Part shown: positions 1-64,000 of the stretch, in pieces
Position numbering within the stretch: position 1 is the first letter of the stretch
How the letters are laid out: each line of letters begins with the position of its first letter
Origin: Mustelus asterias
Lineage: Eukaryota
Direction of reading: 5' to 3'
Length of the DNA: 64,000 bases
NCBI RefSeq assembly: GCF_964213995.1
Contig: NC_135804.1
Coordinates: 97,960,001 to 98,024,000 of the forward strand
The notes under the pieces: generated by a model
The model's input: only the letters and a program-made list of their open reading frames with translations
What the model was told of the DNA's origin: nothing
Database searches by the model: none
Position numbers and translations under genes: made by a program

Positions 1-876
1 GGGAACTGCCTGCGGCCAGCATTTGTTGCCCATCCTAACTATTGTTAAACTAAGTGGCTTGTGAGGTCTTTTCAGTGGACAGTTACGAGTCAACCATAAT
101 GTCGTGGCTCTAAAGTCACTCGTAAACCAGACAGAATAAAGATAGAATCATAGAATCATACAACGCAGGAGCGGTCCTTCGGCCCATCAAATCCATACTA
201 ACACATTACAAACACCTGAACTCCCACCTAATCCCATCTGCTCGCACTTGGCCTATAGCTCTGAATGTTATGAGGTGCCAAGTGCTCATCCAGGCACTTT
301 TTAAAGGATGTGAGGCAACCTGCCTCCACCACCTTCTCAGGCAGCGCATTCTAGACCATCACCACCCTCTGGGTAAAAATGTTTTTCCTCACAACCCCCC
401 TAAATCACGTGCCTCTCAACTTGAACCTATGTCGCCTCATAACTGACCCTTCAACTAAGGGGAATAGCTGCTTCTTATCCACTCCGTCCATGTCTCTCAC
501 AATCTTGAATATCTCGATCAGGTCAGCCCTCAGTCTTCTTTGCTCCAACGAAAGCTACCCAAGCCTATTCAACCTCTCTTCATAACTTAAATGTTCCATC
601 CCAGGCAGCATCCTGGCAAATCTCCTTTGCACCACCTCCAGTGCAATCACATCCTTCCGATAATGTGGCGACCAGAACTGCACACAGTACTCTGGCTTTG
701 GCCTCACCAAAGTTCCATACAATTCCAACATGACTTCCCTGCTTTTGTAATCTATGTCACAATTGATAAAGGCAAGCATCCTATATGCCTTTTTCACCAC
801 CCTACGAACATGCCCTTCCGCTTTCAGAGATCTGTGGACAAACACGCCAATGTCCCTCTCTTCCACAGAATTTCCT

Positions 877-1155
877 GGGCAGCACGGTAGCACAGTGGTT
901 AGCACTGCTGCCTCACATTGCCAGGGACCTGGGTTTGATTCCCGGCTTGGGTCACTATCTGTGCGGAGTTTGCATGTTCTCCCTGGTGTTTGTGTGAGTT
1001 TCCTCTGGGTGCTCTGGCTTCCTCCACAGTCTGAAAGATGTGCTGGTTAGGTGCATTGTCTTGAACAGGCAGCAGAATGTGGCGACTAGGGGAATTTCAT
1101 TGTAACTTCATTGCAGTGTTAGTGTAAGCCTTACTTGTGATTAATAAATAAATAA
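877..1155 (+). mobile_element. tRNA-derived SINE, HE1-type head with alternative (Rex1-like) tail
   Basis: GGGCAGCACGGTAGCACAGTGGTTAGC (A box), GGGTTTGATTCCC (B box), HE1-type body, and tail ...TACTTGTGATTAATAAATAAATA. Confidence 0.88.
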
Positions 1156-1289
1156 GCTTCAACTTTTTCCTAGTGTCCTACCATTCATTGAGTACTTGTC
1201 AAATTACTCCTTCTAAAGTGTATCACCTCACACTTTTCAAGGTTAAATTCCATCTGCCACTCATCTGCCCATTTCACCATTGCGTCTAT

Positions 1290-2477
1290 GGGCTTGATTT
1301 TACCATTTGGAGTCTAAGGGCCGGAGCTGGGCGTAATGCAGATCCGAGCCCGGAATCCTCTTTGCAGCGCACCCATATGCTTTTTGCCGGCTCCGGTCCG
1401 ATCCGCGCAGTTGGCGGGGCTTAGCGCTGCCGGAACGATCGGAGCTCTGAACTGCGCATGCGCAGTTTGAAAAAAATCCGAAGCAGCGCGTCCGGGCGTG
1501 AAAGAAAAGAACAGCAGAGAGGGGGGGAGGATTGGGGGGAGGATGGACTTGGGAGAATCTTGCAAACTGAAAATAATGTAGCATCCTCTTTGTGCTGCCT
1601 AATTATCTATGGGAAAGGTAATTAAACTACAGCGTCCTAGTGAGCAATTAGTGACCTGTATAATACATTTGTGATCTGTAACTGGATCGTTGATGTCCCT
1701 GTAGCCCTGAGCCAGGTGGTCAAATGTTCAGAGTCATGTGGTGAACTTGGAAGAATTGTCCCCGTGGTGGAACTTGGTTGGAAATAAGATTCAAGGAGAT
1801 GACTAAATCTGGGAAATCAACCATAGTGAAAAGAAGTTTGTATTGGCAACTCTTCTCTCACATTCCATGGCAGATGTGCCCTTACTTATGAATGTGATTT
1901 GCATGGGCAACGTTGGGTGCAGCTAATCTGCCTCTGGAGCAGCCTTGGATCCTTTCTTTCATCCTGTTTTCATCTGAGCATTGCACAGAATTAGAGGAAT
2001 TCCCTTTGGAAGATAATGTCAAAATTATAATCGCAGGAACTAAAAACCTGACAGTCAAACATTTGGGAAAACATTTCAAAATATATATCCCCCCATCCAT
2101 GGGTGGTTAGCGGGGGGGGTCTGTGAAGGATGGTCGAGGAGGATGGTGACTTCACAAGGGCAGAGAGGGCTTCGGAGATTCCCCTGCAGAATAGAAATCC
2201 GCTTCGGATTTTTATTTAACAGGTCGCTAAAAGCGCGGATCCGGAACGGGCCAGAAGACGGTAAAGTGGGATTTGGCGGTAGAGTTGGGCGCGCGGTTCA
2301 TTAAGTCAATTTAAATGCATGCTAATACATTTAAATCGTCTGGCCGCCCGATTCGGGTGCGGACTGGACCCGCGCCCGAATCGGGTATCGGGATAGCCGC
2401 GATCTGCTCGGATTCGGGTGCAGATTGCGGTATAGGCCCGACGCCCAACTTTACTGTGATTAGGTAAAATTGGGCCC
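1290..2477. mobile_element. Non-autonomous TIR DNA transposon (PIF/Harbinger-like), 15-bp imperfect TIRs, 3-bp TSD TAT
   Basis: Termini GGGCTTGATTTTACC ... GGTAAAATTGGGCCC, flanked by TAT at 1287-1289 and 2478-2480. It splits a CR1 RT sequence cleanly. Confidence 0.85.
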
Positions 2478-4314
2478 TATATCTCCCTGTAGCCCAAGAC
2501 ACTCTGCCTCACTATTAACCACCCGTCTAATCTTTGTGTCATCCGTAAACATACTAATCCTACCTCCCACATCATCATCAATGTCATTTATATAAATGAT
2601 GAATAATAGGGGGCCCAACACAGATCCCTGTGGTACTGCATTGGACTCTGGCTTCCAGTTACTAAAACAGTCTTCTGTCATCTCCCTCTGTCTCCTACAA
2701 CTGAGCCAATTTTGAATCCACTTTATCAAATTACCCTGTGTCCCATATGAGTTTACCTTCTTTATAAGTCTCCCAGTTGGAACCTTGTCAAAGGTTTTGC
2801 TCAAATCCACATAAACTGCATTGACTGCACTACCCTCATCTACACAACTGGTCACCTCCTCAAAAAATTCAATCAAATTTGTTAGGCATGACCTCCCTCT
2901 GACAAAACCATGCTGACTATCCCTGATCAAGAGATAGATGCGCTCCTTCAGAAGTTTCTCTACCACTGACATGAGACTTACTGGTCTGTAGTTCCCTGGT
3001 TTATCTCTACAACCCTTCTTAAATAATATGAGAAGATAGCGAATTTCCTTTTTTAAAGCACATTAATGAATCAGATAGGTTTTATAACAATCAATAATTG
3101 TTGCGTGGTCCTTAGTTCTCAGGCTAGCTTCGTATTCCAGATTTATTAATTGAATTTCAAATTCCACTAGCTGCCACGGTGGGACTTGAACCTGTGTCAC
3201 CAGAGCATTAGGCTGGACCACTAGTCCAGTGACATTACCCCTATGCCACTCTCACTTCTTTGTTGAACAAAGCAAGAACCAATAAACAGATGAACAATCA
3301 GTTTTTGGTGGTGGCTGGTAATGGAAGAAGGTTAGTCAGCACAACAGATAATTATACCTCAAATAAAGGCATGGATCTTTTATGTCCAACTCATTCTTAT
3401 CAAAGTAATAAATTACATCCTATGTGATTGTGACAAGGGGTAGAATTTTCTGCCGGGACTTCCCGGGGAGTGTTTCCCTCTGTGGAGGCAGCTGGGAATT
3501 TGCGTGAGCCTAGCTTGTTAAATATGCACTGGGGGGTTTTGCAATGTTTTGCTGGATGACTCACAACCCGCCATCATATCAGGGCGCTAGTTTTAAAACC
3601 TGTTGGATATAATTGACCACAGTTGAAGAAAGAAGCTGGATTTCCAGGAAAACTCTGAGGCTGGAAGATGGACCTCCTCAAAGACACCGAACCTGGAAGA
3701 TCCACATAATAGGTGCTCCCCTCATCCACTGCTGCATGTTCCAGGGTCATTGGTTGCTGGAGGCCTATGTCCCAAACTCCAGAGGCAGCCCCAGATCTTC
3801 TTCATGTAAAAGCACATCATGTTGTCCAGACATATTGTGGATCAACTGGATCGATATGATTTCCTGCTTGTGGCCCAGATTCCATTCGGGTTTTTATCTA
3901 CATCCCGTTAGTGGGATGTAAATTGGTTTCAAGCCGGCCTCTGGTGTGAATTGTGACTCGCCATGGCAGGCAGTAGCAGAAGATCCTGCTGTCATTTTAC
4001 ATCAGCATGAAACCAATTATTGGAGCTTCCACTGCTCTAATCTGTCTTCATCCTTATCTACCTAATTGCATCCAGACTATCATATCTTTTCCTGCTCTCA
4101 CATGGCTACCTCTGCTGTTGCCACATGGATCCCCCTGGTTGTCCTCATCTATATATGCTATCCCTTGGCAACATAATTTGAAAACACAATATTAGTTTTC
4201 ACAAGTAGGCTGAAAACACTAAGCTCTACCTCACCATGACTTCTTTTGGCTTCTCCACTGTTGCTAAGTTGACCCTGGACTTGATGGATATCCAGTGTTT
4301 ATTTATTTGCTTGT

Positions 4315-4530
4315 TTATTTATTCATCCATGGCCTGTAGTGTCATTGACTTGGCCAGCATTTGTTGCCCAATCCTAATTGCCCTTGAGAAGGTAATGGTG
4401 AGATGCACCACGCACGTTTGCTACAGTGCTGTTACAGAGGGTGTTCCAGAATTTTGACCTAGTGATGGTGAAGGAACAGCGATATACTTCCAAATGAAAA
4501 TGGTGGTGTGTGGCTTAGAGGGGAACTTAC
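4315..4530 (-). mobile_element. 3' fragment of a second CR1-clade LINE family (related pieces near 1-135, 3030-3250, 34620-34790, 35820-36250, 37430-37760)
   Basis: Shares GGCCAGCATTT.TTGCCCATCCCTAATTGCCCTTGAGAAGGTGGTG with the RT-bearing copy at 13860-14520. Confidence 0.65.
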
Positions 4531-6639
4531 CCCTAAGACCCCTTCCCACAAAGCCCTGACCTCCCCCACCGAAGCCCTCCAAACCCCAAATCCCCTGAAC
4601 TCCTCCGAACCTTGCCCCACCCCTAATTCTCCCCCCCCCTCCCCAACCTAACCTCATCCCACCCACTGGCCTGTCAGCTCCTCTGGGCTCTCTACCTGCT
4701 TTACAGCAGACAGTGTAGTAAAAAAAGGGGCACGGGTCTCCCTGAGCTCACTGTTGTTGCACTGCGCTGTGGTCTGTGAGTACACTTTCGCTGCAGCTCC
4801 AGCTCAGCACAGCTTTCAGCAAAGGTTTCTGGAGCAGGTCGGTTCACTTTAAACTCTTCATATTCCAGCGCACCGTGACGTTATGCTGCTGGCTGGAAGT
4901 TATGGCCTAATATTTCTTTAAGCTCTTGTTTTTTGTCGATGATTTTGTTCGGAGGGTGTTCAGGCTCCACCCTCCAACTGGCCATAGAGGAACCCTTAAC
5001 ATAACTGGGTCCCAGTCTGGCTTCCAGGCATTTCAACAGGCTCCTGTCATAATTACAACAGGAATATCCGTAGTTTTATGAGGCCTTTGGGTTCAAGTCT
5101 TGAATCTCCACTGCTGACTCAGAGCTGAGAATATTACCAATTAAGTGATGCTGATAGAAGAGAAGAAAGTCCAGTGATGCACTGGTTATGGAAACATCAC
5201 TAAAACACAGTGAAATATCAACGATGAGCAAATGATAACTATTAGATGACTGGCTCTAGTTTTCTGTTTAAAAGTGTAAGCAAGATGCAAGAAAAGCCTA
5301 CTCAGATATGGAAATAGAATGTATGCGTTGGACAGGTTTGGGTAATTTAAAGAATTGACAAGTTTTCTTTTGTACAAAGTAAACGTTTGACAATTAAAAA
5401 GATGTTTGCGCAGCATCGATAATGTAAATGTTTTCACTTTTAATCAATGGACACAAATCCTGAAATGTGAGGGTTTGTATCTTTTAGGATAATTCTTATG
5501 TCTGAATATTATAAGCCAGTTTCTGCAGGCTGTCTTTCTAATAAATGTTACATTCAAAATGAATAACGTAACATATGGTTATGAATGCTGTCGACAGACA
5601 AAACAGTTGTTGCTATAGCAGGCGATCCTTCTTACAAATCAACTTTGCAATATGCAATATAAAGTAGAGAGGTGTGAAGGGGTGACAGTTACCAATATCA
5701 GCTTGACACTGTACCACAGCCATCTGTCTCAATACTACAAATCATTGCTGCCTCAAAATGATGGCTAGAAATTGCACGTTTCAAGAATTCAGCGTGCTCT
5801 TTGTCAAACATAACACTGAGATCAGCCAAAATTATTCCTTCTTTTAATTTATTTTGGTGAATTATGTGCTCGCCAAGATGAGGGATGCATTGTTGGCATG
5901 CTGCATTTCAAATACCGAATGTTAAGCCCTCAGCCTGGATACACTATGGTTAAATCCATATTAAGGCTCCTTCCAAAAGGCCCTATCAAATGCTCATAAA
6001 TGAGCTACAGTATGGATTAAATCTCTCTGTACTCTGCCCCGATGATATTCCTCAAAGCCAACCTCAGAAGAGCACCTAACCTAACCTGCATTCTTCAATT
6101 CCAACATGTACTATTCTGTGATCTCTGTGAAATCAAACTGCAGTTCAATGACAAACCAGGGGAACTTTGTACTGTGAGGCTGTGCCATCAGGAACTGGAT
6201 TAAGACAGCTCAAACCAGATTGGGATTCATGACACATGACTCTACATCATACTGTGGGTGGATCTGCTCTCATTAACTCTTGCTCTGCCAAGCATCTTTA
6301 CATTACATTGCAGGCACTCATAACAGGGTGTTTGGATTATTTACATTTTAAATAGTAAGAACGGATGACAGGGCTGGATGCAGGTCCCTGTGTCGAGCGT
6401 TGTTATAGGGCAGAATTTTACATTATCTCACTGACTGGTTTATAGGTAAGAGATGGCCATAAACTTCTTCAGGTGGCCTTCCCATTGATTGCGTTTTGAC
6501 ATCGTCAGAGGCATTTGGGATATGATCAGAGGCATCCATCTTGGACTGTAAGCAAGCCACACCTATCTACTAAAGCTCTACTAACTGGTTAACTAACCCA
6601 CCATGTGGTAACCTTTTTATTCTTTTATCCTTGCTGTTA

Positions 6640-6746
6640 AAGGTGCCGGATTGTGGCGACTAGGGAATTTCACAGTAACTTTCATTGCAGTGTTAATGTA
6701 AGCCTTACTTGTGACTAATAAATAAACTTTACTTTACTTTACTTTA
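6640..6746 (+). mobile_element. SINE 3' tail only (Rex1-like tail type)
   Basis: TGTGGCGACTAGGGAATTTCACAGTAAC...TACTTGTGACTAATAAATAAAC(TTTAC)n, matching the tail of 877-1155. Confidence 0.75.
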
Positions 6747-7049
6747 AAGTGAGCTGAAATAGATTCTGTATACTTTAATGAGATCTCAAGCTATAGTTGA
6801 GTGGCTGAAGCTGTCACCACTCCAACATGTGGTGTGCGGTGGCAGTGGTGGGGGTTTGGGTCAATCATCACATGCACTAAACATGGGACATCCGTGTGGT
6901 GGTCAGAACTCTGTAACATGCGTCATGGGGCCCTGAGAGGCAGTCGTAGGCAATGATTTGACAAAGAGCACTCCTTAGCAGACAAATGGTGACCGTTGTG
7001 TGTCTCTCTTTAACACTGTAGTGAGAAGACTGTGAGGAAGATGGAGACT

Positions 7050-7420
7050 GGTGTCTCAGTGTAGCTGAGACACGATATAATGAGGCTCATTCTGCAACTC
7101 ATATTTTGGTTGAGCAAACCAAAGGGAATGCTGAAGATGGGGTCTTAGTATTTGGGCCAGTCTGGTGGAGCCCTGCAATACAATCCACAGAGAGCGTCAT
7201 GCACCCTTGTTGCCTGCTGTACCCTACACAACCTGGCACTGCAATGGGGGAGGAACTACCTGAGGGGGAGATGGAGGAAAGGCACATCCCCTCCAATGAG
7301 GAGGATGCCGATGAGATGAAGGTGAGGAGATCCTCAAATGCAAGGATGATGGTTGTGAAGCCATGAGGCTAGATGAGGCAGGCACACTGTGAATGCCGTC
7401 ATAGCAACTAGATTAATGGA
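7050..7420 (+). pseudogene. Harbinger DDE transposase (HARBI1-like) C-terminal remnant
   Basis: Manual translation across a frameshift and a stop: ETRYNEAHSATHILVEQTKG/MLKMGS*YLGQSGGALQYNPQRASCTLVACCTLHNLA, then an acidic tail. Matches the family motif YN.AH...R..IE...G.LK.RF..L...GG.LQY.P......ACC.LHN. Confidence 0.85.
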
Positions 7421-8129
7421 GGATGATGACAACATGCAGTGAGGACACTCCTTGTATCCTCACATGGCATTTGTGAGCGTTTGACTCATGTTTGGCTGAA
7501 GGCAGTGCACATACCCTCCGTGATCAGCTTCCTGTCATTGGGATGCAGTGGGTGCCTATAGTCCCTACATTCCAGGAGGATGATGATGACTTGCAGTGGG
7601 GACTGTCCATGGATCCTCATAGAGCTTCTGTGAATGGCTGACTTCTGTCTGGCTGATGGCTCACTGACCAGGGCCATACCATGGAGATGCAGTGGGGCAA
7701 GTTTAATTTCTCCTGATCCTATGGTGTCCTTCACAACCAGAACCTTTCAGGACCACAGTGTCACTGGAGACAGAAGCTGATGAATTGGGGGAACCAGCTG
7801 CACAGGCCTCAGAGATGCTGAGAGCACGCAGGGAGAATGACAGAAATCTGTGACCAACCCAGAACATTCTGGCAGCAATGATAAGCTCCATCGAGGTGCA
7901 GGCATGTCTGAGGTGTTCAGTACTTGTGAAAGCACGTCATCAATGTGCTGGGAAAGTTGCACACAGCACTGGGAGGAAGCCCTGAACTGAGATACTCTTG
8001 TGCTTTCACTTAGAGAAGCACTGCTCATCAAAGAACTGTGACAGGGTGACATTAACCTCGGAATTTCATTACGCTCATTCACATTATGTACAAATGATTA
8101 ACACGCATGCTGACACTGTGTAACTAAAG

Positions 8130-8400
8130 TTTAAAGTTTATTTATTTGTCACAATTAAGACTTACAGTAAGTTACTGTGAAATTCCCCCAGTCGTCACAC
8201 TCCGGCACCTGTTTGGGTCAATGCATCTAATCAGCACATCTTTCAGATTGTGGGAGGAAACCTGAGCACCCGGAGGAAACCCACGCCGACACGGGGAGAA
8301 CGTGCAAACTCCACACTGAAGTGACCCAAGCCGGGAATGGAACCCGGGTCCCTGACGCTACAAAGTAGCAGTGCTAACCATTGTGCCACCGTGCCGCCCC
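8130..8400 (-). mobile_element. tRNA-derived SINE, HE1-type head with Rex1-like tail
   Basis: Reverse complement of the 877-1155 type; head GGGGCGGCACGGTGGCAC ends at about 8400. Confidence 0.85.
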
Positions 8401-9937
8401 TACACCTCCTTAACCTTTCTAATCCTGCAGCTACATCTTGGTGCATCCCCGACATCCACAGCAGAGGTCGAGGCAGCCTCCTGTCTACCACGCTCTGTTG
8501 TCTGGTGTCCTCTGGAGGACTGAGACTTGGCGAGCCGCAACCTGCTTCCAGGGACTTGCTGTGTGGCAGTGCCACTCTCCTTGGATTGTGGAGCTGGAGC
8601 TGAAGGGATCACAGGAAGAGGGGATTTGGATGGGTGGAACACTCCCGGAGTCACCTGGGTGGATGGCACTAGGGTGTGCACCAGCTGCTCCTCCTCCCTA
8701 TATGTGCTCGAGGGCCCCTGGCTGCTGCCTTGAGAGGGAGAGAGAGCTGGAGTGAGTTTGAGATGCCCGTCCTCCTCTGGCATTGACATTGATGGATGCC
8801 AGCAAATGCCTCAGTCATGGAGTGCAGTTCCTGCAGCAGTTCAGGACAGATGTCCTGGATCAATGTCTCCATGGCAGCCACCATTCTACCAATGTTGACC
8901 TCAGTGCATTGACATATCAGGGTTATCACCTCAGTCTCCTCCATCTTGCCTTGCAATCTGAAGAATGCGGCAGACATCCTTTCCCAATGTTCCTGAGTTT
9001 GTCTTTGCAGCTCCAGCAAATGAGACCTGAACGAATCCAGAGACCCTTCATCTGACATGGAATCAATAGATCCCTGAATGCCAGCACCCTGAGATGTCCT
9101 AAGCCTCACAGAGGTGTGTGTCTCTGCACTGCTGGGGGTGTGGGAGAGCGCTCTGATGGGGCAACAATGCTGGTGTCTGTCGATTCCTTACCTGTGCTCC
9201 TCTCAGGGCTGGCATCCAGGACCTGGCTCATGGACCCCCCTCACCTAATGTGTCTGCAAAAGAAAGACCATTTGTGCATGGCAAGGGCCTGTGAAACAGG
9301 AGGTATCGCTCACAGCGTTGTTGTCTGATGTATGTTGCAGTGCAGAATTCTCACTTGGATGAATGCTATCGACCTCACTGTCAAAGCATAAACATTGCAC
9401 ATCCTCACCAGCCAGCTGAATTGTTCCATCTTCAAAGTTTTTCAGGACCTTGAGTTCCACCATTCCTCCACCTTCCCTATTTGTTGTATGCAAGCTTATC
9501 CTGCATGAAAACAGATGGACAGAGTGTAAGCAGGATGCCTGCCAGGCCAGATGAAAAGGTTGCCTGGCATGTATGGGTGGTGAGTGGGGCCATGGATGGG
9601 TGGAGATCAGGCAAGATGAAGATGCGTGTGATGAATGCATGGTGGTGTTCTTGAACTGGCAATGAGTGGGATCCCTGTTGATGTGTAATGGGTGTGTGAG
9701 TTGAGAGTGATGAGACTTACCCTGGAGATCTTTCATCCTTTTTCATGACTCTCCTCTTTAGGCGGGTATTGACACTGACCACACCGCCACCGCCTCCCAT
9801 ACTGGATTGGTGTCCTTGCTTGATGGCTTTTGCCCAGAGCGGGGATAAATGACACCACAGTAAGAGTGCACTGCATCTCGTAGGTACTTGAGGGAGGCGT
9901 CACTAAATTTAGCGGCAGCATGTTACTTGGCAGTCAT
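8401..9937 (-). pseudogene. Harbinger Myb/SANT-like DNA-binding protein gene, three exons, degenerate
   Basis: Exon 1, 9937-9721: MTAK*HAAAKFSDASLKYLRDAV...IYPRSGQKP...NPVWEAVA...RMKDL, donor GTAAG. Exon 2, 9500-9355: DKLAYNK/REGGGMVELKVL..FED..IQLAGED. Exon 3 starts at 9253 after a TTTCTTTTGCAG acceptor and includes the coiled-coil-like ORF 8669-9109. Confidence 0.75.
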
Positions 9938-11099
9938 CAGTTCCATATGGCTTCCTATTCCTTGAGGAATATTAGCTCTGTGCAGGAGCCTTTAAATGGG
10001 GCTCCTGGATTACTAAAGCTCAAAGGTCACAGCGGGGGGCGGGGTGGGGGGGTGAATGAGAGGTCACTTCACCAGTGATCCAACATTATTGTGCCTCTAC
10101 ATTTTTTAAACAAAGTACCGCACGTTACAGCAGAGAAAAACGCCATTGGCGTCAGCGGGTCAAATGTCACTCAATCCAGCCGAAATCAGACTTTGCCAAT
10201 ATCTGGGCTGATTTAAATCTGAGTATTGGATGATTGCCAGTGCAGGGTATTTGCCCAGTAGAGGTTTGAAATTCCCTGGCAATTGCCGTGCCATCATTAC
10301 GTGGGTGAGGTATGCCCCAGTGCATCTTTGGGGTACTCCCCTCATGGGTATGACACACTGGAGATCCTAAATCATGGGCCATCATGTACATTCTGGTGCC
10401 GGTTTACAGAAAAACAAAATGGTCCCTTTGAAACTTATTCCCTGAACTCCTTCCACCTATGGACAAAAGTCCATAGGGATCTGGAACTCTGTAGCCCAGA
10501 GGCTTTCTGAATCATGTGGAAGAGGTTGTAAGATATAATTCTATTGAATTAGTGGTATAGGATGTACTTGCATTTTAAAATGAATCAGATGTGCTGTGCA
10601 TGCTGTTGTTTACAACATCATCTTCAAACATTTTCTACGAGCTCACAAAATTCTGTAAACACTTCCTGGGGGAGGATTTTCTGTGGTTGCTGCATGTAAA
10701 CACATTCTTTTTTTATTGCATGTGCGATGTCACTGTACATATCAACGAGATGGAATCTTGCCCCTGTGTCAATCATTTTAGTGAATGCATCTGTTAGAAG
10801 ATGAAACAAATCTGTCACACAATATGGAATGGAATTACAAACCGCGTTTTTCACAAATTATGAACTAAGCCTGCTACTGAACCTAAAACAAAGCTAGAAA
10901 AAGAGCCTTTAACAAAAAGAAGTGAAGCAAAAAAAAAAGTATTAAAGATCTGAGATAGAAACAGGAAACGCTGTAAGTTTACAATGGCCAGTCAATACCT
11001 AAAATGGGAAAATGCTGGGTAGGACTTTACATCAGGACTGAGTTTCAATGGAGCATAATGGGTGAAATCATGTGCTGATTGATCTGTGTGGTAATTTTA

Positions 11100-11365
11100 T
11101 TTATTATTTGTTACTGTCACAAGTAGGCTTGCATTAACACTGCAATGAAGTTACTGTGAAAATCCCCTCGTTGCCACACTCCGGTGCCTGTTCGGGTACA
11201 CTGAGGCTGGAATTTTACCGCCTTGCCCGTCCCGTTCTGGGGCGGACGGGGCTCGTAGAACGGAAATTTCCATTGGCCTCAGGGGGATTTTACGATCTCA
11301 CCTGAGCGAGGTCATAAAATCCCGCACTGGGGGAGAATTTAGCATGGCCAATGCACCCAACCAGA
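11100..11365 (-). mobile_element. 5'-truncated SINE (Rex1-like tail) interrupted by a MITE
   Basis: GTCACAAGTAGGCTTGCATTAACACTGCAATGAAGTTACTGTGAAAATCCCC...; resumes with GGGAGAATTTAGCATGGCCAATGCACC after 11327. Confidence 0.75.
11205..11327. mobile_element. ~125-bp MITE (Harbinger/Tourist-like)
   Basis: Termini GGCTGGAATTTTAC...ATAAAATCCCGCAC; flanks TGA and TGG; inserted inside a SINE. Confidence 0.7.
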
Positions 11366-12197
11366 TTTGTGGTGATTGTCCCTTTAAGGGCAACACAGCA
11401 GAATAAGGGTCACCTGCCTTGAGGGGCCAATTGGGGTGAACAGTGGGTTATCATCCCAGGGGACCGAGTCCTCTCTTAAGTAGAAGACATGTAGGGACCT
11501 ACAAGCAGCCATGTGGGATTTGTGCAGTTTTTCTTAAAAATAAATACCGTTTTTGTGTTTCTAATGAAATCTGTGACAGTGCATCATTACAACCTGCTGA
11601 ACAGATCTTTCATTTAGCTTTTTTTTTGGTTTTGGTCCATCACAAAACAGAATATATCTATTAAAATACATGGAATAGAACAGTAATACTAAAAATAATT
11701 GATTCTTCTCCCCTTCTTAGAGCAGCCCACTTTCCTGACTGTTGTAAAGAATATTTTATTCCTAAAGCCAGAAGTAAAGTGCCAAGACATGCTTCTAGTG
11801 TGCTGGATTTGGACAGACACTTTCAGCGCTCAGTGTCCTTTTTTGCATATGTCATGAGAGTTAATTTCAGGGACCCATGGCCACGGCAAACTCCAGCTGC
11901 ATGGTGGGCATCCAGCCAACTGGTAACTGCTGACATAAAGAGGCCTTTGTAAAAACCATCTGGATGATTGACAATTTATTTTCACTGTAAGGGTTGGTAG
12001 CTGTGTAGATGGACCCAGGCTGCGAGAGCCCAACTAGAAAAGAGTTTGTGTTGGTACAAAGATCAGAAACGACACAGAGTCCCACCACCACACAGCGGGC
12101 ATTATCATTGTTACTGTTGATGGATCAATAACACGTTTATAAACACATTGGGCTGCAGTTGCTGGTTTAACAAGTAAGTTTGGCTGGATGAGGAACA

Positions 12198-12515
12198 ATC
12201 ATAGAATCCCTGCAGTGCAGAAGGAGGCCATTCGGCCCATTGAGTCTGCACCGACCACGATCCCATCCAATCCCTATCCCCGTAACCCCACATATTTACC
12301 CTGCTAGTTCTCCTGACACTATGGTCAATTTAGCATGGCCAATCTACCTAACCCGCACATCTTTGGACTGTGGGAGGAAACCGGAGCACTCGGAGGAAAC
12401 CCATGCAGACACAGGGAGAATGTGCAAACTCCACACAGACAGTGACCTGAGGCTGGAATTGAACCCAGGTCCCTGGCACTGTGAGGCAGCAGTTCTAAAC
12501 ACTGTGCCACCATGC
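12198..12515 (-). mobile_element. HE1 SINE with CR1-type tail
   Basis: tRNA-like head at 12515-12450; tail ...GAATGGCCTCCTTCTGCACTGCAGGGATTCTATGATT is shared with CR1 3' ends. Confidence 0.9.
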
Positions 12516-12929
12516 CAATAACAGATCATAAATTATAATTTGACACTAAAATGGCTGCATTTGGAAGGAAAGCCACAAACTGTGTTAAATTGCCAACAGG
12601 AATTAGAGGTAAGATATCTCCTCAACTGTGCATACGTCTTCTCTTTAATTTTTCCCATATCCTCCTTGTCCACCAACTGCATTCTGGAACAGCCATTGAA
12701 CTCCAGATAACATATTAAACAAATCTGTTCATGATTTTCTTGCACCTTCTGTAATGTAGGAATTGAGTTTCTGTGGTATAAGATTTAACTGAATATTATT
12801 TTCCAACTGACATCTATTGAATTAGTTTGTTCATGGTCCTTCAAATATTTTATCACTAAGGGAGGAAATACTTTGCATTTCCTGTTTGAAATGCCTTAGA
12901 GCCCTCAGTGCTTGAGAACAGAATGGTCA

Positions 12930-13208
12930 ATTGTCGTAAAAATACTGGGCAGGTCCAGAAAGACCATTTCAAGGTCCGTTGAGCTCGGGCGAGAATTTCT
13001 GGTCTTGGAGCATGCACGGTCAGAAAATCCCACCCCATGTCTTCATAGCTCAGTTCCTGGTCACTCAATTATGGCTGGAATGTTACCACCGTTCACCCCA
13101 GTAGGATTTTCCCATCACGCCGCAGTGAACGGAGATTTGGCTGGGCGAAAATTCTCCGACCTTGCTGCAGTGGGAGCATGGCATAAACGGCCGGTAAGAT
13201 CGCTCCCC
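12930..13208. mobile_element. Two adjacent ~100-135-bp MITEs
   Basis: The first ends GAAAATCCCACCC (about 13035) and shares GGTCCGTTGA.CTCGGGCG with copies at 23141, 29457 and 40456. The second spans 13073-13208: GGCTGGAATGTTACC...GGTAAGATCGCTCC. Confidence 0.6.
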
Positions 13209-13859
13209 ACAACTCCTCAGCCCAAGAGTTTAAATTGTCCAATTATCACCCCATTGTTAATCGCTCTATTTTCATTAATTTCTTTCAATGTCCCATTGCC
13301 AATTACCTCTCCATTCATGAACCCCTTCCTAGTTTCCCTCTTTCCCACCATACCAAGCCTACTCTTGATATCTTGAGTGACTTCAGAGTGTGCTGTTCTT
13401 ACTCAACCTATCAGTATTCCTCCACATGGCCCACTGCTCAATCTTCCTGTCACCCTTTTCATTTTTGCATGCCTATCTGTTCCATCTTCAATCCTAACTC
13501 TTTCTCTTCTACACAATCACCTAAAGATTTACCCCAAGGCTTCACCTTTGATCTCTTTCTATTCCTTGCTTGCGTATTACTACCCGATTCATTTTTGTCA
13601 TCAATTTCCCATATGTCCCTCTATCGACTTCACATTTTTAAAAAATTGTGCCTCTGTCTCTGATATCAAGATGTGAATGGAGCTGAACTTCACCAAGAAC
13701 AAAACTATCTATCTCCCTTCACAGCCGCTCATGCAAGCTGAAATGTGTATTGGGAATTTTTAAGTTTCAAACATGGTATCCAATCAAACACCTCAGTCAG
13801 CAGACCGCTATTAAGAAAATATAATGAACTAGATTTTGATCTGACTCCATGTTTGTTTT

Positions 13860-14520
13860 TTATTCATTCGAGGAATGTGGGCTTCACTGGCTAGGTCAGC
13901 ATTTACTTCCCATCCCTAATTGCCCTTGCAAAGGTGGTGCTGAGCTGCCTTCTTGAACTGTTGGCAGTCCATGTGGGATAGTAATACCCACAGTGCTGTT
14001 AAGGAGCGAGTTCCAGGATTTTGATCCAATGACAGGGAAGGAACGGCAATATATTTCCAAGTCAGAATGATGTGTGGTTTGGCGGGAACTTGTACGTTAT
14101 GGTGTTCCCGTGCATCCACAGCCATTGTCCTTCAAGGTGGTAGTGGTCATGGGTTTGGACGGTGCTGTCTAAGGAGTCTTGATGAGTTCCTGCAGTATAT
14201 CTTTCAGAAGACACACACTGCACCAGCGATTGATGCAATGCATGTTTGTAAAAGGGGTGTCAATCAAGCGGGCTGCTTTGTCCTGGAGGATGTCAAGCTT
14301 CTTGAGTGTTGTTGGAGCTGCACACATCCAGGTAAGTGGAGAGCTTTCCATTACACTCCTGACTTGTGCCTTGTAGATTATGGATAAACGTTGGAGAATC
14401 AGAAGGTGAGTTATTTGCAGCAGGATTCCTAGCCTCTGACCTGCTCTTGTAGCCACAGTATTTACATGGCTGGCCCAGTTCAGTTGTTTGTCATTCATAA
14501 CACACAGGTTGTTGATAGTA
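13860..14520 (-). mobile_element. CR1-clade LINE (second family), RT C-terminus and 3'UTR
   Basis: ORF 14169-14606: LNWASHVNTVATRAGQRLGIL...IYKAQVRSVMESSPLTW...KKLDILQDKAARLI. Confidence 0.8.
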
Positions 14521-14599
14521 GTGAATGGAGGCCATAAGATTTGGTAAATGGAAGCCACAGGATCAGTAGAAAGCTCACCAAAGTACTTGGTGCAGGTTG

Positions 14600-14890
14600 T
14601 GGGCACTGGGTGGCAACCTGCAACTAGTAGAGTGCCTCATGGATCTGTGCTGGGGTCACAATTATTTACAATATATGTTGATGACTTGGATGAGGGAAGT
14701 GAATGAACTCTTGCCAAATTTGCAGATGACACATTGAGATAGACAGATTATTAATCAGTAAGGGAATCAAGGATTATGGGGATAAAGTGGGGAAGTGGAG
14801 CTGATGATTATATCAGATCAGCCATGATCTCATTGAATGGCAGAGCAGAATTGATGGGCCAATTGGTCTACTTCTGTTCCTACATCTTAT
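14600..14890 (+). mobile_element. CR1 fragment with internal deletion
   Basis: VPHGSVLG...IYVDDLDEG...KFADDT joined directly to a CR1 3'UTR (AGATCAGCCATGATCTCATTGAATGGCAGAGCAG). Confidence 0.75.
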
Positions 14891-16467
14891 GGTCATGTCT
14901 CCCCAAGCAGCTTACCCAAGGCAAAGGATCAAAATACAAACCAAGATGTGCAAACTGTCCCCACAATTTATCCTTTTTAAGTCCAAGTATTAAAACAGGT
15001 GAATCGAGGGGAGACAATTCTGCTCTTTCTCTCGCCTGCCTGCTGCGTTTACGTTCTTTTGTTACTGTTAAGTTATCTTCCACTGTATACGGCATGGAAC
15101 AACATCCTCAGCATTTGGAATGTCCTTCACAGGAACCATCAACCCACAGCACAACAAATCCCTTTCAGACGTTGCTTCAGGGGCAACCTGATAGATCAAT
15201 CACCTTTGTTCTTCCATGAGGTCCGAGCAAGGGAACATTTGGAAGAGTGGAGAGGAACCAGCTGGATAGGAGGCCCCCTGTGACCCTGCTGGAGGCCACT
15301 ACAATCTGAAGGCCTGTTCCAGATGTTACAGTGACCTAGGAAAATAAAAGCGCGCAGTACTCTGGCTGCAATAGCACAAAGGAACAGAGAAGCAAAAGGA
15401 GATTGCAACAAAGGAACTGATTTCTCCATGTGGGGTTAAGTCCCCATTAAGTTGATGCGGTAATTAAAATTAAGAATGTTTCTACATTACCTCATAGCAC
15501 AGATATTCATCACAGACTCTGCAAAATGAATGAGCAGTTCTACCATCAGGATATCTTTTAACAGGGAAATTTCTCCAACAGTCCTGGCAAAAATGAAATG
15601 TTTACAAAGAACTGTGATTAATTGCAACAGTTCTTTGATATGTATCAGTTGAAGCGTTTTCTTGCTCTGCAAATTCCATAATTATGATGAAATTCACAGG
15701 TTTAACAGTAGCAATCTCACGCCTTCTCGATCAGCTACCTAAAAAAATTAGCCTCACCATCCTGTGCTCTGATTACACAGTTTACAAAAACATGTATCAA
15801 GGTGTCAGTGGATTTTGATAAAATCACATCACTTCTTTGTGGACCATGAATGAACGAGTTGGAGTGAAGAATGTGTGGCTCGCTTTATCTATTTTTTTGT
15901 GTTCCAGATTCAGTATGCAGCCACATAACAGCGCTTCATAAGGAGGAAATAAGGTAAAAGGAAAAATACTAAAACTCCTCCTCAGAGTCCCAAGGGTTAA
16001 ACCTCAATGGCTGAGAGCCAAGCCGAGGAGAAGATCTAACTGACAGTTTGGAGAGAAGAATTTCTTCCTTTGCTTTCTAATGTTTACAAGGGCAAGACAA
16101 ACTGCACTGAAATCTTTGTGTGGTACAAAGGAGATTGTTTCAGCTGCAATTTCTACTTAAAAGCCTTCCTGGCTGAAGCCAGTGCCAGGACGGAAACAAA
16201 CTGGGAGTGTAAACAGAAAGCAAACTGTGCAGAATGGTATCAGGCTCATTTTTAAAAAATACAGTTCCAGTTTTCTTTTCATCCCCGGACTGGGATAATT
16301 TACAAGTAAAACAGCTCAGCAAAAATTATAATATTTTGATATCATTCTATATGATGGAATTTTTTTGGAGGGGATAAGAAATGCTCATCAAATGAGGTAT
16401 CAGGGAAAGAAATTTCAAGCACATGCTTTCAGCACTCATTTCAAGGACAGGTTCAATACAGACGACA

Positions 16468-16943
16468 CAGGCATCACAGCTTGGTGTGGCTCCTACTCTG
16501 ATCAAGACAGCAAGAAACTACAAAGGGTCGTGAATGTAGCCCAGTCCATCAGGCAAACCAACCTCCCATCCATTGACTCTGTCTACACTTCCCGCCGCTT
16601 TGGAAAAGCAGCCAGCATAATCAAGGGCCCCACGCACCCCGGACATAGTCCCTTCCACCTTCTTCCGTTGGGAAAAAGATACAGAAGTCTGAGTACACAT
16701 ACCAACTGATTCAAGAACAGCTCCTTCCCTCCTGCCGTCAGACTTTTTAATGGACCTATCATGTATTAAGCTGATCTTTTTCTCCACTCTATCTGCAGTT
16801 GCAACATTATATTCTGCACCCTCTTCTTTCCTTCTCCCCTATGTACTCTATGAATGGTATGCTTTGTCTATATAGCATGCAAGAAACAATACTTTTCACT
16901 GTATCCCAATACATGTGACAATAATAAATCAAATCAAATCAAA
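16468..16943 (+). mobile_element. Rex1/Babar-clade LINE 3' fragment
   Basis: GITAWCGS....KKLQRVVNVAQSI...LPSIDSVYTSR...KAASIIK.PTHPGH..F.LLP.GKRYRS..T.TN*FKNS; tail TACATGTGACAATAATA(AATCA)n. A short piece of the same tail lies at about 28915-28955 on the minus strand. Confidence 0.85.
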
Positions 16944-17444
16944 CATGTGGAGTAAAGTTTTCTGTGCACTTTCTCATAGAGCAGTCCCAATTCTGACAAG
17001 CTCAGCATACAGTAAAACTTGCTTTACTTTACCCCGGCCATATGTAATATCCTAAACTCAGCAGTGCAATAGTCCCATACGTGCCACTTTGTGACTTTTC
17101 TGAGTGAGACTACCAAGTAATGTCAATTTAATAACTTGGTGCTAATTTAGGATTAAGTTATGAGCAGTTTGTACTGTGGACTACTCCCAATGAAAACATG
17201 CTTGAAAGCAGCTCATATTACTTTAGATCCTATCAGCCAGGAGAGAATGAGGAGACTTTTATCCCATCATTCTGAACTGCTTTCAAAGCCAAACCCAATG
17301 GTGAAAGGTCAGTTAGCTAAATGAACAGTCTCTCACTCATTTTCCTATTACGATTCCATCCAAAATTTAAAATGATACTGCTGGTTCTATGAGTATTATA
17401 TATTTTTTTAAAAGATAAATGACTTTTCTAATGAAAAGGGAAAC

Positions 17445-18070
17445 CATAGAATCACAAATATTTACAGCATGCACAAACATTTTTGGTCCATAATTCCTGT
17501 GCCAATTCTTTCCTGAGGCAGTCATAATCTGTCATATCCTCTGTCGGTCACCCAGTATCGTACCCTGCTTCAGTTATTAATTCCTCCTGTAAAGGATGCA
17601 ACAGTTGGGGTTTCTGTCTCATTCACTCATAGCAACAGCCTTCTCACTGCCTTCGGATCAATTTTAAATTAATGACTCGTCATTACTGACTTCTGAACCA
17701 GAAGAAACAGTCATTCCCTATACACTCCATAAAATACTACATGGCTTAAAAAAAAGAATTTAAATCTTCCCGTAGCCGTCTCTGCTCCAATTGCTCAAGT
17801 TTTCCCCTATTGCTAAAGCTTCCCATCCTGGTACTAATGCGATGAATCTACACTGTACTCTCTCAAATGTTTTGTTACCTTTTCTATAGTAAGACTGAAT
17901 ATTTGAGCTGTAGTCTAACCAGTCTTATGTATAAATTCGTCATTACTCTTTACTGTCATACTCTATGCCTCTATTTATGAAACAAAAAGTCTGTTGTTTT
18001 TTTTGTGGCTTTACCCACCTGTATTTGCACTGTAAGAAATTATGTATATGTATCCTTTTGTTGCTCTGTT
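17445..18070 (-). mobile_element. Old, diverged CR1 3' fragment
   Basis: CATAGAATCAC tail start and degenerate antisense CR1 C-terminal motifs. Confidence 0.5.
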
Positions 18071-20139
18071 TTTACCCCAAAACAGTATCTGTTACTAATC
18101 CACGTTAAATTACAGAATTAAGTTTAACCCCCACCATTCTCCCATAATAAGATTGTGTTAACAATAATAGGGTATCAGCAAGTAAGGTCTATGCAAAGAA
18201 TAGTGGTAAAGGCTCTTCACTTGAATGTTTGGAGTATTTAAAGGATAAATGAATATAGAGTCACAAATAGCGATAAATGGTTTCGATCTAATCATCATTT
18301 CTGAAATATTGAGCTGGATTTTCATGGAATTGAAACAACTCCACTGCCATTGAAAAATGGCGGGCATGACCCAATTCCAGGGATTGCTGGTGCCCCCACT
18401 TTTCACTGGCTTGGGATACGGATACAAGTAGTGAAGCTACACCCTGCACCTCTAAGCTGGCCAGCTTCATTTCAGGGATGGGATCATCTGGCTCCCTGTC
18501 CCCCGCAATTTACCAAGAGTTTGGCCAGCTTCCGGATTCCAGAGGAATCGTAAACCATAGTCTGGATTCGGGAAACCTTTCAAATGTAACTTCAAAAGAT
18601 TTTAGCCATGCACCACATGTCAAATCCATGCCAACTCATGATCCCCCCCACCCTCCCCAAGCCACCCTCATTGTCCGTTATAGCCCCCATACCAACCCAT
18701 GCCTCCCAGACTTTTATAAGAAGGATTATAGAAGTGAATTTGGTTACACATGTGCAGAGACATGTTGATTTTGCTTGATTGATTTATTTATGAGGTTATA
18801 AGAAGTTACTTTTTCTGTGACCTCTTATGGCAATGTCTTGATGTTTATTTACACAAGGTTAGGAGATGTCAAATGCTTCAAGCTTCTGTTGTTGATCATT
18901 TAATGGTCTGCTTTATTTACACTGTTTCAGGATTGTATTAACACCAGATTTTTTTTCCAAAAAATTACAAATGGGTTTTTTTTTCTAAGTTGTTTCATAC
19001 ATGCCATTGTTACTTTGAAGTTCATTGCTTCTATACATAGTGTATACTGGGTGAATGGACATGATAGAGCCGGGGTCACAGCGATAGGGCTTGGGAAGGA
19101 TTGTTGTTGGTGCAGGCTCAATGACCAAATGGCCTCCTTCTGTACTGTAGGGTTTCTATGATTCTATGATTCTATGAGTTAGCATGGAGAGTGGATACTG
19201 GGAGTGATGGGGTGCAGGGTTGCGGGCTAGAGCACATAAAATGTAACCAAGCAATTAAGATGAAGTCTCAGAGAACTAAGGTGGGCCTTTTAACCAGCTC
19301 GTCTCAATATTCCGCCATCCTTGTGGCTGCCTCTAATCTGCTTCAGAGGTGGGAGGCCTGAGTTTATCAGTAGAGAAAATCTGATCCTTTGTTTCAAAGT
19401 GAACAAGGCTGATAAATCAATATTACCGAGCACTCAACATTTTGAAAAGATAGGCAAAGTAGAAAAGGAAGAGAGTAAGTGTTACAAAACCAAAGTAGCA
19501 AGAAATATCTTGGTTCAGAGTTTTAAAAAATAGAGATAGCATGGGTGAATATTAGAAATTACAAGGGTCAAAAAACACTGGTGGGAGTAGTTTAAATTCC
19601 CCCAACACTAGTTATGCTGTTGAATAGAATATTAAGCCAGAAATAATTGGAACTTGCAAAAAAAAGGCAATAAAATTGTGGGGAACATTAATCTTCATGT
19701 AAACTGTACAAATCAAATTGGCAAAGGTGGTCTGGAAGCTGAGTTTGCAAAATGCTTTCGTGGCAGTTTCCTGAAACAGTGGCCTGAATTTTTTGTCTGT
19801 CAGGCGCACACATTCAGTGGTCCCAGATATAGACAGTTGACCCCTGGGCTCAATTTCACGCTGGCTGGCCAATTAACAGGCAGGCAGTGTGAAACACACT
19901 CTGTGAAAGGCGGTAAGAGGGCAGGTGCTCAGGAAAAGGTGGGCGCAGGCTGGGCGCAGGCTGGGCGCAGGCTGGGCGCAGGTTGGCTCTTCTACTGTCC
20001 TCCCTCAGGGATCGGCCTGCGGAGCTGACTCAGATGCTGCATACCCGCAAAAAATAAATTGCGATGGAAAGATTATGCAAAGTGTGTCTAGGCAGCGCAT
20101 TCAAACACAAACCTCAGCCCCAAACACCTTTTCCAATTT

Positions 20140-20362
20140 CACAACACCAGGAACCTGGGTTCAATTCAGGCCTTGGGTGACTGTCTGTGTGAAGTTTGCA
20201 TGTTCTCCTCATGTCTGTGTGGGTTTCCTCCAGGGGTGGGGGTGGGGGGGGGGGCGTGGTGGGTGGGGGGGGGGGGACGCTCAGGTAAGATCTGTCAGAG
20301 AGTTGGTGCAGACTCAGTGGACCGAATGGCCTCCTTCGGCACTGTGGGGATTCTATGATGAT
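20140..20362 (+). mobile_element. Degenerate HE1 SINE (CR1-type tail) with an internal G-tract
   Basis: B box GGGTTCAATTC, HE1-type body, tail GAATGGCCTCCTTCGGCACTGTGGGGATTCTATGA. Confidence 0.65.
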
Positions 20363-21039
20363 CTATGGTGATATCAGCCCAGCCCAGTTCATCTCATCCT
20401 GGGTCAAAGTTGAAGCTAAAACGTAAAGGATGCCCGGCCAATCAGTCACCCGGCCAAATGTAAAAACAGATGGGTCACATAAAATTATATCCACTTCACC
20501 CCTTAATGGGTTACATTGCCATTTTGATTGACGGCGAGTGTGCTTCTGACCTACGCCTGTGCCTGCTGGTTGAAATATTGCATGAGTGTGTGATGAAGTG
20601 GACATGCACCAAGTGACATCGTGTGCGATTTTACACACTTCCAGGTCAGGCGCTTACCCAACCGAGCAACATAGTATTTTGACCAATATGCTCTGGGCCC
20701 CTTTAGAGGTTAAGCTATTTTAGGCCCAGTATTACATAATGAGTCATTTAATTTGTAATCTCATAGTAAAAGATCCTTTGGGAAAAAAAATGATCATAAT
20801 TGAATTCCAGCCTAAGTTTGAAAGTGACATACACCAGACCTAAACCAGAATTTAAAAGTTAAACAAAGCCATTTACATAGGTATGAGGGGACAGCTAGTT
20901 AAGGTTGATTGGTTAAATAGACAAAAAGATACGGCAACATTTAAAGCAATGATTCAAAATGTTCAATAAAATTACATCCCGTAAAAGCAAAAGCTAAGCG
21001 AGAAAGATTGATCTGCGAATAGACAGGATGGCTCCAAAT

Positions 21040-21805
21040 TCCATTCCACAGCTATCTACTGTATCCCTCTCCTGGGTAACCGTTTGAGATTAAGCCAGTC
21101 TGTTTGCAACCTCAGTGTCACATTTGATTCTGCAGTGAACTTCGGAACTCATATTCATGCCATCACTAAGATCACCTATTTCCATCTCCAAAACATCACT
21201 TGCCTTTGTCTTGGCTCAACTCATCTGCTGCTGAAACCATTGTCTATGCCTTTGTTACCTCAGGCTATGCCAATGCACTCCTGGTTGGTCTCCCACATTC
21301 TACCACCAACGGCCCTCCCATAAACTTCCAAGGTGATCCAAAGCTCTGCTGCCCGTGTCTTAAATCCCCTTTCACCCCTGCGCTCGCTGACCTATACTGG
21401 CTCTCGGTCAACCAGCATCTTGAATTTTGAAGATTCTCATTGTTGTTTTCAAATCTCCTGATGACCTTACCCCTCCACATCCCTTTAATCTCCTTCAACC
21501 CCACAATGTTTCAAGATAACTTGACTTCTTTAATTATAATTGTTCCACCATTGGTGGCTGTGCCTTCAGTTGATTAGGCCCAAGCTCTGGAATTCTATCC
21601 CCCACACTCCACATACATCTTCACTTCTCTACCTCACTTTTCTCCTTTAAAACACTTCTTAAAACCCATTTCCCTGACCAATCTTTTGGTCATCAGACCT
21701 AATATTTCATGTGATCGGTGTCAAACTTAATTTGAAAATGTTCCAGTAAAATGCTGTGGGACATTTTGTCATGTTAAAGGCACAATATAAATATAAGTTA
21801 TTTCT
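21040..21805 (+). mobile_element. L2-clade LINE 3' fragment
   Basis: NLSVTFDS..NF..HI..ITK..YFHLQNI / L.SSAAETIV.AFVTS..YANALLVGLP...TP.LADLYWL.V; 3' end ATGTTAAAGGCACAATATAAATATAAGTT. Confidence 0.8.
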
Positions 21806-22270
21806 GTTAAGTGAATGGGCAACAAGGTGGAATATGAAGTATAAAGTGAGGAAGTGTGAAATTATTCACTTTGGTAATAAGAACAGTAAGCAGTATACTT
21901 ATTTAAAGGCATGAAACTTCAGAGTGTTGATCTTCAGAGAAAGTTGAGTGTATCATAGAAGGAACTCAGAAAATCAACATGCAGGTATAGCAAGAAATTA
22001 TGAAAGTAAATGGCATGTTGGCCTTTATATAGTAGGATTTGAAAACAACAATAAGAAAGGCTTGCTATAATTGTCTAGGGATTTGGAGTACTGTGCTCGG
22101 TTTTGGTCTCCAGATCTGAGGAAGGACAGACTTGTCTTGGTGGTGCTACAACAAATATTCACTAAATTGGTTCCAAGAGATGAGTGTGCTGTCCTAGGAT
22201 AAGAAGCTGAGTAAATCTACCCTTTAGTATTTGAAGTTTAGAAGAATGAGAGGTGATCGTATTGAAACAT
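21806..22270 (+). mobile_element. Old CR1 ORF2 C-terminal fragment
   Basis: Degenerate W...W....V.KCE.IHFG and LEYCA.FWSP motifs. Confidence 0.7.
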
Positions 22271-22549
22271 ATTTTCAATCATCTGCAAATGTCAAGATTT
22301 TGTTTACTGTGCCAAGTCAAAATCATCTGTAGGTCTCAAGCTCAAAAGGTTACCAAATACTGACCTCTGGGATACATCACTTCCAACCTTTCTCCAGCCT
22401 GATAGATAGCCATTTCTCCTCTCTGTATTTTTCCCATGCTCTAACATTTTCTTTTATACCATACGCCTACATTTTTCAAACAAGCCACTTGTAAGATATA
22501 TTATTTAAAATGTTCTGAAAAACATGTACAATACGTCAACATGTGTATT

Positions 22550-23740
22550 GTGAAAAACAATGTGCTGAAGAAGCTTTACACTCATCAGGACTGACATGAA
22601 AATGCCATATTTCAAAGGGTGAAATAATTTGCACTGCATGAGATTGTTAGGATGTTGTCATAGCAAATGTACAACTGAGTTAATGTCACCTACGATTTCT
22701 TTGGTATTCAAAAAAGTAGCAATGTCTGGACATATTCCTTTTGCCTGCTGAGGACCAGTCCCTACATATGAATATATGTAGCTTCTAGCAAGTGTAAGTG
22801 AGCTACATTGTGAGCCCAACTGATAATTTTAGCATGTTCAGGATTGTTCAGCAAATGCTGCCCAATCATGGAATGCCATCTAACGTCAGACAGTATAAAT
22901 TGACTTTGTAGTCACAGCTTGGTTAAGTACAATCAGTGCTCTGATTATTATGAAGAGCCAAAACTGTTTTATATGATCCCCCAGTCAATGGGACGTACAA
23001 CCTACATTCTCGACATTGCAGTGGCACTGAAATTCATATGCCCCGTTACTCATTTGTGTGGCAGGGAGAACAACCTTTTGGCTTGATGGTAGCATCCTAT
23101 TAGTGGAAAACACCACCAAGCCAACCAATGCCTGCAAAACGTAGGAATTTTTCCCATCCCGCCCGCCACAGGAATCGTAGTAGGCAGGGGGTGGTGTGGG
23201 GGGGGGGGCGGGGGGGGGGGGGTGGATGAACCATACAGAGGTCTGTTGACCTCGGGAGGCATCTTCCAGTTTTGGGGTGAGCACGGCTGGAAAATCCCGC
23301 CCATAATGCCTAATATAGATGTGATTCTGTGATTGGGCAGCATTTGCTGAACAATCTTAAGTGTGTTAAGAATTACAACAACAGCCAATTTAAGATTATC
23401 AGTCAGATTCACAAGATAGCTCACTTGCTTGCTAGAAACTACATTGTATTCTTGGGCATAGACCCATCCTCTACAGGAAAAAGGAATATATCCAGACATT
23501 GCACCTTTTTTGACGAAACAAAAGCATGGGGAATCAAAGCTCTTTGGAGAAGTTACCACGGCAATGCCTTGAATAATCAGAGCTGACTTATTAACCAATC
23601 AGCAACCCTTGTCTCAGACAGCATAAATTGTTCCTCCCTTTGAAATTTGGCATTCTTGTATCAGTCCTGATGAGTGCAAGTTGAAAAGTTTCCACAGTAT
23701 GTCTCCTTTTTCAGCAAACACAAGTTCTGCACCACCAAGC
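22550..23740. mobile_element. Penelope-like element remnant: two GIY-YIG C-terminal/pLTR copies in inverted orientation
   Basis: Plus strand 23320-23500: DSVIGQHLLNNLKCVKNYNNSQFKIISQ...AHL..LE. The same IGQHLLNN segment is on the minus strand at about 22840-22880. Each arm ends in GTCCTGATGAGTG (23665+, 22592-). Confidence 0.75.
23141..23302. mobile_element. MITE with expanded G-tract, inserted in the Penelope remnant
   Basis: Reverse complement of the 40456-40580 type; ends GGAAAATCCCGCCC. Confidence 0.65.
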
Positions 23741-25589
23741 AATTTCTTCAACATGCATTGTTTTCACTTAGCTAATTGCCAATTCTTCAAAAAGCTCTGT
23801 TACTTTGGTCAAATGTGAGTTATCTAATTATCTAATTAACCCACACAAATTGGATGCTATTAAATGCTCACTAACTGCTGTTCAAATTAAGGCCCTAGAA
23901 TTCCTGGGGTTCGCTGTATCAGCACCTGACTGATAGAATCAAAATCACACCGTCACTTGCCTCTACCTGCAGCCAGCCAATTATTTGGATAGGTTTTCTA
24001 ATGAATCTTTGCTTTGTATTCACTATCCTGATTCCACAAAGAAAACTTAGGATCCTTGTGTTTCTTTACCAACTTTAACAATTTGTCATTCCATTTTCAA
24101 AGGTTGTGTTTCTGAACATTTGGACTGGATTTTAACATTTGAATTGACTGACAAGGGGCAATCTTACCAAAAAAATTATACGTGCAAAGCGAGAGTGAAA
24201 ACAGGAGAGAATCGCACTGTTTTAAAAATGGAATCTGATTTCCACCAGCAGGGGGAGGTGCGGGGCCCAAGCTCACCGAAAGCCGGCATCTGGCAGCAGA
24301 GTTCGCAATTGCGCATCTCAGATCTGTGAACACAGAGATCCGTCATTCACTGCCTCCCCCAGCTACCACTGGCCTTTGCGGCCGATCCCTCCTGCTCCAC
24401 GCCATTGTTGACCTCCGTGGCTGATCCCCCCGCCTGGGCTGATAACTCCTCCTCCACACATGGGCTATCTGATCCCCCCACCCTCATACGTCCTTTCTGT
24501 TGTACGGACCATCCTAGTCCCCCTATCCCCACAGTCCCCAGCTATCATGGGGCTCCGCAGCCGTGCCACCCTCCTCCGTGCATGGACGGGCCAATCACCG
24601 GTTGCAGACTGTGGAGTGTGTGCCCTCCCCAATCACTGTTGCAAAGCATGCAGCATGTCCCCCCCCACCACTCCCCGATGTGGGTAGTGGTACTTAGCTG
24701 GCAGGGGTGAAACCGTTAGCATCTGGTAGGTGTGTGCTTGAGACTGTTTGGCTAAGTGAAGCATCAGATCAAGCTCAAGGTCATTTGCAATGTCTTTTCT
24801 TCTCATCTTGGATCTTGTATGCCTCTCTTGTGGGAACTATGAATTGGATTCAATTTGAATTGGTTTTTGGAGCAAGCAAGGAGATGAATTAGGAGCTTGC
24901 CTGCTCGTTCCATGCATTGGCTTTGTAACTTTATGAATGGAGTAAAAATGGAATTGAAACCTGAAAGTTTATGGTACAGATATTTCCATGGCTCTTTTAT
25001 TGAAAAAGGGAAGAGTCCCATTACTCTTACCACCAGCCTCAGTCTGAGACCTGCATGCTGCCACACTCATCCTAATGTCTAAGTCTGCCCTCGTCCCAGT
25101 CTTGCTGGGATCCTCAGTCTCCAAAACCCAGAAGACGCTGGCCATGAGTGTGCAGCAGTCAGAGCACGGGAGCGAGTGGCCTGTCACTAGAACCACTCAA
25201 ACCACAGAGTTAGCACCATCTGGAGTAACAGGAAATGGAAAAGTAAGACTCCATAGTTTCACAAGGGAAATCACCAGGGTGTTTAAAAGTTTGTTGAATT
25301 GTCATTTTGATTTTCAAAATTTTGCTCGATAAACTTTATTTCAAAGCTACATTATCCATTGATCCCACTGTTGCCTGTTGCTTGCTAAAGGGCCTTAAAT
25401 CTTGTGAAAAATACTGAGCCAAGAGTAGACAATGTGCAATGGGTGCCAGTGAAAGGAGTGGATCTTCACAGTAGGTTGCTTTGTGGTGGGGTTGAGCACA
25501 ATAGGTTCAGAATTAATCTACCAAAAAGTTCAGATTATTGTAAGTGTTCAGAATCAGTTAACCCCATGCATCCCTGACAGCTGAGTTTG

Positions 25590-25770
25590 CAGCTGCAGGT
25601 ACTCTGGTCATGTCAAGCTTCTTCACCACCTTGTGCTCCTCCCTGTGTTCCTCCGGTTATCTTCCTCCTCCTCCTTCTTCTCCTCAGCACTGAAGATGCA
25701 GAGCAATCATCCTGTAGCTCCAGGCCCCTCTGCCGTGCTGTGCTGATGAAGGTGCAGCACACTGATTTCA
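25590..25770 (-). pseudogene. Harbinger transposase C-terminal remnant
   Basis: Minus strand reads VCCT(L)H.-ARQRGLELQDD followed by a poly-E tract, parallel to 7200-7330. Confidence 0.55.
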
Positions 25771-25827
25771 TTAAGCAATAACATTCCATTTGTCTTCCTA
25801 ATTACTTGCGCCACCTGCATACTCACT

Positions 25828-26610
25828 GGGCCCAATTTTACCATTTTGATTCTAAGTGCTGGGTGGATTTGAAACTGGGAGTGTTTCAGATCCAACTTTC
25901 AGACCCGCTCTCAGGAGCCCCCATACACAATCTGCCTGCAAAAATATCAGCAATTCCGAATCTCGCTGCAAAAGCCTGTGGGTGGGGCTTAACGCACCCG
26001 AAACACTTCAGCTCCGATTGGAGCCTCCAACTGCGCGTGTGCAGAAAATAAAACTGATAGAATGCAGCTCCCCTGCCACATCGCTCCTCCTGGCCCCCAC
26101 AGACATTGCCCCACCCCCACAACATTACTGACCCCCTTATCCCCCAGCCACTCTGCCCAGACCGATCACGGGCCCCTCGCCCTCTTCCCCCCACTGATCT
26201 CAGGCAGAGTGGCAGTGGACCCTCCCCACACTGATCTCAGGCAGACTGGCAGCAGATCCCCTCCTTTCCCCTCACTGATCACAGGCAGACTGGCAGCAGA
26301 CCCCCCTCCCATTCCTCCTCACTGATTCCAGGCAGAGTGGCAGCAGACTCCCCTTCCCCCTTACTGATCTCAGGCAGAGTGGCAGCAGACCCCCCTTCCC
26401 CCTTACAGATCTCAGGCAGAGTGGCAGCAGACCCCCCCCCATTCCTCCTCACTGATTTCAGGCAGAGTGGCAGCAGACCCCTCCTCCCCCTCCTCCTCAC
26501 GATCTCAAGCAGAGAGCCATCGGACGCTGGGCACCTACCTCCTCACTAACTGGGGAAGTGCCGGTAAAGTTGGGCATGCGACCATTAAGTCAATTTAAAT
26601 TCATGCATAT
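25828..26610. mobile_element. Non-autonomous Harbinger-like element of the 1290/48796 group, right end missing
   Basis: Starts with the TIR GGGCCCAATTTTACC; 25828-26200 is the reverse complement of 50070-50480. Confidence 0.8.
26190..26518. repeat. Minisatellite, about 7.5 units of 37-48 bp
   Basis: Unit ACTGATCTCAGGCAGAGTGGCAGCAGAC followed by a variable C-rich linker. Confidence 0.9.
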
Positions 26611-27559
26611 CTTATACAATGGCCTCCGTGGTCACCATGTCTGGTCTCTGTATGTAGAGACCAATAATGATCCCTGTTAGCGCCACGCCACGCCACGCCA
26701 ATGAGTGGGAACATTGTATATTCCCAGAGGACTTGGCCTCAAGATGCCTTTGCATATTAAAGTCTTTTGTTAGGGTATGAGATCAGAAACCCCAAGGTAA
26801 ATGATGAAGTTTAATTAAACTCCAACTCTATTTGCTATTTTGGCATGAATGTGAGGATATGATGTTTCACTCCAGGCATGATTCTACTGACAAACGGTCA
26901 AGCTTTTATCAAAACAAACTTTATTTAGCACAATTTTACTCTAACAAATGAATTAGCTTAACATTTAACAATTGAACAATTCTTAAACATAGAAAGATAC
27001 AATTGTTAACTGCGAACCTATCCCTATGAGTTCTAATTCAAGTAATATTCCTTTTTACAGACTTACAACCCCTCTTTAAAGTCAGTTAGCAAACACAGAC
27101 TAATCTATTTGTAATTAGATTGCCAGGCCTAGAGTTCTCAGAGTGTTTCTGTAGACAGAGGTAGGGAGACATGTCTTGCTTCTTTCAGAACGAGGCTGAA
27201 ACTGTCTGTGCCAGGCTGGCACTGGCCAAGGGGCACACCGTCTACCCCCAAACTCCCGGGGGGGCCTCAATGGCCTCTGTCCCCACCAGTGAGGCCATCA
27301 CACCTGCTCCCTGTTGATGGGGGATCAGCTTTAATCCCTCCACATGGGAGTGGGGTGGGAAAAGTTAGCAAGCCCAGACAAAACTGTCCTGGGCTCACTA
27401 ATGACATTCAAATTCTGATCTTAATCTGGTAATCTGCCTCACTCTGTTTCCAACCGCAAGGTTGATTACACCATAAACAATCCAGCTCGATGCCAGTTGT
27501 GATTCCCGTTTAAGCCCTCCCGCTGATATTTCCTGGCCTGCTGCACTACCCAAGCAGCA

Positions 27560-30300
27560 CAGTGGGCCAGGAAAATCGTGCCCCACATCTTTTAACCACA
27601 TTGTTTGTTACTTCCTCAAAGAACTTCAATAAATTAAACAACGCAATTTCCCTTCACAAAAACAAGTTGAATCTACCTGATTGCATTGAGATTTTCTGGT
27701 TGCCTGACTATAACATGCTCAAGAATAGATTCCAGCATTTTCCCTTTGACAGATGTTAAGCTGTAGTTTGGCCTGTAGTTTCTTGATTTTTGCCTCCTCC
27801 GAGAAGTTAATGTGTTATTTTCCATTTTGATGGGATCTTTCCAACATGTTGGGAATATTTAAAAATTAAAACAAATACATCTACTTTCTCAGCAATTATT
27901 TCTTTTGAGTCCTTAGGGTGAAGTCCATCGGGACTTGGGGCGGGTACTATCCAGCTTTTAGTTGTGATGATACTGTAATGTTAATATATTTTATGTTTAA
28001 GGGGAACTTCTTTAAGAGGCGGTGTTTTTCTACAGAGAATCAGTTTATCTGGCAGGAATGCAGCAGATGCTGAGAAAGCAGAATAATTACTCATTTTAGA
28101 CACGGTGTTGTTAAATTAAGTTTGTTTTGTTAAAAACTCCCTAATTTGTCAGTAGAATTATGCAAAACATCCTATCCTCACATTACTGTCAAAATAGAAA
28201 ATTGTGGGAGTCCAGTCTGTTTTATAATATATCTTGGGGTTCTGATCTGGCACTCCAGCATTGTAATAATTTTCTCATTATTCTTTTCCTAGTGATTATA
28301 ATTTTTTTACTCCCTCCCTACCTTTCGCCTCCTTATGCATACTTATTCCTGGAATGTTACTTGCATCCTTCACAGCAAAGACAGATGCAATCTGTTCAAC
28401 TCATCCACCATTTCCTTTTTTCCATTAAGTAATTCCCCAGATTCACCCTGTAGAGGAACGATGCTCACTTTACTTATTCCTTTCCTTTTTAAATACCTGT
28501 TGAAACTCTTAGGCTGGGATTTTCCAGCCCCAGTGTGGCAAGTCCTAACTTGGCTGATGCAGTGGGCTATTCAAACTTCTATTCACTTCAGTGGGACTGG
28601 AAGATTCTGTTGGTGGGAGGGACCAGAAAATTCTGACCTAACTATTTGTTTTTATATTTCTGGCCAACTTTCTCTCATACTCTAATTTCTCTCTCCTTAC
28701 TAATCTTTTAGTAATGCATTGTTGTTCTTATATTCAGTTCAATCTTCTGACCAGCCACTCATCTTTGTGAAGTAAACACATTTTTTCTTTCAGTTTGATA
28801 CCATCTTTGACTTCTTTGGTTAACCATGGACAGTGTGTCATTCCCTTAGAGTCTTTCTTTGTCACTGGAATGTTTCTTTTCCAAGTATTCTGAAATCTTT
28901 TCTTAAATGCCTTGATTTGATTTGATTTATTATTGTCACGTGTATTGGTATACAGTTCTTTGCTGTATCTCTAATGACCTATCCCATAACTTAATTCCCA
29001 AGTTCACTTTTGCCAGTTCTGTCTTCATACACTTTAGTTGCCCGATTTAAGCTTAAAATACTAATTTTGATCCACTCTTCTTTCCCTCAAACTGAATGCA
29101 AAATTCAGCCAAATTATGATCACTGTTACCGCGGTGTGCCATTACCATGAGGACATTAATTAATCTTGTTTTGTTGCATATTACCAGATCCGGAATAGCT
29201 TGTTTGCTGGTTGGCTCTCGCAAGTGCTGCCCTGAGAAGTTAACCCAAAAACACTCTATGAATCATCTTCCAGGCTAATTTTATCAATCCGATTCACCCA
29301 GTCAGTTTGTAGATTAAAATCGCCCATGATTATCATTATACATTTTTCACAAGCCCCCATTATGTTTTCCTGTATAATCCATCCCACAGTGAGGTTACTG
29401 TTTGGGGGGGCCTATAAACTACCCCCACAAATGACTTCCTACCTTTAATATTCCATGGGGGATTCTCCGGCTGCGCTTGCCTCAAAACCGAAGAATCCTG
29501 CCTGAGGTCAATGGACCTTTGCATGGTCTGCCCCCGCCCACTAAAATCCCCGTGGCGGGCGCAACGGGAGAATTCCGGCCCATATCTGTACCCAAACTGA
29601 TTCTACATCTTGACCGTTAGATGTAAGGTCATCTCTTTCTATTATACTGTTATCCTTAATTACCAGAGTTACCCTTCAGCTTTCCTGTTCTTCTGAAATG
29701 TTATGCACCCTTGAACATTCAGGTTCCAGCCTTTACCACCTTGCAGCCATGTCTCTGCAATTGTTATCAGGTTATCTATTTGAGCTGTCAATTCATCTGT
29801 TTTGTTGCATTCAGGTACAAAGCTTTAACACTTTTTAAACCATTTTTGGAAACTCTGGCCCTATCTATTGGTGCATACTTACTTTTGTATACTCTGTCCC
29901 TTCCTGCCATACTTTGATTATCACTTCTCTTATTACTATCTTGCTCTCTTGCCTTGTCTTCCTACATCTTCCCACATTTCAACCCTTTGCCCACGATTTA
30001 ACTTAAAGCCCTCGCTATCACTCTAGTTATATGACTAGTCAGAACACTGCTACCAGCACAGTTCAGGTGAAGAGTGTACCAGCTCCTAATTTGTCTCATA
30101 CTGGTGTTAGTGTCCCATGAATCAAAATTCATTTTTCCTATACCAATCTTTGAGCCACGCTTCCAACTCCCTAATTTTATTTACCCTACACCAATTTGCT
30201 CTTGATTCAGGTAATAATTCAGAGATTGAATTATTTCCAATAATTGAAAATCTTTGCGGTTTTGCTGTTTAATTGAGCTCCTAGCTGCTCGTACTCCCTG
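27560..30300 (-). mobile_element. Old long CR1 (end of ORF1, APE endonuclease, start of RT), fragmented by later insertions
   Basis: Minus-strand motifs GVVYRPPNS (about 29395-29425), IIMGDFN..DW (29300-29335) and WLQG...WNLN.QG (29710-29750); ORF1 end near 30000. Confidence 0.65.
29457..29580. mobile_element. MITE, TSD CAT
   Basis: GGGGGGATTCTCC...GGAGAATTCCGGCC, flanked by CAT at 29454-29456 and 29581-29583. Confidence 0.8.
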
Positions 30301-30304
30301 AGCA

Positions 30305-30540
30305 GAATCCAGAAAGCTCATCCTCTGCCTATATACTCTGTGCTGAGGATACACTTCCTGTGAATTGGAGGTTAGTGTTTAGCCCCTCTGCCCTGTGGAG
30401 ATCTTTCTTGCTCTTGCTGCTGCAGGTGCCACTGCAGGTGCTGCGGTTGGTGGTGCACCTGGTGCTGCTTTTCTTGTTCCTTATCTGAAGTCCAGGGTTG
30501 AGCTGTATGAGTGGTCCCCATGCTATGATGAAGGCTGACA
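30305..30540 (-). pseudogene. Harbinger transposase N-terminal remnant
   Basis: Minus strand 30360-30308 reads YPQHRVYRQRMSFLD, typical of the HARBI1-like N-terminus (RVYR.R...L). Confidence 0.55.
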
Positions 30541-32478
30541 GCTGGAAAATGCAGCTCAAAGTCAAAAACCTCAGGTAGTTATTACCTCAAAGTCTCGGAA
30601 ATCACTTCCAAATCACTGAAAATCCACTGTCAGAAAATATCCTGTGTGCTAAAGACTTTCACCTCATCAAAGAAGTATTTCTGTCTTTAAAAGGTCTCCA
30701 GCCTGTCATTGCTCAAGGCTGTCCATTGCCATTTTCCTCTTGCCTTATTCAGCTTGTTGAGTTCCAGGAAGTGCAGGAAGCCCATGCTCTGGAAGTTAAA
30801 GCTGGAAACAATGGCTAAAGATACAGTCAATTGAATTTTACCATAAGTGAATTGCAGACCTGCCTGTTCCATAGGGGCTTCTGAGTGCTTGTGAACACAC
30901 CCCAGTTAACTTCAGAAAGCGGTAACTTTGCAATATATTTGGCGTTTTTAAAAAGTTTTAACACCCCGTATGCATCAAAACCCACATACCCTGGCAGGCT
31001 AAAGCTCCATTTCTCACCATAATTCTATCTGATTCTCTACTACTTTTCAACTCTAAATGTTCTTTTCCTATTTTTTTCAAAATGTATTACCTGATGTTGA
31101 ATTTCACCTAGTATATAACTTCCCAATCTATTAATCTGTCTGCTCAATGTCACTTACAATCCTCTTCCATTCTCCATGTTTCCTATTTCTGAACCTGCAT
31201 CAAATTTGATACTCTGCCCCTGTACCCAAATCCAAGTCTTTATATAATGGGGAAAAAAAACAGCATTTCAGCTCTCCACTATGTACATCTGCCTATGTTC
31301 CTCACCCCCTTGTCATTATATTCCTCACCATTGAAAGAAGTAAAATTGCACAATTACTACACTTTTCACTCATGGTGCAGTGTTGGCTGTTGCTGCATCT
31401 GGGGTCCATTATTTGTAAAGCTCTACGTTTGAGTTTCCTCTGTGGGAAAGGTTATTGGGACAAGGGGGCATTCCTTTCAAGCACACGTATCATTGGTTGA
31501 GTGAATATATATTTTCTCAGAGGAATATCACTCTTTGGGGCAGGTTTCTTGTGGATACAGTATGTACAGCTACCTTACAACCATTTAAGAAGGCACTTGA
31601 CAATTCCTGAGGAAGGATGGCATTGGATCTAAGCAATGTTTTGTCAGTTAGTTAAGTTGAACTAATACTATGTCCATTGGTAACCACGTTCTATTGAAGT
31701 TTACTTGATTGCTTTATTGAGTGTGGAATGAATCCCCCAGAGAATTTCCTGGAATAGGCTGTGATTTGTTTTCCTTTAGCTAAGATTGGGAGATGACAGT
31801 GCGCAAGATTGCACCATCTGTCAAGTACTCTATTAAATTTGTAGCTCAACCAGTTAAACTGATTAGTAACATTTCAGTTGGAACAAGTATAAATAAGGGA
31901 ATTGGTGTTAAGAGTATTCCTTGACAACAAAGCTCTAGAAGGCATTAATTAAAATTAAACATCATATTGACTAGATTCTAAAAGAGGGAATATATTTAAT
32001 TTAAGTCATAGATGTGAGGCTGAGACCTGTTGCTTTCAATCCTTTGTATGGGGGAACTTCAAACCACTTCATGTGTCTTGGGGGACCACGTGTGAAGGAA
32101 GATTTTCAAACTGCAGGAGCTAAAGTTCAGGATTTCCAAGCTTGAGGAGCAGCTGTAGTCACTGTGGTGGGTCAGGGAGATAAAACGTTCCAGGACCTTA
32201 CACTCAAGGAGGTGTCAGTGGACAGACAAAGAGAATTCAGGATAGATGGGTGGCCACCTGAAAGGGTAGGAAGAGGCAGGAGGTGCAGGAGTCTTTGAGG
32301 AGTGTGCCACTCACATTGGAGACTGCTAAACTGGGTCATGCTCTGTATATTATAAGCTTCCAGTCAATAGTTTATATTTTAAAACTGGACACAAAAGCCT
32401 AAACAAAATGACAGCTCAAGGGTGACCTAACTTCTTTTGTGGATTGAAATTACTCCCCTGTCTCAAGAGAAAACATAA

Positions 32479-32788
32479 GGGGCCGGCAAGGTGGTAGAAT
32501 GTGTAGCACTGTAGCCACACAGTACTAGGGACCCAGGTTCAATTCCAGCGTCTAATGACTGTCTATGTGAAGTTTGCACATTCTCCCTGTGTCTGCATAG
32601 GTTTCCTTTGGATGTTCTGGTTTTCTTCCACAGTCCAAGGGTGTGTAGGTTAGGTGGATTGGCCATGATCAATGCAAGGGGTTACAGAGTTAAAGTGGGG
32701 GATTGGGCCATGGTAGGGTGTTCTTTTGGAGGGTCAGTGCAAACTCGATGAGCCAAATGCTTCTTCTGCACTGTAGTGATTCTATGAT
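32479..32788 (+). mobile_element. HE1 SINE, diverged, CR1-type tail
   Basis: Head GGGGCCGGCAAGGTGGTAG, B box GGTTCAATTCC, tail CTGCACTGTAGTGATTCTATGA. Confidence 0.8.
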
Positions 32789-35700
32789 AAGGAAAATTCA
32801 AGACTGGTGTGAATCAATGCCCCTTTCTGAAACCAATCCAAAAGGATATTATCAAATTGAATAGGTTATTCAAAAGCAGAGGTGCTGATTGTGTCAAAGC
32901 TGCAAGATGTTAAACCACATTACAGGATATTGGAATCAATATACACACTGCGTTTTATTTTTGGAAAAGGACCTTGAACTTGTAAAAGTCCCGTGATGAG
33001 AGAGCCATGTTGTTGTCAGCTTTATAAATCAGCTAGAACACCAAAATCCATCAAACTAGCTGCAAGTAGTCCAAGCAGCCAAGGTAATTAACAGCAGTAT
33101 CTTGAAAGTGGGAGACCCGAGCAGTGAGAAGGACTCCCCCAAGCTGTTCCAGCTAAAGTTCATCTGAGAGCCAACCTCCTAGAAATTCAAATATAGGAAA
33201 CCTTGCAACATCTGAGACTCCTTCAGCTAACAAGACACTCACTCCAACTTTAAAGCATCAGCTTCATTCAAGAAACCAGGTCTGCTTACATGGGAGATGG
33301 AGATCATAAAACAAATACCAAATTAGCCACAATTTGGAACCGTACTCTAGTATTCAATTTTTGTGTGTGTGTGGGAACAAGTATGAGAGATATCACAATT
33401 TATATTTGGGATAAGTATGTGAGATTAAATAACCTTTTTAGTTTTAAACTCATAAAAGCTTGCTGTTGAAATTATTTAATGTTGGAACCACATTCCAATG
33501 GTAGAAAAATGCACATCTCTTACATCACACTGTTCACAGGCAGTAAGAAAACATATAAATTCTTTCCATGTCAGAATTGGGTGCTGCAGTCTGCGATATA
33601 AATCTATGAACTCGAGCAATCTGGTGCATGTTAATGGAAACTGTTGGGATCAAAGTGACCAGAAATATAAGTTTTCTTTTAACGTTGAAAAGTTTGAAGA
33701 GCTGGGGCGTCTTGGATGGATTGCATGCTTCTTCACCCATTTCGCAGTTTGGCCACTTCTGCTGGTACCCTGAGGTGCTGCTGCCTCTCTCCTGCAAGGA
33801 AGTGGCAGACCCCAACATGGCTGCTCCCTGCCTTTGCTGCGTAGACAACTCCTGCCTTCTCATGGAGCTCAGTAACACTAATTGGGTGCTGAATCTCCTC
33901 CAACACAGTTCGTTACATTTTAAGGTAGTGTCACATGAAAGATGCTGTTGCGGTGTGGCATTCAAACCTAGAACAAGTGTTCCGGACCCCGATTTGAAAA
34001 TTCAGCCCAAAGACTCTATCTCATGGATAAGACGTGTCGTGATGGGTCTGACAGTATTTTCTCACACAATGTTTGTATGTTTGTAGAAGACAAAAGGCAT
34101 TACTCATTCCATACTTTATTGTTCTGCCTGTGTGCATTTCGTGCGCTGTCACAGGTTGCAGCTTTCTTAAGACAAAGGCTTATTTGTGAAAAGGGTCCAA
34201 ATGAGTTTGAGAGATGATCATCCAAGTTTAATTGGGAAAGAGGAAGGAAGCAATCTTAACTTAGGATGAACCTCTCTTAAACCCAACAAACCAAGGCCAG
34301 TACTTTCCCTGAGAATGAATAGTTAGAACAATGGTTTTGGGTGCGGCAGACAGATGATGGTGAATGAATATTGCCTTCTTCCTCTATATCTGCCTTCTAG
34401 ATGTAGCGACCTATAGCTATCCATTGTCAGCTGTTTCAATTATTTATGATAACATTTCTAGCACCAGTAAAACAACCGTTCATAACTCAGATCTGCCAAG
34501 GTTTTATTTGTTATTAATAGGCTGAGCCATTTCTTCTCATTGATTTATTTCATAATTGTAAATTTTCAAACAATGCCTTTTTACTTAAGCTACGTTGTTT
34601 GTTATCATGATGTTTTAAAAATTCGTTCACAGGATATGGGTGTCACCAGCAAGGTCAGCATTTATTGTCCATCCTTAATTGCCCTTGAGAAGGTGGTGGT
34701 GAGCCGCCTTCCCACCATGATGGGATTTGAATTCATGTTTTTCAATAACCCATTCAGTTACATAAGCACCATGCTCGCTCATCTCTGTACAAGTAGCACT
34801 CTTTCTTACTATCAGGAAAGGGTATTCATAATCAGAGGTTGCTATAGCTGAACTTTCAAGTTATTGTGATTTTTATTCTGAATGAATTTTACTTTTCTGC
34901 CTTTTTTTATAGTGTGCTCATCATGCAGGGGGTAGAATGTGTTTTCCTTTTGTCAGGCAACCAGCAGACAAAGAGGAATTTAATACCAACACATTTGGCT
35001 GCACTTTGACCTCTGGTGGCAGAGGTTAACAGCAAATGTCCAACAGACTGCAGAATTGAACCCTGCACCCCAGCACTGCCGCCAACCCCCTCGTCTTGTT
35101 CCTGAGTTGGAAAGCACAAGCACATTAGCTCAGCAGTTCAATTCCTTCTTGGGGCAGCATTTTGACAGAGAGGACAAATATTGTGGTGAAATTCTAATCC
35201 ACTGGATTTCCACTGGAGGAATCATCTGCAAATATCAATAGGAACTCGTGGGGGGTTGACGGGGGGTGGGGGGGGGGGGGGTGGGGGTGGGGGGCGGTGG
35301 TGCGGAGGGGGTGGATCTGCAAATATTCCCGGGGTACCCTGGAGACTTTGCCAGACACACTTGGAAATTGGAACATAGGGGGGTAGACATAGGTGCCCAA
35401 TAAACCACCACGTAGATCCCATGAAGTGAAATTCCAAAAGGAATCAAGTGCTTTTAGAATTGCACGTCCACCAGCGAGACAACAGAATAGTTGACTAATC
35501 TTAACATTTTTGGCTCCATTGGATTTGGCTCCCCCTCTGGGGGTGGCAAGATGGCAATTGTGTAATATGGCAGTTTCAATGGTTGTGTGCCCCTTCTGAG
35601 TTGCTACTGGCATAGGAACACCTCTAGAATGGAAATTACCCTCTTTCTAGAATTTTTCAATCTGACCTAAGGGAGTGGGTGGTGCTAGTCTTACACTAAG

Positions 35701-38693
35701 TGCCTTACACTTAAGTGTTATTTGCCAATCCAAGCATGGATATAATTCAGCTACTGCTGTAGATCAGCATGGGTTGTTTCAATATCAGAGGGGTTGTAAG
35801 TAGATTTGAACACTTTTGAATTATCAGCTAAAAGTGGTTGGGCCAAGGATACTGCTCTGAGGAATCCCTGCCGTGATGTGCCATGCTGTGATGAATGGCC
35901 TCCAACAACGATGAGAAATCTTCCTGTGTGTCAAGCATGAATGCAGCCGCTGTACTTTCCCACTGCCCCAGATTATGCTCAGACTTTTGGTGGCATGCTG
36001 AGTTGATGTAGAGGACAGATGCACTCACTGCTCTTTGAAAACTCAGCTGATGTTACCATGTCTGAATCAGCACTGTGATAAGTTCAGGAACAAAATAGCT
36101 CTGACGGAACCCAACTGGAATGGCATGACCAAAGTACCGAGTGAAAGTTCCCCATATCTCAATTCTGGCAGCTGGAATGTTTTGGCATTTCAGTCAGAAT
36201 TCATTGTAATGGGACATCATACATTATCAACCCAGCTCTTAGAGTTACTTAGTTATCTGCTGAATGAATGAATCCACATGAGGTGCAATTGATTTTAACC
36301 TCTTACGCATTAACCTCAAATCACTGGGTAATAACATAAAAAGAGATGATGAGCTTACAGATACAATGAGGCAAGAGCTAAGAAAAGGCCACTTAGTTCA
36401 GTAAGCATCTATGCATCATATGTATTATACTGCAACTTGGGCTCTCCTCCATTGATATTATTAACTGAGGGAGCTCTCTCGCTCCCAAATCAAAAGAAAA
36501 GTCCAAAATATTCCTTGAACCTCACCTCTCTATTGTTCAAACCTGATCTCCACAGACAGTCTTTCCCCCTTCTCACCACCAACCTGCCTCTGCACAAGAA
36601 ACACCGGGGCTGATCTTTCACCTGCAGCAGTGCATGAGAGCGAGTGCGGGTGAGGGTTCAAATCCACTGACATTTACAGCGCATTTCAAAGCTTGACTTG
36701 CCAATTTCCATATGCCGATCACTCAATTAGAACAAATATTTCAGCAAACTTGACTTTAATGTTTCCCAGGTTTCATCAAACTTTCCAATGAATTTCCATT
36801 GGGGATTGAGGGGCTGAATCAATCTCAGGAAAATATGCCAATAAAAACTAAGTATTCACAGTTGCTGACGTGGACATGTTGCTTACTTGCTGATGGGAAA
36901 ATACCTTTACTGAGAGGTTACTTCATACACTTTGGAGGTTTGCCCCATCACATCACTGCTGCTATGTTGCCTCAAGACTGGATCTCAGACGAGTGCCAAG
37001 ATGATCAGCAAACTTCCACTGGTCACACATCTAAGGGTGCAGGACAGAATGGGGAGCAGCAGAGAGAGGGGCAGTAAAAAAGGGACTAAATGAAATGAGA
37101 ACAACAGAGAGGCAACTAGCTGATACTCACAGGAAACATTATCCACAAAACAACCTACAAGTAGAGGATCAGTTCCTTTAACATATCTGAACATAAGTGT
37201 CCCAGGAGGCTCAGGATGTCTCCTGAGTTGGTGTCAAATGTCTGGATCTTTTGAAAAGTCCTGCCACCTGCTGGACCATGTCCTATCAGCTACCAGTCAC
37301 CGCTTCCCTCAACTCTTTCCCTCTGGATCTCTCCAGGACTCTGTGGTAGATGTGTGCAAAATTTCTGTGCTGGTGCCCACAAAGGCATAAAACAGAGACC
37401 AGGTGAATAGTGAGTCTTTTTGTTTAATTTGTTTGTGGTATGTGGGCATCACTGGCAAGGCCTACATTTGTTGCCCACCCCTAATTGTCCTTGAGAGATA
37501 TTAAGAGTCAACCATACGGCTATGGGTCTGGAATCTCATATCGGCCAGACCCAGTAAGGATAGCAGGTTCATTTTTACGAGATGAATTTTTACGTCAATC
37601 AATGATAGTTTCAAGGTCACAATTACAGAGAGTAGCTTTCAATTACAGACATTTTGTAAAATTGAATTTAAATTTAATTGAATTTAAAGCTGTTTCCCAG
37701 ACGATTAGCCTGAGCCTCTGGATTACTAGTCCAGTGACATTACCACTACTCCACCATCTTCATCTGCCTGGCAATTATGTCAACCTGCAATGATGCCAGT
37801 CATTCAGCTTTGTGGCTCTGGTTGTACATGCCAATCTGGACACGTTCAGAACATTGAGGAGTATTTGTGAACCACAAGGATTTTTATCAATATGTGGCTG
37901 GCGTGAAATCAGAGAGATATTTATTGCATATTTGCAATAGATTCCTGGGCAAAATGCCATGATGCCTTTATCCTCTGCAGTCTCACTACCCTGATCACTT
38001 CCAACCTGGAAGAAGACTTAAAAGGGGTGGCTGCTAAGAATTAAGGGACACCAGGGTAAACCTGGCTCATGACACACATCAGAAATCCTAACACTGAAAG
38101 CCAACAACACCACAATGAATATCACCACCAGATGTGTGATTGAATTGGCCAATGACATGATGAAGATCCATTGCAGGAACCTGAGCAGATCCGGAGTTGC
38201 CTTTCAGGATACACCAATCAGAGTCATTATATGTGCTCTGCGAACAATATTCTTTCTTACAGTACGATTGCATCTCATTTCCTCTTGTTCCCGTTTGTAT
38301 TATTCACATTACTATCCTTTCCTGGTGATTTACTCCACAATTCTGGGTGAAATTGTTGGATTTGATTTCCTTGCTCTCAATTTTTCAGCAAACTTGCCAT
38401 TGGGATTTCAACCAGCTGCTGTTTGTGATCAATTTGCTTGGATCAGTCTGCAGCTTATGGTAAATAGCACCAGCACTCGGTTTCAACTCCGAGAGAAAAA
38501 CTATGTCAAATGGATACATGTGGAGCAATGAATTTTAGACCTCATTAAGGGGGGTGGTTTGAGGCTGATTACTTTGTAATTCTGCCCTGCTGGGTCAGCT
38601 GAAATAAAATATATGGGAAAATTCAAAAAGAGACACGAGTGATTATATCCTGGGCTAGTATTCCAGAGACTCGGACTAATGATTTAGACAAAC

Positions 38694-39010
38694 AGGACCT
38701 GATTTTACCATCGTGTTACGCTTGTTTTCGGGTGTGAAAACTTAGTAAAGTAGAGCGATCTGCGCCCACCTCCACGCCGGGTTCCCCTTTACTAAGGCCT
38801 GAAAATGGCCACAATCGGGACCACCCACAAAATGGGCACAACGGCCATTTAGATGCATTTGCATGCATTTAAATTGATTTAATGGGCTGCACGCCCAAAT
38901 TTACCAGCATTTTCCCCTTTACCACCGCGTTCGCCCATCCGGAATTGGTGCGAAACAGACATGTTCCATATAAGTCCGATTCGGGCGCTCCATCAGTGAG
39001 GGTTAGTGAT
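38694..39010. mobile_element. One arm of the Harbinger-like non-autonomous family
   Basis: Starts AGGACCTGATTTTACC and is colinear with 48796-49113. Confidence 0.75.
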
Positions 39011-39183
39011 CTCTGCAGGTTTCTTTCTCTAATTGCCACGGATGGGTATTTTTCTCCTGCTCCTCACAACCGCCATCTAGGGAGGAACCACTGAGATGGG
39101 CCACAGTCTTTGCTCATTCAGACTCCATTTTGACACTCCCAATTCTCTGACAGCCAACTCCTGCTCCTTCATGTTTGGAGCTT

Positions 39184-39320
39184 ACATAGAGTCATAGGGG
39201 TTTGCAGCATGGAAACAAGCCCTTCGGCCCAATTTGTCCATGCTGCCCTTTTTCTGAACCACTAAGCTAGTCCCAATTGCCCATGTTTGACACATATCCC
39301 TCTATACCCACCTTACCCTG
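39184..39320 (-). mobile_element. CR1 3'UTR fragment
   Basis: CATAGAGTCATAG...CAGCATGGAAACAAGCCCTTCGGCCCAA, similar to 49114-49260. Confidence 0.75.
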
Positions 39321-40455
39321 AATTACTGGAGTTGAGTTTGAGTCAGGCGGATCCAGGTCACACCCAACTGCCACTGATTGAGCGGGAAACAAAATGAAAA
39401 TGACATGGCTATTTAAAAAATCTACTGACAGACTCTGCACTTACTGCTGGCTTTCCAAATGTTATCGGAATGCCCACTGTCTACCACCCTCCAATCCACA
39501 ATACTGTAAACTTAAAACCGGGCACAAGTTTGCTGGTTTAGTGTTGAAACTTTGCAATTCCAGTATTCTCTGTTTATTTTGTGTGCAGGCAGCAACTAGC
39601 GGTAACAATTTCTTCAAAGATAATAAAGATGTTCCATAAATTCAATTAATGGTCAATGTTCAACCTCCCCATTGTGTTGTATCATGTAAAATGTTAACTT
39701 AAGAATGCTAATAGCCAGTCATCCCATTCTACATTGCAGCACACTCAAGATTTAATCAGCCTATTTCATGTCTTTCCCGATCCATATTGAACTACTTTTG
39801 CTGAATTAGGAATTGATCCATTTCCTTCGGAGTCATTATTCATTGGACCAATTAAAGTCAATGTGCACACTGAAGAAGTTATTTTTTTCTTCATTTGTGG
39901 CTTCTTCAGTCTATAATTACATGCTCTATTTTTATTATTCTTGTTGTTCATCAAAAGAATTCTTGGCATCCATCTTATCATTTCTCATTTATTTCAATCG
40001 TTTGGGTTCTATGACTTGAATCTTTTTCTTAGATGAAAGGAATGCTCTATCTTCATCAGACACAGGAAGTGTAGGTGGGAGGGTGGTGTAACTATTTTAC
40101 ATGTCAGGACCAGCAATGCTTGGAGATGCACGGAAGTCCTCTTGGGTGGGAAACACTGGAGGAAAGACCAGAGAACCAGATAAGTGTGAACACAACCAGT
40201 GTGGTAGGTCCAACCCCAGAATGAGGGAGGTCCAATCGTGGGTTAGGGATTTGATCCAGGTGGAGTGTCTGATCCCAGAATGGGAATGTCAGATCCTGAT
40301 GCAGGGGTCTCATCCATGCCACTGGGTAAGGTTGGGAGTATCTGATTCCTGATTCTGAGGGAGGGTTTCGAGCCTGAAGGCATGACAGATCCCACGGATG
40401 CCCAATCTCAGGGAGTCTGATCCCACAGGGAAATCTGTCAAAAATCAGAGACTGA

Positions 40456-40580
40456 GGGCAGGATTTTGCATCTGTGCTTGCCCCAAGGCCGTAAAATCCC
40501 ACCTGAGGTCAACGGACCTTTGCATGGTCCAACCCCGCCCATTACGATTCTTGTGACGGGCAGGATGGGAAAATCCGCCC
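40456..40580. mobile_element. MITE, TSD TGA
   Basis: GGGCAGGATTTT...GAAAATCCGCCC, flanked by TGA at 40453-40455 and 40581-40583. Confidence 0.85.
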
Positions 40581-41058
40581 TGAGGGTTCAGAGGCTGGCA
40601 GAGGGAGGGGACAGTTGGTCAGAAATTGAAGACACAAGGGATTGAAAGCTGGGGGCAGATGGAGTTGGAGGCTTCGAGGGAGAGGTTAGATCCCTTTGGA
40701 AGGGTTAGAGGTCTGGCTGTGAGGGAGATCAGAGGTCCTTGCTTAGAGATTGGAAGATTCGGGGAAGAAGTCAGAGGCCTTGATGGGAGGTCAGAGGGAG
40801 ATTGAAAAGGTGGGCAGAGGTTCCTGGTTATGGGTGGTTGACAAAGCAGGAACATTATTTCCAGCATACAGATCCTTCTGGATTCAACAGTCTTTGTCTT
40901 CCTTTTGATGGCTGGTTTACTGAGGCCCTGGAAATCCAGCCGGCCAGTTAAATTTGAAATGACACATAAATGTCAGGCACACCACCTCATCATAATGGTT
41001 AAATTGTCAACCTGCCTCATGGGTGTGGGTTGTTCACCTCCCTCTCCACGCATTCCCC

Positions 41059-41393
41059 CTCACTCAGTTGTACAGAGCACTTTTCCAAATCAAAAACAAT
41101 GACCATAACCAAAAGGTCCACATGCACAGGGTGGATCTGTTAAGTTCCATTGTTTGTGAAGGGGACAGTTTCTCGAGAGCTTTTTGGAACTGTTCCAGTC
41201 AACAATGTACCAGCCCACAAGAATCTAAACAAGCAAACATATGAATTGGCAAAAGCTCTTTTAAAAAGGGCAGCTCAAGCAATCGACCCTTATATAACAA
41301 TTTTTGAACCAGGAATTAATGGTCAGGAAGGCCATTACTAACCTGTCAGAGCATGCCTTCGATTTGATCCTTAAATGATAAGATATTGATAGC
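41059..41393 (+). pseudogene. PDS5B: Intronless, degenerate fragment of the cohesin regulator PDS5B (about aa 150-270)
   Basis: Reading across frameshifts: [35 protein letters not shown] / VSREL...[31 protein letters not shown] / FLNQELMVRKAITNLSEHAFDLILK**DIDS. This matches recalled vertebrate PDS5B ([41 protein letters not shown]...[64 protein letters not shown]) better than PDS5A. Confidence 0.9.
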
Positions 41394-41499
41394 TCCAAAA
41401 GGGTTCCCAACCCTCACTGCCTGCCTTCATTAAAACTGGGAGTGGGTGGATTGGAGGTAGACTGGGTCAGAAATTAGATTTTTAAGTCAGTACATGCCT

Positions 41500-42646
41500 T
41501 TGACACAAAGCTGGGTGGGAGGGTGCAGAGAACCTTCAGTGTGATTTGGACAAGTTGAGTGAGTGGGCAAATGAACAGCAGACGCAGTACAATTTGGACA
41601 AATGTGAGGTTATCCACTTTGGTAACAGAAATGGGAAGGCAGATTACATCTGAATTTCCATAAATGAGGAGAGGGGAATGTGCAATGAGACGTGGCTGTC
41701 CTCGTACAGCAGTCATTGAAAGCAAGCATGCAAGTGCAGCAGGTGGTAAAAAAAAGCAAATGGTACGTTGGTCATCATAGCGAGAGGATTCGAGTGCAGG
41801 AGCAGGGATGTCTTGAAGAAATTATACAGGGCCTTAGAGAGGCCACACCTGGAATATTGTGTGCCGTTTTGAACACCCTATCTGAGGAAGGTCATTCTTG
41901 CTCTCGAGGAAGTGCAGAGAACTTTTACCAGGCTGATTCCTGGAATGGTCGGTCTGACGTATGAGGATTGAGTCGGTTAGGATTGTACTCACTGGAATTC
42001 AGAAGAATGAGGGCAGATCGCATAGAAAGTTTTAAAATTCTAACAGGACTAGACAGGTGTGGTGGACCTCAGTTGTGCCTTTGTCCTATATGGACCACCG
42101 TTGTGTGTATTTGTCATACCTGGACACACCCCCTTCCAGTTTGGTTCCTCCCCTCGACACCTAGTATAAAGGTGGCTGTCTCCCCCCCCTTGTTCAGTCC
42201 AGGTCGGTTATTTGTTGGGATCTGCTCCTGATTCTGTTGTGAATAAAAGCCTACACTTGTATTGGCACACCGGTAGTCTTTCGCCTTATTGATAGCGCAT
42301 CAACAGGGTAGATGCAAGAAGGATGTTCCCGATCGTGGGTATGTCCAGAACCAGGGGTCACAATCTGAGGATACAGGTCGACCATTTAAGACAGAGATGG
42401 GGAAAGATTTCTTCACATAGAGAGTGGTCAGTCTATGGAATTCACTACCACAGCAAGTAGTTGAGGCGAAAATATTGAATGTTTTCAAGAAGCAGTTACA
42501 TATGGCATTTGCGGTGAAGCAGATCAAAGGATATGAGGGGAAGGTGGGATCAGGCTATTGGTTTGGATGATCAGCCATGATCATAATGAATGGTGCAGCA
42601 GATTTGAAGGGCTGAATGGCCTCCTCCTGCTGTTATTTTCTATGTT
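41500..42646 (+). mobile_element. CR1 3' fragment interrupted by a solo LTR
   Basis: DTKLGG...KCEVIHFG...RPHLEYCV.F..P...LGLYSLEFRRMR.D.IE.FKILTGLDR; 3'UTR ends GAATGGCCTCCTCCTGCT...TTTCTATGT. Confidence 0.88.
42058..42302 (+). mobile_element. Solo LTR (245 bp) of a Gypsy family related to 58105-63031, TSD ACAGG
   Basis: Termini TGTGGTGGACC...TAGCGCATCA; contains TATAAA, a TTCAGT Inr-like motif and AATAAA; ACAGG at 42053-42057 and 42303-42307. Confidence 0.88.
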
Positions 42647-42989
42647 TGGATCTTTGTAATGTCAGATAAGGCAGAACTGGTAAAAAGTGATTGAGAAATT
42701 GAACCATCTTTTAAATTGTGATACTTCCTTCATTTTAAAAATGGGTGGAGGTGTCAAGCAGATTTAAGATTTGGATAAGATAAAGATTAAAGAAGTTTGG
42801 AAAAAGAATTGGATGAAAAGGAATTAATTCTAGAGTGCCCGGATGGTTTTTGATTTGTGCTTTCGTTTAGCAGCAGGGTAAGCAGATATTTACTTCAGTG
42901 AATTGGAGAATAATAGAGTATAGAATTGTAAGTGTTAAAACTACAGAAGATGTGAGTTCAAAGTGGAGGCATAAGAATGTATGTCACAA

Positions 42990-44370
42990 TTACATACTAA
43001 CAGCATAGCTTCTAAGGCAGGTTGCTTCGCAGTTGAAGAGATCCTTGTACTTTATCATTTCTGGGGCCTGGTGTTGCAGAGCATGTGTACCTCCAGACCA
43101 AGTGTGATGCTGCTCCGACGACTTAGCAGCGGCCTTACGTTCTAGTTGACTATGCAAAACTTGAAACTGCCCTGTGTGCAATGAAAAGTGCCCACACTCT
43201 CTGTGTGGATGCTTTGTCTGCCATAGGCCCACAAGGTCCACCTGGGTATTTGGGATTGGTACTGCAAATGGGTCTAGTTCTCATAGCATTCGACTGAGTA
43301 ATACATTGCACTTTGCTCCAGTGTTAATCTTTGCCTCCAGTTTTGTGTTGTTACAAACCATGTTCAGGGAGGAGAAGATCTCACCCTTTTCAGTGATGGT
43401 GTCGACACTCTCACAGTAGAGTGTTGTTGGAGGCTGAGTTCCAGTTCATTCACCTTGCTGATGCTTCTAACTTGGAGGATTAATTGACTGCAGTGTGGCT
43501 GTTGTCAAAAGTAAGCTGCTGCGATTTCATTCTGCAATATTTTCTGAAGTGACTCCACTTTCCACATTTGTTGCAGCATTTACCATGTGCCAAACATGCT
43601 ATTCTGTTCTGGGGGTGATGTCCAGTAAAGTTGAGGCAGGGCATGACTGCAAAAACTTTACTTTCCCACCTAAGCTCCTTGCTGCTTTTCCAGACTGGAT
43701 GCAGACGCTAATGGATGTAGGTTTAAGTCATTCTCTCACAGCAGCTGTTTGTGGACTAGGTTTTTGTAGACCCCTCAGACTATTTGATCCCTGACTAACT
43801 CAGCAGTAAGAATGTCAAATGTACATTTCTTCACTAAGATTTCCAAAGTTGCCATGTATGATTGTATCGATTAGTTAGGTCTGTGATTTTTAGTGTTAAA
43901 CGTGTGCCTGTCTGACAGGCAAATATTCTCAAACTTTTTTAGAATTATTTTGGGGTCCTCTTTCTCCTCCTCCATTTGAAACACAAAGGACCTGAATTTC
44001 TCAATGGCCTTGTGGCCCGCTAGATTTAGTGAGGTGGAAGCTTGGACCTTTTTTGATTTGTCCAATAATTCAATATCAGAATATATACACCACTCCTTTT
44101 CAAACCTGAGCCAGTTTTTCATTATATTCTCATTGAATACGAGCAGGTTGATGCAGCAAAGTTGTCGTGCCATAACTGCCAACTCCTGACACCATGTAGA
44201 AGCGTTGAGCTCCCAGAGACTGGCAACCAAGGAATTGTAACAAACAATAATTTATTCACTAGCTCAGGAGACACTCCAGGCTTCTGCTTTGCTTGTGCTC
44301 TGGGGAGATCTGCTGTGCTTCCGTCATAAGACCTCTTAAGTAACCACGTCATCATATGACCACTCGGTCT
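42990..44370 (-). mobile_element. Old Gypsy LTR retrotransposon remnant (5' LTR piece, PBS, gag, zinc knuckle, protease)
   Basis: gag N-terminus NWLRFEKEWCIY...KVQA...LNLAG..AIEKF..F...EDPKIILKKFE; knuckle CNKCGKWSHFRKYC (about 43535-43580); protease KINTGAKCNV (about 43300-43335). Confidence 0.8.
44182..44194 (-). promoter_or_regulatory. Primer-binding site complementary to the tRNA-Leu 3' end
   Basis: Minus strand ...ACA|TGGTGTCAGGAGT is complementary to ACUCCUGACACCA-3' of tRNA-Leu(CAG-type). Confidence 0.75.
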
Positions 44371-44881
44371 ATATCAATAATGATTAAAATAAAACTTCAC
44401 TGATGCCAGGTGAAGAACAGTGAAGCATTTTCTAACATTCTCTTGCAGACATTGGAAAGGATGGATTTATGTATTTGCTGACATGTCACAGAGAATTAAT
44501 GAGTTTCAAGACCTACTAGCTGCTAAATGTGGCATTTATTTCATTGTAACATATTTTCCTAAAACCAACTGCACAGCTCATTACAAACTAATTTCTTCAT
44601 GAGGTCCTTGAACCGGTATTAAGACCTTAATTTCCAAATATAAAAAATATTTAAAACAACCTCAAAAGTTTAGCAATGTACTAATCCATGACTACAGTAA
44701 TTTCCACTCAACGTACAGCTGCATTTCTGAGAATTGTAACTTTATATTAATCAAAGTTAAATGAATCAAATAATCCCATGACAACCAATGTAAGAGTTTT
44801 AGTTAAGATTTTTAGACTGTTCATCATCAGCAAAGAACTTTAAAACAGATACATTGTACATTCCTAAATTCCTACATTTGT

Positions 44882-46200
44882 ACATAGAACATAGAACATT
44901 ACTGCACAGTACAGGCCCTTCAGCCCTCGATGTTGCGCCAACCTGTGAAACCAATCTAAAGCCCCTCTAACCTACACTATTCCAATATCATCCATATGTT
45001 TATCCAATGACCATTTAAATGCCCTTAATGTTGACGAATCCACTACTGTTACAGGCAGGGCATTCCACACCCTGAGTAAAGAACCTACCTCTGACATCTG
45101 TCCTATATCTATCACCCCTCAATTTAAAGCTATGTCCCCTCGTGCTCGCCATCACCATCCGAGGAAAAAGGCTCTCACTGTCCACCCTATCTAATCCTCT
45201 GATCATCTTGTATGTCTCTATTAAGTCTCCTCTTAACCTTCTTCTCTCTAATGAAAACAGCCTCAAGTCTCTCAGCCTTTCCTCATAAGACCTTCCCACT
45301 ATACCAGGCAACATCCTGGTAAATCTCCTCTGCACCCTTTCCAATGCTTCCACATCCTCCCTATAATGCGGCGACCAGAACTGTACGCAATACTCCCAAG
45401 TGCGGCCACACCAGAGTTTTGTACAGCTGCAACATGACCTCATGTCTCCGAAACTCAATCTCTCTACCAATAAAAGCTAACACACCATACGCCTTCTTAA
45501 CAACCCTATCAACCTGGGTGCCAACTTTCAGGGATCTATGCACATGGACACCGAGATCTCTCTGCTCATCCACACTACCAAGTATCTTACCATTAGCCCA
45601 GTACTCTGTATCCCTGTTACTCCTTCCAAAGTGAATCACCTCACACTTATCCGCATTAAACTCCATTTGCCACCTCTCAGCCCAGCTCTGCAGCTTATCT
45701 ATGTCCCTCTGTAACCTGCAACATCCTTCCGCACTGTCCACAACTCCACCGACTTTAGTGTCATCCGCAAATTTACTAACCCATCCTTCTATGCCCTCAT
45801 CCAGGTCATTTATAAAAATGACAAACAGCAGTGGCCCCAAAACAGATCCTTGCGGTACACCACTAGTAACTGAACTCCAGGATGAACATTTCCCATCAAC
45901 CACCACCCTCTGTCTTCTTACAGATGGCCAATTTCTGATCCAAACCGCTAAATCACCTTCAATTCCATGCGTCCGTATTTTCTGCAATAGCTTACTGTGG
46001 GGAACCTTATCAAATGCTTTACTGAAATCCATATACACCACATCAACTACTTTACCCTTATCCACCTCTCTGGTCACCTTCTCAAAGAACTCAATAAGGT
46101 TGTGAGGCATGACCTACCCTTCACAAAACCATGTTGACCATCCCTAATCAAATTATTCCTTTCTAGATTATTATAAATCCTATCTCTTATAATCCTTTCC
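44882..46200 (-). mobile_element. Young CR1 (HER1-like) LINE, 5'-truncated, RT nearly intact
   Basis: ORFs 45361-46110 and 45015-45470 (YMDFSKAFDKVPH, VPQGSVLGP, FADDTK, EYCVQFWSPHY) are separated by one frameshift; tail (TGTTCTA)n. Confidence 0.95.
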
Positions 46201-48795
46201 ATATGAAACAACTTTTAAAAGAAAATAAATTTAAAAGTGTAAAGAAATATGCTGACACATTCTATTTACTTCCTTGTCACCGTCTTTCATTCCCCGACCT
46301 TTCCACTCGCCCAACCCCTCCCACTCCCCAACTCTCCCACTCCCTGACCCTCCCACACCCTGAGCCTCCCACTCGCCGCCTCTCCTGCTCCCTTAACCTC
46401 CCACTCCCTGACCCTCCCACACTCTGATCCTCTAGCTCACTGCCTCTCCCGCTCCCTGATAAGATGTAATTAAGTAAAAATACATTCACATTGGAACCAA
46501 ATAAAGATAAGTTTAATGATATTTTCTCTTGCAATTGATTTTCCTCAGTTTTTAAAATAGATTTTCTAAATCTGCTTTTACTGCAATACTATTTCAAAAC
46601 TTTCAATGTGTTATTTACAAAAATATACATATAATATTATAATCCCTGGAAATACCAATATCTCTTTAGAAAAGAGATGAATTTCCCAGCAACTGTTGGG
46701 AAGAATCGCAAAACAAGTATTCACGTCTAAGATATTTACTGAAACAAACAAACTAAAAGCACCATTAACTGCACATTACTTAATAGGCAACTAATATGCC
46801 AAACTACAGAAAAAGTATTTCCTTACTAACTAAACAACACAATTGATGTATTCTTCATGATCTGGTTCTACTTCACATCATACTGCTTGCAGACATGTCC
46901 TCCAACATGAACTCTTTTTGACTTTCCGCAGGCTTCCTTCAGCCTTCCATGCCAGGGTGAATCTTCCGGCATCCTTCGATCATCAATCCACCCAGTCTTC
47001 TGAATGAGCCCAAAATGACTTCTAGTGACAAGGCCCACTCCAGCAACTACTTGGTCCTTAAATCTCCAGTTCCGTCCCTTACTACAGATAATCAATTCTC
47101 ACCATCACTGTCCTGGGTGGCGAACATGAAATAATCTTTTTATCTGCTTTTCACAGCAGCAGTTCTTTCTGTCTCCCTCTCTGTGCCTCTGTGTGTCTCT
47201 GTATCCAGAAAACCAGCTGCCTTTCTTTTGTTTCAAGGTCTGAAAACTGTCACTTGATTTCTATAGGTTTCAGTTACAAATCTCATGGGCCTGTCTTCAA
47301 ATAGCTTTTAGAATGATCACCATCCCCATCTTCAGGACATGCTATTTCACCTAAAAATTTTAAAGGAGGCTGTTTAAAACGTGACCATCTGATAAAGTCC
47401 CACATTCTTAACAGTAAAAACACTTCATTTAGCTGATTCCGCTTATCATTTCTTGAAAGTAAATCAATGGTGTAAAATTTGATATTGTTACACCATTTTT
47501 TGACTTTAATTGGTTGTTTAATATATCAATATCACAGTAAGATGTCCTAGGTGATGTGTACATGAAATGGCCACTACCATTTTGGCTCGGTGCTCCTGGT
47601 GGCTCGCCTGAAATAAGCATTGAGCTGATTACAATATGATTCTCAGGCTTCTATTTGGCCCCTTTTGAGAAATCAGTGCCTGGGAACATTCGATTCAATC
47701 ATTCTTAAGCTCACAGATTGAATCATGCAGGGGATACTCCAGAATCTGAATATAGCATTGAAATTCAAAGGGATCTGCAACTCCATTCAGGTAAATCTCT
47801 GAATAGTGGCTTTGGACTGCTGGAGATACTTGGAGCCTTGCGTTGCCCGTTTTTGCTCAGTTTTCACAGTTATCTGCAGTACAGTATTGCTGAAAAGTTA
47901 ACCCATGGCTGCAGGTGAATAGTTTTATTTCACTGGCACACCTTGGCATTCAGAAACATGGTATGCTGTAGGCATTGTGATTAAGTCTGCCACATCAGAG
48001 AGAACAGCAGCAGCAGAAAGCATGGCAGCGCCGACCTGTGAATGATCAAAGAAAGTGGCAAAGAAGCAAAGGACACAAGAGGTCTGTGTCTTTCAGAAAT
48101 AAAGGGCCTGAACATGAAAAATGTCTTGAAAGTGTACTACAGCTTGCCCAACTGCCTACAGGCAAATTGCACTTTTTAAACCAGACTTGCGTTTTTCTTA
48201 GAAATAGGCAAAGACACTGACCAAAACATGGCTGATTTTGCAAAGTGACCACCTGCTGGAAAATCATATGTGAATTATACTGACTAGGAGGACAAGGAAT
48301 GTTGAACCTGAGGAAGTGTGAAGGCCCATCCACTTCAAACGGAGATATCTGAAAGCAAGGTATGGAAAATGCACAATTCTCCTGGGTTTGTGAGGATAAT
48401 GGAGACTTTTCCATACATCTCATCAGATATCTAAAAAAAATCCTCTTGATTTATCTCTCAAAATGTGTAAAATGTTCTGAGATGAATGCAAAACATAACC
48501 ATTTCCCCGTGTGGGACCACACAGGGAAAGTGGGTTAAAAATAGTCTGATGATCAGCAGAAGAACAAAGAAAAAGAAGGATCTCCATCTCTCTCCCTCTC
48601 TCTTGCTGGAGGCAGGTTGCCTAGTAGGCACAAGCAGAAAGAAACAGGGTAGCCCCTTCAGTTAACCCTGCAGCAAAAACCAGGTCATCAGTCCCTCTGG
48701 GGATAAACCAAAAAGTGTTTCTAATAGACAACAAGGACACCTCCAAAGTCTACCAGAATCATTCAACTTAACGGTCACAACATACCAGCATCTAT

Positions 48796-50480
48796 GGGCC
48801 CAATTTTACTATCACATTGTGCCCGTTTTCAGGCATGAAAACTTGGTAAAGTCGGGTGTGAGGCGAGTAGCGAGATCCGTGCCCACCCCCGCGCCAGTTG
48901 CTCCTTTACCAAGGCCCAAAAATGCCGCGATCGGTACCGCACCCGAAACGGGCGTGACAGCCATTTAAATGCATTTGCATGCATTTAAATTGTCTTAATG
49001 GGCTGCACACCCAACTTTCCTGGCACTTCCCCCTTTACCACCCTGTTTGCCCATCCAGAATCAACGCAAAACAGACATGCTCCATAGAAGTCCGATTCGG
49101 GCGCTGTAGTTAGAGTCACAGAGTCAGAGAGTCACACAGATGTACAGCATGGAACCAGGCCCTGCGGCCCAACTTGTCCATGCCGCCTTTTTTTTTAAAC
49201 CCCTAAATTAATCCCAATTGCCCTCATTTGGCCCATATCCCTCGATACCCATCTTACCCATGTAACTGTCTAAATGCTTTTTAAAAGACACAATTGTACC
49301 CACCATTCCTACTACCTTTGGCAGCTTGTTCCAGACACGCACCACCCTCTGTGTGAAAAAATTGCCCCTCTGGACACTTTTGTATCTCTCCCCTCTCACC
49401 TTAAACCTATGCCCTGTAGTTTTAGACTCCCCTACCTTTGGGAAAAGATATTGAGTATCTAGCTGATCTGTGCCCTTCATTATTTTATAGACCTCCATGA
49501 GATCACCCCTCAGCCTTCTACGCTCCAGGGAAAAAAGTCCCAGTTTATCCAGCCTCTCCTTATAACTCAAACTATCAAGTCCCGGTAATATCCTAGTAAA
49601 TCTCTTCTGCACTCTTTCTAGTTTAATAATATCCTTTCTATAATAGGGTGACCAGAACTGTACACAGTATACCAAATGTGGCCTTACCAATGTCTCGTAC
49701 AACTTCAACAAGATGTCCCAACTCCTGTATTCAATGTTCTGACCGATGAAACCAAGCATGCCGAATGCCTTCTTCACCATTCTGTCCACCTTTGACTCCG
49801 CTTTCAAGGGGCTATGAACACGTACTCTAGATCTCTTTGTTCTGTAACTCTCCCCAACGCACCTACCATTAACTGAGTAAGTCCTGGTTCAACCTATCAA
49901 AATGCATCACCTCGCATTTATCTAAATTAAACTCCATCTGCCATTCACCAGCCCACTGGCCCAATTGATCAAGTTAGGGAGGAGTAAGTGCTTGGCATTT
50001 GCGGCTCTCTGCTTAAGATCGGTGGAGCCAAACCGGGGCGGGAAGGAGGGGATTGGGGGAAGGTGGGTTCGCTGCCACTCTGCTTGAGATCAGCGGAGGG
50101 AAAGAGTAGGGAGGGGCCCACGCTCGGTCTGGGTGGTGGACAGATTGGTGGATAAGGGGGTCAGTAATGTTATGGGGGTGGGGCAATGTCTGTGGGGGCC
50201 AGGGGGAGGCATTATCCGGCCCGGGAGGGATGTGGCAGAGGAGTAGCATTCTATCATTGTTTTTCTGTGCATGCGCAGGTGGAGGCGTCGATCGGAGCTG
50301 TAGAGTTTTGGGCGCATTAAGCCCCACCCACAGCTTGTGCCGCACAATTCAGACTCGCTGATATTTTTGCAGGCAGAGTGTGTATGGGGGCACCGGAGAA
50401 CGGGTCTAAAAGTCGGATCTGAAACACTCCCAGTTTCAAGTCCGCCCAGCACTTCGAATCAGAATGGTAAAATAGGGCCT
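48796..50480. mobile_element. Complete non-autonomous Harbinger-like element, TSD TAT, with a nested CR1
   Basis: GGGCCCAATTTTACT...GGTAAAATAGGGCCT, flanked by TAT at 48793-48795 and 50481-50483. Confidence 0.88.
49114..49971 (-). mobile_element. CR1 3' fragment, TSD AGTTAG
   Basis: ORF 49208-49807 is the CR1 ORF2 C-terminus; AGTTAG at 49108-49113 and 49972-49977. Confidence 0.92.
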
Positions 50481-50564
50481 TATGTCTCACAAACAAGTCA
50501 TGGACTGACTTGAAATTCTTTTAAAACTTTTATTTGGACTCTTATTTTCTCATTTCTGATGTGT

Positions 50565-50833
50565 NNNNNNNNNNNNNNNNNNNNNNNNNNNNNNNNNNNN
50601 NNNNNNNNNNNNNNNNNNNNNNNNNNNNNNNNNNNNNNNNNNNNNNNNNNNNNNNNNNNNNNNNNNNNNNNNNNNNNNNNNNNNNNNNNNNNNNNNNNNN
50701 NNNNNNNNNNNNNNNNNNNNNNNNNNNNNNNNNNNNNNNNNNNNNNNNNNNNNNNNNNNNNNNNNNNNNNNNNNNNNNNNNNNNNNNNNNNNNNNNNNNN
50801 NNNNNNNNNNNNNNNNNNNNNNNNNNNNNNNNN
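50565..50833. other. Assembly gap (269 N) in a (TG)n-rich microsatellite
   Basis: N run flanked by GTGT and a TG-rich repeat that continues to about 50896. Confidence 0.99.
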
Positions 50834-52240
50834 TGAATCTGTGTGTGTGCGTGTATGTGTGTGTGTATCTGTCTGTCTGTATGTATGTGTGTGTGTTGCA
50901 TCTTTATAAATTTTTCCTCTGGTTTTAGTAACTAATAAACTTTCTCTTTCTTTGACTCAAGATTACCTGGTTAAATTGGCTCCTTACGAAAAGTCAGAAC
51001 ATTTGGATTGGGCAAAATGATCCAAAGGATTTCAAACAAACCTATATTGTGACCAATTGAGGAAGTTGGGAAGAAAGGGGAACCAGATTATTCCTCCTCA
51101 CCCAGTCATAACACAATAAATGTAGACAAGGAGACTCTGGAGGGCATTTTCCACCCCCATTTTCTGTGCCCAATTTCCATGCCCCCTCACTCCACCAACC
51201 TAGGCAGCATGACTTCACAGTCAGCGAGGCTTACAATAGGCTTCTAAATACAGGAAACGAGTGAATAGAACCCAGGCAGTGATGGGGGCAGTGCTGGAGG
51301 GTCCATGTGGGATGTGCCGGGCCTCCGTGGGGGGTTTATGGGGTCCGTGTCCATGGTGGGGTGGGGTGGAGTGGGGAAGGGGGGTGGTTTAGACGGTGAG
51401 GAAGGGAGAATTCCAAAGGAAATTCCGTGGGGCGGATTCCATGGTGGTGGGGGGGCAACATCTCCAGGGGTCCACTTTCCGAATGTGCAGCTTATCTCTC
51501 ACCAGAGGCAGCATAATGCAAAGCTATATGCAACCTTTAGATTGTAGCTATGACACATGAATGTTCTGCTGGTTCTTAACCCCACTGTCTTCCACCCAGA
51601 CCAGCAGATATCAGGCTGTCCTGTGCATGAGTGTTCCATGGCTGTCTGAGTGCAGACCTACTGAACCTATCTTGTAAACAGCATATGGTGTTATTCTGAG
51701 CTGTTGCCACTAAGTCAAAGTCAAGTGATGCTGTGTTTTCAGGAGTTCGACTATCTTCTAGTGCCTCGACCTCACATTTGCTTCACCTTAAGTCGAGGAT
51801 AAACGGAGACAGTTGATTTGTGTCCTGTGCTATGCATAGTGTGTAAAGGGGAGATTTCACTGTGAAGAGAAAAAGCACAAGATTGTCAAGAAGACTGCAG
51901 GCTTGCCATTCATCACACCCCAAAATGAACCATCCCTTGATGCTTACAATGTCCTCCTCAATTGGAGTAAAGATGCTAACGCAAATTCCCTCTCCTAATC
52001 TCTTATTGCTTACAAACCTGTCCTTGAAGCAAGCAGGCAAAATATTTCTGCTTTGAGGATGTGCACATTAAGGTAAGAAAGTGCTGGCAGTTTGTGAAAA
52101 CAGGAAGGAAAAGGAGGAGGCAAGGAATATCATAGCAATAAGGGAATTAGGAGCAGTAGGAAGTAGAATGAAGTGTGCTACAGTGATTGGATGAAATTGT
52201 TCATAAACAGGGGAATGTAGTATTGTGAATGCTAGAGCTA

Positions 52241-52408
52241 TTCGCTTTCGGAGCGCTCGCTGCTCCTTCGTCAGTTGAGTGGGATTTCTGAAAGGAGCGC
52301 TCCGAAAGCTAGTGGCTTTTGCTACCAAATAAACCTGTTGGACTTTAACCTGGTGTTGTGAGACTTCTTACTGTGTTTACCCCAGTCCAATGCCGGCATC
52401 TCCACATC
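52241..52408 (+). mobile_element. Short Penelope-like pLTR insertion with inverted 5' part, 13-bp TSD and hammerhead motifs
   Basis: AATGCTAGAGCTA at 52228-52240 and 52409-52421; GGAGCGCTCCGAAAGC-type motif on both strands; AATAAA near the 3' end. Confidence 0.8.
52244..52274 (-). ncRNA. Hammerhead ribozyme catalytic core (minimal Penelope type); activity unproven
   Basis: Minus strand CUGACGA-A-GGAGC-AGCGAGC-GCUCC-GAAA-GC, i.e. CUGANGA, a 5-bp stem II and GAAA. Confidence 0.6.
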
Positions 52409-53442
52409 AATGCTAGAGCTACCAGCAGTGTGGAGCTAAGCAGAAAGAACTATGAGATTTGAGTTGACAGTCTTACCACTGCAATCTTGGTCGGATCATC
52501 AAACTTATTTATGTATTGCAACTACTCCTGCAAGCACTGCTCACTGCTGTGAAGCAGTCACGTGGTGAGAATTTGCTCGTTACGGGGGAATGAAGTGTTG
52601 TGAGTAGTGCAGAGCTAAGCAGAAAGAAATGTGAGATTTGAGCTGACAATTTTACCATAGGAAGCTTGGTCAGGTCTTTAATTTCTGGTATTGGACCCAT
52701 TGCTGCAAGCACTCTCACTGCTATGAAGCATTTTGTCTGAAGACTTTCCTGTTACTTGGGGAAAAGCAGAAGTGCCTTCTCCTGCAAATTTGCTCTGCCA
52801 ATAACTCCAATGCGGTGTCTGAGAACCAGACAACGCTTGCAGCCAATGTTTTACTTACAATCATGAAAATGTTTCTCTGAAAATTGTCCGCAATCCAAGT
52901 GCACATGCAGTTTACAAAGTGTGGGCTGCCTTGAAGTGTAATCAGGGATGTCAGGATATTCATGTCCTCCATTAGGTAAACTACCAATGATTAGTGCGAG
53001 TCATGTTAGAATTATGCCAACTGTGTTATAATGAAGGCTCCTGACCAATTTTGCTTCTCATTGTGGTCATTTGCAGTGCTGATTCCGACCCTAAACAAAT
53101 TTATACCCCAATATTTTTCTACATTGCACATGTGTCCCATTTCAAAAAGTTACCTTCTGTTAAAAAAAGATTACACTATGTTTGATGAAAGTAGTGTAAA
53201 AGAACCAGACTTCACACAGGAAGTGGCTGACCTCAATTATGCCATTTATCTGACAAGATAGTATGGGAATCTATGTGTTTAACGGTCAATGTCAGCACAT
53301 TCTGGCTGATGTTTGTTGGAACATGGAATCAAGTTAGAGGAAGCTGTCAATATTGGAAGGCATACTAATTCTTCTTCTTTATCCAATCAACTTTTATGAT
53401 GATAAATAAATTGCAGGCAAGAAATGGATTAACACTTGTTGG

Positions 53443-53723
53443 TAAAGTAAAGTTTATTTATTAATCACAAGTAAGGCTTATATTAACACTGCAATGAAGT
53501 TACTATGAAATTCACCGAGTCGTCACATTCCTGTTCGGGTCAATGCACCTAACCAGCACGTCTTTCAGACTGTGGGAGGAAACTGGAGCCCCAGGAGGAA
53601 ACCCACGCAGACACAGGGAGAACGTGCAAACTCCACACAGACAGTGACCCAAGCTGGGAATCAAACCCGGGTCCCTGGCGCTGTGAGGCAGCAGTGCTAA
53701 CCACAGTGCCACTGTGCCGTCCC
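53443..53723 (-). mobile_element. tRNA-derived SINE, HE1-type head with Rex1-like tail
   Basis: Reverse complement of the 877-1155 type. Confidence 0.88.
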
Positions 53724-54689
53724 TTCAAAAAGTGCTGAGGATAGCCAAAGCTGGTTTTCCTACTACAGATTCTCAACTGGAATGAAAGGTTGTAATTTAG
53801 TTTGTCATTGAGCAAGTTATTTCCATCCATTTGACCTAATCACTTGAGTTGACCTCCTACTAAATGGTTGGCCTTTCCCACTGAATTAGAAATGCTCTAA
53901 AATTAGACTGTAAACATTAATGCACAGAAAAATGTAGCCTTACAAAAGGGTAAGACTTGATATTTTTGGCAATTTTCCCATGCCTGAGCAATCTGTTTGA
54001 CTTACTGAAAGCTTTTGTCTTCACATTCCTGCATCAGACTTGTTATTGGAAATGACCTCAGCCTCCACCCTCATTTCCTAAATGTTGGGTTCTGCAGCTG
54101 CAGGAAGAGGTCCTAAAGCAAACATTTCATGCTGTAATTAAAACAAAGCAGCCAGGACTCCACAGAACTACAAGGCCTCTGATAGCAATAATCATCTGCT
54201 CCCTTGTTTTAAATCTTGAATGTCCTGCAGGAGATGAATTGAATGTTCGTTCTTAACCAGTAGAAAATTATATTAAAGTTTGTACAGAATGTCTCCCAGG
54301 CAGTCATTACCGGACTCATTTAGAAAGCTTTACTCTTACATTTTGGTTGAGTTCCTGAGGTTTTAGTCTGCATCTGAATGTAATTTTATGAATCGTGCAC
54401 AAAACCATTCAGCAAAACCATGAAGAAAGCTACATTTTCTTTTTGTCGTTTCCTTTTACACAAATTCATTCATTCCCAAAACTGTTGAACTGTGTAACTT
54501 TTTACCTTCTTCAGTCTTCCCTCTTTCTCTAATCCAAAGAATTTTAAAATCTAAAGTTAGTGTTATCTATTGGCTGTATGATAAATTCAAGTTTACAGTA
54601 AAGGTGTTCTTACATTCATCATCCTAACTCACCCACTGTAGCAAGTTTATTTTAATGAGTTTGGATAGAACTGCCCTAAAGGTATGTAG

Positions 54690-55610
54690 AATTACAGAAT
54701 CATAGAATGGTTACAGTACGTACAGAAGGTGGCTATTCAGCCAGCTGTGTCTGTGCTGGTTCTCTGAAGGAGCAATTCACCTAGTGCCACTCCCTGCCTT
54801 TTCCCTGTGGCCCTTCATTATTTTCCCTTTCAGATAATGATCTAATTCCCTTTTGAAAGCTTTGATTCACCCTGCCTCCATTAGACTCGCTGACTGTATA
54901 CTCTAGATCCTAATACTTGATGTGTGAAGAGGTTTTTCCTCATGTCACCATCGCTTCTTTGAGAATTCCCTCTTGTTCTTGATCCTCTACCAATGAGAAC
55001 AGGTACTTCCTACCAGGCCCCTCATGATTTTATATATATATATATCAAATCCCTTCTCAGCCTTCTCTTCTCCATGGAAAAAATCCCAACTTCTCCAATA
55101 GTTCCGCCTAACTGAAATTTCTCAGCCCTGAAACCATTTTTGTGATTTTTTTCTGCACCGTTTCTAGAACCTTTAAATTCTTCCTAAAGAGTGGAACTGG
55201 ATGCAATATTCCAATTGACGCTGAACAGGTCAAGCAAAACTTCTTTTCATTTATAATTTATGTCCCTATTGAAAAAGTCTATGCCTTATTAGCCAAGCTG
55301 TCCAACCAACTTTGATGATTTATGCACCCTACTCCTGGACCCCCTTTAGAATTGTACTCTTTAGTTTGTGTTGTCTCTGTGCAATCTTCCTATCAAAATC
55401 AATCATTTCACACTTCTCTGCATTACGTTTCATTTGCCTCCTGTCTACCTGTTCCACCTACCTGTCTATGCTCCCTTGAAGTTCCAAACTGTCCTCCTCA
55501 TAGTTCACATTACTTCCAAGTTTTGTATCACTCACAAATCTTGAAATTATGTCCTGTACACCAAGGCCTAAGCCACGAACATATACCAGGAAGAGCAGGG
55601 GCCCTAACTA
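54690..55610 (-). mobile_element. Old CR1 3' fragment
   Basis: ACAGAATCATAGAATGGTTACAG tail start; degenerate antisense RT C-terminal motifs. Confidence 0.65.
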
Positions 55611-55619
55611 ATTTTCACA

Positions 55620-55751
55620 TTCATAGATCATTGGGAAGTCTTCATGAGAGGATGGCATCTGTACGGAAAGGATGGGTTACACCTTAACTGGAAGGGCACA
55701 AATATCCTGGCTGGGAGTTTTGCGAGAGTGTTTCGGCAGGGTTTAAACTAG
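55620..55751 (+). pseudogene. CR1 ORF1 C-terminus (SGNH esterase-like domain)
   Basis: FIDHWEVF...LYGKDGLHLNWKGTNILAGSFARVFRQGLN*; DGLHLN is the SGNH block V DxxH motif. Confidence 0.8.
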
Positions 55752-58104
55752 TGTGGCAGGAGGGTGGGGATCAAAACAGTAGGTCAGTAAGTACTGAGGC
55801 TGGGGTCAATTTGGGGGCCAGGGCAAGGCTAGCTAAGAAGAAGAGCATTCTGGAGCAGGATGACCTGAGTGGGCCTGGAGGTCTGGAGTGCATCTGCTTC
55901 AATGCGAGGAGCATAACGGGTAAGACAGACGAACTTAGGGCCTTAATGTTTACGCGGAATTTGGATGTGGTTGCGGTGACGGAGACATGGTTAAAAGAAG
56001 GACAGGATTGGCAGCTGAATATTCCGGGGTATAAGTGTTTTAGGCGAGACAGAGGAGGGGCTAAAAAAGGTGGGGGAGTAGCGGTATTAGTTAGGGAGCA
56101 TATTACAGCGGTGCAGAGGGTGGACAATTTTGAGGGGTCATGTAATGAGTCGCTGTGGGTGGAGCTCAGAAACAGGAAAGATGCAGTCACTATGCTGGGG
56201 GTATACTACAGGCCACCCAACAACCCACGGGAAGTGGAGGAATGGATATGTCAGGAGATTCTGGATATGTGCAGAAAAAATAGGGTTGTTGTAGTGGGAG
56301 ACTTCAATTTCCCTGGTATAGACTGGAAAGTGCTTAGGGCCGGGGGTTTGGACGGGGAGGAATTTGTAAAATGCGTACTGGAAGGTTCTTTGGAACAGTA
56401 TGTAGATAGCCCAACTAGAGAGGGGGCTATACTGGATCTAGTTCTGGGAAATGAGCCCGGTCAGGTCGTCAAAGTTTCGGTAGGGGAACATGTGGCAAAT
56501 AGTGACCACAACTCTGTTAACTTTAGGATAGTAATGGACAAGGACAAGTGTTGTCCTAAGGATAGGGTGCTAAATTGGGAGAAGGCTAACTATAGCCGGA
56601 TTAGGCAGGAATTGGTGGCCGTTGATTGGGAGAAGCTGTTTGGGGGTAAGTCCATGTCTGGCATGTGAGAGTCTTTTAAGGAACAGTTGATAAGGCTGCA
56701 GGACAGGCATGTGCCTGTAAAAAAGAAGGATAGGAAAGGTAGGATTCGAGAGCCATGGATAACCAGGGAAATTGAGGATCTGAGGCAACTGAAAACAGAT
56801 GGAGCTCTGGAGGAATACAGAGAGAGTAGGAAAGAACTCAAACCGGGTGTTAGAAGGACAAAAAGAGGTCACGAAATGTTCTTGGCAGACAGGATTAAGG
56901 AGAATCCTAAGGCATTTTATTCATATGTCAGGAACAAAAGAGTTGTCAGGGAAAAAGTCGGACCTCTCAGGGACAAAGGAGGGGAATTATGCTTAGAACT
57001 CAAGGGAATAGGGGAGATCCTAAATGAATACTTTGCATTGGTATTCACAAAAGAGAGGGACTTGTTGACTGGGAGTGTCTCAGAGGGAGGTGTTGACCCA
57101 TTAGAGAGAATCTCCATTACAAGGGACGAAGTGTTAGGTTTTTTAGGTAATATTAAAACTGACAAATCCCCAGGGCCTGATGGCATCTATCCTAGACTGC
57201 TCAGGGAGACAAGAGATGTACATGCTGGGCCTCTGATGGAAATCTTTGTCTCTTCATTGGACACAGGTGAGGTCCCTGAGGATTGGAGGATAGCGAATGT
57301 GGTACCATTATTTAAGAAGGGTAGCAGGGATAACCCGGGTAATTATAGGCCAGTGAGTTTGACGTCCGTGGTAGGGAAGGTGTTGGAGAGAATTCTTAGA
57401 GACAGGATGTATGCGCATTTAGAACGGAACAATCTCATTAGTGACAGACAGCATGGTTTTGTAAGAGGGAGGTCATGCCTTACAAATTTGGTGGAGTTTT
57501 TTGAGGAAGTGACAAAAACTGTTGACGAAGGAAGGGCCGTGGATGTCGTCTATGTGGAGTTCAGTAAGGCATTTGACAAAGTCCCTCATGGCAGGTTGGT
57601 AAGAAGGTTAAGGCTCATGGGATACAAGGAGAGGTGGCTAGATAGATAGAAAACTGGCTTGGCCACAGGAGACAGAGGGTAGCAGTCGAAGGGTCTTTTT
57701 CCAGCTGGAGGTCTGTGACCAGCGGTGTTCCGCAGGGCTCTGTACTGGGACCTCTGCTATTTGTGATATATATAAATGATTTGGAAGAAGGTGCAACTGG
57801 TGTTATTAGCAAGTTTGCGGATGACACGAAGATGGCTGGACTTGCGGATAGCGACGAACATTGTCGGACAATACAGCAGGATATCGATAGGCTGGAAAAT
57901 TGGAGGGAGAAATGGCAGATGGAATTTAATCCAGATAAATGTGAAGTGATGCATTTTGGAAGAACTAATGTAAGGGGGAGTTATACAGTAAATGGCAGAG
58001 CAATCAAGATTATAGAAACACAGAGGGACCTAGGTGTGCAAGTCCACAAATCCTTGGAGGTGGCAGCACAGGTGGAGAAGGTGGTGAAGAAGGCATATGG
58101 TATG
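55742..58104 (+). pseudogene. CR1 ORF2 (APE endonuclease and reverse transcriptase), disrupted; C-terminus continues at 63037-63520
   Basis: CFNARS, VTETW, YYRPP, GDFN, LDLV, SDH; NYRPVSLTS, QHGF, PQGSVLGP, FADD. Stop at 56666-56668 and a frameshift near 57600. Confidence 0.92.
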
Positions 58105-58420
58105 TGATGCGCTACTCAAACACGAAGCCTGAAGCTCGGTAAATGAAAGGCTTTTATTTACTGTAATGAAGCAGCCAGTAATTATATACACTATCCCAGA
58201 CTGAAGGGGTCCCGGCCAGAGCAGGGACTCTTATACCTCTCCCAGGAGGCGGAGCCCGACTGGGATGTGCCACAACACTACAGTACAAAGGTGTAACAAA
58301 CCCACCCTAACCCCAACAGCAACAATAGCACAACCCAACAGTAACATATGTACATTCTTGTAGTACTGGCCAGACCCTGGCTCAGTACTATCCAGTGGGA
58401 ACCAACGATGGTTCACCACA
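58105..58420 (-). repeat. 3' LTR
   Basis: Direct repeat of 62716-63031 with 3 substitutions by manual comparison. Confidence 0.97.
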
Positions 58421-58434
58421 TTCACCCCTCCTTT
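58421..58434 (-). promoter_or_regulatory. Polypurine tract
   Basis: Minus strand AAAGGAGGGGTGAA immediately before the 3' LTR. Confidence 0.85.
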
Positions 58435-58482
58435 GAGAACAAAGGCCGGCGAGGTACAAAAACAGAATAAAGTGTCAGTAGT

Positions 58483-61400
58483 CTATAAGTTCAGACGGTC
58501 AGGGGGACCGCACCGTTGTTGTGACCTCCTCAATACCGGCGGTGACACCGGAGTAGGCACTTGCGGTGACGTTCTCCCCAAGGCGGCGTCCAGCTGTTCT
58601 TCCACAGACTCACAGGCCGGTTGACCCTGAGGTGACGGTAGTCCATGGGATCCGGACACGCCCTGCAGTGGCGACCATCTTCTGGGCTCAGGCAAGCTGT
58701 ATATGGGAGTAAAATGGTTAAGCAATGGTCCCGATGCTGCCCGCGCCGTGTCCGGGGAAGAAACAAGAGATAAAGGGTTTGTAACAGGGGGTATGGGAGC
58801 GACAGGGGTTGCTACGTCCCCTGCTGGCACCAGGTCTCGGATCGAGACCGTATCCTCTCGCCCGTCAGGGTATGCCACATAGGCATACTGAGGGTTGGCG
58901 TGGAGGTGGCGTGGCCTGTTCAACCAACGGGTCGGACTTGCGGGCCCTTACATGTCGCCACAGGAGGACGGGTCCTGAGTACGTCAACCAAGACGGTAAT
59001 GAGGTCCCCGAGGAAGACTTCCGAGGGAATGAAAACATCCTCTCGTGGGGAGTAGCATTGGTTGCCGTACACAGGAGGGATCGAATAGAATGGAGCGCAT
59101 CAGAGAGCACCTCTTGCCAACGGGAGACTGGAAGACCTTTTGACTTCAACGCCAGTAAGACAGCCTTCCAGACTGTAGCATTCTCACGTTCCACCTGTCC
59201 GTTACCCCTATGGTTGTAGCTTGTGGTCCTACTAGAGGCAATCCCGTATGAGAGCAGGAATTGCCTCAAGTCATCGCTCATGAACGACGAGCCCCTGTCG
59301 CTATGGATGTAGCCGGGGTACCCGAACAGGGTAAAGAGATCACGGAATGCCTTGATAACCGTGGCAGCGGATGTATCCGAGCAGGGAACAACAAAAGGGA
59401 ACCGAGAGTACTCGTCAATGATATTGAGGAAGTACACATTCCGATCTGTTGAGGGAAGGGGGCCCTTAAAATCGACACTCAGTCTCTCGAAGGGACGAGT
59501 GGCCTTGACTAAATGTGCCCGGTCAGGTCGGTAAAAGTGCGGTTTGCATTCCGCGCAAACCCGACAGCTCCTTGTTACTGACCTGACGTCCTCCACCGAG
59601 TAAGGCAGGTTGCGGGCTTTTATGAAGTGGTAGAGCCGAGTGACCCCAGGATGGCATAGGTCATTATGGAGGGCCTGCAAACGGTCCTCCTGCATACTAG
59701 CGCATGTTCCACGCGAGAGGGCATCCGAGGGCTCATTGAGTTTCCCTGGACGGTACATGATGTCGTAGTTATAGGTGGAGAGTTCAATTCTCCACCGCAA
59801 GATCTTGTCATTCTTGATCTTGCCCCACTGCGTGTTGTTAAACATGAACGCCACGGACCGCTGGTCTGTGATCAGGGTGAACCATTTTCCCGCCAAGTAA
59901 TGTCGCCAGTACCTGACAGCCTCCACAATGGCCTGGGCCTCCTTTTCCACCGCTGAATGCCGAATTTCGGGGCCTCGGAGGGTGCGGGAAAAAAATGCGA
60001 CGGGCCTGCCCGCCTGGTTAAGTGTGGCGGCCAGGGCGAAATCAGATGCATCGCTCTCCACCTGAAAGGGGATGGACTCGTCTACCGCGTGCATCGTAGC
60101 TTTCGCGATGTCGTCTTTCAATTTCTCGAAGGCCAATCGGGCCTCTGGCGTTAGGGGAAAAGTCGTGGACTTAATGAGCGGACGGGCTTTGTCCGCGTAG
60201 CTGGGAACCCACTGCGCATAATAAGAGAAGAAGCCTAAGCATCTTCTCGGTGCTTTTGCACTAGCAGGCAAGGGAAGTTCAGAAAGGGGGCGCATACGGT
60301 CTGGATCAGGGCCAATGACCCCGTTTTCCACCACGTATCCTAGGATGGCTAAACGGCACGTACGAAACACACACTTCTCCCTGTTGTAGGTCAAGTCCAG
60401 GCGAGATGCAGTGCGTAGGAAGTTCAGGAGATTCGTGTCGTGGTCCTGCTGGTCATGGCTGCAGATGGTGACATTATCCAGGTACGGGAAGGTAGCCTGC
60501 AGCCCGTTCTGGTCCACCATTCGGTCCATAGCACGCTGGAAGACCGAGACCCCGTTGGTGACACCAAGGGAACCCTGAGAAAGTGATACAAGCGACCATC
60601 CGCCTCAAAAGCCGTGTATTGTCGGTCCTCTGGGCGAATGGGGAGTTGGTGGTAGGCAGACTTGAGGTCTATGGTGGAGAACACCCGGTACTACGCAATT
60701 TGATTGACCATATCAGATATGCGCGGGAGAGGATACGCATCCAGCTGCGTATATCGCTTAATGGTCTGACTGTAGTCAATGACCATCCGGGGTTTGTTCC
60801 CGCTCTTGACCACCACTACCTGCGCTCTCCACGGACTAGCGCTGGGTTGTATGATCCTTTCTTTGAGGAGCCGCTGAACCTCAGATCTAATGAAGATCCG
60901 ATCCTCAGCACTGTAACGCCTACTTTTAGTCGCGATGGGCTTGCAGCCTGGCACAAGATTCTGGAACAAGGAGGGTGTGGTGATCTTCAGCGTCGAGAGG
61001 CTGCAGGCGGGGCGCGTTGGGCAATTTGGAGGCTGCTGCTGTTTTCCCACTGCCAGTGAAGGGAGTGGCCCACCGTACTGTAGGATTACACTCCTCAAGT
61101 GGACCATAAAGTTTAGTCCGAGAAGTATTGGCGCGCAAAGATACGGCAACACGAGGAGCTTGAAATGCTCGTAAACTGTGCTTTGCACCTTCAAGGTTAC
61201 CAAGCAACTCCCTCGCATGGCAACAGACCGGGACCTTGATGCCATAGAGATTGTCTGTTTGGCAGGTTGAATCTGGAGTCCACACCGCTTCACAGTGTCT
61301 GGGTGGATAAAGCTCTCAGTGCTCCCGCTGTCAAACAGACAATAAATCACGTGGTCATTTACCTGGATATTCATCATAGATTTGTCAAGTCTATGAGGCT

Positions 61401-62667
61401 TGGCCTGCTCCAGGATGATCGACGCCACCGTTGGTTCATGAGCGCCACTGCAGGCAGCTGAAATCGATGAGGAGGACCCCTGCTGGTCGTTCGTGGTCAG
61501 TGTCGACCAACATGGCCGCTTCCATGAGTCGCACGTGGGTGAGGGCGCCAAACTCAGCGACCCCTGGTGGTCACACACCTCCGACTCCGTCGACCGTAAT
61601 GGCGTCGTCTTGGCCTCGCACGTGGACGAACTCCTCGATGACTTCGACGACGAAGACCCGAGCTCTGAAGAATCGCAGGCCGCACTGCCGTTCCTGGGAT
61701 TAGATCGGCACACTTTCGAATAGTGCCCTTTTTTACCGCATGCAGTGCACAACACAGCTTTAGCGGGACACCGTTGCCGAGTATCATAGAAATCATAGAA
61801 ACCCTACAGTGCAGAAGGAGGCCATTCGGCCCATCGAGTCTGCACCGACCACAATCCCACCCAGGCCCTACCCCGACATATTTACCCGCTAATCCCTCTA
61901 ACGTACACATCCTAGGACTCTAATGGGCAATTTTTAACCTGGCCAATCAACCTAACCCGCACATCTTTGGACTGTGGGTGCTTCGCTCCCCCACAGAAAT
62001 AGCACCGCGGGCCGCCCGGGGCTGCTGCCGTCGTCTGGCCCGAGTGTGAGCACGCCATTACGCAGTATTTCGAACCCGAGGGACGAGGAGGGATTGGCGA
62101 CTGCTCCTGCCACGTTGTCTCCACATGGTCCTCCGGATATAATACTAAGCTTTAGGAGGCCGTCTCGAGCATCTCCGCCAGCTCGATGGCCTGGGTAAGA
62201 TCAAGGTTACCCTTCTCCAACAGTTTAAGTCGAATGTACGACGATCCGACCCCCGCCACAAACGCATCTCGGGCGAGGTCGTTCATGCTCTGCTCAGCCG
62301 ACACAGCTTTGCAGTTACAGCCCCTGGCTAGCTGTAGGAGCTCGTTCGCATATTCCTCCATCGTTTCGCCAGACTGCCGTCATCGAGTGGCTAGGAGGTA
62401 ACGAGCGTGTATCTCATTAGGTGGTTTGATATAACGCTTCTTCAGAAGCTCGAGGGCCTTAGTATAATTGGTGGCCGCACGGATCACGAGGTAGACAGTG
62501 TCGCTTACCCTCGCATGGAGGACCCAGAGTCTGTCATCATCTGTGGTGACCGCTGCGGAGGCTGCCAGGTAGTCTTCGAAACACTTCAGCCAGTGGTCGA
62601 AGGTGTTAGAAGCGCCCACCGCACGTGGATCTAGTGTAAGGCGTTCCAGCTTCAGGATTTGCTCCAT
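58483..62667 (-). pseudogene. Gypsy gag-pol polyprotein, disrupted by stops, frameshifts and a SINE
   Basis: Starts MEQILKLERLTLDP; knuckles CYFCGGAKH and CTACGKKGHYSKVC; protease LFDSGS; RT YLDNV; RNase H ESDAS; integrase H..LCHPG...CRVC, VDFKGP, HSDRG, NGQVER; ends RRSQQRCGPPDRLNL*. Stops at about 62380, 62152 and 60691; frameshifts near 60565 and 58915. Confidence 0.95.
61784..61978 (-). mobile_element. 5'-truncated HE1 SINE inserted in the gag zinc-knuckle region
   Basis: Nearly identical to the 3' half of 63521-63874; tail (ATTTCTATG)n; splits AKH|TRQRCPA. Confidence 0.9.
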
Positions 62668-62715
62668 ACTCTCTTTTTTTTTCTTCGACGAGAGTTTAAC
62701 GACAGTAAATAAAAT

Positions 62716-63031
62716 TGATGTGCTACTCAAACACGAAGCCTGAAGCTCGGTAAATGAAAGGCTTTTATTTACTGTAATGAAGCAGCCAGTAATTATATAC
62801 ACTATCCCAGACTGAAGGGGTCCCGGCCAGAGCAGGGACTCTTATACCTCTCCCAGGAGGCGGAGCCCGACTGGGATGTGCCACAACACTACAGTACAAA
62901 GGTGTAACAACCCCACCCTAACCCCAACAGCAACAATAGCACAACCCAACAGTAACATATGTACATCCTTGTAGTACTGGCCAGACCCTGGCTCAGTACT
63001 ATCCAGTGGGAACCAACGATGGTTCACCACA
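62716..63031 (-). repeat. 5' LTR
   Basis: TGTGGTGAACC...TAGCACATCA; contains TATAAGAG, TTCAGT, TATATAA and AATAAA on the element's sense strand. Confidence 0.97.
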
Positions 63032-63520
63032 GTATGCTTGCTTTTATAGGATGGGGTATAGAATATAAAAGCTGGAGTCTGATGTTGCAGCTGTATACTA
63101 CGCTGGTTAGGCCACATTTGGAGTACTGCGTCCAGTTCTGGTCGCCGCACTACCAGAAGGACGTGGAGGCTTTAGAGAGAGTGCAGAGAAGGTTTATAAG
63201 AATGTTGCCTGGTATGGAGGGCCTTAGCTATGAGGAGAGATTGGGTAAACTGGGCTTGTTCTCCCTGGAAAGATGGAGAATGAGGGGAGACCTAATAGAG
63301 ATGTACAAAATTATGAAGGGTATAGATAGGGTGAACAGTGGGAAGCTTTTTCCCAGGTCGGAGGTGACGACCACGAGGGGTCACAGGCTCAAGGTGAGAG
63401 GGGTGAGGTATAACTCAGATATCAGAGGGACGTTTTTTACACAGAGAGTGGTGGGGTCCTGGAATGCGCTGTCAAGTAGGGTGGTGGAGGCAGACACGCT
63501 GGCATCGTTTAAGACTTACC

Positions 63521-63874
63521 TTAGAAATCTTAGAAATCTTAGAAACCCTACAGCACAGAGAAAGGCCATTCGGCCCATCGAGTCTGCACCGACCACAATC
63601 CCACCCAGACCCTACCCCCATATCCCTACATATTTACCCACTAATCCCTCTAACCTACGCATCCCAGGACACTAAGGGCAATTTTAGCATGGCCAATCAA
63701 CCTAATCCGCACATCTTTGGACTGTGGGAGGAAACCGGAGCACCCGGAGGAAACCCACGCAGACACGAGGAGAATGTGCAAACTCCACACAGACAGTGAC
63801 CCAAGCCGGGAATCGAACCCAGGTCCCTGGAGCTGTGAAGCAGCAGTGCTAACCACTGTGCTACCGTGCCGCCC
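63521..63874 (-). mobile_element. Full-length young HE1 SINE (CR1-type tail)
   Basis: Head GGGCGGCACGGTAGCACAGTGGTTAGC, B box GGTTCGATTCC, tail (ATTTCTAAG)n; splits CR1 KTYL|DSHM. Confidence 0.93.
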
Positions 63875-64000
63875 CTGGATAGTCACATGAGCAGTCTGGG
63901 AATGTAGGGATACAAACGAATGGTCTAGTGGGACCAATGAGCGGCACAGGCTTGGAGGGCTGAAGGGCCTGTTTCCTGTGCTGTCCTGTTCTTTGTTCTT

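Follow-up and report, generated by a model that had tools for sequence, protein, structure and literature searches.

The window, by which we mean the whole 64,000-nucleotide stretch of Mustelus asterias DNA analysed here, contains on its forward strand a copy of a CR1 LINE that later insertions have split (Table 1). By blastn it is 93–94% identical to its sister copies, and it starts inside ORF1, which marks it as 5′-truncated. The copy is dead, with an internal stop at 56666–56668 and a frame break near 57646. Its 45-aa ORF1 remnant alone gave no Pfam match; homologs of the family's ORF1 carry PF13472, those with a species name being from rays and sharks, and the ORF1 of a sister family matches PDB 4c1b with an E value of 2e-21. 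For ORF2, Pfam returned PF03372 (Exo_endo_phos, the match starting at 55898), PF14529 and PF00078, that is, an APE endonuclease followed by a reverse transcriptase (RT), and a phmmer comparison of the endonuclease with the PDB found only weak L1 endonuclease matches (E 0.02) with the N-terminus uncovered. Short-tandem-repeat 3′ tails of the (GTTCTAT)n type occur in a sister family. With its APE–RT ORF2, SGNH esterase ORF1, repeat tail and 5′ truncation, the window element is a CR1-group LINE of the esterase type; the CR1 label in the strict sense is our assumption, taken from domain content and homolog names.

Several other repeats surround or interrupt this copy. A Gypsy-type LTR retrotransposon on the reverse strand (58105–63031; RT, RNase H and integrase by Pfam) sits within the RT region of the CR1; its two TG...CA LTRs are nearly identical, and the target site is duplicated over 5 bp (GTATG). 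A common SINE-like repeat (63541–63873), with relatives at 12199–12516, 53538–53725 and elsewhere, is inserted in its 3′ part. The window further holds a G-rich tandem repeat at 26190–26510 on the reverse strand, with a unit of about 35–40 nt.

Table 1. The CR1 copy of the window, its ORF1/ORF2 junction and the junction of an older family (positions counted from the first letter of the window)
Feature	Position	Strand	Evidence or remark
5′-truncated CR1 LINE copy, 5′ piece	55613–58104	+	ORF1 tail, junction, APE, most of RT; blastn, ORFs, Pfam
ORF1 remnant, SGNH esterase C-terminus, ends GLN-stop	55614–55751	+	translation; DGLHL at 55671
−1-frame TAG of sister copies	55724–55726	+	GAG in window copy; TAG in 24/29 sister copies
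Overlapping G_GGT_TTA, ORF1 phase	55739–55745	+	present in window copy; unconserved across lineages
Slippery heptamer T_TTA_AAC, ORF1 phase	55742–55748	+	
ORF1 stop immediately 3′ of heptamer	55749–55751	+	TAG in window copy; TAA, TGA in other families
Stop-free −1-frame linker, slip site to endonuclease	55752–55894	+	
G-rich element at fixed offset, putative unstructured stimulator	55755–55769	+	
APE endonuclease domain of ORF2	55895–56509	+	Pfam PF03372, E 4.6e-17, from profile position 3
3′ remainder of window CR1 copy	63032–64000 (63032–63521, then 63874 onward)	+	separated by two later insertions
Decayed junction of older CR1 family, GCT TTA AGT TAA	29998–30009	−	

At the junction, the window reads at 55737–55751, as the original prediction had it, CAG GGT TTA AAC TAG, with two heptamers in the ORF1 phase, and the −1 frame assigned there to ORF2 (TTT AAA CTA GTG TGG) is indeed open into the Exo_endo_phos match. 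The first in-frame ATG does lie beyond the CFNARS motif (codons 52–57), but it is codon 69 (55946), within the APE domain, rather than the codon of about 65 that had been given. The G-rich stretch placed some 6 nt past the heptamer is GGCAGGAGGGTGGGG, found exactly 6 nt after it; its A is a minority variant, most of 30 fetched copies having GGCAGGGGGGTGGGG. Among the 30 copies nearest to the window CR1, 29 have TTTAAACTAG, a count that is circular as a measure of conservation because the copies were picked by similarity to a query containing the heptamer; in 25 of these 29 the first Met is codon 69. As the −1-frame TAG of most sister copies stands only five codons before the heptamer, the overlap of ORF1 and ORF2 barely exceeds the heptamer itself. 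The decayed equivalent reported for an older CR1 in the window is present as described, and among the relatives of that element TTTAAAC is kept in 9 of 19, the rest differing by scattered substitutions as read from the alignment.

The conservation of the site can be judged without this circularity from copies that were located, genome-wide and at a fixed gap, by an upstream anchor that excludes the heptamer and by a stop pattern of TRR. In this set, which is dominated by a few families, 15,234 of 15,690 copies (97.1%) spell x-Leu-Asn-stop as T TTA AAC; reversed-pattern controls of the count gave 0 matches, and such a share of in-phase heptamers among copies found by a heptamer-free anchor exceeds chance. 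A pattern for the esterase motif DGLHLNxxGTN, with its end 40 nt upstream, has 6,521 matches, and among the first 30 of them TTTAAAC stands right before the in-frame stop in 24, the other six showing indels or decay.

Codons were then compared across 15 lineages, namely 8 families of at least three loci, obtained by clustering 112 of 130 loci from the shark's own genome (the 18 lacking the anchor were dropped), and 7 hand-picked singletons, a set that omits window-family singletons and most old decayed copies. These lineages have a mean identity of 67% over the 69 nt upstream. The residue preceding Leu is G, S, D or T, yet the third base of its codon is T in 15/15 lineages, while GGT occurs in only 9/15, and the overlapping G_GGU_UUA that the original prediction had pointed out is rejected as a conserved site. 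The Leu of the heptamer is TTA in 14/14 lineages and the Asn is AAC in 14/14; invariant Leu columns upstream use four to five codons and Asn columns use both, TTA and AAC account for 14/111 Leu and 9/41 Asn codons in an intact copy, and the ORF1 stop varies among TAG, TAA and TGA. One upstream Phe column is likewise invariant (TTT in 13/13), a reminder that the lineages are related. The slippery site in CR1 junctions is a real and strongly conserved signal, and TTTAAAC, its phase and the −1 offset are conserved beyond amino-acid need.

The relation between the two frames is kept as well. From the heptamer to the Asn of the APE motif, the modal distances of the families are 129, 141, 144/150, 144, 153, 159, 162 and 189 nt, all eight being multiples of three; 159 nt is found in 34/38 copies. 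The −1 frame is maintained in 74 of 87 measurable copies, the 25 of 112 loci without heptamer or APE motif having been excluded from this test. The commonest copy pattern has no −1-frame stop and several stops in each of the other frames in seven of the eight families, and the eighth is represented by a single measurable copy with one −1-frame stop. In the youngest family, natural copies with a complete ORF1 of 309 aa and a complete ORF2 of 959 aa share the −1 junction, which is therefore no artefact of decay. As a separate observation, the CR1 family of L153–L163 is very young and rich in intact ORF2s; the length of its G homopolymer past the slip site differs among copies and breaks the frame in 3 of 12. 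L163 contains head-to-tail copies about 4 kb apart.

More distant relatives retain the pattern of the heptamer in other letters. A pattern for the esterase core, about 300 nt upstream of the junction, returned 22 loci: 4 are chance matches, 9 are cut or decayed before the junction, 7 have TGA-C and 2 have G GGA AAC TAG. In the last two (metagenome loci L092 and L099) this is the end of ORF1 and a G-run follows; L099 has an open −1 frame of 499 aa with 31% identity to the shark ORF2, its first Met at 64 and its APE motif at 72. The alternative heptamer G_GGA_AAC is known as DNA from these two loci only. At the matching place in 126 esterase proteins the dipeptide is LN in 73, GN in 13, KN in 10, FF in 6, FL in 3 and none of these in 21, so that a slippery dipeptide, from a set picked after inspecting the data, is present in 105/126 proteins against 13% of background windows. 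The residue before LN allows a T-ending codon in 72/73 proteins; Gln, which has no such codon, precedes LN in 0/73 and GN in 10/13. In many KN proteins the stop comes about ten codons further on, and the dipeptide is thus not just the C-terminal end. LN, GN and KN at these remote ORF1 ends appear to correspond to the shiftiest known heptamers, as listed in PMC5009743. The dipeptide classes require 24 changes on an esterase tree built by a quick method, against 49.7 when shuffled, which shows kinship and not co-evolution.

The KN, FF and FL classes and all amniote cases are known from protein alone. Turtle and monitor-lizard ORF1s end RRALN and KTLN, and FKLDSK occurs in the ORF2 frame of five gene models from storks, of which three run on to YTNARS 95 residues further along; taken together across species, the stork reading and the amniote RALN ending would imply T TTA AAY. 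Alignment-based scans of viral contigs gave no match to the DNA of distant relatives, broad alignments offered no conserved stretch suitable for such a scan, and amniote junction DNA was absent from the supplements searched, namely two files of PMC4316615 (with matches only to ORF2) and one file each of PMC8665684 and PMC6523648. A natural single-ORF fusion family, sought among longer proteins, gave 24 matches that are gene-model chimeras, none clearly natural. Two sets of database records deserve separate mention. Vertebrate gene models P0193, P0194, P0205, P0207 and P0208–P0214 combine host genes with parts of the CR1 esterase or of ORF2, in many cases through a predicted splice site at the CR1 junction, and are likely annotation artefacts. 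P0010, an “SGNH/GDSL hydrolase” of Pseudomonas aeruginosa that is 55% identical to the shark-type ORF1 and ends GLN, is probably host contamination of that record.

Considering these patterns, we propose, with a probability of roughly 0.85, that esterase-type CR1s make ORF2 by −1 ribosomal frameshifting, as an ORF1–APE–RT fusion. Most ribosomes would terminate after ORF1 and set ORF1p free, and only a few would slip one base back on U_UUA_AAC with the Leu and Asn tRNAs in place, read CUA as the next codon and continue into an esterase–APE–RT fusion, of sequence ...GLN/LVWQ... in the window family. In the youngest family the fusion would read ...GLN/LIRG and be about 1,266 aa long. The rarity of slippage would set a low ratio of ORF2 to ORF1 products, as in gag-pol. 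Slippage of two tRNAs would give ...QGLN/LVWQ, and the QGFK variant listed beside it in the original prediction would be a conceptual −1 reading only. As a prediction from sequence comparison, −1 frameshifting passes the tests of synonymous invariance, frame, stop-free linker and heptamer switch in distant relatives. Of the canonical features of such sites, the in-phase X_XXY_YYZ, the open −1 frame and covarying heptamers were found; a structured stimulator 5–9 nt downstream was not. In Rous sarcoma virus, too, the stop follows immediately after the heptamer.

The chief alternative, which we regard as improbable, is that ORF2 is translated separately by termination and reinitiation, from a codon that overlaps the ORF1 stop or from one within the linker (AUG or near-cognate), in the manner of SART1 and L1. 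Both elements offer precedents, and the UAAUG type of geometry produces a −1 offset too (PMC5972666). In CR1, an AUG overlapping the ORF1 stop is not a general feature: TRATG occurs in 471 of 15,234 copies, mostly of one subfamily, and in 2/15 lineages, and is absent from the window copy. The codon overlapping the stop is Val, Ile or Met in 11/15 lineages, but Asp or Asn in 4/15. The subfamily of 471 copies (L173–L178), where TTTAAAC is followed by TAATG and slippery site and stop–start signal thus stand together, could be a natural case in which both mechanisms operate. Two of the eight families have an in-frame Met ahead of the APE motif (at codon 21 in 9/9 copies of the youngest, and in 3/4 copies of another), as do L099 and, in the linker, the stork models, so the absence of an AUG is not a rule; six of the eight families mostly lack such a Met. 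Its position is unconserved, however, and reinitiation would leave unexplained the invariance of T_TTA_AAC, the switch to G_GGA_AAC and the open in-frame linker upstream of the youngest family's Met.

A change of frame at the RNA level, through polymerase slippage in a T/A run or through splicing to an AG before the heptamer, seems less probable again. The T/A runs are just 3 nt long, and any base added to the transcript would become permanent in the copies made from it by retrotransposition, whereas young intact copies retain the −1 offset. Splicing draws some support from the five stork models, which begin an exon at FKLDSK directly after S, the predictor having chosen the AG before the heptamer, and from the CAG that stands immediately before GGT TTA in the window family; yet some lineages have no such AG, and purines dominate the tract upstream. 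Three contig runs, whose RNA label is a guess, cross the junction without joint or indel, with the proviso that contigs drop rare forms. Least probable of all is that the site persists without any recoding, either by common descent or because both of the overlapping frames (Leu-Asn and Phe-Lys-Leu) are constrained at the protein level. Overlapping frames do freeze third positions, and the lineages are related. But selection on Phe-Lys requires translation, and no start lies upstream, the −1 frame being closed five codons earlier in most families; distant relatives switch both dipeptides, to Gly-Asn and Gly-Lys, with X_XXY_YYZ retained.

If −1 frameshifting is the mechanism, what stimulates it? 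Bare heptamers without a stimulator usually shift poorly. In CR1, the first GGG lies at +11 in 10/14 lineages and at +7 to +13 in 14/14, an offset that corresponds to the ribosome's mRNA entrance, and the Gly codons of the G-run are GGG in 13/13 and 10/11 cases, against 33% elsewhere. A local stem-loop was rejected, as nine downstream regions folded for a stem-loop or pseudoknot-like stem were no better than shuffles (z −1.58 to +1.75); a search of 20 long loci for a long-range complement to the G-run found none conserved, only scattered matches of 8–10 nt in unrelated places. The G-quadruplex suggested by the original prediction fails as a universal stimulator, since even the two-tier pattern is missing in 5/14 lineages: it is present in most copies of five of the eight families and in half the copies of one, in 0/10 copies of one family and 0/4 of another, and is missing in 3/6 singletons. 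A three-tier pattern was seen in two copies only. In some families a quadruplex is possible. The evidence leans weakly towards an unstructured G-run that works through protein binding or pausing and is aided by the neighbouring stop codon, rather than towards a quadruplex or a stem-loop. Arterivirus (PRRSV) frameshifting employs a short, unstructured, C-rich motif about 10 nt past the slip site that is bound by a complex of viral and host proteins. The CR1 element resembles it in being short, unstructured and near +10, and differs in being G-rich and in having a hypothetical binder.

The seven TGA-C loci mentioned above (L085, L086, L087, L089, L093, L097 and L098) are ZfL2-1-like esterase LINEs, presumably L2; L093 matches PDB 4c1b with an E value of 1e-29. 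In all seven the intact end of ORF1 reads TGA with a C after it (CAA, CAT or CTA), and ORF2 lies in the same frame, which is open for 494–496 aa in the five long loci; in L086 and L098 the first Met lies past the APE motif. These junctions are candidates for stop-codon readthrough; reinitiation has reportedly been proposed for ZfL2-1. The ZfL2-1 esterase ORF1p (PDB 4c1b; PMC3905857) is homologous to CR1 ORF1, and ORF2 follows in frame after TGA-C in the closer relatives of ZfL2-1, unlike the −1 overlap of CR1. A wider reading, tentative and in our view rather less than an even bet, is that, throughout the animals, LINEs with an esterase obtain ORF2 solely by recoding, as a Gag-Pol-like fusion to ORF1. 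CR1 would rely on an old −1 frameshift whose heptamers have swapped among U_UUA_AAC, G_GGA_AAC and A_AAA_AAC and whose driver, an unstructured G-run, would be a new class of stimulator; the ZfL2-1-like branch would rely on UGA-C readthrough.

Among known systems, the closest in form are retroviral gag-pol and coronavirus (IBV) 1a/1b, which share with CR1 an X_XXY_YYZ site and the fusion of a structural to a polymerase ORF; U_UUA_AAC is itself the IBV slip site (PMC5009743). CR1 differs in having no detected downstream pseudoknot or stem-loop and in being a non-LTR element. By its sequence features, the CR1 junction would work like retroviral −1 frameshifting minus the structured stimulator. 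Among LINEs, Dictyostelium TRE5-A and TRE3-A are two-ORF, APE-type elements whose ORF2 is said to need a −1 frameshift (PMC5911963); they are amoebal, target tRNA genes and have another ORF1, without an esterase. A frameshift with a pseudoknot is present in ORF1 of some Penelope-like elements (PMC8557442). L1 and SART1 share with CR1 a bicistronic LINE RNA and a low ORF2 output, SART1 UAAUG even having the same −1 geometry (PMC5972666), but they produce free ORF2p by restart and are not known to have a slippery heptamer.

A proposal of CR1 frameshifting was not found in the literature listings searched, a search that did not extend to Haas 1997, Kajikawa 1997/2012, Kapitonov and Jurka 2003 or the Repbase reports. 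The covered parts of PMC11835228, PMC4255032, PMC9004415, PMC5006619 and PMC8665684 contain nothing relevant to it, and that of the esterase paper, PMC3905857, does not mention frameshifting. PMC5009743, in its covered part, attributes LINE ORF2 to unusual initiation without mentioning CR1, and in 2016 described natural use of G-quadruplexes in frameshifting as “not currently known”.

How LINEs translate ORF2 is a question of long standing, and the main answers so far are the reinitiation models of L1 and SART1. CR1 is the dominant chicken repeat, at 11.8% of the genome (PMC11835228), and is abundant in the present host genome, with at least 15,000 junction copies. If the frameshift proposal is true, the active CR1 enzyme would be an esterase–APE–RT fusion. 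This would account for CR1 ORF2 being often annotated without a start, and would correct ORF2 annotation and reporter design. The known cellular −1 frameshift sites would then be joined by the CR1 junctions, a natural collection of great size in which something other than a stem-loop acts as the stimulator.

What the first reader, a model, noticed from the sequence alone, without database searches (positions are those of the whole stretch)
62702..62799. Gypsy element with no tRNA PBS: the PBS position is a perfect 13-nt complement of its own LTR
Seen: after the 5' LTR (sense ...CATCA) comes A-TTTTATTTACTGT (62714-62702), with no TGG. It is the exact reverse complement of ACAGTAAATAAAA inside the LTR (62775-62763), 48 nt away, which includes the AATAAA signal. 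When paired, the 3' end of the LTR segment points at the U5 end, the geometry a minus-strand primer needs. A TATATAA box starts 24 nt upstream of that segment; a second TATA/Inr pair further upstream is the one shared with the solo LTR. Known: Tf1/sushi chromoviruses self-prime by pairing the transcript 5' end with the PBS, followed by RNase H cleavage. This element looks Mag-like, lacks a chromodomain, and contrasts with the tRNA-Leu PBS at 44182. Inference: tRNA-independent self-priming outside the Tf1 group, and/or a hairpin that masks the 5' LTR poly(A) signal.
Basis: partly seen in the sequence, partly recalled or inferred. Interest (0 to 1): 0.75.

Follow-up and report, generated by a model that had tools for sequence, protein, structure and literature searches.

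The report
Self-priming Gypsy with fossil priming by-products
This young jumping gene and its relatives across animals carry no tRNA landing site; the spot where DNA copying starts pairs instead with a stretch of the element's own end repeat, and the genome holds mirror-image insertions joined exactly at that pairing, so the group likely starts copying itself with a piece of its own RNA.

Summary
Observation confirmed. The 13 nt after the 5' LTR (62714-62702) are the exact complement of 62775-62763; no TGG. The feature is clade-wide: 41 of 41 two-LTR elements pair at 10 or more of 12 positions, one nucleotide after the LTR's CA; 10 of 12 pairs change on both sides; 0 of 13 tRNA-type controls pair. 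The clade is separate from chromoviruses (AU p 0.021). A predicted by-product was found: 37 genomic junctions where the site runs on as an inverted copy of the LTR; 19 of 20 inserts with two U3 ends have exact 5-bp target duplications, so they formed before integration, likely from plus-strand strong-stop DNA that had copied the primer. One correction: the promoter shared by 19 of 19 shark elements lies 50-55 nt (once 74) upstream of the arm's end; the near TATA is in 5 of 19, so the arm is probably not the RNA's 5' end as in Tf1. No RNA start or cleavage was tested. This scan noted the same pairing before in animal Gypsy elements on other DNA; my paper searches found no description.

The parts
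62716..63031 (-). 5' LTR, 316 nt, TG...CA
62763..62775 (-). Arm in R (ACAGTAAATAAAA), predicted primer; predicted cut between 62763 and 62762
   Evidence: sequence; covariation; the cut is inferred
62764..62769 (-). AATAAA poly(A) signal inside the arm
   Evidence: predicted paired in the 5' LTR, mostly open in the 3' LTR
62702..62714 (-). Primer-binding position, exact complement of the arm, after a 1-nt spacer (62715)
62840..62846 (-). Distal TATA box, conserved in 19 of 19 shark elements (one has TAGAAAG)
62811..62815 (-). Initiator-like TCAGT; predicted +1 at 62813, 33 nt after TATA, 51 nt before the arm's end
   Evidence: start site inferred from motifs only
62856..62865 (-). GC-box-like motif before the TATA box (18 of 19 shark elements)
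62793..62799 (-). Near TATATAA, only in the window's family (5 of 19)
58483..62667 (-). gag-pol (gag, zinc knuckle, protease, RT with YLDN, RNase H, integrase, no chromodomain); broken in this copy by stops, frame changes and a SINE
61783..61978 (.). SINE fragment inserted in gag
   Evidence: match to 63527-63728
58421..58434 (-). Polypurine tract
58105..58420 (-). 3' LTR, with the second copy of the arm at 58152-58164
63032..63036 (-). Target-site duplication CATAC, upstream copy
58100..58104 (-). Target-site duplication CATAC, downstream copy
42058..42302 (+). Solo LTR of a sister family, duplication ACAGG, same promoter spacing (31 nt, then 53 nt to the arm's end)

Best explanation
The site after the 5' LTR pairs with a 13-nt arm of the element's own R region, and this arm is likely the primer of reverse transcription, predicted to be freed by a cut after its final AAA. 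Shown: the pairing, its fixed register (CA, one unpaired base, then the duplex), its covariation across families, and integrated mirror-image by-products joined at that register. Inferred: transcription starts at the distal initiator (62813), so the arm lies 39-51 nt inside the RNA; the RNA folds, and the element's RNase H cuts after AAA (by analogy with Tf1), giving a 5' fragment of about 50 nt whose last 13-16 nt are paired; RT copies U5 and the rest of R and jumps to the 3' R between the arm and the poly(A) site. Plus-strand strong-stop DNA copies the primer's end; displaced copies pair through that end with the arm of their own or another plus strand, are extended to the U3 start and are inserted with two U3 ends. 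The same duplex would also hide the 5' poly(A) signal. Odds: self-priming in any form 0.85; within that, 5' copy from the distal start 0.5, arm at the very 5' end 0.2, 3' copy 0.15.
For: Own family: 52 of 60 copies pair at 13 of 13, with a T-A to C-G double change in a subfamily. Two-LTR elements: 41 of 41 pair at 10 or more of 12 positions, 29 perfectly; G-U in 2 of 492 cells; controls 0 of 13; own LTR mean 11.8 against 8.1 across families. 10 of 12 pairs change on both sides, 97.6% of cells paired against 34-48% when slid. No TGG in the 8 nt after the LTR in 41 of 41. The spacer never pairs with the base after the arm (0 of 41) and the arm ends in A in 40 of 41; the Mag-like TGG controls have the same 1-nt spacer. 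Fold-back junctions: 26 and 11 matches, reversed-pattern controls 0; inverted halves end at the LTR's first base, flanks are not inverted, 16 of 18 have exact 5-bp duplications and 3 more by eye. Ty3 makes displaced dead-end plus strong-stop DNA that holds 12 nt copied from the primer (PMC5371799, section 2.2).
Against: No RNA start, cleavage product, primer or particle DNA was observed. The start site rests on motifs in one genome; invertebrate-type LTRs have no TATA box upstream of the arm. None of the 37 by-product junctions ends its inverted part at the predicted +1, and left-right differences show no break there. The Tf1 'pretzel' side duplexes are not supported: leader-loop pairing beats shuffles (10 or fewer of 200) in 1 of 22 families and loop folding in 2 of 22. 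In 5 of 41 elements both LTRs share an arm that mismatches the site. L086 and L087 show no pairing (7 of 12). The 41 elements are about 20 related families, not independent. A template switch at the inverted repeat during plus-strand elongation could give similar by-products without the arm being the primer.
Confidence: 0.85

Rival explanations
1. Tf1-identical variant: the RNA starts at the arm (from the near TATA box or a TATA-less start), so the primer is the first 13-16 nt.
For: Near TATATAA 24 nt before the arm. In L056 an initiator-like TCATT sits exactly at the start of a 17-nt arm. Paired lengths are short (12-19 nt). In chromovirus L390 a TATA-like box lies about 37 nt before the arm (by eye).
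Against: Near box in 5 of 19 shark elements; distal GC-box/TATA/initiator set in 18-19 of 19 with 31-34 nt spacing and in the solo LTR.
Confidence: 0.2
2. The 3' copy of the arm primes: the genomic RNA's 3' R pairs with the site, is cut or trimmed back to AAA, and the 38 nt of R upstream of the arm give the homology for strand transfer.
For: Would explain why R starts well upstream of the arm while little R is left downstream. In 3 of 37 by-products (L394, L396, L425) the inverted half runs on through the purine tract into pol.
Against: Most inverted halves stop at the LTR's first base, as expected of a plus strong-stop DNA template. The 5' arm is 48 nt from the site and is predicted to pair first (probability 0.8-0.97). 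The three long cases also fit pairing of plus DNA with RNA or full-length DNA.
Confidence: 0.15
3. The hairpin only hides the 5' poly(A) signal; the primer is something else.
For: AATAAA or ATTAAA lies in the arm's 3' end in 31 of 41 5' LTRs. Predicted unpaired probability 0.01-0.03 in the 5' LTR against 0.45-0.87 in the 3' LTR.
Against: Pairing is kept without a canonical hexamer in the arm (L047, L051 family, L081, L118; L048, L050). Masking needs no 1-nt register to the LTR end, yet 41 of 41 have it. It leaves no primer site. It does not predict the by-products.
Confidence: 0.1
4. A host RNA (tRNA half or other small RNA) binds the site.
For: The anticodon loop of tRNA-Thr(AGT) matches 6-8 nt of the needed primer. 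Half-tRNA priming is known in copia elements (PMC6317226, passages).
Against: That match lacks the primer's 3' end. There are 24 different 12-mers in 41 elements, each fitting its own LTR best. Only 26 tRNA sequences of 7 anticodons were available, so the search is partial.
Confidence: 0.03
5. Chance or a one-off local inversion.
For: The sequence is A+T rich.
Against: Shuffles, cross-family test and covariation.
Confidence: 0.01

Closest known systems
Tf1, Tf2 (Schizosaccharomyces pombe), Tj1 and the Tf1/sushi group of chromoviruses
   Same: Ty3/Gypsy order of domains; no tRNA site; the site after the 5' LTR pairs with the element's own R (PMC7175516, PMC10085805, PMC4600332; passages).
   Different: No chromodomain or Tf2-type SH3 domain; separate branch; arm predicted 39-51 nt inside the RNA, not its first 11 bases; arm overlaps the poly(A) signal; three-duplex 'pretzel' not supported.
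Tcn1 clade and copia TAR lineage (Houba, Osr-1): self-priming predicted from sequence
   Same: Self-complementary primer site; TAR shows that the trait can arise outside chromoviruses (PMC6317226, passages).
   Different: Plant and fungal elements; TAR is Ty1/copia.
Mag lineage of Gypsy (Mag, SURL, Jule, Gulliver)
   Same: No chromodomain, wide animal range, 1-nt spacer before the site; Mag-like elements of this genome are the nearest group in my small tree (SH-aLRT 94-96).
   Different: The Mag-like elements here have TGGCGA sites and no self-pairing; RT motifs differ by eye from all named rows of the alignment; about 30% identity over RT-RNase H.
Ty3 plus-strand strong-stop dead-end DNA
   Same: A displaced plus strand that ends in a copy of the primer (PMC5371799, section 2.2).
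   Different: In Ty3 the copied end is tRNA-derived and has no partner in the LTR; here it pairs with R and gives integrated palindromes.

Membership tests
Ty3/Gypsy LTR retrotransposon | gag-protease-RT-RNase H-integrase order between LTRs, purine tract, target duplication | tested here: met
Tf1/sushi group (chromoviruses) | Chromodomain at the integrase C-terminus | tested here: not met
   None in the window ORFs or in P0007 and P0011, present in controls L373, L374, L390
Tf1/sushi group (chromoviruses) | RT-RNase H groups with chromoviruses | tested here: not met
   Separate branches, SH-aLRT 100 and 97-98; AU p 0.021 against joining them. Quick trees; the outgroups are unnamed chromodomain-bearing elements and their neighbours, not Tf1 or sushi themselves
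Tf1/sushi group (chromoviruses) | Primer site complementary to own LTR | tested here: met
Tf1/sushi group (chromoviruses) | Self-primer is the 5' end of the RNA | tested here: inconclusive
   Motifs point to a start 38 nt upstream; no RNA ends available
Tf1/sushi group (chromoviruses) | Three-duplex 'pretzel' structure | tested here: inconclusive
   A stem starts within the first bases after the arm in most families, but side duplexes rarely beat shuffles
Tf1/sushi group (chromoviruses) | RNase H cleavage frees the primer | not testable with these tools
   needs biochemistry
Mag lineage | RT groups inside the A, B or C clades with named members | tested here: inconclusive
   No named reference could be put in the tree; nearest to Mag-like shark elements on long branches; Mag-like label by eye
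Mag lineage | tRNA-type TGG site (recalled as typical; seen in the Mag-like controls) | tested here: not met
   0 of 41
MolGy, PolGy or LGF clades of molluscs and annelids | RT/RNase H placement with their members | not testable with these tools
   Sequence files of PMC8556966 and the tree file of PMC6238403 could not be read; the clade may already bear one of these names

The most novel reading that the evidence does not exclude
A widespread animal Gypsy lineage invented self-priming independently of Tf1, using an internal stretch of R that ends in the poly(A) signal rather than the RNA's first bases (a capped fragment of about 50 nt, or the 3' copy), and its copied primer end makes plus-strand DNA pair with itself so often that the host genome holds a class of 540-612 bp palindromic inserts with two U3 ends: a fossil record of the priming step.
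Probability: 0.5. Interest if true: 0.8.

Novelty: new variant of a known kind. Interest (0 to 1): 0.7.

Why it matters
Self-priming is proven only for yeast Tf1 and assumed for its kin. A second, unrelated Gypsy lineage with relatives in sharks, rays, cnidarians, a rotifer, a nematode, an octopus, a butterfly and a crinoid would make it a repeated invention and allow comparison of how RNase H picks the cut. The predicted internal primer differs from the Tf1 rule. The palindromic inserts give a genome-only test for self-priming that can be run on any lineage, and they are short inverted repeats that may yield hairpin RNA or fragile sites (inference). Annotation tools that require a tRNA site would miss or mis-call these elements (inference).

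Tried and rejected
Sequencing runs: no RNA holder listed; four runs were contigs only and gave no RNA start or end. Loose hairpin pattern in the genome: 771 matches against 567 for the control, mostly chance. Search for poly(A)-tailed processed copies: 0. Viral contigs: no relative. Chromodomain search in the genome: 17 hits; the 5 inspected showed no retroelement frame, so no own-genome sushi control. PF24626 hits were Gmr1-like elements; the two with a readable LTR end (L151, L162) have TGG sites and no self-pairing. Rfam on 62500-63100: one chance hit. Naming the clade from supplements failed. The careful tree did not finish; quick trees were used. One search returned nothing through a script error and was redone. 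Considered: that the lack of G-U pairs proves the site is rewritten from the primer each cycle. Rejected as proof, because in Ty1 and Ty3 the site is not inherited from the primer, although Tf1 cDNA often keeps a primer copy. Left-right variant mapping in 16 by-products did not locate the start site.

Full report
The element. Window 58105-63031 (- strand) is a 4.9-kb LTR retrotransposon with 316-nt LTRs 99.05% identical, target duplication CATAC and a purine tract. Pfam finds a zinc knuckle, protease, RT, RNase H and integrase, and no chromodomain. This copy is broken by stops, frame changes and a SINE; other copies have open frames of 1,335-1,417 codons from the same gag. The genome is 3.68 Gb; the closest named proteins are from sharks and rays at 71-80% identity, then from a rotifer, a nematode, cnidarians, an octopus, a butterfly and a crinoid at 53-59%.

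Observation. 0 of 200 shuffles reach the observed pairing.

Within the family. Of 60 rows (two searches; three loci appear in both), 52 pair at 13 of 13, 4 at 12, 1 at 11, 1 is cut short and 2 have indels. One subfamily has C in the arm with G in the site where the other has T with A. Copies with long open frames (L201, L208, L210, L219) keep the pairing; L222 has one G-U and an indel in the mapping.

Across families. I took elements whose two LTRs fix the LTR end: the window, 18 of 20 stretches fetched from the genome (L254 and L262 had no LTR pair) and 22 of 93 contig loci. Of the 34 loci with a repeat I dropped 12: four contig overlaps, four other repeats, three repeats that stop short of the LTR end, one duplicate. 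All 41 pair at 10 or more of 12 positions starting one base after CA; 29 are perfect; 2 of 492 cells are G-U; a control 12-mer further downstream never reaches 11; 0 of 13 tRNA-type elements of the same genome reach 10 (L366 had no clean CA end and was left out; L259's end was set by hand). There are 24 different site 12-mers. On 24 representatives, 10 of 12 pairs change on both sides, 0 of 500 shuffles reach the score and slid registers give 34-48%; relatedness inflates the shuffle test, the slid control less so. Of 12 imperfect 5' arms, 6 have a perfect 3' LTR arm (decay after insertion), 5 share the mismatch in both LTRs, 1 is mixed. Of the other 71 loci, 15 had a gag start with enough upstream DNA: 10 scored 11-12 of 12 in a scan that looked for the pairing, L053 and L062 pair fully by eye and L085 nearly, L086 and L087 do not.

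Placement. In quick maximum-likelihood trees of RT-RNase H (60 of 80 extracted rows; 26 rows) the clade is one branch (SH-aLRT 100), apart from chromodomain-bearing elements and their neighbours; joining the two is rejected at p 0.021. It falls next to Mag-like elements of this genome (94-96), on long branches. No named reference was in the tree, so the clade's published name, if any, is unknown; unreadable supplements of PMC8556966 and PMC6238403 bear on this.

Promoter. All 19 shark elements have GGTATAA (one GGTAGAA) followed 31-34 nt later by the A of CAGT (one CAAT); 18 have a GC-box-like motif before it. That A lies 50-55 nt before the arm's end in 18 and 74 nt in one; the solo LTR gives 31 and 53. 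The near TATATAA is in 5 of 19. That TATA-initiator spacing of about 30 nt marks a polymerase II start is established knowledge, recalled. So the arm probably lies inside R. In Tf1 the primer is the first 11 bases, cut by RNase H (PMC7175516).

By-products. If plus-strand strong-stop DNA copies the primer, its 3' end is complementary to R. I searched for LTR end + site + continued reverse complement of R and found 26 matches for the window's family and 11 for a sister family, controls 0. The inverted part starts at the exact register and usually runs through the predicted start and TATA box to the LTR's first base. Of 18 rows with both U3 starts recognised, 16 have an exact 5-bp duplication, 1 has 4 of 5, and 1 (L394) runs on into pol; flanks are not inverted. 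L409, L421 and L426 add three exact duplications by eye: 19 of 20 inserts with two U3 ends, 17 of 18 distinct sites since two pairs are duplicated loci. Five more (L395, L398, L406, L410, L417) have one U5 end, an internal switch and a 4-5 bp duplication. L394, L396 and L425 run on into pol; L393 shares a locus with L394; the remaining rows are truncated or rearranged. Exact duplications with non-inverted flanks mean integrase inserted molecules made beforehand (inference). In L414 and L415 the halves come from different variants across U3 and R, so two molecules took part; about half the others differ only by private changes. For scale, a 33-base pattern for the normal junction of one subfamily has 179 matches against 14 by-product rows of that type; the patterns differ in strictness. 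The simplest route is pairing of displaced plus strong-stop DNAs, which Ty3 is known to accumulate (PMC5371799). Such DNA is templated by the 5' end of the minus strand, so site letters at its end would be copied from the primer. This supports use of the site as a primer site by a primer with the arm's sequence; it does not show the primer's length or which LTR copy supplies it.

Poly(A) signal. A canonical hexamer lies in the arm's end in 31 of 41 5' LTRs and never only upstream of the arm, as needed if some R must remain after the cut. Folding predicts it hidden in the 5' LTR and mostly open in the 3' LTR. It is likely a second effect, not the cause.

Literature. Ten searches of open-access full text found self-priming for Tf1/sushi, Tcn1 and copia TAR, and nothing on this clade or on two-U3-end palindromes; subscription journals, Repbase and GyDB were not searched. 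Seen as passages: PMC6934838, PMC6317226, PMC6238403, PMC2871265, PMC8556966, PMC4600332, PMC5341516, PMC11042837, PMC10085805, PMC5006619, PMC3601003, PMC7175516; passages and section 2.2: PMC5371799; one supplement part: PMC2871265 file 3. Levin 1995 and 1996, Lin and Levin 1997 and 1998 and Butler 2001 were seen only as citations. Earlier notes of this scan report the same pairing in animal Gypsy elements of other genomes; look-ups for the upstream promoter and the palindromes returned nothing.

Verdict. A real, clade-wide feature that works like Tf1 self-priming in a lineage that fails the Tf1/sushi membership tests: a new variant of a known kind, with sequence evidence only. Interest 0.7.

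Noticed in passing
window 60480-60470 region (RT motif); L263, L270-L272 families; The RT active-site motif reads YLDN instead of YxDD in all shark families with a readable motif and many others, including young copies with long open frames; several deeper families keep YLDD.
   Followed up: partly
L391-L427 (G000): Palindromic inserts of 540-612 bp with two U3 ends and 5-bp target duplications; not checked for transcription or hairpin RNA.
   Followed up: yes
window 44195-43400 (-): Decayed second LTR element: CA then TGGTGTCAGGAG, and a gag remnant with a zinc-knuckle-like stretch. tRNA-Leu identity recalled only.
   Followed up: partly
window 42058-42302 (+): Solo LTR of a sister family of the same clade, duplication ACAGG.
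   Followed up: yes
window 57300-58104 and 63032-63490: The element is inserted in a LINE-like repeat that matches other copies at 45065-46201 and 320-3027; family not determined.
   Followed up: no
L351-L365 (G000): A young 7-kb Gypsy family with 4-bp target duplications, a 4-nt T spacer before its TGG site and open frames up to 1,996 codons.
   Followed up: partly
L390:4290-4879: A chromodomain-bearing element whose site after the LTR (ATAACTCAAGTT) pairs with its own LTR and begins with ATAAC like Tf1's; read by eye.
   Followed up: partly
L031-L044, L371-L390: Prokaryotic genome bins hold eukaryotic LTR retrotransposon contigs (contamination).
   Followed up: no
L380:1-2703: A Gypsy pol frame with a dUTPase domain at its N-terminus.
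   Followed up: no
L427: An element whose 5' LTR is followed by the inverted R-U3 copy and then by a second site and gag.
   Followed up: no
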